A DNA stretch of 64,000 nucleotides from Mobula hypostoma (Eukaryota): assembly GCF_963921235.1 (NCBI RefSeq), contig NC_086097.1, positions 53,818,001 to 53,882,000 of the forward strand, given 5' to 3'. Of the stretch, positions 1 to 64,000 are shown in pieces. The notes under the pieces were generated by a model, which saw only the letters and a list, made by a program, of their open reading frames with translations, had not been told where the DNA came from and did no database searches. The position numbers and the translations under genes are program-made. The number at the start of each line of letters is the position of its first letter. The first letter of the stretch is position 1.

Positions 1-1804
1 TGAGTGATATTATCCTATGGATTCAAAGCACTGGATTGAAAGGTGGTTTCAATTTAAAGGTGGGCTGCACCCAGCACGTATTCTGACGATGTTGGTCGTT
101 GACACAAGTGGTACATTTCACTGTATGTTTTGATATACATATGACAAATAAAACTAATCTTTCATCTTTTAATCTTTAATTGACCTGGCCCAAGTTCAAT
201 TAAACTGAAGTACAAATGTCACTGTGCAACAACATTCTCAGCTTACCTACATTTGTACATAAGATGTGAATCAAAAGACAGCAATTGATCTGTCTTTTCA
301 ACCTTTAAAAATGCAAAATGTTTTATGAAGTTTTTGGAGAAGGACTATTTTTCCTTCATTATATATCACTTTGTCATTTGGCCTTCTCATCTGCCTCTTT
401 GCTGCATTCAAATTATTGAAAGTGATCCCAACAAACTCCAACTTTAATAAGTTTTGCCTCGTGGGATCAAAATTACACAGAATCTTTTTTCTGGAAACCA
501 CTACTGCCATGCTATGTATTGTACTTTTAAGAATTTGGGAACAGAAGAACTGAGATATTTACATATGCTGCTTCCCCTCTTCTCCAATTTGCTTTCTCAT
601 CCAGAAAAGATGAAAACACATGATTCACAGATCTCATCAGGCTTCCCAAATCTCTTCATAATAACTATTAATTCTCTGTGAGCTGCAAACACAAATGATA
701 TCTTAATATCCTCAAACGTGAGATGGCTTGAGTAGGAATGAGGACTGGGAACTTGGATGTTTACTTTAAGTGTTCCAAGCCCAGAAATAACTGTTCATCT
801 GATTCTCCCATATTGGTCCTGATAAGATAACTGACAATCCCAACCTCTACAGTTCACTTTATGTTGCTTGTCGAGTTATCTACATACTGTACTGTGTAAA
901 GAAGTCTATCCTGTTTCCTATCAAATAACAATGATTTTGGAAGTTCAGATTTCCCAGTTCTGCAGTTCCTTAGTTCATTGCTTTAGTAGACCACAGACTG
1001 GCTAAATATCCCTGAATTACAGACCTTCAGAACTCAACTATAACAAAAATTATTTACACAATCTTCTTTCTAAAAATGTATGCAATGTTTTAAACCAGAA
1101 TACTCTGTGTAATTTCTTTCTGGCTTATGAATAATGCCTACATTAGTCCATTCCTGTGGCATTGTAAACAAGGGTTAAGGACAGGGAAAGTGTTGGAAAC
1201 ATCTCCAAAGCAGTGATGACATTAAACAGTAAATATTGGAAAACATATTGTCATGGAAATTAAACATGGATTGAGTAAGTTTTCTAACTTAAATACAACA
1301 AAATATGCATTAGTTTTTCCTCATTATTAAACCACAATGGGGGAGGGGAGAGCGTTCAACCCACAGAAAGCACGTCACCACTCACTGCCAAAGTTGAACA
1401 ATTGCCACTGGACATCGGAGCACAGCTGACCAAGCATTGGTGAATTGTAAATAAATTGTAAGAGCACTCAAATATGCAAATTTATGCTGTGCCAGTTGCC
1501 GGCAAATAACAAAATGAAGCAGAAATAGGCATCAAAATTAACTAAAAATCATTAATAGAGAAGTGGCAGTGGGGATTTTAATAAACTACCACAAGAGCAA
1601 ATGTCACAACACTAAGCAGCAAAGGAGAAGCAATAGCACTAAATGAATAAATGAGCAATGGAAAGTTGAAGTTAATTAGTTAATGGAACCTTTGGAAGCC
1701 AAATCAACAAATATTTATGTGGGTAGCTATGAATCTGAACCACAGTCTCAAGAACCTGAGCATTAATCACGATGATATTTGATCAAAAACAAAATTCTAC
1801 TTAC

Positions 1805-1817
1805 CAGATTAATAGAA
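1805..1817 (-). CDS. Candidate 13-nt microexon of an unidentified host gene
   Basis: Minus strand reads ctctgtcattttttccttattttttgcatgtttacag|TTCTATTAATCTG|gtaagtag: long polypyrimidine tract, CAG acceptor, consensus GTAAGT donor. No homology recognised. Confidence 0.25.
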
Positions 1818-3129
1818 CTGTAAACATGCAAAAAATAAGGAAAAAATGACAGAGTGATTATTCACCCAACAATGTGCATTTTAGCGCAAATAAATATTAG
1901 CAATTGTGTAAAACAATATATCAACAAATGGAGAAAATGCTCATGGTATTCAGTGTTCAGTGCAGAACTAAAATCATAAAGTTGGGAGGCTTATGCTGGG
2001 TCAAATTGGAACAGTGCAGGAAGCCACATACGGATGGATCAGAGTGGGAGTTGGATGCGGACTTGGTGTCAGACTAAACAAAAGTGCTTGCAAAATCTTT
2101 GTTTTGTTTTTCCAACACAGAGGAGAAATAACAGGATTTGTTGAATATTTATAGTTCAAATATCACACTGTAATTGGGCTGCATCACCCTCACTCTGAAT
2201 CCTCTTGTTTCCTTTGCATTTGCACCTATCCTTGGCTCAGTGTGATTGATCCACCTGGAGTTCTGGATGCTACAGCTTGTGGACTGACCACAAATTGGAG
2301 TGGGGTCACTGGGAATGTCTTGGGCTTGAGCAGTGGCTCACGAGGGCTCAGCCTGAGGTCCTTTCAATTGCTTTTGTTGTCCAAGGCCCTTGAATTGTTC
2401 TTAAATGTCTCCAGTAATCAGGTACATTTTAAAACAAGAACACATAAATGATTTTATAAATATTATTGACATGCCCAGAAAAAAATATGAAAAATACTTG
2501 GAATACCTTAAATTCATAAAAATTAACTGAAACCATAAAGTAAATAACCTTTAGTCAAGACCTGTGACTCTGAATGGGGTCCAGTAGTGAAAGAAATGTC
2601 CCGAGCCAAGGGGCGGATCCTTCAGCTGGGTGTTCAGTGGTGCCACAGAACAAACCGCTTCTCACCTCTAACTTCCATGCTTCAATGTACAGACGCGGAA
2701 GTCAGATAACTTGACCTGTTCTCAAAATTAACCAGGGGTTCTCTACTGAACTTTCAGTTAAGGATCAATTTGTTCTATCCTGTTAGCTTCAAGTTCAAAT
2801 TTAAGCTTTTTGTCATTCAGCCGTATACATGTATACGTCCAAATGAAACAGCGCTCCTCTGAACCAAAGTGCACAGCACAGTACATATAGGTACATGATG
2901 TGATTAGTCTGCTCTGCTTAATTACAAAAATGCAAGATCAAGCACTTTACATTAAGAGGGAGAGCACAAAGTTTCATGAATAATTAAAAACTGACTTCAG
3001 AAATCCATTACCAAATGTATCAGCTTTCTTGCTCCCTGGATTATCATTCCTTTATACTTTTTAAATAAAAATTTACTGATAATTTAAACGTGTAAAATTA
3101 TCTGAATTTGAAAAAGAATCTAGTGACAA

Positions 3130-3310
3130 CGGAAACCTGATTGGATGAAGACTAACCAATCAGGAGGGATATACCACCAGATGAGACATGCCCAAGCATC
3201 ATCCCTGATGAGATGGCAGAGTTTAGCACCGAACCATTGATTAAACTTGATACCTATACCTGGTTGGCAACCCAAGAAGAGTTTATTCATTATCTGAATT
3301 TGCTTGGAAA
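3130..3310 (+). mobile_element. Degenerate terminus of a second Penelope-like family with a decayed hammerhead-like motif
   Basis: ccCTGATGAgatggcagagtttagcaccGAAccattg at ~3203-3240 resembles a CUGAUGA...GAAA core, followed by a PLE-like end (cccaagaagagtttattcat). Confidence 0.35.
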
Positions 3311-4174
3311 ATGAAACAGCACTTTGAGGCCGGAAAATGACAAACCATAATTTGAAATAGAAGGAGATTTAACAGCATAGGGTTCAACAAAACACTTCCA
3401 CGTTTACGTTTTAAAACCTTATGTGTGAGGCATAGAAGGATATGGTCCTGGTGCAGGTGAGAAATGAAGGTTAGCACAGATGTGTTGGGTCGAAGGGCCC
3501 ATTTCTTCATGGACAACGACACTAAATTACCATCAGCAACAGGGATTAACATTGCAGTGGGGGATATCAGAGCACCTGAGACCAGACTGAGCAGGAGAAA
3601 TGACTGTGTGCCTTTTTTATCAATCAGATTTAAATATATTGTAATTAACAATGCAGTAATTGATGTGCAGAGTGAAAGCCTACAATATAAAATGAGATGT
3701 ATAAAAAGGTATAAGTAGAGGGAAAGGATTGAATTATGAACAGGAGAAAGTAGCTTAAAGGAAAGAGATTTTGAAAATATAAAATGTTGCTTTTTAATTC
3801 ACTGGCATTAGGTAAAAACTGAAGGGCTCAGTACTTGAATTTTTTGTCTGTATCAGAGAAATTCATTGGGAATGATTTACATTCCTCACATCATTGAAAG
3901 GATGTATCGATTGTATGGGACAACATTCCTATTACTGTGGAGTATTTAGATTTCTAACAACACAATGCTTTTCAGTGGCAAAACACCAGATTTACCTTGG
4001 CTTTCAAGATCAAATCCTGCATCAACCTGCATATAAAACCATTTACAGTAAATAATAGAACAATGAAGGACTTCTGTGACGGCATAGGGTGAGAAGTACA
4101 AGCTGAAAATGCAGTAAGAGGTGGTAGTGTGCTTGAGCAGGTTGCTGGAGTGTGGCTGCCTGTTACCTTCTGCT

Positions 4175-4426
4175 ATTTATTTATTACTGGGACAGAGCGG
4201 AATAGGCCCTTCCAGCCCTTCAAGTCACGCTGCCCAGCAATCTGAGCCTAATCACGGGACAACTTACAACGACCAATTAACCTTCCAACCCATACATCTT
4301 TGGACTGTGGGAGGAAATCGGAGCACCCGGAGCAAACCCACACAGTCACAGTGAAAAGATTTACAGGCAGTGGAGGGAATTGAACCCAGGTCGCTGGTAC
4401 TGTAAAGCATTGTGCTAACCACTGTT
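4175..4426 (-). mobile_element. HE1/V-SINE-type tRNA-derived SINE
   Basis: Minus strand has a tRNA-like head (gtggttagcacaatgctttacagtaccagcgacctgggttcaattcc), a V-SINE core (ccgggtgctccgatttcctcccacagtccaaagatgt) and a CR1-like tail (gaagggcctattccgctctgt...aataaataaat). Confidence 0.85.
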
Positions 4427-5504
4427 AGCTCTGGAGATTTCAAAGTACAGGGTGGCTTTCAGCTGTAATTCTGGCTTCAGAACAGATACAAAGGACCTAC
4501 AACATAACAACTGATAAATTTGTGATGTTATTGTCACATATGTAAAATTTTCATCTCTTTTGTTGTGTACAACCCAATATTCTGAACTACTTTTATCCAA
4601 CCAAACAGACAGCAGATCAAAGCACTTGAAGTCACTTTTGTTCATTTGTTATCCAATTGCTTCACAATCTCTTTAATTTTTCCTTGGGAATTTCTCTTGT
4701 CATTCATGGTTGAGTGTTTTTCATAAGTTCTTAACATCTTCCAGCTGCTTTTTTTTTTGCTTCACATTCGACCATCACAAGCTTTTCTCTTCATTTAAAT
4801 GGGGGAAAAAAGGAAAATACAACCAGTGGGCATTTTACTTGCAGGCAGTACAGACAATTGGTATTCCTTCATCATCACTTGGTCTCTAGCCTAAATTGCC
4901 TGCTCAACACCAGAAGGGTCAGGCATTTCAAGGGGGCTTGCAACCATCTTTTCAAGGGAAAAATTAGGGAACAACAAATGTTGACTTTGTTAGTGCTCAT
5001 ACTAAGGAATTACAAATTTTATGTTTTGCTACATTAAGGGCTCTGAGTGATTATAATAGATGAGTTGTACATGTTCATTTGCACAGTTACCCATTGCCTG
5101 TTTCAGCCCAGTGGACTATTCCCAATAATCATGCCACTTTCAGTAACCACACTGGACCTTCCTCGTCAGAGGTCCACGCTGGTTTAAACCTGTATCAGGA
5201 AGTCACCACTGGGGACACCACACTGATGAAGGGCTGGAGTGTAGCTAAGACTTGCTGCATATAGAAATACTTTTTAATTAATACACAGTATGTAGTTGTT
5301 TAGATGCCTTGATAACATTGCAATTGCATAGATTAATTGTGCATCAATCACCAACATTAAAGCAGCCGTCTATCCAAAAGAATGCCATCCACTTCAATTT
5401 CTGCTATTGTAACAATCACATTTTTTAATATTAACATAACTACAACTACAATGCTTTGATTTGTGGAATCAATGAAGCAACATTTCAGACTTTGCTATCA
5501 AGTT

Positions 5505-5787
5505 TGGGGTAACTGGTCTGTGTCTTTGCTATCGCTTAGCTCACACTTGTGCTCAGGAGCAGGTGCATTTTCTGTTTTGCCGGTGGGGCGAGGGGGATCA
5601 TAGCTTGCTGCCGCTTACGCAGGGGAGGGGGGAGCTGGGGGGGAGGACTTTGGGGTTCTCACGTTTAACTGTCATTCATTCTTTGGGGCACTTTTCTGTT
5701 TTCGTGTATGTTTGCAAAGAAAAAGCATTTCAGGATGTATATTGTATACATTTCTCTGACATTAAGTTTGACCTTTGAACCTTTGAA
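5505..5787 (+). mobile_element. 3' part of a non-autonomous retroposon with a Rex1-type tail
   Basis: Ends in ...aaagcatttcaggatgtatattgtatacatttctctgacattaagtttgacctttgaacctttgaa, similar to the tails at 36840-36922 and 60820-60905. Confidence 0.6.
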
Positions 5788-6740
5788 GTTATTGACTGGT
5801 GTACAAAACAGGTCCTTCTTTGTTATGGGAAGTTAAGGGTTAATCTAAGTCATGTTCTTCAATCTAAGTTGATAAGCATTGCAGCAACATTACATAAATT
5901 CTAGTAGTTCTCAATGGGGTCATTCTGCAGAATTTTGTTTTGTTTTGGCACATGTATACTTTTAGAATAAATTATAGAGCCCTTAGTGTAGAAAAATGTG
6001 GCCACAAGATCTTGAAACCATTTACAATGTGCTATTTTCAAATTGATACCTTGATAAAAGAACAATGAAAGTGTTTGAAGCCAAAGTCACTCATCCTAAA
6101 AAGACCCAGACCTGATATGTTATTAAAGGGAATGCACAAAAAACTCATTCAGCCAAGCAAGAAAACCATCACAGTTAAATATGCCTCTTCCGCTCCCCTC
6201 AACAACAGCTGTACTTGCCCCGAACATTGGCACTGGTGGCACACAAGCAGAAAATACTGAAAATACTCAGTGGGCTGAGCAGCATCCTTGATAAAAGAAA
6301 AAAGTCCGACATTTCTGGTGACAGAACTAGTGGCACTAATGAATTGGGGTATAGGAATTTCTATGAAAATCACCAACAAAATATTGCACCCAGAATTCAA
6401 AAACTGAGATTTAAAAATTGAAGCTAATCTGCTTCATCTCTAACTGAACAGAAACAACAAAACAAACAGCAGCTATTCAATTCATAATTTTGAGATTTCT
6501 ATTGCCTGTGCTTATGCTTTCTCATTCTCCTCATTTCTGCTCATCCCACGTTCTACAAATCAAACCCAAATTAAGCTTTTCTTTGCCCTTCTATTCCCAG
6601 ACCAAATGGAGGAAAAATTGCAGACACAGAAAAGTACAAACTGTCATAATTGCATCTTTTCCATTATTTGTCCAATTGCAGGAATGTAACTTATCTGCAC
6701 AATGCACTTAAAAATCTCTGCTTGAAGTCTTTGTAAAGTA

Positions 6741-7253
6741 TAATCAGTGGCCACTTTATTAGGTACACCTGCTTGCTAATGCAAAAATCTAATCGGCCTA
6801 TCATTTGGCAGAAACTCAATGCATTAAGCATACAGACATGGTCAAGATGTTCAGTTGTTGTTCAGACCAAACATCAGAATGGGGAGGAAATGTGATTTAA
6901 GTGACTCTGACCATGGAATGATTGTGGGTGCCAGATGGGGTGGTTTGCGTTTCTCAGAAAATGCTGATCTTCTGGGATTTCATGCACAACAGTCTCTAGA
7001 GTTTATAGAGAATGGTGCAAAAAAAACGTTCTGTGAGTGGCAGTTCAGTGGACAAGAATGCTTCAGATGAGAATGGTCAGTCTAGTTCAAGCTTACAGGA
7101 AGGTGACACTAACTCAAATAACCATGTGTTACAACAATGGTGTGCAGAAGAGCATCTCTGAATGCACAACACATCAAACATCGAAGTGCATGAACTACAA
7201 GTGTAGAAGACCATGAACATACCTCCTCTACCTAATAAAGTGGCAACTGAGTG
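6741..7253 (+). mobile_element. Internally deleted Tc1-family DNA transposon
   Basis: TIRs tcagtggccactttattaggta / tacctaataaagtggcaactgagtg, followed by TA at 7254-7255. ORF 6855-7070 gives a Tc1 transposase N-terminus (MGRKCDLSDSDHGMIVGARWGGLRFSENADLLGF). Confidence 0.88.
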
Positions 7254-9109
7254 TAAATCATCAAAGTACAAAGTAAATCTATTGTCAAAGCACACTTATG
7301 TCACCATACACAACCCTGAGATTCAATTTCCTGTGGGCATTCTCAGTAAATCCAAGGACCATAATAAAATCAGTGAACATCCGCACCCAACAGTTCAGAC
7401 AAATGACCAATGTGTCAAAGACGACCAACTGTGTGAACCCAAACTAAATAAATAAATAAGCAATAAATATAGAGAAGAGTCTGGAAAGTGAATCCAAAGT
7501 ATGGTTCAGTGACGGGGCAACTGAAATTGAGTGAAGTTAACCGCATTGGTTCAAGAGCCTGATGGTTGAGGAGTAATAACTGCTCCTGAACCTGGTGGTG
7601 TGGGTCCTGAGGCTTCCGTACCTTCCTTATGGCAACAGTGAGAAGAGAGCATGATCTGAGCGGAGGGGGTCCATGATGCTTGGTGCTGCTTTCCCGTGAC
7701 AGCGCTCCATGTAGATGTAATCAATTGTGGGGAGGGCTTTACCCGTGATGGACTGGGAAGTATCTATTACTTTTTGTGGGATTTTACGTTCAAGAGCAGT
7801 GGTGTTTCCATACCTGACTGTGAAGCAACCAGTCAATATACTCACCACCACACATCTATAAATGTTTGTCAAAGTGTTAGATGTCACACCAAATCTTCAC
7901 AACTTCTAAGGAAGTAAAGGCACTGCCGTGCTTTCTTCATAATTGCACTTACGTGCTAAGCCCAGTACAGGTCCTCTGAAATAATAACACTGAGAAATTT
8001 CTAGTTGCTGACCCTCTACTCCTTTGTTCCACAGAACCAAATGGCTCATGGACCTCCTGAAGTCAATAATCAGCTCCTGGGTCTTGCTGACATTGAGTCA
8101 GAGGTTGCTGATGTTCCACCACTCAGGCAGATTTTCAATCTTTCTCCTATATGCTGATTCATCTCCACCTTTGATTTGGCCAGCGACAGTGGTGTCACCA
8201 GCAAACTTGAATATGGCATTGGAGCTGAGCTTAGCCACACAGTCATAAGTGTAAAGCGAGTAGAGCTGGGGGATAAGCACGCATCCCTGTGGTGCACCTG
8301 TGGTGATGGAGATTGTGGAGGAGATGTTGTTGCCAATCCAAACTGACTGTGGTCCGCCAGTGAGGAAATTGAGGATCCAACTTCACAAGGAGGTATTGAG
8401 GTCAAGGTCTTGGAGCTTATTGATTAGTTCTGAGGGGATGATGGCATTGAATGCTGATCTCTAGTTGATAAAGAGCATTCTGATGTATGCATCTTTGCTG
8501 TCCAGATGTTCCAGGGTTCAGTGAAGAGCCAATGAGGTGGGACCTGCTGTGGTCCTGTTGTTCCAGTAGGCAAATTGGAATGGATATAAGTCACTTCTCA
8601 GACAGGAGCTGATATGTTTCATTACCAACCTCTCAAAACAATTCTTCACAATGGATGTAGGTACAACTGGGTGATAGTCATTGTGTCAGTTTACAATGTT
8701 CTTCTTATGATTGAGACACGTGGGTATCTCCGAGCACCGAAGTGAAAAGTTAATGATCTCAGTGAACACTCCAGCCTGTCGATCAGCATAGGTGTTTAAT
8801 ACCCGGCCAAGTACCTCATCCGAGCCGGATGTTTTCCATCGGTTCACCCTCCTTAAGGATGCTCTCACGTTGACCTCAGAGACTGAAATCACAGGGTCAT
8901 CAGGTGCTTCACGAGGGTGCCTCCATGTTTTCAGGGTCAAAGCAGGCATTGAGCTTATCTGGAAACGCTGATTTCACTTTGTAAGAGGTGATAGTATAAA
9001 GCCCTGCCGCAGCTGTCAAAAATCCTTTATTGATTCAAGTTTAATCTGGAATTGTCACTTCGCCCCTGAGTTGGCTTTCCTGAGATCGTAGCTGGACCTT
9101 TTGTATCTT

Positions 9110-10055
9110 CCGCCACCTCCAACGGGATCCCACCACTAAGCACATCTTTCCCTCCCCCCCTCTCTCTGCATTCCGCAGGGATCACTCCCTACACAACTCC
9201 CTTGTCCATTCGTCCCCCCCATCCCTCCCCACTGATCTCCCTCCTGGCACTTATCCGTGTAAGCGGAACAAGTGCTACACATGCCCTTACACTTCCTCCC
9301 TTACCACCATTCAGGGCCCCAAACAGTCCTTCCAGGTGAGGCATCACTTCACCTGTGAGTCGACTGGGGTGATATACTGCGTCCGGTGCTCCCGATGTGG
9401 CCTTTTATATATTGGTGAGACCCGACGCAGACTGGGAGACCGCTTTGCTGAACATCTACGCTCTGTCCGCCAGAGAAAGCAGGATCTCCCAGTGGCCACA
9501 CATTTTAATTCCATATCCCATTCCCATTCTGACATGTCTATCCACGGCCTCCTCTACTGTAAAGATGAAACCACACTCAGGTTGGAGGAACAACACCCTA
9601 TATTCCGTCTGGGTAGCCTCCAACCTGATGGCATGAACATTGACTTCTCTAACTTCCGCTAGGCCCCACCTCCCCCTCGTACCCCAGCTGTTACTCCTTT
9701 TTATGCACACATTCTTTCTCTCACTCTCCTTTTTCTCCCTCTGTCCCTCTGAATATACCTCTTGCCCATCCTCTGGGTCACCCCCGCCCCCCGTCTTTCT
9801 CCCTAGGCCTCCTGTCCCATGATCCTCTCGTATCCCCTTTTGCCTATCACCTGTCCAGCTCTCGGCTCTATCCCTCCCCCTCCTGTCTTCTCCTATCATT
9901 TTGCATCTCCCCCTCCCCCTCCACCTTTCAAATCCCTTACTCACTCTTCCTTCAGTTAGTCCTGACGAAGGGTCTCGGCCTGAAACGTCGACTGCGCCTT
10001 TTCCTATAGATGCTGCTTGGCCTGCTGCGTTCACCAGCAACTTTGATGTATGTTG
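9110..10055 (+). mobile_element. 5'-truncated Penelope-like element (GIY-YIG endonuclease end plus terminal repeat)
   Basis: ORF 9336-9662 FTCESTGVIYCVRCSRCGLLYIGETRRRLGDRFAEH...GMNIDFSNFR is a GIY-YIG domain. Flanking direct repeat cttttgtatctt at 9098-9109 and 10056-10067. Confidence 0.93.
9958..9993 (+). ncRNA. Minimal type I hammerhead ribozyme motif of the PLE terminus
   Basis: agtc-CTGACGA-agggtctcggcct-GAAA-CGTC-gact: conserved CUGANGA and GAAA boxes, GUC triplet, helix I agtc/gact, loopless palindromic helix III (ACGT). Confidence 0.8.
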
Positions 10056-10722
10056 CTTTTGTATCTTACTTGGTTACCAGACCTGAGTGTCTTTGGTCTT
10101 GCCCTCAGCAGATTGTGCATCTCCTGGTTCATCCAGGGCTTCTGGTTGGGACACCTCGTCTACAACTGTTTTTATAAAGTCTGTGACAACCATGGTGTAT
10201 TCATTAAGTCCTTTATACTGCCCAGTCCACCGGCTCGAAGCAATCTTCCGCCTCCCGCAACCACCTCTTCATTGCCCTCATCACTGATGCCTTTTCCTTT
10301 ACCCTCCGCCTGTAGGCAGGTAAGAGGAGGACAGCTAAGTGATCAGATTTCCAGAAGTACAGTCTGGACATGGAGTGGTAGACATTCCTTACCGCAGTAT
10401 AGCAGTGTTCTAGAGCGTTGGGACTTCTGGTGCTACAGGTTATATGCTGATGGCAATTGGGCAGAGATTTCTTCTAACAAGCCTGGCTGAAGTTTCTGCC
10501 TATGATTTGAATCATCCTATTAAAACTAGTATTAAGCAACAACACGAACACACAAAGCTAATAAAATAAAGCAACAGTGCCGAAGAAAATAATGCTATTA
10601 AAGAGTCAAAATCGCAGGACCAGATAATTTTCATTCCTGTACTTTAGAGGTAATTGGTAAGAACATTAAAGATGTCTTGGCTTTCTGGTTCCAAAGCTCC
10701 CTTTATTCGTTCATACGTGATA

Positions 10723-11000
10723 GGGCACCATTGTAGTGTAGCAGCTAGTGCAACGCTATTACAGCTCGGGGCGTTGGAGTTCGAATTTTGTCTGTAAGGA
10801 GTTTGCAGGTTCTCCTTGTGACCACGCGAGCTCCTCTGGGTGCTCCGGTTTCCTGCCACAGTCCAAAGATAGACTAGTCTGTCGGTTAATTAGTCATTGT
10901 AAATTGTCCTGTGATTAGACAAGGGTTAAGTAGGTGGGGTGCTGGGCAGTGTGGCTCGTTTGGCTGGAAGGGCCTGTTTCGTGCTATATCTCTAAATAAA
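10723..11000 (+). mobile_element. HE1/V-SINE-type tRNA-derived SINE
   Basis: tRNA-like head with B box (ggagttcgaatt), V-SINE core (gggtgctccggtttcctgccacagtccaaagat), CR1-like tail gaagggcctgtttcgtgctatatctctaaataaa. Confidence 0.85.
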
Positions 11001-11089
11001 GTAAAGTGCTTATCACTTTGTTATTTAAGTAATGTGGGAGAGGGGAACCAGGAATTATAAACTATTTACTATAAATATCTGCCAATTAG

Positions 11090-11920
11090 AAATTACTGGA
11101 GTCTATAATTAAAGATGGTGTAACAAACGGCTGGATAATTTTCAGTTCATGAGGGAAGTCAGTATAGATTTGTAAAACACAGCTTCTGAAGAGGTAACCA
11201 AAATTATGCCCAGGAATATGAGTATGGGTGCTTTTTACATTGATAAAGGGATAACAAAAAAAACCCTTCATAATAGATTATTTGGGAAAATTAAGAACAA
11301 ATTATTTGATCTAGTTAGGAAACTGATGACGAGGCAGATCAGAGAGCAGGGATAATAGCAGGTGCTCAGATTGGCGAGATGTAATTATTGGGATCAAGAG
11401 TTTTTACTAGAGTCACAATCATTCAACATTTTTAATAAGCTTTGGCATTAAGAGATATAAAGAAAAATACTTGGAATTGAGTGAGAGTTCAGCCATAATC
11501 CCATGATAGTGTTGAGTTGTGGAACAGATGCTAAGTGGCCTATTCCAATTCCCAGACACACTATTAACAAAGGCATGTTGTCAAACCTACCCTGTTCTAC
11601 TACTCAAACGTCTTCTCATTAGCTTTCATAGATCATTCAAAAAGTCAACTCCATTCCTTAGAGAGGAATTGCATATAGGAATCATACTCCAGCTGTACAA
11701 AGGTCTAGCTAGGTACAAGTGAAATGCTGTGAGCAGTTCTGGGCATTACAAGTAGAAAGGGTTTATTTGTCATTCGGGGATTACAGCAAGGATTTACCAG
11801 AATGATACCTGGTTTCCAAGGTTAAACTTCAAAGAGAGATTATAGACACTGAGGTTGTATTCCTGGAGCTCTATGACTGAAATCTGATTTCTCAGATGGT
11901 TAAGCATGAAGGAAAGAATA
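11090..11920 (+). mobile_element. Highly degenerate CR1 LINE fragments
   Basis: Decayed ORF2 C-terminal sequence (ctccagctgtacaaaggtctagctagg...gtgagcagttctggg...ggatttaccagaatgatacctgg), no intact frame. Confidence 0.5.
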
Positions 11921-12844
11921 GAGAGAGATCACAGTATGAACTTGGATACTTGCACAAGGAGGCAGTGGAAAATGATGGCCATGTGATTTTTGGGCTTTGG
12001 TATTATTTAAATTTGCCTTGCATACTGCAATCAGCAGGCTAACCAAACCCTGAAAGTGAGGCTAGAGCTGATACCAGTAAGTCTTGGAGAAGGCCGGGAG
12101 GTGGGCAAAGAGTGGCAGCACTCAAATGATATTGGACTAGATTACTTGTCTACGTTCCAGAGGAGTAGCTATACATTGGCTAATAAGACTAGCAACCCGA
12201 TTTCCTGCACCACTGGTGCCTTAAATAACTACTATAACAGATGTATGAGTCTAGAAATTCATTCGTGCAGCTCTGGAAGTACTGAGCTGCTGAAAATTAG
12301 GGTTAACCTAGAATAGAACAAGTTTTGCACACATTTCTAGATGTATTAGTACCCTTCAGGAAATTAATTTCCTCAATTTCCATTAGGGTTTTGTGTCTCC
12401 AGCACATGTTTTTGGCATTAAAACTCACCCAAATGACATCAGCTGGTATGCAACACACAAATTCGTCTGTACTGGGACTTTCAACCTCACAGGTGTGAAT
12501 TATTGTTCCCTTTTACTCAGAGAACAACATGCTTTTCCTTACCTAGCTGCCCTTGAAACCATACTATTCAAATTGCCAACAGTCAAATGACATTCTATTG
12601 TCTTCACTGAGATCTATATTAGGTGCTTAAGATGGTGGAAAATCAAAATATGAAAAATTCAAACCTAGAGGATTTATTCATTCTAAACTACCAGGTATAA
12701 TGATAAAATTTTTTCCAGAGGTTAATTGTCATGAAGAATATGTTACTGTTCCATTCCTGCTTCCCACCATAAATGCAACAATTAGGCAAGTCAAATTTGC
12801 CAGTCCTCTCCAGTTAGTCATACAATAAACTCTGTTTAATTATA

Positions 12845-13822
12845 TATTTAAATATATATTAATGATCTGGATGATGGGGTGGTAAATTGGATTAGTAAGT
12901 ACGCAGATGATACTAAGATAGGTGGAGTTGTAGATAACGAAGTAGGTTTTCAAAGCTTGCAGAGATTTAGGCCAGTTAGAAGAGTGGGCTGAAAGATGGC
13001 AGATGGAGTTTAATGCTGATAAATGTGAGATGCTACATTTTGGTAGGACTAATCAAAATAGGACATACATGGTAAATGATAGGGCATTGAAGAATGCAGT
13101 AGAACAAAGGGATCTAGGAATAATGGTGCATAGTTCCCTGAAGGTGGAATCTCAAGTGGATAGGGTGGTGAAGAAAGCTTTTGGTATGCTGGCCTTTATA
13201 AATCAGAGCATTGAGTATAGGAGTTGGGATGTAATGTTGAAATTGTACAAGGCATTGGTGAGGCCAAATTTGGAGTATTGTGTACAGTTCTGGTCACCGA
13301 GTAATAGGAAAGATGTCAACAAAATTGAGAGAGTACAGAGGAGATTTACTAGAATGTTACCTGGGTTTCTTCAGCTAAGTTACAGAGAAAGGTTGAACAA
13401 GTTGGGTCTTTATTCTTTGGAGCATAGAAGGTTGAGGGGGGACTTGATGAAGGTATTTAAAATTATGAGGGGGATAGATAGAGTTGACGTGGATAGGCTT
13501 TTTTTCATTGAGAGTGGGGGAGATTCAAACAAGAGGACATGAGTTGAGAGTTAAAGGGCAAAAGTTTAGGGGTAACATGAGGGGAATCTTCTTTACTCAG
13601 AGAGTGGTAGCTGTGTGGAATGAGCTTCCAGCAGAAGTGGTTGAGGCAGGTTCGATGTTGTCATTTGGAGTTCAATTGGATAGATATATGGACAGGAAAG
13701 GAATGGAGAGTTATGTGCTGAATGCAGGTCGGTGGGACTAGGTGAGAGTAAGAGTTCGGCACGGACTAGAAGGGCCGAGATGGCCTGTTTCCATGTTGTA
13801 ATTGTTATATGGTTATATGGTT
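12845..13822 (+). mobile_element. 5'-truncated CR1 LINE (RT C-terminus and 3' UTR)
   Basis: ORFs 13003-13542 and 13484-13741 (MEFNADKCEMLHFGRTN...LVRPNLEYCVQFWSP...FFTQRVVAVWNELP); tail (ttatatgg)n. Confidence 0.93.
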
Positions 13823-14418
13823 AATTGGCAAACTGAACTCATCCCTGTGTCAAATCAATCCGACCTGAGTATACATCAAGAACATCACCCTACAATCTTG
13901 GTTTACAGGATCACTGTGGCTTTGGCATGGGATACTAGGAGAACTCGTTTGGAAAATACATGCACTTTTGTCATGGCCAAGAATCACCCTTCAGTGGCAA
14001 AGCTGGGACAACAACTTAACCTTGAAGAAGTATCCCCACAAATATTTAGTGGTTGAGAAGCTCCCTTGTTTTGACTTGTTGCCACATGGGGTATGTTCAA
14101 GGATCATTCTCATGCCCTGAAACCAAGGTGTCAACAAGTTTGCTGAACCGCCAATTATAGTAAAGAACTACCTCAGAAGGCATATCATGGATTCAAGTGT
14201 GTACTTAAATACAATATTCCCACTGATTCCTCGGAAACTCTAGCCCACGAATGCTCAAATGCAAAAGGAGCAATGGGGATGATATTGAGAATCTTGACGT
14301 CATGGGTCAGGGGCACTCACAAGCCCTGTGTAAGCAGCTGAAGCTTGCAGGCCACCTTACAAAGTAACCACCTAACTGGACTGTCAGTTTAGTGTCAAGA
14401 CACTAAACTGTTACTTAC

Positions 14419-14463
14419 TGCAGAGATACTTGCAAAGAGCAGTTCAATCCTCTCTTCTAATTG
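14419..14463 (-). CDS. Candidate 45-nt phase 0-0 internal coding exon (QLEERIELLFASISA), gene unidentified
   Basis: tttgcttcatgtCTAATgtatttttcag|exon|gtaagt: branch-point-like CTAAT, pyrimidine tract, consensus donor. Only frame 0 is open. Confidence 0.45.
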
Positions 14464-14709
14464 CTGAAAAATACATTAGACATGAAGCAAAATCCTGAGA
14501 GTTTACATCATTGCGTTCATATTCTTTTCCTTTTTATTCCAAAAGGTGACTCAGACATTCTTATTTTCTGATGGACTTCAGTGTTCAAGGCTGGTGCAGT
14601 GGAGCTCACATGCATCAGGCAGAGCACCACTCTAGTCAAACAGTTCTACAATGGTACTTTCCCTGCATTACCTACAAGTACAGCACCAGAAGAATTCTTG
14701 CACTTTCTA

Positions 14710-15012
14710 AGTCAAAGTAAGTTTATTATCAAGGTACATACATCCCACCAAATTTTACTCTGAGATTCATTTTCGTGCAGGCATTCACAGCAGAACAAAA
14801 AAATACAATAGAATCGATGAAAAACTATACATAAACAAAGACTGAGAAACAATCAATGTGCAAAAGACAAATAGCGCAAATAAAAAATAAAGAGAATACG
14901 AGTTGTAGAGCCCCTGAAAGTGAGTCTGTCAGTTGTGGAATCAGTTTAGAGTTGAAAAATGTGAGTGGAGTAATCCATGCTGATTCAGGAGCCTGATGGT
15001 TGTCGGGTAACA
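14710..15012 (-). mobile_element. Rex1/Babar 3' UTR fragment
   Basis: Similar to 7257-7580 and 52333-52670 (ctgagattcattttc...gagcctgatggttg). Confidence 0.75.
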
Positions 15013-15489
15013 TATGTTCTGCGCTACTTTGATGACAGCCATTTTATTTCAAAGACCTCATTTTCTGAAGTTCCAATACAATTCATACAGTTACGAAAAA
15101 TTTGGGATAAGATCCAGACAATGTGAAGCACCCACTGTAAAATGACATCCATAAATTAGGTGCTAGTGTAGGACACTAAAATTAATTTTTCTTTCCGATA
15201 GGTAGCTTCTCTGTAATTAACACTTCCCATGGGGAAACATGATTGAGAAGTTGAACTGCAAAGTGGAACAGTGAGAAATGTGAAAATAGGCACACCAATA
15301 CCAAAACCTTTCAGTTGAAATTCCCCAGCCAGAGATCCAATGCTCAATTTCACAACCTGCTATGTGCTTTGTGTTCATTAGTACTAACCCAAGTATTATC
15401 TGGTCCAGAGACCTTGGTTCAGTTAATAAGCCATTTAAAAGCCTCTTTAAAATTTATCTCACCTTTCATTGCAGAAAAAAAAGACACTC

Positions 15490-15890
15490 ACTCCTGATGA
15501 AGACCTTTTGAAGCACTTTCACTGTTATAATGTAGACAAACATCAGCCAAACTGAGCACAGCAAGGTGTTCTCGATGCTGGGGAGGCCAGTGCCCATGAT
15601 GGAGCTGGCCAAGTTTACAACTTTCTGCAGCTTTTTCCGATCCTGTGCAGTGGCCCCTCCAGACCAGATGGTGATGCAACCAGTTAGAATGCCCTCTATG
15701 ATACATCTGTAGAAATGTGTGCAAGTCTTTGGTGACATACCAAATCTCCTCAAACTCTGAATGAAATATAGCCACTGTTGTGTCTTCTTTATAACTGCAT
15801 CAATATGTTGGACCCAGGATATATCATCAGATATGTTGACACGCAGGAACTTGAAACTGTTCACCCTTTTCACTGCTGATCCCTCAATTT
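15490..15890 (-). mobile_element. Rex1/Babar ORF C-terminal fragment
   Basis: ORF 15466-15933: VKRVNSFKFLRVNISDDISW...LRRFGMSPKT...FYRCIIEGILTGCITIW. Confidence 0.85.
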
Positions 15891-16911
15891 TCCCTAAAAT
15901 ATACAAATCGAACGACTTGTCACATGGCTCCATGAACTGCCATTTGGATTTAATTATTGCCCTTTAGAGTGACCAATCCTGAGTGACAACGGTTGCATGG
16001 TTTCTAGGGTTAAGATGTATTCCAAGTTTCAACAACTGCTCCTTTATGTATTTTGTATGGCCTAATTGCGAGGTCATCCTAAAGCAAGAGTGAAAAGAGT
16101 TGAAACTTACTGAATCTTTGAGCTTAACTCTCATCAAATGATCCAGTGAAACTATATTCATTATCTGTGGTTGCTTAAAATAACTAAGGATTCTGGTTAA
16201 CTCTTAAATGTGTGGATATGCCATTATTTTTGTTATATCATGGATGGATCTTGCTGCACCTTTTAGAACTTTGCCTCAAAATGAATCTTCAATTATACCA
16301 CCATCATTAATTAAAGGGCTATTTTCATCCCTTCCATTCATTTTATAACTTTTCAGAATGCTTTAGAATTCTGCATTGAGGAGGAAATACTAAAGATTAT
16401 CTCTGTGGGAACTCCCATAACTGACCACTCCAAAACACTTTTACAAAAGATCCCTTTCTAATCTCCTACTCTGGTCATGTTCCAGCTTTATTGAAATCTA
16501 GCTAAATTATAATATTTTGAAAGATCTAAGTGATGTGGCAGGGGTGAGCTATAATTGGTATGTCAACCTGTCAACCATAATACTTTGTGTTGAATTCTTT
16601 CCAGCCTGTACTCCACTGATGACAGGGCTTGTCCTAATGCACCCATCACTTGTCATATTATAGTCCAGGATAGGCACAGAAGATTCAAAGCTGCTCAGTT
16701 GTTCAGTGAAAATGGAATGCAGACCTGCTCAAGTCTTCAGCACAGAGTTACAGAGTATATAACTGGATGATAATCACACATCGAAAATGTCAAAGGGTTT
16801 ACTCCCATTGATCAAGTGTACAACTGCTGGACTGAACCTGTATAAAAGGTAGTTTTTTGGTCCAGGTACATTAGACCAGATCGTTTGAATGTCAAGATTT
16901 ACCTAAAAATG

Positions 16912-17006
16912 AAAACATCACAGACGCACACACAGACATGCAGACACACACACACACACACACACACACAGACTCACACGCATGCAGGCACATGCCAAAA
17001 AAAAAA
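16912..17006 (+). repeat. CA-rich microsatellite insert with an A10 tail between 13-bp direct repeats
   Basis: ttacctaaaaatg at 16899-16911 and 17007-17019; A10 at 16997-17006. Confidence 0.7.
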
Positions 17007-17599
17007 TTACCTAAAAATGGCAAAGGATTTGGTGCAGAATGAAGAAAGGATTCTTTGTTTTTAATACCTCTGCTGCTTTGAAATAATATTTAAGTCATTG
17101 ATTTGCAGGATTTTCAGCCATCATTTTTTACTTCATAGAAATTCCTTACCCCTTTTTGCATCTCCCTTTTCACTTGGTTGCAAAAGCTGATGCAACCTTT
17201 TGAAACTTCTTGTTAATTTACTCTCAAAATTTGCCACCTCCCTCTCTTAGAATTCTTTGGTCATTTGTGGCTGCCCCCTGAAACTCTACCAATCCTCAGG
17301 CTTACTGCTCTCAATGATAACATTATAAGTTTCTTGTAATGTAATTTTATCTCTAATCTCATAGTTAGCTAAAAACAGATTGTTTTTCTCACAAGGATTT
17401 TTCTCTGCGGAATGTGGATTAGTTGAGAATTTTTCAATGTTTTTATAAATGATTAACATTACTTATCTATTGTCAAATCTTTTGTCCAATTTCCCAATTT
17501 ACCCTTCATATTAACATGACTGTTTTTATTTCAGTTTGAGTCCAACCTGAACTGTAAACATAATTCTAATCATGTTATGATATTTTTCTTTGGAGGATC

Positions 17600-17895
17600 C
17601 TTACAAGTTAAGGGGCAGTGATTTAAAACCAAGGCGTGCAGGAATTATCCCCCTCAAAGATGGTGGTGAATCTCTGGAATTCTCTATCCTAGAGGAGTAT
17701 GGAGACTAAATCAGTGGAAGTACTTAAAGAGGAGGTAGATAACTATTTAAAAGAAATATCTGCTATTTGAGGGTTGTATGGAAGTAGCATAAAAGCATTG
17801 AGACCTGGGGCAGATCAGTCATGACCATATTGACTGGCAAGTTTGGGAGCGGGCTTGTGTCTTGCTCCTTCTCCTAGTTTCTTGTGTTCTATGAG
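17600..17895 (+). mobile_element. Degenerate CR1 3' end
   Basis: ggtggtgaatctctggaattctctatcc...gatcagtcatgaccatattga...cttgtgttctatg resembles the CR1 3' end at 54770-55011. Confidence 0.65.
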
Positions 17896-18144
17896 GTTAC
17901 TAATTAACACTATTTCAATAGACCAAGTCTAAGATAACCGGCTCTCTAATTGGAGACATTTCAGATTTCTCCAATCTGAAAACTGCCCTAATGTTCAAGA
18001 AGTTGACCTCCAGTCTTCTTGTTGTCAATCTGATATGCCTTGTCTATGTGAAGTTTAAGGTCTCCCATGAACATTGCATTTAGCTTTGCTCCAAGCTTCT
18101 TCATTTTGTGTTTGTTCTTTTGTTTTAATTACTACGCTGTAGGT

Positions 18145-18351
18145 TGTTGTTGTTCCTTTTCACGCCTTGTGGTGCATCGGGCAGCATTTTTTGCTGTTTC
18201 CATTGCATTTGATTTTTTTTTAAATGATGCTGACTTGCTACCTTGACGATCAATCTACCACGGATGGAAAGCATGCAAGGAGCCAGCTGGATTCGATCTT
18301 GGGACCATTTGCCTTGAAGACCGATGTTAATGCCACTACACCGCCAGCCGT
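18145..18351 (-). mobile_element. tRNA-headed SINE with (AAC)n tail
   Basis: Head ggctggcggtgtagtggcatt...gatcgaatccagctggctcc; TSD ctacgctgtaggt (18132-18144) / ctatgctgtaggt (18352-18364). Confidence 0.8.
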
Positions 18352-19059
18352 CTATGCTGTAGGTAGGTGTCCTGTAAGTCACTCTGACGCATGTTTCTTG
18401 TCATCTCCTATCTCTCCATTTAATTTTTGCTTCTATTGTCATGTTGCTCATATTACCAGGTCCACCTCTCTTTTCTATTTTGCTTATTCATTCTGGAGTA
18501 ACCTAGGTTATTTAATTCCCACCTTAGTCATCCTATGATCATGTCTTCAAGTATCTGCAAGGTCATCTCAATTTGCTTCTGTTTGTGCCATTTGTTTCTA
18601 CAGCAGAAGGCTTGGAGAGGCTTATTGGAGAGAACACTGGATGAAATAGTCAGTCTGTTAAATAGAGATCTCAATCTAAAGATGGAGAAATAAAATACCA
18701 GTCCAGGTAAGATACCCTGGTGAACAGCAGGTGGAGATCTGCAAAAATTAATGAAAACAGAAGCCTATAAGCAACAACTTAAGATGATTTTAAACTCCTA
18801 CAGATGATTTGTACCAGGGTGTCTCTCCTTTTTAATTTCTCCACAAAACATCACCTAGTGCAGAACATTCACACAGGCAAACTACTCCGCAGCTTCCGAA
18901 TTAGCAAGTGGCAGAGTATACACACACTTCACTGAGATGAATGAAAACTGGAGTAATTCAAAGATTGAGAGAAAAGATTTTGATGAAATTCTTGAACTTT
19001 CTTTGTAAAGAACCAAAGGGGGTATCATGGAATGCTAATTATCTCCAGGATTCACTACA

Positions 19060-22000
19060 GGATCAGAATCAGGTTGGTTATCATCGACTTATAGCGTGAA
19101 ATTTGTTGTTGTGTGGCAGCAGTAATATGCAAGACATAAAAAATTACTACAAGTTATAATTAAAATAAAATAAATAAATAATGCAAAAAGGGGGATAGTG
19201 AACCATAGAACCATAGAAACTACAGCACAGAAACAGGCCCTTTGGCCCTTCTTGGCTGTGCCGAACCATTTTCTGCCTAGTCCCACTGACCTGCACACGG
19301 ACCATATCCCTCCATACACCTCTCATCCATATGTATCTGTCCAATTTATTCTTAAATGTTAAAAAAGAACCCGCATTTACCACCTCGTCTGTCAGCTCAT
19401 TCCATACTCCCACCACTCTCTGTGTGAGGAAGCCCCCCCCCATGTTCCCTTTAAACTTTTCCCCCCTCACCCTTAACCCATGTCCTCTGGTTTTTTTCTC
19501 CCCTTGCCTCAGTAGAAAAAGCCTGCATGCATTCACTCTATCTATACCCATCATAATTTTATATACCTCTATCAAATCTCCCCTCATTCTTCTACGCTCC
19601 AGGGAATAAAGTCCTAACCTATTCAACCTTTCTCTGTAACTGAGTTTCTCAAGTCCCGGCAACATCCTTGTAAACCTTCTCTGCACTCTTTCAACCTTAT
19701 TAATATCCTTCCTGTAATTTGGTGACCAAAACTGAACACAATACTCCAGATTCAGCCTCACCAATGCCTTATACAACCTCATCATAACATTCCAGCTCTT
19801 ATACTCAATACTTTGATTAATAAAGGCCAATGTACTAAAAGCTCTCTTTACGACCCTATCTACCTGTGACGACATTTTTAGGGAATTTTGTATCTGTATT
19901 CCCAGATCCCTCTGTTCCACTGCACTCCTCAGTGCCTTACCATTAACCCTGTATGTTCTACCTTGGTTTGTCCTTCCAACGTGCAATACCTCACACTTGT
20001 CAGTATTAAACTCCATCTGCCATTTTTCAGCCCATTTTTCCAGATGGTCCAAGTCCCTCTGCAGGCTCTGAAAACCTTCCTCACTGTCCACTACACCTCC
20101 AATCTTTGTATCATCAGCAAACTTGCTGATCCAATTTACCACATTATCATCCAGATCATTGATATAGATAACAAATAACAATGGACCCAGCACTGATTCC
20201 TGTGGCACACCACTAGTCACAGGCCTCCACTCAGAGAAGCAATTCTCTACCACCACTCTCTGGCTTCTTCCATCGAGCCAATGTCTAATCCAATTTACCA
20301 CCTCTCCATGTATACCTAGCAACTGAATTTTCCTAACTAACCTCCCATGCGGGACCTTGTCAAAGGCCTTACTGAAGTCCATGTAGACAATATCCACTGC
20401 CTTCCCTTCATCCACTTTCCTGGTAACCTCCTCGAAAAACTCTAACAGATGGGTCAAACATGACCTACCACGCACAAAGCCATGTTGACTCTCCCTAATA
20501 AGCCCCTGTCTATCCAAATGCTTGTAGATTCTGTCTCTTAGTACTCCCTCCAATAACTTACCTACTACTGACGTTAAACTCACCGGCCTATAATTTCCCG
20601 GATTACTTTTTGATCCTTTTTTAAACAACGGAACAACATGAGCCACTCTCCAATCCTCCGGCACTTCACCCATAGACAGCGACGTTTTAAATATTTCTGC
20701 CAGGACCCCTGCAATTTCAACACTAGTCTCCTTCAAGGTCCGAGGGAACACTCGTCAGGTCCCGGGGATTTATCCACTTTAATTTTCCTCAAGACAGCAA
20801 GCACCTCCTTCTTTTCAATCTGTACAGTTTCCATGGTCTCACTACTTGATTCCCTCAATTCCATAGATTTCATGCCAGCTTCCTTAGTAAGTACAGACGC
20901 AAAAAACCTATTTAAGATCTCCCCCATTTCCTTTGGTTCCGCACAAAGCCGACCACTCTGATCTTCAAGAGGACCAATTTTATCCCTTACAATCCTTTTG
21001 CTCTTAATATACTTGTAAAAGCTCTTTGGATTATCCTTCACTTTAACTGCCAAGGCAACCTCATGTCTTCTTTTAGCCCTCCTGATTTCTTTCTTAAGTA
21101 TTTTCTTGCACTTCTTATACTCCTCAAGCACCTGATTTACCCCCTGTTTCCTATACATTTCATACAACTCCCTCTTCTTCTTTATCAGAGTTGCAATATC
21201 CCTTGAGAACCAAGGTTCCTTATTCCTATTCAATTTGCCTTTAATCCTGACAGGAACATACAAACTTTGCACTCTCAAAATTTCCCCTTTGAAGGCTTCC
21301 CACCTACCAATCACATCTTTGCCAGAGAACAACCTGTCCCAATCCACGCTTTTTAGATCCTTTCTCATTTCTTCAAATTTGGCCTTCTTCCAGTTCAGAA
21401 CCTCAACCCTAGGACCCGATCTATCCTTGTCCATGATCAAATTGAAACTAATGGTGTTATGATCACTGGAACCAAAGTGCTCCCCTACACAGACTTCTGT
21501 CACTTGCCCTAATTCGCTTCCTAACAGGAGATCCAATATTGCATCCCCTCTAGTTGGTCCCTCTATATATTTATTTAGAAAACTTTCCTGAACACATTTT
21601 ACAAACTCTAAACCATCTAGACCCCTAACAGTATGGGAGTCCCAATCAATGTATGGAAAATTAAAATCCCCTACCACCACAACTTTATGTTTCCTGCAGT
21701 TGCCTGCTATCTCTCTGCAGATTTGCTCTTCCAAGTCCCGTTGACTATTGGGTGGTCTGTAATACAATCCCACTAATGTGGCCATAACTTTCCTGTTTCT
21801 CAGCTCCATAAGGACTCAGTAGACAAGCTCTCTAATCTGTCCTGCCTGAGCACTGCTGTAATATTTTCCCTAACAAGCAATGCTACTCCCCCACCTTTCA
21901 TTCCTCTGCCTCGATCACATCTGAAACATCGGAACCCTGGAATATTAAGCTGCCAGTCCTGCCCCTCCTGTAGCCAAGTTTCACTAATTGCTACAACATC

Positions 22001-22660
22001 ATAATTCCACGTGTCAATCCACGCCCTCAACTCATCCGCCTTCCCCGCAATACTCCTAGCATTGAAATATATACACCTCAGAAGATTTTTACCACCACTC
22101 ACAACCTTTCTATCAGCGGATTTGCTTAAACTTTCAACATCATTTATTTTCACCCCAGCCACACTGTCAGCTCTGGCACTCTGGTTCCCATCCCCCTGCA
22201 AATCTAGTTTAAAGCCTCCCTAATAGCATTAACAAACCTCCCTGAAAGGATATTGGTCCCCCTGTGGTTCAAGTGTAACCCGTCTCTATTGTACAGGTCT
22301 GATAGTGCGATAGTATTCGAGGAGCATTCAGTAATTAGATGGCAGAGAGGACCTGCTCCCTGATTGTAGTCATGAGAAGAGAGCATGTCTCAGATGGTGA
22401 GGGTCCTTCCTGAGGCAGCACCTATTGAAGATGTCTTCAATGGTGGGATAGCTTGATGAAAATGGCCAGGTCTGCAACCCGCTGCAGCCTAGTTCAATTC
22501 TTTGCCTTGGAGCGTCCATACCAGGCAGTGATGCTCTCCATTGTACATCTGTACACAAGAGTCTTTGGTGCTATACCAAATCTCTTCAAACTTCTAATGA
22601 AGTATAGATGCTGGTGTGCCTTCTTCGTGGTCGCGTCAATATGTTGGGCCCAGGTCCAGA
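19060..22660 (-). mobile_element. Rex1/Babar 3' fragment (19060-19200 plus 22301-22660) split by a CR1 insertion
   Basis: 3' tail at 19062-19200; coding remnant beyond 22301 (PTIEDIFNRCCLRKDPHHLRHALFS). Confidence 0.7.
19201..22300 (-). mobile_element. Young CR1 LINE: ORF1 C-terminus plus near-complete ORF2 (APE endonuclease and RT) with frameshifts
   Basis: ORFs 21800-22201 (CIYFNARSI..AISETWL), 20733-21809 (VVGDFNFP..SDHN) and 19147-20751 (GVPQESVLGPLLFVIYINDL..KFADDTK); ORF1 end DGLHLNHRGTNIL. Tail (ttctatgg)n; 7-bp TSD gatagtg at 19194-19200 and 22301-22307. Confidence 0.96.
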
Positions 22661-23033
22661 TGGGGTGGGAAAGCTGTGCAAAACCAATGGCAACATATCA
22701 ATTCCCTGTTAAAAAGGAACAACTTTCAACAGGTTATAGGAAATATTTTGCTACTAAGTATAATTTGACATTCTGAATAGAATAAGCAGACTGTAATTTA
22801 AGAGTAGGTTAAAAAAAACAATTGTTTGTACTCCCATTGGAACAAATGAACAGGGTGGAAAGTTGACTCAAGTATTTAGGGAATTAAATGAAGATCAATA
22901 TGCAAAATATTATTATGAGAAATACTACTAAAGGACTGATAAACCGTTCAATTCCATTTTCAAGAATTCAAGACTGTTTAATGTCATTAATGCAGCACAA
23001 AAGTACAATAAGATAAAAATAAAAAACAAAATA

Positions 23034-24355
23034 CACCTTATCCTCATTATATGCAAGGGATACGTTCCACGAAGTTGACACATAATATGAAATCGCTTAA
23101 TGTGAATAATTATTTAAATGGAGAAAATAGGGACGCGTTCCAGAGGGCTTCCTAAATATGTTTTATCTGTAATTTATTCACATTTCTATACCAATACCAC
23201 ACAAAAGCAATACTACAAGACAACATTTATATTATATTTAATCAATTTAAGGTAATATTCAATGTAATAAATCATAGAAAGTTAACATCCTCTGGCGTAC
23301 AGTACACACCAACGGTGGCAGGTGTGTTCACTCCCGGAGATGAGTGGTGGTTGTGGTGTCAGGCAGCTTTACATGGATAAGGTGGATGGTTGTGGTCGTC
23401 AGGATCATATCAAGCACAGCAAGGGGTGAAGGAAGACTCACAGAACGCTTAGAACTGCCGGCAGCAGAAGATTACAGCAATTTGCATAAAATGATGATTG
23501 CTTGGCAGCATTTTGTTTTAAATTTGCTTGTAGGGAAGAAGGGTTGACGGCAGGGAACGACTGAAATGCTGACTCCGTTCTAAACTTGGGTCCATGTCCA
23601 TCGCCATTTGTGTCAAGTGTTCTGATTTCCACCATTCCCTCACCGTTGGTAAACTCCTGGGATTTTGAAAATCGTCTGTTGCTTGCAGCATCTGAGAGAT
23701 AGTTCGCTGTAAAAAAAAACGCACGCCTTGAATATGGATCACACCAGTTGAGTGGTTGAATCAGCGAAGTTGTGTTAGGTGGCAGGAAACGCACTGTTAT
23801 GTTAGGATGAATGCTGTCCAAATGTTTAGGATGGACTGGCGCATTGTCAAGCAACAGAACTTTAAAGGCAAGATCCTGTTCTGGGCAGTAGCGTCCCAGA
23901 GCTGTGTTACCTTCAGCTGATGCCGCGCTGTTTATAATTTCCAACTTTTTTTCAAGTGTCAAAGTGGTTCTCTGCCGTTCAGCTGACGGCCCAGGACATG
24001 ACATCGGACGCTTAGGAGGCATAGCTAAATATTTCAAGTGCAAAATCACTGCACCGTAGGTAAAACCAACAAAAGTTTAAGATCGCGCATCCACATCTTG
24101 CCAAAACCAATGTGAGACTGGCGGGAGAGAGATTGTGAGGCGCGCGCACCTGGCTTGTATTGGCGGGAAAGCGGTGCTTCTCGTCTCAATGGTGGCACTG
24201 TGAAGCGTGCACACGTGTCTTGTATTGGCGGGAAGGCAGTGCTCCTCGCATAAATGTGAATTTTGGACGCATATGACGAGACGTTGGTAGAAATAAGTTC
24301 CTTGCATAACTGTGAATCCGCATAGTCTGAAGACGCATATAACGAGGATAGGGTG
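23034..24355 (-). mobile_element. Tigger/pogo-family DNA transposon, multiply deleted
   Basis: TA TSDs at 23032-33 and 24356-57; TIRs caccttatcctcattatatgc / gcatataacgaggatagggtg. ORF 23438-24049 joins an HTH start (RQRTTLTLEKKLEII) to a DDE segment (LLLDNAPVHP...FLPPNTTSLIQPL). Confidence 0.93.
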
Positions 24356-24601
24356 TAAATATAATTACATAAGAAAACTTATATACATATGTTATTTGTA
24401 TGTCCATAAAGTGAAACTAGGGCCAGGAGTGTCCGTACATTAGGTGACTCTGACGGGAAATGATAAAGCACTGGTGGTGGGGGTTGCAGAGGGGTGGGTT
24501 AGTAGGTGGAGATGTTGATCAGACTGACTGCTTGGGGAAAGGAACTGTTTTTGAGTCTGACTGTCCAGATGTGGATGCTACTTAATCTCCTCCCTGATGG
24601 G

Positions 24602-24831
24602 GAGGGAATGTTGACTCAGACCATGAGGGGCTTGTGTCGGGCATTTTCATGGCTTACAAGGCGCAGATTGCAAGTCTGTGTGGGACGCCACTCCTCGCAC
24701 AGATACTAGAGCAATGTGTGGTTAAGTGCCTTGCTGAAGGACACAAAAACGTTGCCACAGCTGAGGCTCGAACTAGTGACCTTCAGATCACTAGACGAAC
24801 GCTTTAACCACTTGGCCACGTGCCCAACAAA
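24602..24831 (-). mobile_element. tRNA-derived SINE
   Basis: Minus head gggcacgtggccaagtggttaaagcgttcgtctagtgatctgaaggtcactagttcgagcctcag with A and B boxes; direct repeat tccctgatggg at 24591-24601 and 24832-24842. Confidence 0.8.
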
Positions 24832-26375
24832 TCCCTGATGGGATTGAAACAAACACTCCAAGAACAGGGCGGGTGGGATCCTTCATGATGTTTCTAGCCC
24901 TTTTCCAGCACCTTTCTGGTGAGCTTACTTGATTGTGTAGGATATGTTCTGGGTTATGAGAGTTTGTGTGTGACGTGCACTCCCAGGAGTTTGAAACTGC
25001 CTGCAATTTCCTCTGCTATGCTGCCAATGTAAAGAGGGGTGCGAGTTCTCCTGAAGTCAATAACCATCTCCTTTGCCTTGTCGACAGTGATAGTGTCTGG
25101 CACCAGGCCTCAGGCTCTTCCACCTTCTCTCTGTAGGCCATCTCATCACTGTTGGTGACGAGCCCAACCACTGTCATGTAACAGTGAATTTGGCAGTGTG
25201 ATTTCTCAGGTGTTAGGCTGGGCAGTCATGTGTGAGCAGAGAGTACAGCAGTGGGCTCAGCAGGCAGCCCAGTGGGCCAGTGGGCCGGTGGGGAGGGGGT
25301 ACCCCTGTTGAGAATGATGGGGAAAGAGCAGCAGTTATGCAACCTGACTATCAGAGGTCTTTTGGCTATGAGGTTATGAGGTTATGAGGTCCAACACCCA
25401 GTTGCACAGTGGTGTATTTAGAGTGAGAAATAGGAATTTGTTCACCAAGATCTGTGGGACAATAGTGTTGAATGCCAAACTGAAATCCAGAAACAGCATT
25501 CTAACGTACAGCGAGTGTCCTGCTTTTCTCCGAGTGTCAGGGCCAGGTGGCTCTGTCGGTAAACATATTAGTGAGTGTGCAGTGTAGCAGCAATGGAGGT
25601 TCTGATATGTGCTATTACCAGCCGTTAAAGCACTTCATGATGATTGAAGTCAGTGCCACCGGGCGGTGGTTATTTAGTTCTATGCTACAGGATGATGGTA
25701 GCTGGTTTGAAGCTTGTGTGTACAGCGGTCTGGATGAGGGAAGTGTTGAAAGTATCTGTAAAGACATCAGTGAGCTGGTGTACACACTGCCTGAGTGCTC
25801 ACCCTGGGATGTTGTCAGGCCCGGATGCCTTCCTCTGCAGAGTCCTTCTCACATCCATTCTTACCTGGGTGGGAGGTCGCTTTGGTTACTGGCATTGTGC
25901 TGCATGCCCTGAAGCATGCATAACAGTTGTTTAGAGCTTCGGGGGGGGGGGGGGAAGGCGTCATTGGTACAGTCAACATTGTTCTTCCTTGCATAGTCGA
26001 TAAGTCCCTTGGTGCCCGACACATATGCTGGCGATCATTATCGGACAGGTGTTCCTGAATTTTTTTGTGGGCAGGCAGTCTTTGCCCTCTTGATAGCTAA
26101 GATGAGGTATCTCCTGACTGCTCTGAGAGTTGTTCTGTCTCCAGGCTTGAAGGCAGCATCCTGGGCTTTTAAGATCGAATGCACCTTTGCATTTAGCCAG
26201 GGCTTCATGGTTGGGCCATGAGATGACCGTCTGAAGTACCACCTTCATCTATACAATTACTGATGCTAATGGAAAAAAGACAGAGGACAATTAAGGAAAC
26301 TACTTACAGCTAAGACGTATGTACTGTATAACATTACAAAAATATGTGTGTATTTATGTATGTATGTATGCATCT

Positions 26376-26584
26376 GGGCCAGCTGGTGGTGTAGTGGCAT
26401 CAGCACTGGATGCCAAGGCAGATGATCCTGAGGTTCAAACCCAGCCGGGTCCCAACCTGGGCAATAGTATCTGCACGAAAGAAAGGCCTGGCAATCTACT
26501 TCCATATCTTGCCGTGAAAACCCTATGGACCCTGTGGTCCACTAGGTCACAAAGAGTCGGACTCGACTTGACAACTGAAATGTA
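26376..26584 (+). mobile_element. tRNA-headed SINE with an RTE/BovB-like tail
   Basis: Head gctggtggtgtagtggcatcag...ggttcaaacccagccgg; tail ggtcacaaagagtcggactcgacttgacaactgaa; imperfect TSD atgtatgcatct / atgtatctatct. Confidence 0.78.
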
Positions 26585-28068
26585 ATGTATCTATCTATTT
26601 AACATATCAGATGAGCTTCACCTAAAAGGTGTGGATTACATGCATGGACTGGCTGTACAGGTCAAACAGCAGGAAAAAACCTTAACCCAGTTGTGTGGTT
26701 TGATAGAACATCCTTGTTGGAGTGGACCAGTGAAAACTCAAATCGTAGTTATTTTTCAAAAAAATAGGAGCAAAGTTTAAAAAAGTTGAATACATAAATG
26801 TAAAAGAAATGGACATGAGCTTGCAATAATACGAAACATTTGATTGTGGATAAAGAGAATGTTTTGAGTTGATACATTGGGCAGCTTTAGCTTTGCACTA
26901 ATCAAAGGCAAGCATATTTTACAGGATTGCATTGCTTACATTCTCATGAGTTAGGAGAAAAGGCGACAGGATGAAAGCTTACTGACATAAAAGAATGGGA
27001 ACTGACGAGGCTGAATCACTTGGAATTACAACAGAGATAAACTGAATATCTACTGCAGAAATTCAGTCCTGATTGTAAGCCTTGATCTGGAACTGCAGAA
27101 ATTGATAAAGAATAAAACTACTACTGAAGCAATTGCAGTTCTGCAAATTTCAATTTAACAAAAATGGATTGAGACGATCATGTCTCTATTGCTAAGGGGC
27201 AGTGTGTATTAATCTAGTGCAAGTGCTTTATTACTCATGTTCTAAAAGACATGAACGGGATCAGAGTAATGTGACTGGGGAGGCCAGATCTCCAAATGTG
27301 GGTAAGACAGAGAATCAGTTCCATATTTCATTTCATAGGAATTAAAGAGGTTAAAAACAAAATCATCAAATTACAAAGACTTGGCCCCCAAAGACCCTTG
27401 GAGGGGTGGAATGCAGAAGCATAGATAACTTTGAGTACAGGAGAACTGCCTGGAGATTGGAGAAAGCTTTTTTTTTATAAAAGGGTAGCAAAAGTGGCAC
27501 AGGAAATGTACTTGAGAGACTTGTAATTCATTATTGGCTTATATGAATGGAAATTCTTATGAAAAAAAAAGACCGTAGGAAACATGGATAGATATAAAAT
27601 CATGAAAAGATAGTGTAGATTTTAATAATTTATCAAATCTACTGTCATTGAGATTTTGACAAAGGAACTTGAGAGGAATGAGATGTCAATGAGTTGGGTT
27701 TTAGTACACCTTATTGCACCTCTGTACTTCACAGTATCTCTGGACTGCTGGTACTGACGTATAAAATGGAGATCATATGAACATTTTATAATTATTGTAT
27801 AAAATGTAATCAGTTCTCCAATAGATGCCATAGGGTTATGGCAGTAAGTGTTATGCAGTGGGGTCATTAGAAAGCGTGAATAAAAATAAGCCAGGGACAA
27901 GCAGAGCAGCCATTGTGTGAGTGGGCCAGTGTCGGAGTAGCTTTGACTCATCAGGCTTCGGCGAGATCAGGATTGGGGGAGATAAGTATCTGGTAAGTTT
28001 TTTTCTTCTTCTTCGTCTTTATTCTTCATTCCTCATCTGTTACCGTACAGTGAGAATGGTTCCGGGGT

Positions 28069-28815
28069 AACACACATCAAAGTTGCTGGTGAACGCAGCA
28101 GGCCAGGCAGCATCTCTAGGAAGAGGTACAGTCGACGTTTCAGGCCGAGACCCTTCGTCAGGACTAACTGAAAGAAGAGCTAGTAAGAGATTTGAAAGTG
28201 GGAGGGGGAGGGGGAGATCCAAAATGATAGGAGAAGACAGGAGGGGGAGGGATGGAGCCAAGAGCTGGACAGGTGATTGGCAAAAGGGATACGAGAGGAT
28301 CATGGGACCGGAGGTCCGGGAAGAAAGACAAGGAGGCGGGGGGGGGGAAAACCAAAGGATGGGCAAGGGGTATATTAAGAGGGACAGAGGGAGAAAAAAG
28401 AGAGTGAGAGAAAGAATGTGTGTATAAAAATAAATAACAGATGGGGTACGAGGGGGAGGTGGGGCATTAGCGGAAGTTAGAGAAGTCGATGTTCATGCCA
28501 TCAGGTTGGAGGCTACCCAGACGGAATATAAGGTGTCATTCCTCCAACCTGAGTGTGGCTTCATCTTGACAGTAGAGGAAGCCGTGGATAGACATGTCAG
28601 AATGGGAATGGGATGTGGAATTAAAATGTGTGTCCACTGGGAGATCCTGCTTTCTCTGGCGGACAGAGCGTAGATGTTCAGCAAAGCGGTCTCCCAGTCT
28701 GCGTCGGGTCTCGCCAATATATAAAAGGCCACATCGGGAGCACCGGACGCAGTATATCACCCCAGTCGACTCACAGGTGAAGTGTCGCCTCACCTGGAAG
28801 GACTGTTTGGGGCCC
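28069..28815 (-). mobile_element. 5'-truncated Penelope-like element (GIY-YIG plus terminus)
   Basis: ORF 28536-28793 GVIYCVRCSRCGLLYIGETRRRLGDRFAEH; near-identical to 9315-10055; inserted in CR1 ORF1; no clear TSD. Confidence 0.93.
28130..28165 (-). ncRNA. Minimal hammerhead ribozyme motif, intact core
   Basis: Minus strand agtc-CTGACGA-agggtctcggcct-GAAA-CGTC-gact. Confidence 0.8.
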
Positions 28816-30227
28816 AGATAACCACACCTGCATCAGGTGCATCAAGCTGCAACTCCTCAGAGAATGTGTAAAACAATTGGAGCTGCAGTTCGATGACCTT
28901 CAGCTCGTAGGGACATTGAGGAGGTGATGGATAGGAGCTACAGAGAGGTAATTACCCCGAGGCTGCAGGAGGCAGGAGGCAGGAGACTGGGTGACTGTCA
29001 GGAGAAGGAAGAGAAATGGGCAGCCAGTGCAGTGTACCCCTGTGGCCATTCCCCTCAATAATAAGTGTATCACTTTGAATACTGTTGAGGAGGACAACCT
29101 ACTTGGGGAAGGGAGGCCACAGAAACTGGATTCCTGGTACTGTGGCTCAAAAGAGAAGAGAGTTAAAGAGGACTGGAGGACTGCAGTAGTAGTGACTGGA
29201 GATTCCATAGTCAGAGGAACGGAGATGAGATTCTGTGGACACGACAGAGACACCTGAGTGGAATGTTGCCTCCCAGGTGCCAAGGTCAGGGACGTCTTGG
29301 ATCTGGTCCATGGCATTCTAAACGGGGAGGATCAGCAGCCAAGAGCCTGGGTAGATATTAGTACCAATTACATAAGGAGGAAATGTGAGGAGGTCCTGAA
29401 GAGAAATTTAAGGGAGCTAGGTAGAAAGCTGAAAAGCAGGACCTCCAGGCTGGTAACATCTGAATTGCTGCATGTGCCACGTGCCAATAAGGGTACGATT
29501 ATAATGATTTGGCAGGTGGCAGATGAGTGGCTGAGGACCTGCTGCAGGGGGCAGGCATTCAGATTTATGGATCATTGGCATCTCTACTAAGGAAGATACG
29601 AACTGTATGAAAGAGACTGGTTACACCTGAACCTGAGGGGGACCAATATCCTTTTGGGCAGGTTTGCTGGAGCTGTTTGGGAGGGTTTATACTAATTTGG
29701 CAGGGGACGTGAACCGGAGTGATAAGGCTGAAGAGGACGGAGTGGTTTACAGACAGAGGCATTGTGTAATGAGATTGCTAGCAAGGAGAGTCTGAATATA
29801 GGGTAAAATTGCAGTCAGCAGTGAGTTGACATGCAAAAGGGGGGAAATTGAAAAGGGTGATGAACACAGGGTTGAAGAAGTTATATTTGAATGTACATAG
29901 TATTTGGAATAAGGTAGATGAAGTAGTAGCACAGTTATAGATTGTCATGTATGATGTCATGGGCATCACTGAATCATGGCTGAAAGATGATAGCTGGGAG
30001 CTTAACATCCAAGGATGCAGATTTTATAGAAAGAACAGACAGGTAAACAAAGGGGTGGGGTGGCTCTGGTGGTAAAAATTTAATCAAATCCTCAGAAAGA
30101 AGTGACAAAGGGTTAGAAGTTGGAGAATCATTGTGGGTAGAACAAAATAACTACAAGGGTAAAAAGACTCTGATGGGAGTTATATACAGATCTCCAAACA
30201 ATAGCAAAGATGTGAGCTACAAATTAG

Positions 30228-30430
30228 ATTCAAAGTACATTTATAATCGAAATGTATGCAGTATAGAACCCTGAAATCCGTCTTCTCACAGACAACCATG
30301 AAACAAAGAAACATCACCCAACTCTTTCAAAGAAAAACATCAAATCCCAACATGCAAAATAAAAACAAATCGTGCAGTGGCAAAAAGGCAAAAAACACAG
30401 AATATAAAACACCAAACCACAAATCATCAA
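30228..30430 (-). mobile_element. Rex1-type 3' tail fragment inserted in CR1 ORF2
   Basis: gattcaaagtacatttataatcg...aaccctgaaatccgtcttctc matches Rex1-type tails; CR1 sequence is collinear on both sides. Confidence 0.65.
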
Positions 30431-31517
30431 ACAGGAGGGAGAAAATGCATGTTAAAAGGGCAATGTTACAATAGTTGTGGGGATTTCAATATGCATGGGG
30501 ATTTGAGGTTAGTGAAAATGAGGTTAGTGCTGGATTACAAGAGGGAGTATTTGTAGACTGCCTATAAAATGGCTTTCTAGAGCAGTTGGTGGCTGGGCCC
30601 ACTAGGGGATCGGCTATTCTGGATTGAGTGTTGTGCAATGAACCAGAACTGATAAGAGAGCTTAAGGTAAAGGAACCCTTTGGGGCAGTGATCATAATAT
30701 GATAGAATTCACCCTGCAATTTGAGGAGAAGCTAAAGTCAGAGATATCAGTATTACAAAGGAGTAAAGGAAATTACAGAGGCATGAGAGAGGAGCTGGCC
30801 AAAATTGATTGTGAGAGAATACGAGCAGAGACAACAGCAAGGCAGCAATGGCTGGAGTTTCTGGACACAATTTGGAAGGCACAGGATAGATACATCCCAA
30901 AGATGAAGTGTTCTAAAAGTAGGATGATGCAAGCATGGCTGACAAGAAAAGTCAAACCAACATAAAAAACAAAGAGAGGGCATATAATTGAGGAAAATTT
31001 AGTGGGAATTTAGAAGATTGGGAAGCTTTTAAAAACTATCAGAGGACAACTGAAAAAGTCATAAAGAAGGAAAAGATGGAATACGAAGGTAAGCTAGCCA
31101 ATAATATTAAAGAGGATGCCAAACATTTCTTCAGATACATGAAGTGTAAAACAGAGGCAGAAGTGGATAAAGGACTGCTGGAAAATGATGCTGGAGAGGT
31201 AGCAATGGGGAACAAGGAAATGGCTGACGAACTGATCAAGTATTTTTCCATCAGTTTTCACTGTGGAAGACATTAGCAGTATGCCAGAAGTTCGAGAGTG
31301 TCAGGGGGCAGATGTGAGTGAAGTTGCCATTACTAAGGAGAAGGTGCTTGGGAAGCTGAAAGGTCTGAAGATAGAGAAGTCACATGAGTTAGATGGTCAC
31401 ACACCAAGGTTCTGAAAGAGGTGGCTGAAAAAATTGTGAAGGCATTGGTAATGTTCTTTCAAGAATCAACAGATTCTGTATGCTTCTGGAGGACTGGAAA
31501 ATTGCAAATGTCACTCA

Positions 31518-32043
31518 CCTACAATCTAGGCCGGTGTTTAAGTTGTCTAATCAGCATGTCGAACACCTCGCACTAGAACCCAGCTGCAGCAAAAGACTCT
31601 AGGCCTAGACTACACCACTCAGTGACTCAATCTGGACCCAGATTGCACCTCCCAGCCCAAAGCCACTCTCAAGCTCTTCAAATCAGCTTGATGCCCAGGA
31701 CAATCCAACCTAGCACCCAGGCCAGTGGTACGGGCATCAAATCTTCTCTGCCCAGACCCCAACTTCTCCTCTTGTCACCCAAAACGATCCAACCTTGCAC
31801 CTCACACCCAGGCCAGTTGTATGGGCATTGAAACTCCATTTGCAATGGACTCTGCAACACACAATCTTGGCTCATCCCCCGAACTCATCTCACCTTGCCA
31901 CCACTCACCCCTTCACTGTTTGCAGCGATAATTTAATTCAATTTACCTCAGGAAAGTTATTTTCAATGATGTTTTTAGTCAGATTTCTTAACTTTTTAAC
32001 TATTAGTGAGCTGTCACACACATTCAGTAGCACCATCTTAACT
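31518..32043 (-). mobile_element. 5' part of a non-autonomous retroposon starting TTAAGATGG
   Basis: Minus strand starts agttaagatggtgctactgaa..., resembling the start at 33586; internal ~90-bp imperfect repeat (atccaacct...cacccaggccagt). Confidence 0.5.
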
Positions 32044-33282
32044 GGAAGACTGAATTGACTTTGTGGCCAAATTTGTGAACAATAGGGTACTTGTGAATAA
32101 TTGATAATAGGGAAACGTTGAATGTAGAAGACTGAGATGAGATTTGATAGAGGTATATAAAATTATGAGGGGTATAGGTAGGGTAAATGCCAGCAGGCTT
32201 TTTCCACTGAGATTGGGTGAAACAAGAATGAGAGGTCATGGGCTACGGAGGAAAGGTGAAATGTTTAAGGGGAAAATGAGGGGAAACTCCTTCATTCAGA
32301 GGATGGTGAGAGTGTGGAATGAGCTGTCAGCACAAGTGGTGAAGGTGGGTTCAATTTCAACACTTAAGAGAAATTTGGATAGGTTCATAGATGGGAGGTA
32401 TATGAGAGCTATGGTCCGGGTGCAGGTCAATGGGACTAGGCAAATTAATGGTCCAGCACAGACTAGATGGGCTGATTGGTCTGTTTCTGAATTGTCGTGT
32501 TCTATGACTCTATGACCATACACTTCCCTGCACTGAAATCAATTTGCTACAGTTTTATCCAGACTTCAACAGAGAGAAATGCGATCGTGTTCACAAAGAA
32601 TAACTAGCAACATTTTTAACTTGCCAGAACAAATTCCTGTTTTTTTTCCCCTTGACGGGGCCTTCACACATGCAGGAGTTCACAGACCTTGCAGCTGACA
32701 AGTGCTGTCAGAGGACTCCTGCTTTCCTTGAACAAGCACAGACCCTCAGCAGACAGGCAGATGGCTGGGGTTTCACCTGGCCGTTCACCCCTCACCAAGG
32801 AGCAAGGAGCAGATGCTGAGTTCAAGCGCAGCTGTACAGATCTATTCCCAGCCATGCTTAGCTACTCATGGTTATCTTGGGAATTGTCGATGACGATAAT
32901 TGAATATTCAAAGGAATCAGGGATACCAAGCACCATCAGGAGTCCTCATATATAGACCTTGTGTGATCATGTTGTGGACAGTCTAAATGACAAGGTGAGT
33001 ACTGCCTTAAATGTGATAGTATATACCCTGGCTCTGGCCTCACAACCCCTTGCTGATTTGCACAAAACTGTACTCTTAACAGAGGTGCCTAAATGAGGAT
33101 TGGTGAGGGAAGTTAAAAAATCATAACTCTTTCCCAACATACCCACTTCATATCCACTTCCTTGCCTTTCAGTTAGTGTCCCAAATGCCACCTCATCTCA
33201 TGGCAGCTGATTCCACTGCTGCAAGACTGGCAGAAAGACAGAGGCATTGGAGCCGAACTGGGCCAGTTAGCCCATCAAGTCT

Positions 33283-33534
33283 CACACATAAAAGTTGCTG
33301 GTGAACGCAGCAGGCCAGGCAGCATCTCTAGGAAGAGGTGCAGTCGACGTTTCAGGCTGAGACCCTTCGTCAGGACTAACTTCAACTCTTCCTTCAGTTA
33401 GTCCTGACAAAGGGTCTCGGCCTGAAACATTGACTGCACCTCTTCCTAGAGATGCTGCCTGGCCTGCTGTGTTCACCAGCAACTTTTATGTGTGTTGCTT
33501 GAATTTCCAGCATCTGCAGAATTCCTGTTGTTTG
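33283..33534. mobile_element. Fold-back (palindromic) mini-Penelope element with hammerhead motifs on both strands
   Basis: Arms 33283-33381 and ~33396-33494 are reverse complements; ~40-nt extension on the right; TSD agcccatcaagtct (33269-33282) / agcccgtcaagtct (33535-33548). Confidence 0.92.
33342..33377 (-). ncRNA. Minimal hammerhead ribozyme motif, intact core (opposite-arm copy 33400-33435 is mutated)
   Basis: Minus agtc-CTGACGA-agggtctcagcct-GAAA-CGTC-gact; the plus arm has CTGACAA and GAAACATT. Confidence 0.72.
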
Positions 33535-33914
33535 AGCCCGTCAAGTCTGTTCTGCAGAATCTTTAACGGTTAAACTTTTTAGTTTAAGATGGCCCTGGTG
33601 AACTTCAGTGACCTCTGGCTGGTGGCTAATGAAACAATGAAAACAACTAAATATTTTGTTAATCTCTTTTTCTAGTAAACAATCATCACAAGCAATAGAC
33701 TGTTACTTCTGTTTGGACATGGAAGCAATTCAACGTGGCAGAACTGAGACAAGGCAGTGGGCCCGTCACCGAGAGTGGTGGAGACCCAAGGCGCGATCGA
33801 TTTAAGCGCCGGGCCGAAGCGGAAAGGCTGGGCACAGGCCAAATTGAGGTGGTGGAGTCCAGGCTCCAGAACGTAACAAAGTGACTGAACCCGATGTTTC
33901 GACGGCGATTTAGA

Positions 33915-35709
33915 GTCCAGTCCCTATATACTTCCATCCCCCATCAGGAAGGTCTCAAAGCTCTCCGCTTCTTTTTGGATTCCAAACCTAATCAGTTCCC
34001 CTCTACCACCACTCTGCTCCATCTAGCGGAATTAGTCCTTACTCTTAATAATTTCTCCTTTGGCTCCTCCCACTTCCTCCAAACTAAAGGTGTAGCCATG
34101 GGCACCCGTCCCAGCTATGCCTGCCTTTTTGTTGGCTTTGTGGAACAATCCGTGTTCCAAGCCTATACCGGTATCCGTCCCCGACTTTTCCTTCGCTATA
34201 TTGACGACTGCATTGGCGCTGCTTCCTGCACGCATGCTGAGCTTGTTGACTTCATTAACTTTGCCTCCAACTTTTCACCCTGCCCTCAAGTTTACCTGGT
34301 CCATTTCCGACACCTCCCTCCCCTTTCTAGATCTTCCTGTCTCTATCTCTGGAGACAGCTTATCTACCGATGTCCACTATAAGCCTACTGACTCTCACAG
34401 CTATCTGGACTATTCCTCTTCTCACCCTGTCTCTTGCAAAAACACCATCCCCTTCTCGCAATTCCTCCGTCTCCGCCGCATCTGCTCTCAGGATGAGGCT
34501 TTTCATTCCAGGATGAAGGAGATGTCTTCCTTTTTTAAAGAAAGGGGCTTCCCTTCCTCCACCATCAACTCTGCTCTCAAACGCATCTCCCCCATTTCAC
34601 GCACATCTGCTCCCACTCCATCCTCCCGCCACCCTACTAGGAAAAGGGTTCCCCTCATCCTCACCTACCACCCCACCAGCCTCTGGGTCCAACATATTAT
34701 TCTCTAAAACTTCTGCCACCTCCAATGGGATCCCACCACTAAGCACACCTTTTCCTCCCCCCCCCACGCTTTCCGCAGGGATCGCTCCCTACGCAACTCC
34801 CTTGTCCACTCGTCCTCCCCCATCCCTCCCCACCAATCTCCCTCCTGGCACATATCCTTGTAAGTGGAACAAATGCTACACATGCCCTTACACTTCCTCC
34901 CTCACTACCATTCAGGGCCCCAGACAGTCCTTCCAGGTGAGGCGACACTTCACCGTGAGTCAGCTGGGGTGATATACTGCGTCCGGTGCTCCCGATGCGA
35001 CCTTCTATATATTGGCGAGACCTGACGCAAACTGGGAGACAGTTTCGCTGAACACCTACGATCTGTCCGCCAGAGAAAGCAGGATCTCCCAGTGGCCACA
35101 CATTTTAATTCCACGTCTCATTCTCATTCTGATATGACTATCCACAGCCTCCTCTACTGTCAAGATGAAGCCACACTCAGGTTGGCAGAACAACACCTTA
35201 TATTCTGTCTGGGTAGCCTCCAACCTGATGACATGAACATTGACTTCTCAAACTTCCGCTAATGCCCCACCTCCCCCTCGTACCCCATCCGTTATTTATT
35301 TATTTATATTCACACATTCTTTTTCTCTCTCTCCTTTTTCTCCCTCTGTCCCTCTCACTATACCCTTTGCCCATCCTCTGGGCTTTCCCTCCTTCCCCCT
35401 TTTCTTTCTCCCTGGGCCTCCTGTCCCATGATCCTCTCATATCCTTTTTGCCAATCATCTGTCCAGCTCTTGGCTCCATCCCTCCCCCTCCTGTCTTCTC
35501 CTATCATTTTGGATTTGGATCTCCCCCTCCCCCTCCCATTTTCAAATCTCTTACTAACTCTTCCTTCAGTTAGTCCTGGCAAAGGATCTCGGCCCGAAAC
35601 GTCGACTGTACCTCTTCCTAGAGATGCTGCCTGGCCTGATGCATTCGCCAGCAACTTCTGTCTGTGTTGCTTGAAATTCCAGCATCTGCAGATTTCCTCG
35701 TGTTTGCGA
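33915..35709 (+). mobile_element. 5'-truncated Penelope-like element (RT, GIY-YIG and terminus), frameshifted
   Basis: VQSLYTSIPH..QTKGVAMGT..FLRYIDD (33894-34382); LPFLDL..HYKPTDSHSYLDYSSSHP..IPFSQFLRLRRICS (34117-34707); GIY-YIG remnant ~34935-35260; TSD atttaga at 33908-33914 and 35710-35716; hammerhead box mutated (CTGGCAA). Confidence 0.94.
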
Positions 35710-35862
35710 ATTTAGACAACTGGGCCAGATCGAAAGAATTAGGGTATTGGGCCCCGAGGGGAGGGACAGGCCAGTTCAGCTCACTGCTCCACGACGTTTG
35801 CATGGCTCTGCTTTGAACTAAGGGTCTGGGGACGGACTTTGGTTCAGAATGCTACTTGCTTG

Positions 35863-36763
35863 TGTGACGAGAATACACAGAGATTAAGATGTTAGTTGAC
35901 CTGTGCTGGCACCAGTGGGATCAGCAGTTGGTCTGCCACCTGTCTTCAGGAGAAAGAGAGATAAGGAAAACGATGGAGCAGCATTTGGAGATGTTAATGA
36001 AGGGATGGGAGAGTTTAACGGAAGGAGAGCTGTCAAGATCGGCTCCCCCTTTGAACCCTGAACTGTTTGAAGTGATGGACAGGCGATACCCCAGCAGGAG
36101 GATAAAAAGGGACAGGTTCGCTAAGGCAAGACGCACACGACACCCCGAGGTAACGAGACCCTGGAAGCGGTGCGTCTCCCACAAGTCGGTGGGAAGTTTT
36201 GGAAGGCTGATCGCAGGACCAAGCCATAGACGCACAGGGTGGAAAGGCACGATCAGCGGGAACCTGGTGTGTGTCCGCCCTTGCCTGGGTGCCAGGTTCA
36301 CCGCAGAGAAACGATCGAATCTGGAAACGGAGGGGTTACAGTCGGTGACCTCAGATGACATCACAAAGGGCTCACCCGAAAGCTGACTGCGAAGAATATC
36401 GAAGGTCTGTGTGGAAGCCGTTTGAATATTCATTCGTTTTGCTCTCTCTCTCCTTCCCCCCACTGTCCATCTCCCACGGCAGTGATTACTGTGAACTGAA
36501 CTGAACTAAATTGAACTGAACTTGGCGTCACTTTGAAACTGGTCATTTACCCCTAGACAACGATAGAGCTTGATTGATCCTGTTATCCTAATTCTGTGTA
36601 CATGGGGGTTTATCATTGCTGAACTGTTGCATTTATTATCCTTTTGATTAGAGTACTGTGTTGCTTGTTTCTTTAATAAAACTTTCTTAGTTCTAGTAAT
36701 CCAGACTCCAACTGAGTGATCCATTTCTGCTGGTTTGGCAACCCAGTTATGGGGTACGTAACA
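35863..36763 (+). mobile_element. Solo LTR (901 bp), probably Ty3/gypsy type
   Basis: TGTGACG...CGTAACA termini (TG..CA, short inverted repeat); 4-bp TSD CTTG at 35859-35862 and 36764-36767; GATAAAA at 36101 and AATAAA at 36675. Confidence 0.88.
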
Positions 36764-37439
36764 CTTGCGTTTACTATTCGCATGATTTGGGGTTTTTTCT
36801 GCACATGGGTTGTTCAGCCATCTTTTTTTTATGGTTTCTTTGTTTCGTGGCTGCCTGTAAGGAGATGAATCTCAAGGTTGTATAAAGTTTAGATACTTAG
36901 ATAATAACTGTACTTTGAACTTCACGCCTCCACAAAGTAGGGATTGCTGACCAAAAGCACCTGACTGCTTCCACCTCTCCTCAAGTCAGCAGTAACACCA
37001 CATAGGGACAGTGGAAAAAGTAAGAGTAATGATAGGAACAGGGTTAATATTTGGTTTCGAGTTCCAGTGTCAGAACAGAAACAGAAATTTTGTTTCACTT
37101 TCCTCCTGAATGTTTCCACTATTTTCCGTTTCTAGTAACAGCAGTGTTTTATGTCACTTAACTTCATTGATCCATCAGTCCTTCCATCTGAAGTAGATAA
37201 CCTCAATTGCTTTTTTAATGTTAATCTCTATCTTCTGCAGTTATTTCAACTTCCGTACTTTGTTAATACCCCCGTGCAAAGTTTCATTCTCTCATCAGTC
37301 TCTTTCACTCCAGGTTATCAAGCATACCATGAAAACCACGATGAAATGCTCCCAAAGAAATTGTGCAACCAGCCATAAGGACATTTCACAAACTCCCCTC
37401 ACAAAAGATGGTTAACTGAGTCTCAGCTTGTGTAATTGT

Positions 37440-38390
37440 GGGAAAACTATTGACTCTTGTTCAGAAATTTGAGAGGAGTGAGTCAGCAAGTGGAGAAATT
37501 GGGCAGGTATTTAAACATGACCGGTGGAATCCCACAAGGACCAGTGCTGTGGCTGTTAGCTTTCCTCATGTATATTAATGACTTGGATGATCAGATAGAA
37601 AGTCACATTACCAAATTTGCTGATAGCTTAAGGGCAGATTGTAAGCAGTGCTGATAGAAGCACAGGGTTACTAAGAAATATTAATAGATCAATACAATGG
37701 GCAGATCTGTGACAAATGAATGTCAATGCAAGTTAACTGATTTTGGACCTTACACAAGATAGAACCAAGTACTTCAAAAAATGGAGCTTCACAAAGACAA
37801 CACACATAAAAGTTACTGGTGAACGCAGCAGGCCAGGCAGCATCTCTAGGAAGAGGTACTGTCGACGTTTCGGGCTGAGACCCTTCGTCAGACTTTTATG
37901 TGTGACGCTTAAAATTCCAGCACCTGCAGATTTCCTCATGTTTGGGCTTCACAAAGACAGATGGATCTTTATATAGATAGATAACTAAAAATAGCTTGGA
38001 TAGGTGCAGAAGATAATCAAGAGGGATAAAGAAACGACGTTTTTTTTAAACCTTCAGAGGATTGAACACAAAAGTTCAACTTTACAAAGTCCTGATTAGA
38101 CTATACTAGTAAATATTTCTGGTCACCACGTGAGGACTTTGGAGGGAGATTACCAAAATGGGACAAGTCTCCAAGAATTCAATCAGGAAAAAAAATTGTA
38201 TAAACTATGACTGCACTGTCTGGAATTTAGAAGGTTAAGGATTGACTTCATTGAAGTTTTCAAGATATTAAGGGGAACTGATTTGGTAGATAGAGAGAAA
38301 TTATTTCTGCTGGTTGGATAATCTCTGGGGACATGGTCTAAAAATTAGAGCCAGGCCTTTTCGGAATGAAGTTGGAAACACTCTGCATTT
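37440..38390 (+). mobile_element. Old degenerate CR1 RT fragment
   Basis: ORF 37457-37654 GGIPQGPVLWLLAFLMYINDLDDQIESHITKFAD. Confidence 0.8.
37800..37945. mobile_element. Collapsed fold-back mini-Penelope element (most of one arm deleted)
   Basis: Left arm with hammerhead boxes on the minus strand joins directly to acttttatgtgtg plus the extension; exact 14-bp TSD gcttcacaaagaca at 37786-37799 and 37946-37959. Confidence 0.88.
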
Positions 38391-38391
38391 G

Positions 38392-39015
38392 TAAGACCAT
38401 AAGACATAGGAATAGAATTAGGCCAGTCAGACCATTGAATCTGCTCCACCATTCCATCATGGCTGATTATTTTCCCTCTCAACCCTATTCTCCTGCTTTC
38501 TTCCCATAACCTTTGCCGTCCTTACTAATCAAGAGCCTATTAACCACCACTTTAAATATACCTGATGACTCAGCCTTCATTGCCATTGCGACAAAGAATT
38601 GTACAGATTCACCACCCTTTAGCTGAAGAAATTCCTCCTTTGCTCTAAAGGGACATCTAAAACTGTGCCCTCTGTTCCTAGACCTACCCGCTAGAGGAAA
38701 CATCCTCTCCACGTCCACTCTATCTAGACCTTGCAATATTCCATAGGTTTCAATGGAATTTCCCCTCATGCTTCGAAATTCTAGTGAGTATAGGCCCAGA
38801 GCCATCCAACATTCCTCATATGTTAACCCTTTCATCCCTGGGATCATTCTTGTGAGCCTCCTCTGAATCCTCTCCAATGCCAGCACATCCTTTTTTAAAT
38901 AAGAAGGCCAAATTGCTCACAATACTCCAAGTGCAGTCTGACTAGATGCAGCAAGATGCAGCATTACATCTTGCTTTTATATTCTAGGCCTCTCGAAATG
39001 AATGCTCACATTGCA
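38392..39015 (-). mobile_element. CR1 3' fragment
   Basis: ORF 38485-38886 LERIQRRLTRMIPGMKGLTYEE..LGLYSLEFR; tail (tcttatg)n. Confidence 0.9.
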
Positions 39016-39214
39016 GGATGGAAAAAAAAAGGAATTCCTTTTCTGCAAACAAATGTAAAACTTTAAATGAGGGTCAAATTGACTTGTTAATGGTCATTAT
39101 CTAGGGCTATGGGGAAAGAGTCAAGACCCACAAGAACGAGACTAATCCAAACAGGCTGGCTCCCACCACCTTCTCAAAGATAGTTCTGAATGGGAAATAA
39201 ATGTCAGCCTGGCG

Positions 39215-39775
39215 AGAGCAAAAATAAACAAACTGCTGGAGGAAGTCAGCGGGCCGAGGAGCTTCTGTGGGAAGAGAGGAACTACAAACGTTTCAGGTAG
39301 GGTTAATGTATCACAAGCAAGAGTTCACAGGGAGGAACTCCAGGAGGAGATGTGGAGGAGTATGGTGACAACCAGTAGTCAATAGGGTGGATTGAGGAAG
39401 GGTGCAGGATGGTGGGAGGAAGTGGCAGGTTGTGGTGGTGGTGGGGGCAGGGGTGTTTTACTGCCCATCATCCTTCATCCCTTCTTGGTTCACATACAAG
39501 CCCAGCTCTCACTCCTTGTGATCTCCTTTTTATACCAACTACCTTCCCTCCCCATCTTCAGCGCTGATGCAAAATCTCCACCCAAAATGTCAACCATTCC
39601 TCACCCCTCACGCCCCCACACACACACAGATACTGCTTTGTGTGGGTTGCTCTGGTTTTTCAGCATCTGCAGAATCTCTTGTGTTTATGATTTACTGCTT
39701 GATTTGCAGAGTCCCTCCAGCATTTTGCTCTTTGCTTCAATTTCCAGCATCTGCAGCCTGTTCTGTCTCCATTTG
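39215..39775. mobile_element. Old degenerate inverted Penelope termini
   Basis: aactgctggaggaagtcagc...aaacgtttcag on the left; ctgatgcaaaatctccacccaaaatgtcaac and two cagcatctgcag extensions on the right. Confidence 0.55.
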
Positions 39776-40769
39776 TCTTGCCAGAGATGCCCACATCCTA
39801 TAAATTAATATAGAATTATGTAATTAGGTCACAGATCACTGAACGTCAGAAATGGCTTCAGGGGCCTCCTCCCCTTCCAACATTCCCAAGATCTTTTCAG
39901 TATGAATTAGTTGCTCATTCACAGTATTCTCTAAACCACTGAGGGAGAGGGAGACTTGAGAATAAAATCCAGTGAATTATTGCTCCAAGTCAATCTGCCT
40001 GAAGGATGCAGATTTTTTTGTATTCTCTTCCCATGCTTAAAAAACACACAAATATCCCTTTACAATAACCAGAAAATTCAGATATTTTGATATTATTGAG
40101 TAAATTTTTCCACATTGTCACTAGAAATAACAATTGGCACAATATCCGCTCATGTCAAGTTAGCTGGAGGGCAAATGTTTCTACTTAATTTCTTCATGTC
40201 GTGCATCAACTGCAGTTACAAAAATGGACTGGGAAACTCCACGCAGGGATCTGACCACAGGTCCCCAAATCATCTTTAGGAATGTGTGCTGCCTAAAGGC
40301 AAAAGGGAAGATCAGCAGGAAGTGCAGAACAAGCGTCCGTTCTTTCTGTCATCTCATGTGCTGATGATGCTCTTACTGGATAACAAAACTGACAGAATAC
40401 AAACTCGCTTCAACTCATCAAGCCAAAGGTTATATAAAACATTAATTTTGGATACAAAACACTGATACCTTAATGCAACAGCTTTGTAAATTTAGAACTG
40501 TAACTGTTGCCAGTTTAAATCCATATATAGTAAAGCTACTTTGGGTGTGGCTGCTATTAGAAGCAGCTGGAAGGCTGCAATGGGCAGAAATGCTACGGCT
40601 CTTTTTGCCTGTAATATGCTCCAGATGCCATATTCATTTGTATCTCAAATGCTTTGTTGCCCTTTAATACTCCCAGTTTTAAAAGTACAACAGTCGCAAC
40701 TGTTGTAAGTACCATGTTTATTAAGCACAAGATTACCTAGCAATCAACACCTCATCCCTGTACACATAC

Positions 40770-40840
40770 CATAGTCGCCAGCTATGCGTTGGTATTTTGT
40801 TCTCCTTCTTTCAGAAGCGTGCATAAGAGGCCACTCAACC
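40770..40840 (-). CDS. Candidate 71-nt exon containing a possible start codon
   Basis: tattttttcctgagccgtcaatag|...ATGCACGCTTCTGAAAGAAGGAGAACAAAATACCAACGCATAGCTGGCGACTATG|gtatgt. Reads MHASERRRTKYQRIAGDY, or is a UTR exon ending in ATG; lies in a TE-free block. Confidence 0.3.
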
Positions 40841-43369
40841 CTATTGACGGCTCAGGAAAAAATACCTGGAGTCATCGTACATATAATTACACCTCAAAAG
40901 CACCAGGAAGGAAAAAGTCATGACTTAAAACAAATTCCATTTTAGAGTACATGCTCCGCATTACAAACACACAATTACAGCTAGCGAATGTTGTTCACAA
41001 CAAGGAACGTGGCAGGAAAGTGAGATGAACAAAGCTGGAAGCATTTTTCAAAATACCACCACATGAAACAATTGCAAAATGTGACTGAAGTCAGCTGAAG
41101 GAGTTCTCAGTTACACCAGAACAGTTCTCAGTTACATGGAATGGGTGTGTATGTAGTACCTGGATAGCTAGCTGCCAAAAACCTATTTCATCCCAAAGAA
41201 ATTCTTCATGGGTTTGACCAAGTATGTTTGGAAAGATTGAAAGAAGGGTCTCCTAGCAAGCAACAAATACATTGTACACAGCAAAAAATATATTAATCAA
41301 TAAATAATACAACACCAAATTCTCCTTTCAATTTCTCAATGAACAATGCACACCATCCCCCTCTCTTAAAAAAAGACCAGCATACTCACATGTTTAGTTA
41401 TCAAATCTGTTGCAGAAGCAGGAGCAATTCTGAATGGACTAAATTGCAACTTGTCTACCTATTCAAAATGTAAACTTCAGCCAATCAAAGCCTTATGAAG
41501 AAGATTGCAGCTAAATTACTGGTTATGTTAGAGTTATGAAGTCATATCTAACTACCCCCTATATTTTCACATGTACAGTACTTAACTCAATAAGGAAAAA
41601 AACTCTTCAATGAGGAGATATGAAACAACTAGATGTCTGCCTTTCGTTTGCGGCACTAATTGAACAATATTGGTTCAGCTGTATGTTGAACTTCTCTCCA
41701 AAAATCCATTCTGTTAAATTCTACCGAGGACAAGTACCATGGATGAAGTTCCCACCCCCACACCTCCAGCTCTTCATTGTAAGTAAACATTCCTTAAACT
41801 TCAACTTAAGTTAGCTTTTGATTCTATGAAATGCTAGTCCAGGAGAAAAATGAAGGGTTGACATAGTATGAAAATTACATCCATGTATTTAAAAAGTAAT
41901 AATCACATAGATTTCTAAATAACAGAGCACTCAAATTCCATTTAGAAGTTTCTCCTTTTGGCATTTAAATTCAGCTCTTCCATAGACCATGAGTTTTAAT
42001 GATTCTCGTGAGAAGGGGGCATCTTCAAGAATTGATTTCCAGAGATAGTAAATAGGAACAAAATAAATAAAGTTAACATTTTCTGAAGTTTCGTACTAAG
42101 TACAGTCCCAGACAAGAGTAATGATTGGAGCTTTCCAATTATTAAAATCCCTATTAAAATAGTCCTTCTTGCTTTGTACATATTTCCACAGATGTGAATG
42201 GTGCCTCTGTAGTACATCCTTCTGACTCTGTTCAGAATGAATCCTTTTGTTTTTAGGGAAAATTTCATTTATTGTTGTGACCCAGCCAAAGCAATCACTG
42301 TCAAGCTATATTGGTGAGTTGACTGCAGCTGCACATTACCTGCAATTCCAGTATGATTCAAATTTCCAAGCAAAAAAATGGTGCAGATATTCACATGATA
42401 AACTTTGGTCCAATCAATTCATCTACTTCATCTGGAATTACACAAATGGCAATCTTGCAGTTTTTTCACTTCAACAATACAGAAAATATCCATTAAAATA
42501 TACATTTTTATTGGAAATTAAGGATTGATGCATTTAATTTCAGGGGGATAAAAGATGCAAAATAAACAACATTCACTAAGGAAAGTTATGTCATTGTTTT
42601 CATGACACCACATTGTCACTGGTCAAATATGAAACACCAGAATGTCTGTTCAGAAATATAGCCCTTCTGTCATTCAACTTGTAAATAGCTAGATTAACTA
42701 AATGACCAGTTTTCATTTTAAAAGTACAGTATATTTAAAGAGTTAACTAAAGTTTGGATGAGTTTTTGCAAAAGAAAACCTAGCAGAGAGTCACCAGGAA
42801 ATAGAAGAATAAAACAGGGCAGGAGAGTAAATTTGCTAGAAATACAAAAAGAAAGATTGAAGAGAAGTTTTGCACTTATACAGTAAAGATTAGCAAAACA
42901 TGACGGAGATCTCTAATGGTAATGCTTTGCAACCTTCAGCTGACAGCAGGATCACTCAAGATGGCCCATTATGTTTTTTTCTTTGTCCTTTCTCATTCAT
43001 AGTTTCAATCTGAGCTAAAACGGGACACAAGGCTTACACCAGAGACAAGAAGAGAGTGGGCAATAATCTCAAGTTGTTTTTTTTTAACTACTGCCTTATT
43101 TAACACTGGAGTCTTTATCAGAATTTAAGGAGAACTAAACAGATCCAATCTAGCGTAGTAAGGAGCAGAAAAGACTGGATGACAGGATGCTAACCAGATC
43201 ACATTATCTGAAAGGCAGCATCAACAAGGAAGAAACCTATTACCAAGTCTCCCTGAACAGAAGTTAAACCATGGGGCCAAAGGGCCTCAGTAAAAGACAA
43301 AAGTGCATTCGCAACAAGGTGGAGAGGAACCTCAAAAACTACTTTTGTTTCTTAGAATATCCATTTGAT

Positions 43370-43606
43370 ATCAAGTCAAGTCAAGTCACTTTTTATTGTC
43401 ATTCCAACCATAACTGCTGGTACAGTACACAGTAAAAACGAGACAATGAAACAATACAAAAACTACACTAGACTACAGACCTACCCAGGACTGCATAAAG
43501 TACACAGAACAGTGCAGGTATTACAATAAATAATAAACAAGACAATAGGCACAGCGGAGGGCAGTAGATTGGTAGTCCGATGGCTTGAGGGAAAAACTGT
43601 TACATA
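43370..43606 (-). mobile_element. Rex1-type 3' end fragment
   Basis: (tcaag)n tail then cactttttattgtcatt...gatggcttgagggaaaaactgtt. Confidence 0.7.
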
Positions 43607-43759
43607 AATAAACAGCTATACTCCCGCCGAGTATTTTGTTGGAGTCGGAATGAACCAAAACAGGCAGAGCTTCAGAGTCAAGGACAATATTTGTGACTTC
43701 TAATTTCTACTGGAATTACTTCATCAATAACTACACCTTTTTTCAGCCTAACAGAAATA

Positions 43760-44530
43760 CATTGGATTCAAGTTAATTGGGACTCATCAGGACTGGTACA
43801 TTTTGGGTCAGCTAAGCTGCTGTCCCAATTAGACAAAGCTTCATGGAAATCATTAAAAAGGTATAAAAAAGACAAACTGAGTAACAAATTATATATTTAA
43901 ATGAAAATACTACAGTAGTAGTATAAGTCTGTGTATTAGCTCCCAATACTTATTGACAAAGGAATTCATCTGTATTGTGTTCTTTTGACTGTGAATTAAT
44001 AAAATCAGTGCAGACACCTAGTGCAGATAGTGGACTGTCTTCATATAATGCTTTCAACGATTACATACTCCAAATCTTCACTTTCATTGTAATATTCAAG
44101 ATAGTTGTCAATACCTTCAAATTCTCTGTAGTTTCTAGCTTGAAGTAGTGAAATTATTTCATTTTCACTCCCAACCATTTCTGGGATCTCCAAGCCTGAA
44201 TGCTGGAAACCACAGTGAGCAAAACAGTTTCACAGTTTGTCTCACTGCTTTCATCTCATCGACTATCAGTGACAAAAATTGATGCCTTTTGAACACAAAC
44301 ACACAAAACTGCTGCTCAAAACTTATTGCTCAAAGCCATGCAAGTGCACATGACTGACACTAGCTAGAAATTGTTCTGCAACAGTTTCCTGCTCCAATTT
44401 AGCAGCATAATGTCCCAAATAAACAATGGGAATGATAGCTAGCTTCTCGAATAGTCACTGTTCTTTAAGAGTTATCCCAAATAGGCAGTTGCCCCGATTA
44501 ACCAATGGCCCAATTAATCAGAATCCACTG
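43760..44530. mobile_element. Tigger/pogo-type non-autonomous DNA transposon
   Basis: TA|cattggattcaagttaattggga ... ggcccaattaatcagaatccactg|TA (TIRs, TA TSD, subterminal repeats). Confidence 0.82.
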
Positions 44531-45624
44531 TATTTGAAGACAACATGTGAGCATTGACTGATTGCTCAATTTTTAGATCAGGAGTGATTTACCTATTGAA
44601 CTACATATACATAAGAAAAAAATGAAGAGTCTATATTTTAGCTAAAATAAACAGATGCATAGCAATAATTAAATATGCTGTGTTCTCTCCTGTAAAATAA
44701 AACTGACGTATTTCCAAGAGTAAAGTCTGCAGATTAACTAAAATGCAATTGAAACTCCAAAATGGCTGCGTAAGCACATTTTACAAATACTTTATTCTAA
44801 GATGGAAGCTTATGACAAGCCTTCAATATCCTGAAATTATATTTCAGAAAATATAAAGCTAGCATTTGAAACATTTACCCTGGGATTTTACATCATTCCA
44901 AATTGCCATTAAATATTTTGATCATTCACATTGAAGAAACAACTTTTTGTAAAGCATGAGAATCACCGGCCCGTGCAAAAACCTCTGCAAATCTACCATA
45001 AAGTGCAAGCCGCTGATTGTTCACTTGCAAGCAATCTGATGAATGTGATGTAAATGGGGGAAAAAATTGTTAATGATTAAGATTTAAATCATTAAGTATA
45101 TCCTAACACATCTGCTGGAAAATCCTCCAAGTTGTTTGATGATCAAAGTTAATTAAGTTTTGTGTTGAATTAAAGTCCAGATTTTCATGTGCGAAGAGAT
45201 TGCAGAATTAAGCTTAATTTCTCATTCCTTTTTGGTTAGTCAGGGAAGTGTGGCTCTGAACCACCGATGAGCATTTGGTTTAGATTGGAACCAAAAATGG
45301 AACACAATCACTCATATGGAACAGAACTAAGTAGTTCTGAACCTTGGCAAGAATTAGTGTTGTTGCTAATGTGTTGACAGGTAGAGAGTTGAAACAGCAT
45401 AACCAAGGCCTCAGAGGGATTCTGTTAAATCTATTATGTCTATAAAAATATTAGATGATTTGCACCATGTACATTGGATTTTATTTCTTTTTTGTTGCTG
45501 TATGTTAATTATTGCAAATGCTTAACCTGCCAACAAACTGTCTACCTTATAGCACTTGGCTCTGTTTGCTGGACTGGATTCAACAGTCATTAAACCTACT
45601 TCCTTGGCTCCTTCTTATAGCTAA

Positions 45625-45744
45625 TGCAACACACACACACACACACACACACGCAAAATGCTGGAGGAACTCAGCAAGAATGGCAGCATCAATGGAGGGG
45701 AATAAACAGTCAACGTTTCAGACCAAGACACTTCATCAGGACTG
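45625..45744 (-). mobile_element. Isolated Penelope terminus with hammerhead boxes and an expanded (CA)n
   Basis: Minus cagtc-CTGATGA-agtgtcttggtct-GAAA-CGTT-gactg at 45707-45744; helix II is degenerate. Confidence 0.75.
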
Positions 45745-47092
45745 TAGCTGGTGTAATCCATTTTGTTATAATATATGATCAGTGATAATATATTGACAGC
45801 AACAAATATTATGCAGGAAATAAAGTGGAAGAAGCTCTTTTGATCTATACACTGCAATTACAAACAATCTATTTTACATAGAACAGTATAACACGGGCAC
45901 AGGCCCTTCGGCCCATTCTGCCTGCACTGTATGCTGGTTGAACAGTATGTCTAACTGTACTTCTAACTCACTTACAGGATGACGACGATGATGATGAGGT
46001 TGATTAACAAATTTGCCGTTTCAAAAGATAAAAGTGTCTAACAGATTGGTATGTTTAGAGTGATGTATAGGCCAGAGGAGATCAACATGCCAAATTTCCT
46101 TCAAAGAATATTAGCAAACTAAAGGGATTTTTAGTGATCACTATTTTTAGATACTAGCTTTTCAATTCCAGATTTATTTATGAATGAGTTTAAATTTCCC
46201 AGTTGACCAATGATATCTGAATTCATCTCCAAATCAATAATTTAGTAACATAACTGTTACAGTAACAAACTCCCGAAGGTATTAATGGTTTAACCTTCCT
46301 ACTAAAAATAAGAATTCCTTTAGAATTTATTGATTCATCCATTGACAGGATGTGGATATTAACGGCAATTCCAGCATTCATTGTCCATTCCCAAATCCAT
46401 CACAAATGGATGTGTAGTTAAGAGTCAACCTTTTGGTGAGAATGGAGTCACACAACAGCTAGGTGAAGAAAGGATGCTACTTTTCTTCACAGAAGGACAT
46501 ATGTGCAAGAAGATTGCTTTTTACCACAATCCAGTAGCTGTTTGTTCCCCTTTGCTGAAACCAGATTTTATTTTATATCATTTCATTACCTGACAAGGAC
46601 AAAAATGGGATGGTAAAGGAAGCTTGGATGTAAGGAGAGGTGGTGAATTCTGTCAAGAAGGAAAAGAAAGCTCATGTAAGGTTTAGGAAGATAAAATCAG
46701 TCAGGGCCCTGGAAGATTATAATGAATCTAGAAAAGGACTCAAGAAGGGAATTAGAAAAGCCAGGATGCACCATGAAAAGTTCTTGTCAAGTAGGAATGA
46801 AGAGAATTGTTGGGTATTTTATACTTACATCAAGAATAAGAGGATAGCTAAGGAGAGAGTATGACCATTCAAGGTGAGAAAATGTGCCTGGGGGGAAAGG
46901 ATGTGGGCAAGGTTCTAAATGAGTACTTAGCATCAGTATTTAACAAGGAGAAGGACATGGAACCAAGTGAGATCATTGAAAAACATGCTAATATGCTAGG
47001 GCATTTTGTGATGAAGGAACAGGTTGTGTTGAGGCTCGTGAAGAACTTTAAAATGGATAAGTCCCCAAGGTCAGGTAGGATATATTCTAGGT

Positions 47093-50000
47093 CAGCCTTT
47101 CTCAACTTTTTTGTCCTGCAGGAACCTTAAAATAATTTTCAGGTCTCAGGGAACCCCTGCATTAAAAAATATTATATCTACAGCTCAGAGTACATTAGTA
47201 TGATCAGTAAGTTGTAGAAATAATAAACCAAAAATAATTGTCAATGCTCTTTTGAGTAGATCATGAATTTTTAGCTTACCTTTCTTGAAATTAATCTCTT
47301 TCTTTCCCTTTCACAAATTTTTAAAACTCTAAGTCAAACATAATGCCTTTCTCATTTCTGAGTCGAACTTGAGATAAGCACATGCAGATTTCATCCCCAA
47401 CTAAAATGAAACTATTTCTATCCTTGCTCTTGATGTTTGTTAAACAAGAAGAAGCTTGCTCACACATGTAAGAAGTTGAAAATTGCAGCAAAATGTTCAT
47501 TGCTTTATTATGAATGGCAGGATATTCTTCTTTTACAGATATCCCGAACTTGTCCGGGGCAGAACAGTAAATCTCATCTTGAGTACATGATCATAAAGTT
47601 CTTTCTCTTACCTCAAATTCAAGTTCTCAGGCTGAGCAGAAGATTTAGAAAAAGGGTCCCTCAACCAATCATACACTTGTGTTGAAAGGGAAGAAAAATA
47701 CTGTTCAAATTTGTTCTGCAGTGCTTCCCGGTGGTTTTCAATAAGACTCGAGACTTTCTGATATCCTTCCTCACTCCCAACCTGAAGCAGCAGTGGGAAC
47801 ATTTCAACATTTCCTTTTGCAACATGATTTTTCCAAAGATTCAGTTTCCTTTTAAATCCAAGAAACTTGTCACTTGAAGTCAAAATATTTTCTCCAGGGC
47901 CTTGCAGAGACTTGTTCAACTGGTTCTTATGATGAAAAATGACTGTTAAGTAGGCTAGTTTCTGCAGCCATTCTTCATCTTCAAAAAAAATAGAAAAATC
48001 TGGCCTACTATTCTCTTGAAATGATTCCTGCAATTCACCTTTCAGCTCAAACACCCTGTTGAGAACTCTTCCTCTGCTAAGCCACTGGATTTCCGTATGT
48101 AGCTGGAGACTGGTGTGCTCTTTGTCCATGTTCTCATAGAAACATAGAAAACCTACAGCACAATACAGGCCCTTCAGCCCACAAACTTGTGCTGAACATG
48201 TCCCTATCTTAGAAATTACTAGACTTCCCCATAGCCCTCTATTTTTCTAAGCTCCATGTATCTATCCAAAAGTCTCTTAAAAGACACTATCATATCCGCC
48301 TCCACCACCACCACCGCCAGCAGCCCATTTCATGCACTCACCACTCTGAGTAAAAAACTTACCCCTGACATCACCTCTATACCTACTCCCCAGCACCTTA
48401 AACCTGTGTCCTCTTGTGGCAATCATTTCAGCTCTGAGAAAAAGCCTCTGACTATCCACACAATCAATGCCTCCCATCATCCTATACACCTCTATCAGGT
48501 CACCTCTCATCCTCCATCACTCCAAGGAGAAAAGGCTGAGTTCACTCAACCTGGTTTCATAAGGCATGCTCCCCAATCCAGGCAACATCCTTGTAAATCT
48601 CCTCTACACCCTTTCTGTGGCTTCCACATCCTTCCTGTAGTGAGGCAACCAGAACTGAACACAGTACTCCAAGTGGGATCTAACCAGGGTCCTATATAGC
48701 TGCAACATTACCTCTCAGCTCCTAAATTCAACTCCATGATTAGTGAAGGCCAATACACTGCATGCCTTCTTAACCACAGCGTCAACCTGCGCAGTTGCTT
48801 TGAGTGTCCTATGGACTTGGACCCCAAGATCCCTCTAATCCTCCACACTGCCAAGAGTCCTACCATTAATCCTATATTCTGCCAGCATATTTGACCTACC
48901 AAAATGAACCACTTCACACTTATCTTGGTTGAACTCTATTTGCCACTTCTCAGCCCAGTTTTGCTTCTTATCAATGTCCCGCTGTAACCTCTTACAGCCC
49001 TCCACACTATCCACAACACCTCCAAACCTTTGTATCATCAACAAACTTACTAACCCATCCCTCCACTTCCTCATCCAGGTCATGTATAAAAATCACGAAG
49101 AATAAGGATCCCAGAACAGATCCCTGAGGCACAGCACTGGTGACAACTTCCATGCAGAATATGACCTGTCTACAACCACTCTTTGCCTTCTGTGGGCAAG
49201 CCAGTTCTGGATCCACAAAGCAATGTCCCTTTGGATCCCATGCCTCCTTACTTTCTCAATAAGCCTTGAATGGGGTACCTTGTCAAATGCCTTGCTGAAA
49301 TCCATATACACTACATCTACTGCTCTTCCTTCATCGATGTGTTTAGTCACATCCTCAAAAATTCAATCAGGCTCGTATGGCATGACCTGCCCTTGACAAA
49401 GCCATGCTGACTATTCCTAATCATATTATACCTCTCTAAATGTTCATAAATGCTGCCTCTCAGGATCTTCTCCATCAATTTACCAACCACTGAAGTAAGC
49501 CTCACTGGTCTACAATTTCCTGGGCTATCTCTACTCCCTTTCTTGAATAAAGGAACAACATCCGCAACCCTCCAATCCTCCGGAACCTCTCCCGTCTCCA
49601 TTGATTATTTAAAGATCATTGTCAGAGGCTCAGCAATCTCCTCCCTCACCTCCCACAGTAGCCTGGGGTACATCTCATCTGGTCTTGGCGACTTATCCAA
49701 CTTGATGCTTTCCAAAAGCTCCAGCACCTCTTCTTTCTTAATATCTTCATGCTCAAGCTTTTCATTCTGCTGTAAGTCTGCACTACAGTCGCCAAGATCA
49801 TTTTCCATAGGGAATACTGAAGTATTCATTAAGTACCCCTGCTATTTCCTCTGGTTCCATACACACTTTCCCACTGTCACACTTGATAGGTCTTATTCTT
49901 TCATATCTTATCCTCTTGCTCTTCACACAATTTTTTAAACATTCTCTGGTGAACTGGTCTGAAAGCTACTTAATTATTTGATTTTTGGATCCTTTTTGCT

Positions 50001-50799
50001 AACTGTGACCTTATTTTCAAAAGCTTTAATCTGTTTTGTTTTGAGATTTCAATAGTCATTTAAAATAATCAGCATTTTTACATGTCATATGGTTGTGATT
50101 TATAGTTAAGTGTCTTTTCAATTTTGCTGGCGTTGTTTGCCACAGACTAGGCACAATGGAATAGGACAACTTGGATCCATGTAAAACCCATTGGTAAGTA
50201 GCTTTCATTGTAAAGACAGGTTATTTTTGTGTGTCTGTTGTTGTGCTAGTGACTCAGAAGACTGTAATTCTTCATTAGAATTGTCCCTAGGCCTAGAATC
50301 CTCCTCTACCATCCCACACCAACTCTTCAAATATCGCCACATTGGACAGTCTTTAGGATGAAAATTTTCCTCCAATTTTCTACTATACTCATGATTTGTT
50401 CACTCCCATAAGTCAGTCAGCAGCACAGAAGGGGAAGTTGGGGAGGTAATTTGAGAGGGAGAGACTAACGTCATTGCCCCAGGTTGGGCAAATCCATTCA
50501 ATACTCGGAAAATGCAGTTATCAGCCTGCTGTCCTCCCCTCTGTGCAATACAGCACTCACCAATTATCAACAGCCTCCTCTATCTTGCATCAAAAACTGA
50601 GAATGGACTCAACCAAATAAACACGGTCGTCCTACGCACTGCCATCTGGGCTGAGGTTGCTCGGTCACTGCCCACCGGTGCAAGCACTAGCAACATGCGT
50701 TGCGCAAAAGTTCAAATGGCGATGCTGATTTTTGTTTTAATCACAATTTCTTATGGAACCCCTAGCAACCGCTCACAGGACCGTGGTTGAGAAACCTTG
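47093..50799 (-). mobile_element. hAT (Buster/Charlie-type) DNA transposon, degenerate, with a nested CR1
   Basis: Perfect 8-bp TSD ttctaggt (nnnTAnnn) at 47085-47092 and 50800-50807; TIRs cagcctttctcaac / gttgagaaaccttg; ORF 47608-48129 LHTEIQWLSRGRVLNRVFEL..LAYLTVIF..LNKSLQG; BED-finger remnant PLCLVCG near 50150. Confidence 0.93.
48135..49925 (-). mobile_element. 5'-truncated CR1 LINE inside the hAT element
   Basis: ORFs 49347-49601 (VPEDWRVADVVPLFKKG), 49093-49350 (YMDFSKAFDKVPH), 48277-48510; tail (tttctatg)n at 48135. Confidence 0.94.
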
Positions 50800-51338
50800 T
50801 TCTAGGTTATGGAGAAAGGCACAAGATAAGACTGCTGGAATCTTAGCCAAGATATTCATGGCCTCTCTAGCCACAGGCAAAGTCCCAGAGGACTGGCAAG
50901 TAACTAATGTTGTTAAAGTAGGCAAAGATTGATAATTCTGAAAATTATAGAACAGTGAGTCTCATGTGAGAGGTAGGAAAGGTATTGGAGAAGATTCTTA
51001 GGATTTACAAGCATTTGGAAAACCATAGCCAGATTTAAAATGGTCACCATGGCATTTTTCAGGCCAAGCCATGTCTTACTACTCGAATTTTTTTTTAAAA
51101 AAAGAGATGATTTAGGTGATTGATGAAGTTACAACAGTGGATTTGTTCACATGGATTTTAGTAAGATGTTTGACAAAGTAGCTCATGGGAGGCTCATCCA
51201 GAGGATTAAAATGCATAGGATCCAAGGTGACTTCCCTATTCGGATTCAGAGTTAGCTTGTTCACAGAAAACAGTTGTAATCAATGGCTGGATGTCTATCA
51301 CAGGTGGTTTTCTACAGAGAACTCTGCTTTTTGTGATG

Positions 51339-52157
51339 CAGGTCCACAATCCCTTATCCAAAATCCTTGGGGCCAGTTGCATTTCGGAATTCAGAATTTT
51401 TTCATATTTCAGACCCCCCCCCCCCACCCCCGATACCAAAAAACACATATGCTCAAGTCCCTTATTTAACCTGTCTCAGTGCGGTGGACTTCAGGACCCA
51501 GCGCACGTTCTCCCGTATACTTTAAATCATCTCTAGATTACTTATAGTACCTAATACAATGTAAATGCTATGTAAATAATTGTTATACTGTACTGTTTAG
51601 GGAATAATGACAAGAAGAAATTTTATTTCCAATGAAAACATTCAATAAAACATAAAAGTATACAGCTTCAAACAAACCGAACCAAACACATGGTAAATGA
51701 CTTATTGGAATAAATGTAGAACGTCATTGTTACTATAAAACTTCAGTAACTTGTCTTTCTGTTTATTTAAGTCATATACAGTGGCGCTCCAACACTATTT
51801 TCTTCAGTAAGACGACGCACGGACACACCACGATCAAGCTTCTGCAATAACTCCACTTTCTGCATTATTGATAGAGAAGATTCCTTCTCTTTTTCTCATT
51901 GTTACCCATGGGGGTATCTGCAGTTCCTTTTGACATTTTCACAGTGAAATTAAACACAAAGTCAACAGTGAACACAAAATATCAGCGAACAGCAAATGCA
52001 CTTGTAACCAGTACGAGCGCTGAGCCACAACTGACGTCGGGCAGCCTCTGCTAGTGCTGCCACGTCACACCTGAGTGACGTCAGCTGTTGGCGAAGAAAA
52101 CTTCGGTTTTCAGAGCTTTTTGGATTTCAGAATTTCGGATAAAGGAATGTGCACCTG
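51339..52157 (-). mobile_element. Tigger/pogo-type non-autonomous DNA transposon
   Basis: TIRs caggtccacaatcccttatcc / ggataaaggaatgtgcacctg; minus-strand HTH remnant (MSKGTADTPMGNNEKKRRNLLSINNAESGV); flanks are TG and CA rather than TA. Confidence 0.82.
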
Positions 52158-53970
52158 CATTTGCAAGTAACTTGGACTAAAACATGGATTGGTGGGTTAG
52201 TAAGTTTATAGACATCCAAAGATTAGTTGCATTGTGGATAGTAGCAAAGAATACATTTATGTCAGCATATAGATAAGTTACAATTACGGGCAGGGAAATG
52301 GCATCCAGCCAAATGTGAGCTGTTACAATTTGGAAGTTCAAAGTATAAGGTAAATTTTATTATCAATGTGCATATGTCACCTTACACAACCCTGAGATTC
52401 TTTTTCTTGTGGGCATACGCAACAAATGTATAGAATAGCAACTATATTAGAATCAATAAAAGACTGCCCAAGAGAGCTATAAATCAGAGTGCAGAAGACA
52501 ATAAACTGTGTAAATTCCAAAAGAAGAAACAATAATATAAATAAATAAGCAATAAATACCAAAAACATGAGATGAAGATTACTTGAAAGTGAGTCCAATG
52601 GTGATGGGCAAGTGAAGCTGAGTGGTTATCCCCTTCATTCAAGAGCTGGGTGGTTGAGTGGTGGTAACTGTTCCTGAACCTGGCGGTGTGAGTTCTGAGG
52701 CTCCTGTACCTTCTTCCTGATGGCAGCAGCAAGAAGAGAGCACGTCCTGGGTGGTGGGGGTCCTTGACAATGGATGCTGCTTTCCTACAGCAGCATTTCT
52801 TGTAGATGTGCTCAATGGTTGGGGGGGGCGGGAGGTGGGGTGGTCGGGGCTTTACCTGCGATGGGCTGGGCTGTATCCACTACTTTTTGCAGGATTTTCC
52901 ATTCATCGTCATTGGTGCTTCCATACCAGACTGTGATACAGCCAGTTACTATACTGTCCACCACACATCTATAGAAGTTTGTCAAAGTTTTAGATGTCAT
53001 GCCATATCTCCACAAACTCTTAAGGAAGTAGAGACCCTGCTGTGCTTTCTTCATTATTGCACTTATGTGCTGGGCCCAGGATGGGTCCTCTGAAATAACA
53101 CCGAGGAAATTAAAGTTGCTCACCCTCCACCTCTGATCCCCGGATGAGGACTGGCTCATGGACCTCTGGTCTCCTTCTCTTTAAGTCTATAATCAGCTCC
53201 TTTGTCTTGTGAATATTAATTAAGAGGTTGTTGTTATGACGTCACTCAGCCAGATTTTCAATCTCCCTTCTGTTTGCTGATTCACCACCACCTTTGATTC
53301 AGCCAACAACAGTGGTATGATCAGCAAACTTGAATATGGCATTGGAGCTGTGCTTAGCCACACAGTCGTAAGTGTAAAGCGAATAGAGCAGAGGGCTAAG
53401 CACACAGTCTTGTGGTTGCACCAAGAGATGGAGATTATTTAGGAGATGTTGTTGCCAGTCTGAACTGACTGGGGTCTGCAAGTGAGGAAAAAAGATCCAG
53501 TTGCACAAGGAAGTATTGAGATGAAGGTCTTGGAGCTTATTGATTAGTTTTGAGGGGATGATGGTATTGAATACTGAGCTTTAGTCAATAAAAAGCATCC
53601 TGATGTATGCATCTTTGCTATCCAGATGTTCCAGGGTAGTGTGAAGAGCCAATGAGATGGCATCCTTTGTGGACCTGTTGTTCCGGTAGGCAAATTGGAA
53701 CAGGCCTAAGTTGCTTCTCAGACAGAAGTTGATATGTTTCATCACCAAACTCTCAAAACACTTCATCACTGTGGGTGTAAGTGCTACTGGACAACAGTCA
53801 TTGAGGCAAGTCACCATGCTCTTCTTGGGCACTGGTATACTTGAAGCCTGCTTGAAGCAGGTGGGTAAACTGTTGAAGTGAGAGGTTAAAGATCTCAGTG
53901 AACACACCAGCCAGTTGATCAGCACAGGTACCTGGTCTGGGCCACATGCTTTTGGAGGGTTCACCCTTTT

Positions 53971-55011
53971 GCGGTGACGAGTGGGGTACCGCAAGGCTCA
54001 GTGCTGGGACCCCAGTTGTTTACAATATATATTAATGACTTGGATGAGGGAATTAAATGCAGCATCTCCAAGTTTGCGGATGACACGAAGCTGGGTGGCA
54101 GTGTTAACTGTGAGGAGGATGCTAAGAGGATGCAGGGTGACTTGGATAGGTTGGGTGAGTGGGCAAATTCATGGCAGATGCAATTTAATGTGGATAAATG
54201 TGAAGTTATCCACTTTGGTGGCAAAAATAGGAAAACAGATTATTATCCGAATGGTGGCCGATTAGGAAAAGGGGAGGTGCAACGAGACCTGGGTGTCATT
54301 ATACACCAGTCATTGAAAGTGGGCATGCAGGTACAGCAGGCAGTGAAAAAGGCGAATGGTATGCTGGCATTTATAGCGAGAGGATTCGAGTACAGGAGCA
54401 GGGAGGTACTACTGCAGTTGTACAAGGCCTTGGTGAGACCACACCTGGAGTATTGTGTGCAGTTTTGGTCCCCTAATCTGAGGAAAGACATCCTTGCCAT
54501 AGAGGGAGTACAAAGAAGGTTCACCAGATTGATTCCTGGGATGGCAGGACTTTCATATGATGAAAGACTGGATGAACTGGGCTTGTACTCGTTGGAATTT
54601 AGAAGATTGAGGGGGGATCTGATCGAAACGTATAAAATCCTAAAGGGATTGGACAGGCTAGATGCAGGAAGATTGTTCCCGATGTTGGGGAAGTCCAAAA
54701 CGAGGGGCCACAGTTTGAGGATAGAGGGGAAGCCTTTTAGGACCGAGATTAGGAAAAACTTCTTCACACAGAGAGTGGTGAATCTGTGGAATTCTCTGCC
54801 ACAGCAAACTGTTGAGGCCAGTTCATTGGCTATATTTAAGAGGGAGTTAGATATGGCCCTTGTGGCTACGGGGGTCAGTGGGTATGGAGGGAAGGCTGGG
54901 GCGGGGTTCTGAGTTGGATGATCAGCCATGATCATAATAAATGGCGGTGCAGGCTCGAAGGGCTGAATGGCCTACTCCTGCACCCATTTTCTATGTTTCT
55001 ATGTTTCTATG
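53971..55011 (+). mobile_element. Young 5'-truncated CR1 LINE with an open RT C-terminal frame
   Basis: Uninterrupted 312-aa ORF 53974-54912 ([29 protein letters not shown]); tail (tttctatg)3. Confidence 0.96.
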
Positions 55012-55403
55012 AAAGCAGCTCAGATATTGGCTTCAGAGACTGGAATCATAAGATCATTGGCGGATGTGGGAGTCTGTGTGGCTCTTTCATGTTTTAATGG
55101 TCAAAGTGAGCGTAGAAGGCATTGAGCTCATCTGAAAGTGAAGCTATGCTGTCTCCAATGTTGCCTGGTTTAACATTATAAGAGGTGATCCAGTTGCACA
55201 AGGAAGTATTCAAGCCCTGCCATAGCCATTGAGCATCCTTCATTGATTCAAATTTGGTCTGGAATGAGATGGCTTTCCAGAGATCATACCTGGATCTCTT
55301 GTAACATTTTTGGTCACCAGACTTGAATGCTTTCAGCAGATTTCTGATCTCCTGGTTTCATCCAGGGCTTCTGATTGGGGAAGACTCCGGATGATTTTGT
55401 GGC

Positions 55404-56126
55404 ACACAAAATGCTGGAGGAACTCAGTGGACCAGGCAGTATCTATGGAAAAAGAGTACAGTTAAGATGTTTCAGTCCGAGACCCTTCATCAGCACTGGG
55501 AAAAAAAGATGTGGAGTCAGAATAAGAAAGTGGGGGGGAGGGGAGGAAGAACCACAAGGTGATAGGTGAAACCGAGGGGACCGAGGGGAGGGAGGGGTGA
55601 AGTAAAGAGCTGGAAAGTTGATTGGTGAAAGAGATACAGGGATGGAGAAGTGGGAATCTACTAGGAGAGGATAGAAGGATTAGGAAGAAAGAAAAGGGGT
55701 AGGAGCACCAGATGGAGGAGATAGACAGGTAAGAGGATAAGGTGAGAGAGAGGAATGAGATTGGGGAATGGTGAAGGGGTGGCATTACCAGAAGTTCGAG
55801 AAATTGATGTTCTTCTTCACCATTCTTCACCATTCCCCATTTCCATTTTCTGCTTATCACCAATCAACTTCCCAGCTCTTTACTTCACCCCCTCCCCACC
55901 TTTGGTTTCACCTATCACCATGTGTTTCTTCCTCCCTCCCCCACTTTCTTACTCTGACTCATCTTTTTTTCCAGTCCTGATGAAGGGTCTCGGACTGAAA
56001 CATCTTGGACCAAAACATTGACTGCACTTTTTTCCATAGATGCTGCCTCACCTGCTGTGTTCCTCCAGCATTTTGTGTGTGTGTGTGTTGCTTGGATTTC
56101 CAGCATCTGCAGATTTTCTCTTGTGA
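55404..56126. mobile_element. Large fold-back Penelope element of a second subfamily
   Basis: Left arm (minus, to ~55813, including the ORF end NINFSNFW*) is inverted against the right arm plus extension; CTGATGA..GAAAC boxes on both strands; TSD atgattttgtggc (55391-55403) / atgatttagtggc (56127-56139). Confidence 0.88.
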
Positions 56127-56617
56127 ATGATTTAGTGGCGACACATTTGTCGGCAGCAGTTTTAGGAAGCCTATGACAACCATGGTGTATTCATTCAGAT
56201 CCATAAATCACCACCCAATTCACTGACTCAAAGCGATCCTGTAGCCACTACTCTGCCTCCTGCGACCATCTTTTTTGTTGTCCTGATCTCTGGAGCTTTG
56301 TTCTTTAAGCTTTGTCTGTGTGCAGGTAGAAGGGCAGAAGTAATCTGATTTACTGAAATGCGGCCTGGGCATGCAACAGTAGGCATTTCTTATCTTAGTA
56401 TAACAGTGATCTGGTATGTTGGGATCTCAGGTGCCGCAGGTTACATGCTGATGGTAAATGGGCAGGAGTTTTCTTCAAACAAGCCTGGTTGAAGTCTTTG
56501 ACTATGATTTGAAATGGATCAGAATGGACTCTTTCTTATTTGGAGACAGCATCATGCAGTATCTCAAGCACTTGATTATAGTCGGACGCTACTAGTATGT
56601 AAGCTATGACTAGGATT

Positions 56618-56941
56618 CATCATCATCATCATCATCATCATCAGGTGCTATGCCCAGTTTGAGATTTGACTGCCATGGCCCACACACTCCTGTTTCGAGT
56701 CAAGTGGATCAATTCATTGGTATTCATTTCCAGTTCTCTGGCTGCTGTCTCCATCATCATTTGTCTTTGTCTTCCTCTTGCTTTCTTCCCTTCAATCTTT
56801 CCCATAATTACCGTGCATTCTAACTCCTCTTTCCTAATCACATGTCCAATGAAGTTACGTTGCCTTTCATGATCTCATACATTATTACTCTTCTTGTGTT
56901 TGCTCTGTTCATGACATTCTCGTTAGATATTTGTATCATCC
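56618..56941 (-). mobile_element. RTE-clade LINE 3' fragment
   Basis: ORF end GKIEGKKARGRQR...TRNRSVWAM; (TGA)n tail; exact 12-bp TSD atgactaggatt at 56606-56617 and 56942-56953. Confidence 0.9.
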
Positions 56942-57869
56942 ATGACTAGGATTACAGGAGGAGAACTCTATAGATAAATAAAACAGATGGCATTTGACCT
57001 TTAGGTGTTCCAAGTCAAAGGAACATGAGTTTAACAAAACTGCCACATAAGTGTAAAACACACATCTCCTCCTTCTGTCCATTCTGTAAATCAAGAAGCC
57101 TTTGGGCCGAATCGCCGTATCTGGTGTGCCTGGAAAAAGCCATGTTTCAATCAAGCATAAAATAGAACATGCTCTCACATCTCTCCGATACAGCAATCTT
57201 GCCCTAAGGTCCTCAGTTTGGCCCTCCAGTGACTGCACATTTGCAATCTAATATAAAGAAGATCTAATATAACACTATTAATGACAAGACCTCTAACAAT
57301 ATTCATGTGCAGAGGAATCTTGGGGTCCAAATCCATAGACCGTGGTATTGGCTGCATAGATTGATAGGGTGATACAGGTGACATATGGCATTTATTAGTT
57401 GAGGCTTAACTTCAAGATTTAAGAAGTTATAAAACTCTGGTTGGGTCGCATATTGCAATAATTTCTGGTCATCCCATAAGAAAGACCCTGAGGATTTGGA
57501 GATGGTGCAGATGAGGTTTATCAGAGTGCTGCTTGGATTAAAGGGTAAGTGCTTTGAGAGGTTGGATAAACAGGTTGTTTTCTCTGGAGTGGCAGAGGCT
57601 GAGGGGAGACCTGATAAGGGGTTGATAAGATTATGAGAGGCATAGATCGAATAGACAGTTGGTATCTTTCTCCCCCAGTGTCGACATGTCTAATACTAGA
57701 AGGCATTCATTTAAGGTGAGAAATGGCGTCAGTTCATAATGGATGTGGATCAATGGATTTTTAAATAGACACACTTTTTAATATTGTAGGGAGTTAACCT
57801 TTAAGCCACAATGTCAAATATAAAATTATGCTTCTTTTATGGCATTCAATCCCAAAAGGGGTTAATGAA

Positions 57870-58128
57870 AGTAGGAAAGGAAAAGTACGTCGCATCCGGA
57901 GTTTCTCCGGTTAGCGGACAATTTCCCTCCACGCCTCTGACGTAGTGGGGAACTGCGTACAAGGCAAGTTACAGCAGTGGTTTGCCATTGCCTTCTGCTG
58001 GGTGAGTTTCCAAAGAGATCACCAACTCGTAACCCAGCACGGATGGAAAGCGTGCAGGGGAGCCGGCTGGATTCAAACTCGGGACCTTTCGTCCCGAAGT
58101 CTGGCACTGATGCCACTATGCCACCAGC
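57870..58128 (-). mobile_element. tRNA-headed SINE with an RTE-related internal motif
   Basis: Head gctggtggcatagtggcatcag...gagtttgaatccagccggctccc; contains gaaggcaatggcaaaccact; tail cttttcctttcc. Confidence 0.8.
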
Positions 58129-58274
58129 TATGTATTTTCACAAAATTAGAAAATAATGAAGAGTATGATTCATGCTTTTGCATATTATTCTTGCCTTAAG
58201 TATGAAAAGAATAAACTAGATGGTAAATAAACCCCTTTACTCTGTAAAATATTCATGTTACCAAAGAAATTAAG

Positions 58275-58490
58275 GAACAGAAATTAAACAACAGCAGTGC
58301 AGCAGAGTACAGACCCTTCCGCACATAATGATGTGCTGACTCTTTAAGCTACTTCAAGGTCAATCTAATCCTTCCCTCCCACATAGCCCTCCACCTTTCT
58401 GTGCCTATCCAAGAGTCTCTAAAATGTCCATAAACTATCTGCCTATATCACTACCCCTAGCAATAGTAATTCCATCCACTTACCATACTG
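58275..58490 (-). mobile_element. Degenerate CR1 3' end
   Basis: gtacagacccttcc...catagccctcc...tatccaagagtctct matches the CR1 3' UTR at 48160-48300. Confidence 0.7.
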
Positions 58491-58719
58491 AATTACTCAG
58501 CTATCTGATTGATATCAAACTTTAGACAATGACAAACAGAATTCTTAGGCAGAGATGATCAGCTGAATTTTTTGTGGCTTCAGAGACTAAGAGTTGTTAC
58601 TGAAACCAACCTCAGCAGAAGGCAAAATCAGTTCCTTCTGATTTACATATGGGAAGTCAAGCAGCATCTTGTTCCTTTCCGAGACCGCTTTTTGGCAGGT
58701 CAGATCATTTGGCTGTACT

Positions 58720-60905
58720 CCTACTACCTGCACACAGACAGAGCCAAAAGAGCAAGGCTCCAGAGATCAAGACAACTCAGAGGTGATCACAGAGGCAGAA
58801 GTACGGTTACAGGATTGCCTTGAGTCAGTGGACCAGGCCGTGTTCAGGAACTCATCTGAATGACTACACCAGGGTGGATACAGACTTTATTAGAAAATCT
58901 ATGGTGAGCGTGTTCCTACAAAATCATTCAGGGTTTCCCCCATTCAGCCATGGATGAACAATGAAATCCGGAACCTGCTGAGAGCCAGGTCAGAGGATTC
59001 AAGTCCAGAGATCAAGAATGCTACAAGAGGTGTAGGTATGATCTCCGGAAAGCATCTCTTGGGCAAAGTAGAGATTCCAGACTAGACCAGAATCAACGAG
59101 GGATGCTTGACAGGTGTGGCAGTGTTTCAATGTCATAAGCTCATACAATGTTAAATTTTGTGACATAGGGGTCAGCAGAGCTTCACTTCCAGATGAACTC
59201 AGAGCTCACCTTGACCACCAGAACAGGGGAGAACGATTGCACACCCCTATGATCCTTTGGTCTCAGTATCTGTAGATGACTTGCAGGCTGCCCTCAAGAG
59301 AGGGAATCCAAGGAAAGCATCCGGTCCGGGCAGAGTACCTGGCTGAGTACTGAAGATCTCTGTTGACCAAATGGCTGAAGTATTCATCGATATCTTCAAC
59401 CTCTTGCCCTCTTGCTCTGGTAGTGTGTGGTACCCCCCCCCCCCCCCGCCGCCCCGGCTTCAAGCTGGCTTCAATCACACCGGTACCCAAGAAGAGCATG
59501 GTAACCTGTCAAAATAACTATCACCCAGTGGCATTTACATCCACATGACGAAGTGTTTTGAGAGGCTGGTGTTGAAGCACATCAGCTCCTGTCTGAATGG
59601 TGACTTGGATCCGCTCCAATTCGCCTACCAAAGCAACAGGTCTACAGCAGATGCCATCTCATTGGCTCTTCACACAACGCTGGAACATCTGGACAGCAAA
59701 GGTGCATACTTCTCTTGTTCGATTACAACTCGACATTTAATATCATCATCCCCTCAAAACTAATAAGCAAGTCCAAGATCTGGGTTTCAATACACCCTTG
59801 TGCAATTGGATCCTGGATTTCCTCACTTGCAGACCCCAGTTTGAATTGGCAAAAACATCTTCTCCACAATCTCCATCAGCACAGGAGCACCACAGGGATG
59901 AGTACGTAGCCCCTGCTCGACTCACTTTACCCCTATGACTGTGTGGTTACGTACAGCTCCAACACCGTATACAAGTTTGCTAATGACACCATTGTTGTGG
60001 GCTGTATCAAAGGGGGTGATGAATCAGCATGCAAGACAGAGATTGAAAATTTGGCTTGGTGGTGTAATAACAACAACTGTTCATTCAATGTCAATAAGAC
60101 CAAGACTTGTAGACTTCAGGAAAGGGAAACCAGAGGTCCATGAGCCAGTAATCATCGGAGGATCAGAGGTGAAGAGGGTCAGTAACTTTAAATTCCTGGG
60201 TGTCACTATCTCAGGGGACCTGTCCTGAACCCATCATATAAATATAATTGCAAAGAAAGCACGACAGCATCTCTACTTCCTCAAGAGTCTGTGGAGATCT
60301 GGCATGTCATCAACAACCTTGGCAAATTTCTATAGACGTGTGGTGGAAAGTGTGCTGACTGCCTGCATTGCAGCCTGGTAGGGAAACACCAATGCCTTTG
60401 AGAGGAAAATACTACAAAAGGTAGTAGATTTGGCCCAGTACATCACAGGTAAAACCCTCCCAACCATTGTGCACATCTACATGAAACATTGCCATAGAAA
60501 AGTAGCATCCATCATCAAAGATTTCTCACCACCCAGGCCATGCTCTTTTCTCGCTGCTGCCATCAGGTAGGAGGTACAGGTGCCTCAGGACTTACACCAC
60601 CAGGTTCAAGAACAGTTACTACCCCTCAACCAACAGGCTCTTGAACAAAAGGGGATAGCTACACTCATTTAAGAACTACTTTATTTTGTTATTTCATGCT
60701 CTATATTTATTGCTATTTATTTATATCTGCATTTGCACAGTTTGTTTACAGTTCCTGATGTTTACAGTTTACAGATCCTGTTTACAGTTACTGTTCTATA
60801 GATTTGCTAACTATGCCCACAGAAAAAGAATCGCAGGGTTGTATGTGGTGATATGTATGTACTCTGATAATAAATTTTACTTTGAATTTTGAACGTTGAC
60901 TTTGA
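58720..60905 (+). mobile_element. Rex1/Babar LINE, 5'-truncated and degenerate
   Basis: ORFs 59363-59548, 59545-59763 (KCFERLVLKHI..DPLQFAYQSNRSTADAI), 59943-60143 (YKFANDTIVVG); tail actttgaattttgaac. Confidence 0.92.
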
Positions 60906-61482
60906 GCATCATGAGCTGCAACAACGTCTTCAACCTGCAGTTATGTTTACTGTATTTGAAAGAAACAACATTTAATAAGTAGAAGGGTTGATCAATTCCT
61001 GTAATCTTTGATGCAACAGACTTGGAGTGTGTTCAATATTCATTCTGCCATTGAGAAACTGGTCGTGAACCATCTTTTTGAATCAATCCAGTCAGTCTGT
61101 TGAAGTTGCTTTCATAATGCCATTGGAAAAGAATTTCTAGAATTTAAACCCATGATTGTGAAAGAACAGTAATATTTTCCTATCAAGATGGTGTGCAACC
61201 TGAGAGAACCAGTAAACAAGTGGAGCTCTGGTGCACTTGTTGACTTTGTCCTGCTCGTTGGGACAGACCCAGGTTTGGAAAGAGCTGCTGAGATAGCCCA
61301 AGAAATTATTTCCTGTGAATTCTGCAGAATGCACTGATGGTGCACCAGTAGTGGAGAGAGTTGCTGTTCAGCATGGTGGGAATAGAGTGCCCGTCAAGTT
61401 GCTTTGTCCTGGAATGTGTTGAACTTCGAAGCCAGTGTATTCCATCACACTCCAGCTTTGAAACCTGTATTTTGGAGAAGGT

Positions 61483-61755
61483 CGCAAACACGAGGAATTC
61501 TGCAGATGCTGGAAATTCAAGCAACACACATCAAAGTCGCTGGTGAACGCAGCAGGCCAGGCAGCATCTCTAGGAAGAGGTACAGTCGACGTTTTGCACC
61601 GAGACCCTTCGTCAGGACTAACTGAAGGAAGAGCTAGTAAGAACTCTTCCTTCAGTTAGTCCTGACGATGGGTCTCAGCCCGAAACGTCGACTGTACCTC
61701 TTCCTACAGATGCTGCCTGGCCTGCTGCATTCACCAGCAACTTTGATATGTGTTG
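61483..61755. mobile_element. Fold-back mini-Penelope element with hammerhead motifs on both strands
   Basis: Extension on the left; arms ~61522-61633 and ~61644-61755 are reverse complements; TSD ttttggagaaggt (61470-61482) / ttttgcagaaggt (61756-61768). Confidence 0.92.
61658..61693 (+). ncRNA. Minimal hammerhead ribozyme motif, intact core (opposite arm has GAAA>AAAA)
   Basis: agtc-CTGACGA-tgggtctcagccc-GAAA-CGTC-gact. Confidence 0.75.
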
Positions 61756-62679
61756 TTTTGCAGAAGGTAATGTTTTAAAGAGGAGAGCCATTCACAGCAG
61801 GATGCCCAGCCTCATGTGGCCATAATACTTGTGGCTAGTCCACTCGAGCTTCTGGTCACCGGTTATAGCGCTAGCTAATAGTAGTTCCATTGAAGGTCAA
61901 GGGTAACTGGACCCTTAAATTATGAATTAGTTTTTTTTTGCGATGCCAAGATCAAGGGAAGATTGGTCACTTGGCAAATGAGCTACCACACAGTTTGTCT
62001 GATCACTTAAGTGCTGTCCAATAGTGCATGTATTATCTGATAAAGAAATTTTCCCTCAAAATTGACAAATTCTGTACATGACCTTAACAAATATATAAAT
62101 GGCACTGTATCCAAGTCCCTTAATATAAATGTCATCAAAGGCAAGATAATTTCAGTGAAAGACATGGGTAATGACACAACACAACATATTCAAATAATGC
62201 TAAATTCTTAAATAAAGCTGTTCATTGAGATATGCAGGAAGAGAAGAGTACATGAAATATGGAACACAAGGACAATGAAAGAAGATGGATCTGAAGTGCA
62301 AGCCACTTTTAAAGGGTATGTTGGATTTTAATCTTTCAGCTGCATTTCAGAATATGGTTAAAATGTTTAGAACAAAAGCTTATATTTTTTGCCTTTAACT
62401 TCTTACAATCTAAACTTTGGGCATTGAGAAAAAAAATTCAGAGTTTTAAGTTCCTGTAACCCTTTATATTCAATGGCTTTGCTATCACCTGGTTTTTTCC
62501 ACCAGTGCCCTGCAGATTAAATGGATCACCATTTTTTAATTGATTCACCATAGAGAGCCTTCTGTCCATAAAATGGCAACTGCTCTAATCAATACTGCTA
62601 GAAACTGCAGAGAGTTATAGGCACTGTTCAGAACATCACAGAAACCTCTTTGTGCCTTTACACAAGGTACCTCGTCCAC

Positions 62680-63060
62680 ACCTCACTGTCTTGGTAAAGT
62701 AGTCAATGTAATACCCACCTTGAACCTTCTCCCTCTCCCTCCTCCCATCAAATGTAGAAACCTGAAAGTACCTACCACCAAGGTGACACTTGTAACAGCT
62801 TCCATCCCACTGTTTGGATGAATAGGTAATCAGCTAGTACACTAAAATGAACTCTTGACCCTATAATCTACCTTGTTATGGTCTTGCACATTATTGTCTG
62901 CCTGTACTGCAATTTCTCTGCAACTGCACTACTATACCATTGTTTTTCCCTTGTACTAGTTTAATGCACTGGTGCAATGAAATGATATGTATGGATGGCA
63001 TGCAAAACAAAGTTTTTCCACTGTATCAGGGTACATGTGACAATAATAATTCAATTTAAT
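62680..63060 (+). mobile_element. Old Rex1/Babar-type 3' end
   Basis: ccctccctcctcccatca...gcttccatcccactg...gtttttccactgtatcagggtacatgtgacaataataattcaatt. Confidence 0.65.
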
Positions 63061-63829
63061 TTACCAGAGATTCAATATGATTTTGTCATCTGCAAATTGC
63101 TACTTATAGGGCAATTTAGTTCTTTGCAAATGTGGTTCTTAAACTCGACATGCAAAGAGTTAAATCAGCCAGTTAATTACTCTGGTGAACTGACTTGCAG
63201 CACTAAAGAATGATTTCATCAAAAACCTCAGAGGGTGGACACTCACATGTTGGTTTGTGGCAAGAGCAGGATTTATTCAAGTCACGATTACCCAGCAGGA
63301 ACACACCCAATTTTCAAAATGCGTTTGAAAGAGCAGTTGTTTTATTGTTTTGAGATTGCCATAATTGGCTCTAGCCTTTGTTTTAAGCAGCTTTTAGTTA
63401 GAGAGTGAGAGAGAGAAATACAGGGAAATGCATCAATTATTATGAGTAAGATATCTTATGATGCTTAACCATTTATAGTGCTGTAGAGTTACCATAAAGT
63501 TGGTCCAAATGGAGCCAACTGCCAAATGTAAGTAATAAAAATTCTAAATCACAACTAGCATAATCCAGAAACTGCAGTTACAATGGTGACAAAACTCATT
63601 ACTCCTGGTCATTACTCTTGAAAAAATGTCAGGTAACTTCTGAAGAACATGAATATGCAGATAAATGCAAACATCCTGCAATTTCTTCAAGTGACACCCG
63701 GTTCATACACGGCATTTAGTGTTACAAGTGTTTTTCCAAGATGCAAAGAACACAGAATCAGTGATCAGTATTCCCAAACAATCCAGAAACAATGTAGTAT
63801 AAACACATCTCAAAGTAGTATTCTTTAAC

Positions 63830-64000
63830 AGAAGATGGCACAATCAAGCGTGGCTGACAAGGGAAGTTAAAGATAGCATAAAAGCCAAAGAGAGAGCATA
63901 TAATATAGCAAAAAAGTGGGAAGCTAGAGGAGTGGGAAGCTTTTAAAAACCAACAGAAGGCAACGAAAAAACATAAAGAGATAAAAGATGAAATATGAAA
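63830..64000 (+). mobile_element. CR1 ORF2 fragment running off the window
   Basis: tggctgacaagggaagttaaagatagcataaaagccaaagagagagcatataat, similar to 30935-31090. Confidence 0.75.

Follow-up and report, generated by a model that had tools for sequence, protein, structure and literature searches.

Head-to-head Penelope-like element insertions with hammerhead motifs in a ray genome: probable products of separate integrations

Four short insertions in a 64,000-nt stretch of the Mobula hypostoma genome (contig NC_086097.1, positions 53,818,001 to 53,882,000; here called the window) each consist of two inverted copies of one end of a Penelope-like element (PLE). Are these insertions, L1 to L4, copies of a palindromic family that propagates itself, or was each one made separately during integration? 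And do the hammerhead motifs in their arms still act as ribozymes? Our answer to the first question is that each locus is probably a TSD-flanked, head-to-head pair of 5'-truncated PLE ends with one tail, made afresh in one integration and dead since. Where we compare the loci with published systems below, the comparison covers the accessible portions of the papers cited.

The window has a GC content of 41.7% and is rich in transposon remains, among them LINE RT and endonuclease frames, one DDE fragment and several PLE pieces. A scan with a terminal-module profile gave 16 hit rows and one with a tail profile seven strong hits, and the reversed window gave 0 with each. The 5'-truncated parent copy at 9110-10055 (+) carries a CX4CxxC linker, a GIY-YIG domain, the 3' UTR and the hammerhead; it is tail-less and has a 12-14 bp TSD. 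A second 5'-truncated copy, at 28069-28818 (-), is also tail-less, gave a negative TSD search, and lies within the monomer used below as a reference for contigs. The longest copy of the window (33915-35709, +) retains a broken RT piece with YIDD, the linker, the endonuclease, the UTR, a broken hammerhead motif and the tail; no inverted partner was seen for it and its candidate TSD is not significant. None of the TSD candidates of the copies at 28069, 33915, 39220 and 45629 rose above the background of random position pairs.

The endonuclease of the parent can be read in the frame at 9084-9659, which matched the Pfam GIY-YIG family at E 3e-4 and 21.3 bits, slightly below the cut-off of 22.6, and in which VIY-C-x2-C-YIG is readable. 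Its two best matches are ray proteins with 82-92% identity, while shark proteins match at 50-67% (12 hits among 395 candidates). The linker in this frame, CKRNKCYTC, fits the CX2-5CxxC motif upstream of GIY-YIG, which PMC8557442, in the portion available, gives as a Neptune/Nematis trait missing in Penelope and Poseidon. Judged by this motif, the parent appears to be of the Neptune/Nematis type; a Poseidon parent was considered and rejected on the same motif. YIDD occurs in a broken frame (33885-34382) and is contiguous with the endonuclease in the shark and ray homologues; Pfam gave no RT match. The arms of the insertions are 87-89% identical to the 3' end of copy 33915-35709, and the PLE origin proposed in a first-pass annotation of this DNA is supported: the four loci are insertions of EN+ PLE ends, with a GIY-YIG-bearing parent in the same window. 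Some further observations concern the same surroundings. Three ray gene models (P0003, P0004 and P0010) include the endonuclease region of the window's PLE and are named as host genes, namely a kinase-domain protein, mucin-2 and a chitinase-domain protein; this reflects either exonisation or an annotation error. Another repeat, of 1.5 kb, is present in three copies that are 73-74% alike (7261-8793, 52338-53929 and 59454-60894). Two old solo terminal modules lie on the minus strand, at 45625-45744 and 6265-6318, and the former begins at -4 and has a (TG)n run at its end.

The limits that had been proposed for the four insertions hold at every locus (4/4) and give lengths of 252, 146, 723 and 273 nt for L1 to L4. 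So do the TSDs of 13-14 bp: 14 bp with one mismatch at L1 (33269-33282 and 33535-33548), 14 bp without mismatch at L2 (37786-37799 and 37946-37959), and 13 bp with one mismatch at both L3 (55391-55403 and 56127-56139) and L4 (61470-61482 and 61756-61768). Their scores are 11, 14, 10 and 10, compared with a maximum of 9 among 150 random position pairs. The inverted PLE termini and the one-sided extension are likewise found at 4/4 loci: the arms lie head to head, their 5' ends inward, and one stops at the GTGTG boundary while its partner carries a tail of 40-44 nt.

Within this common plan the arms differ in extent. At L1, the tail-less arm (33283-33381, -) starts 8 nt upstream of hammerhead position C3 and has an intact minimal motif at 33373-33346, and the tailed arm (33384-33534, +) starts at -18 to -20, has a broken motif at 33404-33431 and ends in the tail at 33493-33534. 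At L2, the tail-less arm (37800-37891, -) starts at C3 (0 to -3) and keeps the boxes and GUC, and the tailed arm (37892-37945, +) is made up of 13 nt of terminus plus the tail, without a hammerhead. L3 derives from an older subfamily. Its tail-less arm (55404-55812, -; motif at 55493-55466) is 409 nt long and takes in the last ORF codons and the stop (NINFSNFW*), so that the description of the insertions as non-coding and miniature fails here; its tailed arm (55813-56126, +) is 314 nt long, with an internal deletion, 13 nt inserted behind its motif (55977-56004), and the tail at 56086-56126. At L4 the order is reversed: the tailed arm (61483-61642, -) starts at -27 and contains a broken motif (61615-61588) and the tail (61483-61526), and the tail-less arm (61644-61755, +) starts at -18 and has an intact motif (61662-61689). 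A fifth inverted insertion, older and decayed, lies at 39220-39775, with a minus arm at 39229-39297 and a plus arm with two tandem copies of the tail; its tail, too, is one-sided. Counting it, there are five inverted units per 64 kb.

The motifs follow the layout AGUC-CUGANGA-N-stem II-GAAAC-GUC-GACU and have no stem III, the layout published for the minimal hammerheads of metazoan PLEs (PMC4209133), with which they share the type I form, a palindromic ACGU at 15.2-16.2 and one unpaired base before stem II. The monomer copy has the CUGANGA and GAAA boxes, an NUH triplet and stems I and II at 28161. An Rfam search gave no hammerhead match up to E 1 and three unrelated weak matches, and the hammerhead pattern occurred at 0 loci in metagenome contigs and 0 in viral contigs. 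Matches to the tail pattern at 16 metagenome loci were set aside as chance, their likeness never reaching beyond 16-30 nt around the pattern.

The proposal that there is a hammerhead on each strand did not survive inspection of the individual motifs: two of seven are intact (L1 minus and L4 plus), and an intact pair is found at none of the four loci. The L1 plus motif reads CUGACAA, with G8 lost, and has an altered cleavage triplet; the L4 minus motif has AAAA in place of GAAA and a broken stem II. Both motifs of L3 retain their boxes with stem I lost (0-1 bp), and the single motif of L2 has stem I reduced to 1 bp. A hairpin of about 100 bp from either strand had also been proposed, and this stands for L1, L3 and L4 (z of -19 to -30) but not for L2, where the inverted piece is 13 bp long (z of -2.2 and -2.7). 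Forcing the hammerhead fold would cost 46-65 kcal/mol in L1, L3 and L4, compared with 8.9 and 9.7 kcal/mol for a pair of monomer copies and 10.4 kcal/mol for L2. No motif has a same-sense partner within its locus, and on either strand the antisense arm is transcribed ahead of the motif. In the work on metazoan PLEs one minimal motif alone did not cleave and a same-sense partner was needed (PMC4209133), and the anole hammerhead motif required protein to cleave (PMC11167929). Because of the fold cost, the mutated motifs, the missing same-sense partner and the failure of the lone motif in PMC4209133, self-cleavage at L1 to L4 is unlikely, and with it the idea that they supply self-cleavage sites: a transcript of L1, L3 or L4 would present the antisense arm first, which would pair over the motif and bury it in a long duplex, so that dsRNA rather than self-cleavage is predicted. 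Directly 5' of the hammerhead in the 35-kb copy is a 7-bp inverted repeat, ACTAACT/AGTTAGT, with an 8-nt loop (35553-35574, +; -23 to -2), which overlaps the 5' strand of stem I and could form a rival fold to the ribozyme or act as a snap-back primer.

Do the four loci descend from one palindrome? The annotation had asked for the turn points to be tabulated, and the arm starts relative to C3 (tailed/tail-less) are -18/-8 at L1, +78/0 at L2, -283/-319 at L3 and -27/-18 at L4, which amounts to four different turn points in four loci and speaks against a single palindromic family. The alleles at +19, +33 and +83 differ as well, being T-C-T at L1, C-T-T at L2 and C-T-G at L4, with L3 belonging to the other, older subfamily. 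Sister arms carry the same alleles in 7/7 comparisons, an agreement with a chance of 0.005 if sites are independent and 0.04 if one site is counted per locus. From this pattern of alleles, each locus had a template of its own that served for both arms. The sister arms of L1 differ at 5/99 nt, all of CpG type, and one of these changes removes G8; those of L4 differ at 9/109 nt, four of CpG type, and are mismatched at -19, adjoining the junction.

We also looked for such junctions in contigs of four public sequencing runs (two DNA, two guessed to be RNA), aligned to the monomer at 27990-28880 rather than to L1-L4. The evidence on joints comprises the best-supported 15 of at least 660 joints and 12 of 308 filler rows, and short contigs may hide a high-copy junction. 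Strand changes account for 4/15 of the best-supported joints, at four different coordinate pairs with one contig each. Among the best-supported 15 of at least 660 joints there was no dominant strand-change joint, and none of the four strand changes corresponds to the junctions of L1, L2 or L4. One strand-change joint, in DNA run X1, has a depth of 80, where the arm depths sum to about 1.5e7. Some junctions do recur: filler rows that join 28164/28165 to 28129, on the two strands of stem I, reach depths of 67-146, compared with 9-15 for most long pieces. In run X15, a contig of depth 1673 has a strand change between 28122 and 28164.

These observations bear on the idea of a fixed palindromic family, retrozyme-like or MITE-like, in which whole copies come from master elements. 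L1 and L4 are close in length, at 252 and 273 nt, each with an arm that starts at -18, and a few junction rows are deeper than single-copy pieces, as such a family might predict. Against it stand the separate junction and allele set of each of the four loci, the tail on one side only, the absence of same-sense tandem hammerheads and the lack of a dominant joint among the best-supported 15 of at least 660. MITEs are uniform in length and have symmetric terminal inverted repeats; here the tail makes the ends asymmetric and lengths vary. Retrozymes have two or more head-to-tail units with same-sense hammerheads and a fixed common monomer; here all four loci are head to head, and there are four lengths (252/146/723/273 nt), four junctions and four allele sets. 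A fixed palindromic family is therefore largely refuted, and we regard it as very improbable; the retrozyme-like, self-propagating family that the annotation offered as one of its two readings falls with it. Its refutation test was nonetheless too strict, as varied turn points exclude a fixed palindrome but not a tailed arm that is mirrored again at each insertion.

How, then, would separate integrations give inverted pairs? By analogy with an anole element, the PLE enzyme probably primed from both target strands. The protein of Anolis Poseidon PAc cuts and extends both target strands in vitro, its reverse transcription starts at two neighbouring sites that flank the tail, and insertion does not depend on hammerhead cleavage (PMC11167929). 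We suppose that the RT-endonuclease would cut the target with a stagger of 13-14 nt, that both target 3' ends would be extended with element RNA as template, starting at the tail end on one strand and at the GTGTG boundary on the other, that synthesis of both cDNAs would end prematurely, in many cases at a favoured site immediately 5' of the hammerhead, and that repair would join them with 0-2 shared or added bases. Priming on two strands, one at each start site, would yield a head-to-head pair with a single tail and a TSD set by the stagger. Since then the sister arms have drifted apart, mostly through CpG decay that reached the hammerhead core.

The main competitor of double priming is cDNA fold-back, in which one cDNA, begun at the tail, ends close to the hammerhead, folds onto itself and serves as its own template as far as the GTGTG boundary, where the endonuclease resolves the product. 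Self-priming has been put forward for PLE inverted junctions (PMC3846280), the alleles common to sister arms fit it, and the 7-bp inverted repeat directly upstream of the hammerhead, as well as stem I, itself an inverted repeat, might serve as primer. The tailed arm is the longer one in L1 and L4, where the arms are joined within 0-2 nt, and these two loci are compatible with both routes. The tail-less arm, however, reaches farther upstream at L2 (92 nt against 13 nt plus tail) and at L3 (-319 against -283), and because of this longer tail-less arm these loci fit double priming and not one self-copying cDNA, barring later deletion. Neither L1 nor L4 is the exact product of priming on the 7-bp hairpin, and purified anole protein extends both target strands (PMC11167929). 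Fold-back is on these grounds unlikely. The annotation's other reading, fold-back products of abortive integration, is thus upheld as far as it made the loci per-site products of PLE integration, while strict self-copying cannot yield L2 and L3 without later deletion. Double priming has weak points of its own: the sample is only four loci, five with the decayed one, the in vitro data come from a Poseidon element whereas the parent here has a Neptune/Nematis linker, the L4 arms are mismatched right beside their junction, and later deletions, such as the one present in the right arm of L3, could have produced the longer tail-less arms of L2 and L3. PAc belongs to the Poseidon clade, which is without the linker Zn finger, and the accessible part of PMC11167929 does not show the formation of head-to-head products. 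According to PMC8557442, as far as available, how PLEs form inverted units is still undefined.

Where the arms begin may also be informative. Six of the 12 arm starts that could be placed, from 4/8 insertions, fall within -27 to 0 of C3, a clustering with a per-insertion chance of 0.002-0.017 under exponential truncation for an interval picked post hoc; the count leaves out the copies at 6265-6318 and 39220-39775, which are too decayed. Summed contig depth is also higher over the terminal module than just upstream, by 1.7-1.9x in the two DNA runs and 3.7-4.4x in the two runs guessed to be RNA. Position 28165 (-4) is a listed loose-end site in all four runs, and because the loose letters there show poor agreement (0.38-0.49) and look like the tract found in other subfamilies, part of this step is owed to subfamily divergence and not to truncation.

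A preferred stop could arise if the RT runs off the 5' end of the RNA, if it stalls at stem I or at the 7-bp hairpin, or if a splice landmark lies there. The Penelope element of D. virilis has an internal promoter, with the transcription start in the upstream pLTR (PMC2377424), and its intron end maps to helix I (PMC4209133). In both subfamilies here, a stretch resembling a 3' splice site lies just 5' of the hammerhead (9936-9961, 35550-35575 and 55947-55976, all +), with a branch-like yUnAy at -23/-19 (TACTAAC in the 35-kb copy; variants CTAAC, CTCAC and CTGAC), a pyrimidine tract and YAG at -7/-3, and several arm starts lie close to these branch-like and YAG landmarks. The same branch/tract/YAG rule is satisfied by 51/4089 YAG in the window, and the UTR is 79% pyrimidine. 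A strong GT donor was not found in the young UTR, and no minus-strand CT..AC skip occurs among the best-supported 15 of at least 660 joints. The splice landmark beside the hammerhead is a lead only.

Two further ideas build on the arm starts. Under the first, non-autonomous mini-templates, short tailed arms beginning at the RNA 5' end and carrying an internal promoter, would be mobilised in trans and mirrored anew at each insertion, and this rebuilding would make the turn points vary. It fits the 6/12 arm starts at -27 to 0 and the deeper contigs over the terminal module, the internal promoter in the D. virilis Penelope pLTR (PMC2377424), and the report that mobilisation in trans requires nothing but the pLTRs in cis (PMC3846280). 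Run-off from full-length transcripts, however, gives the same clustering; other subfamilies diverge at the very position of the depth step and so confound it; the mini-arm alleles are shared with long copies (3/92 nt differ between the L1 tail-less arm and the 28-kb copy); and the anole RNA is active only with the initial 172 nt of the ORF, more than the tail supplies (PMC11167929). We consider mini-templates of this kind quite unlikely. The second idea, more speculative than established and on balance doubtful, is that the arm ends record a discrete landmark on the PLE RNA immediately upstream of the hammerhead, either a transcription start or, next to helix I as in D. virilis, a spliceosomal branch point with its 3' acceptor, that a dimeric enzyme primed on two strands runs off at this landmark, and that tailed mini-arms may be templates mirrored again at each insertion.

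Much of this pattern is already known. The canonical EN+ PLE unit has an adjacent inverted, 5'-truncated copy and a one-sided tail of 30-40 bp (PMC8557442, PMC3846280, PMC2377424), and the loci here share with it head-to-head arms of variable size, a tail at one end, a TSD and a hammerhead in the terminal repeat. They differ from it in that each arm is reduced to about 55-400 nt of the element's end and a full ORF is missing from between the two, in their high density, and in TSDs of 13-14 bp as against 8-10 bp in rotifer cases. Opposite-strand hammerhead pairs 100-700 bp apart are reported in Schistosoma (PMC4209133); cartilaginous-fish minimal hammerheads and the anatomy of opposite-strand pairs are not described in the accessible part of that paper. 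Non-LTR retrozymes (PMC7229834; bioRxiv 10.64898/2026.07.22.740005) are similarly small, non-coding and PLE-related, with a type I hammerhead and a long TSD, but they repeat one fixed monomer in head-to-tail tandem, and their hammerheads, all in the same sense, release circular RNA, whereas the loci here are head to head and variable, with one motif per strand. In our literature search, which was confined to main texts and took in few subscription papers, so that detail may exist elsewhere, we found no publication dealing specifically with mini-palindromes of this sort in cartilaginous fish and, within the same limits, none on PLE twin priming or on branch points next to a hammerhead. As truncated copies in inverted order, a tail on one side and hammerheads paired on opposite strands are all known, the loci here are a real and abundant new instance of a largely known pattern.

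Might the host nevertheless keep these palindromes, as cleavage sites or as regulatory dsRNA? Long duplexes are predicted at L1, L3 and L4, which, if transcribed, are a possible dsRNA source. Places with T>C on the plus strand (A>G in element sense) are commoner in the runs guessed to be RNA than in the DNA runs, at 21/103 versus 12/132 and 14/92 versus 7/117 across the family (Fisher p 0.02 and 0.04), or about 2.5-fold in odds for runs X15 and X17 over the monomer 27990-28880. This is a weak hint of A-to-I editing that is not tied to L1-L4: the excess is not locus-specific, alleles or subfamily sampling may explain it, and incidental editing would not show function. CpG decay, moreover, struck the catalytic core, compensatory changes between arms are absent and five of seven motifs are damaged. 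Pfam revealed no host exon in the 149/238 unmasked frames of at least 55 aa, a scan that short exons escape, and its sole match was a LINE endonuclease. Retention for a host function seems hardly credible, and the four loci look like decaying by-products that, at most, give ray transcripts a large, incidental supply of dsRNA. Their value is as material for the mechanism of PLEs: in units this dense, short, young and TSD-flanked, counts of arm length could separate double priming from fold-back, and the arm starts may show where the template RNA begins. If the arm ends do record a landmark on that RNA, the very many ray copies would chart both the PLE template and the function of its hammerhead base by base.
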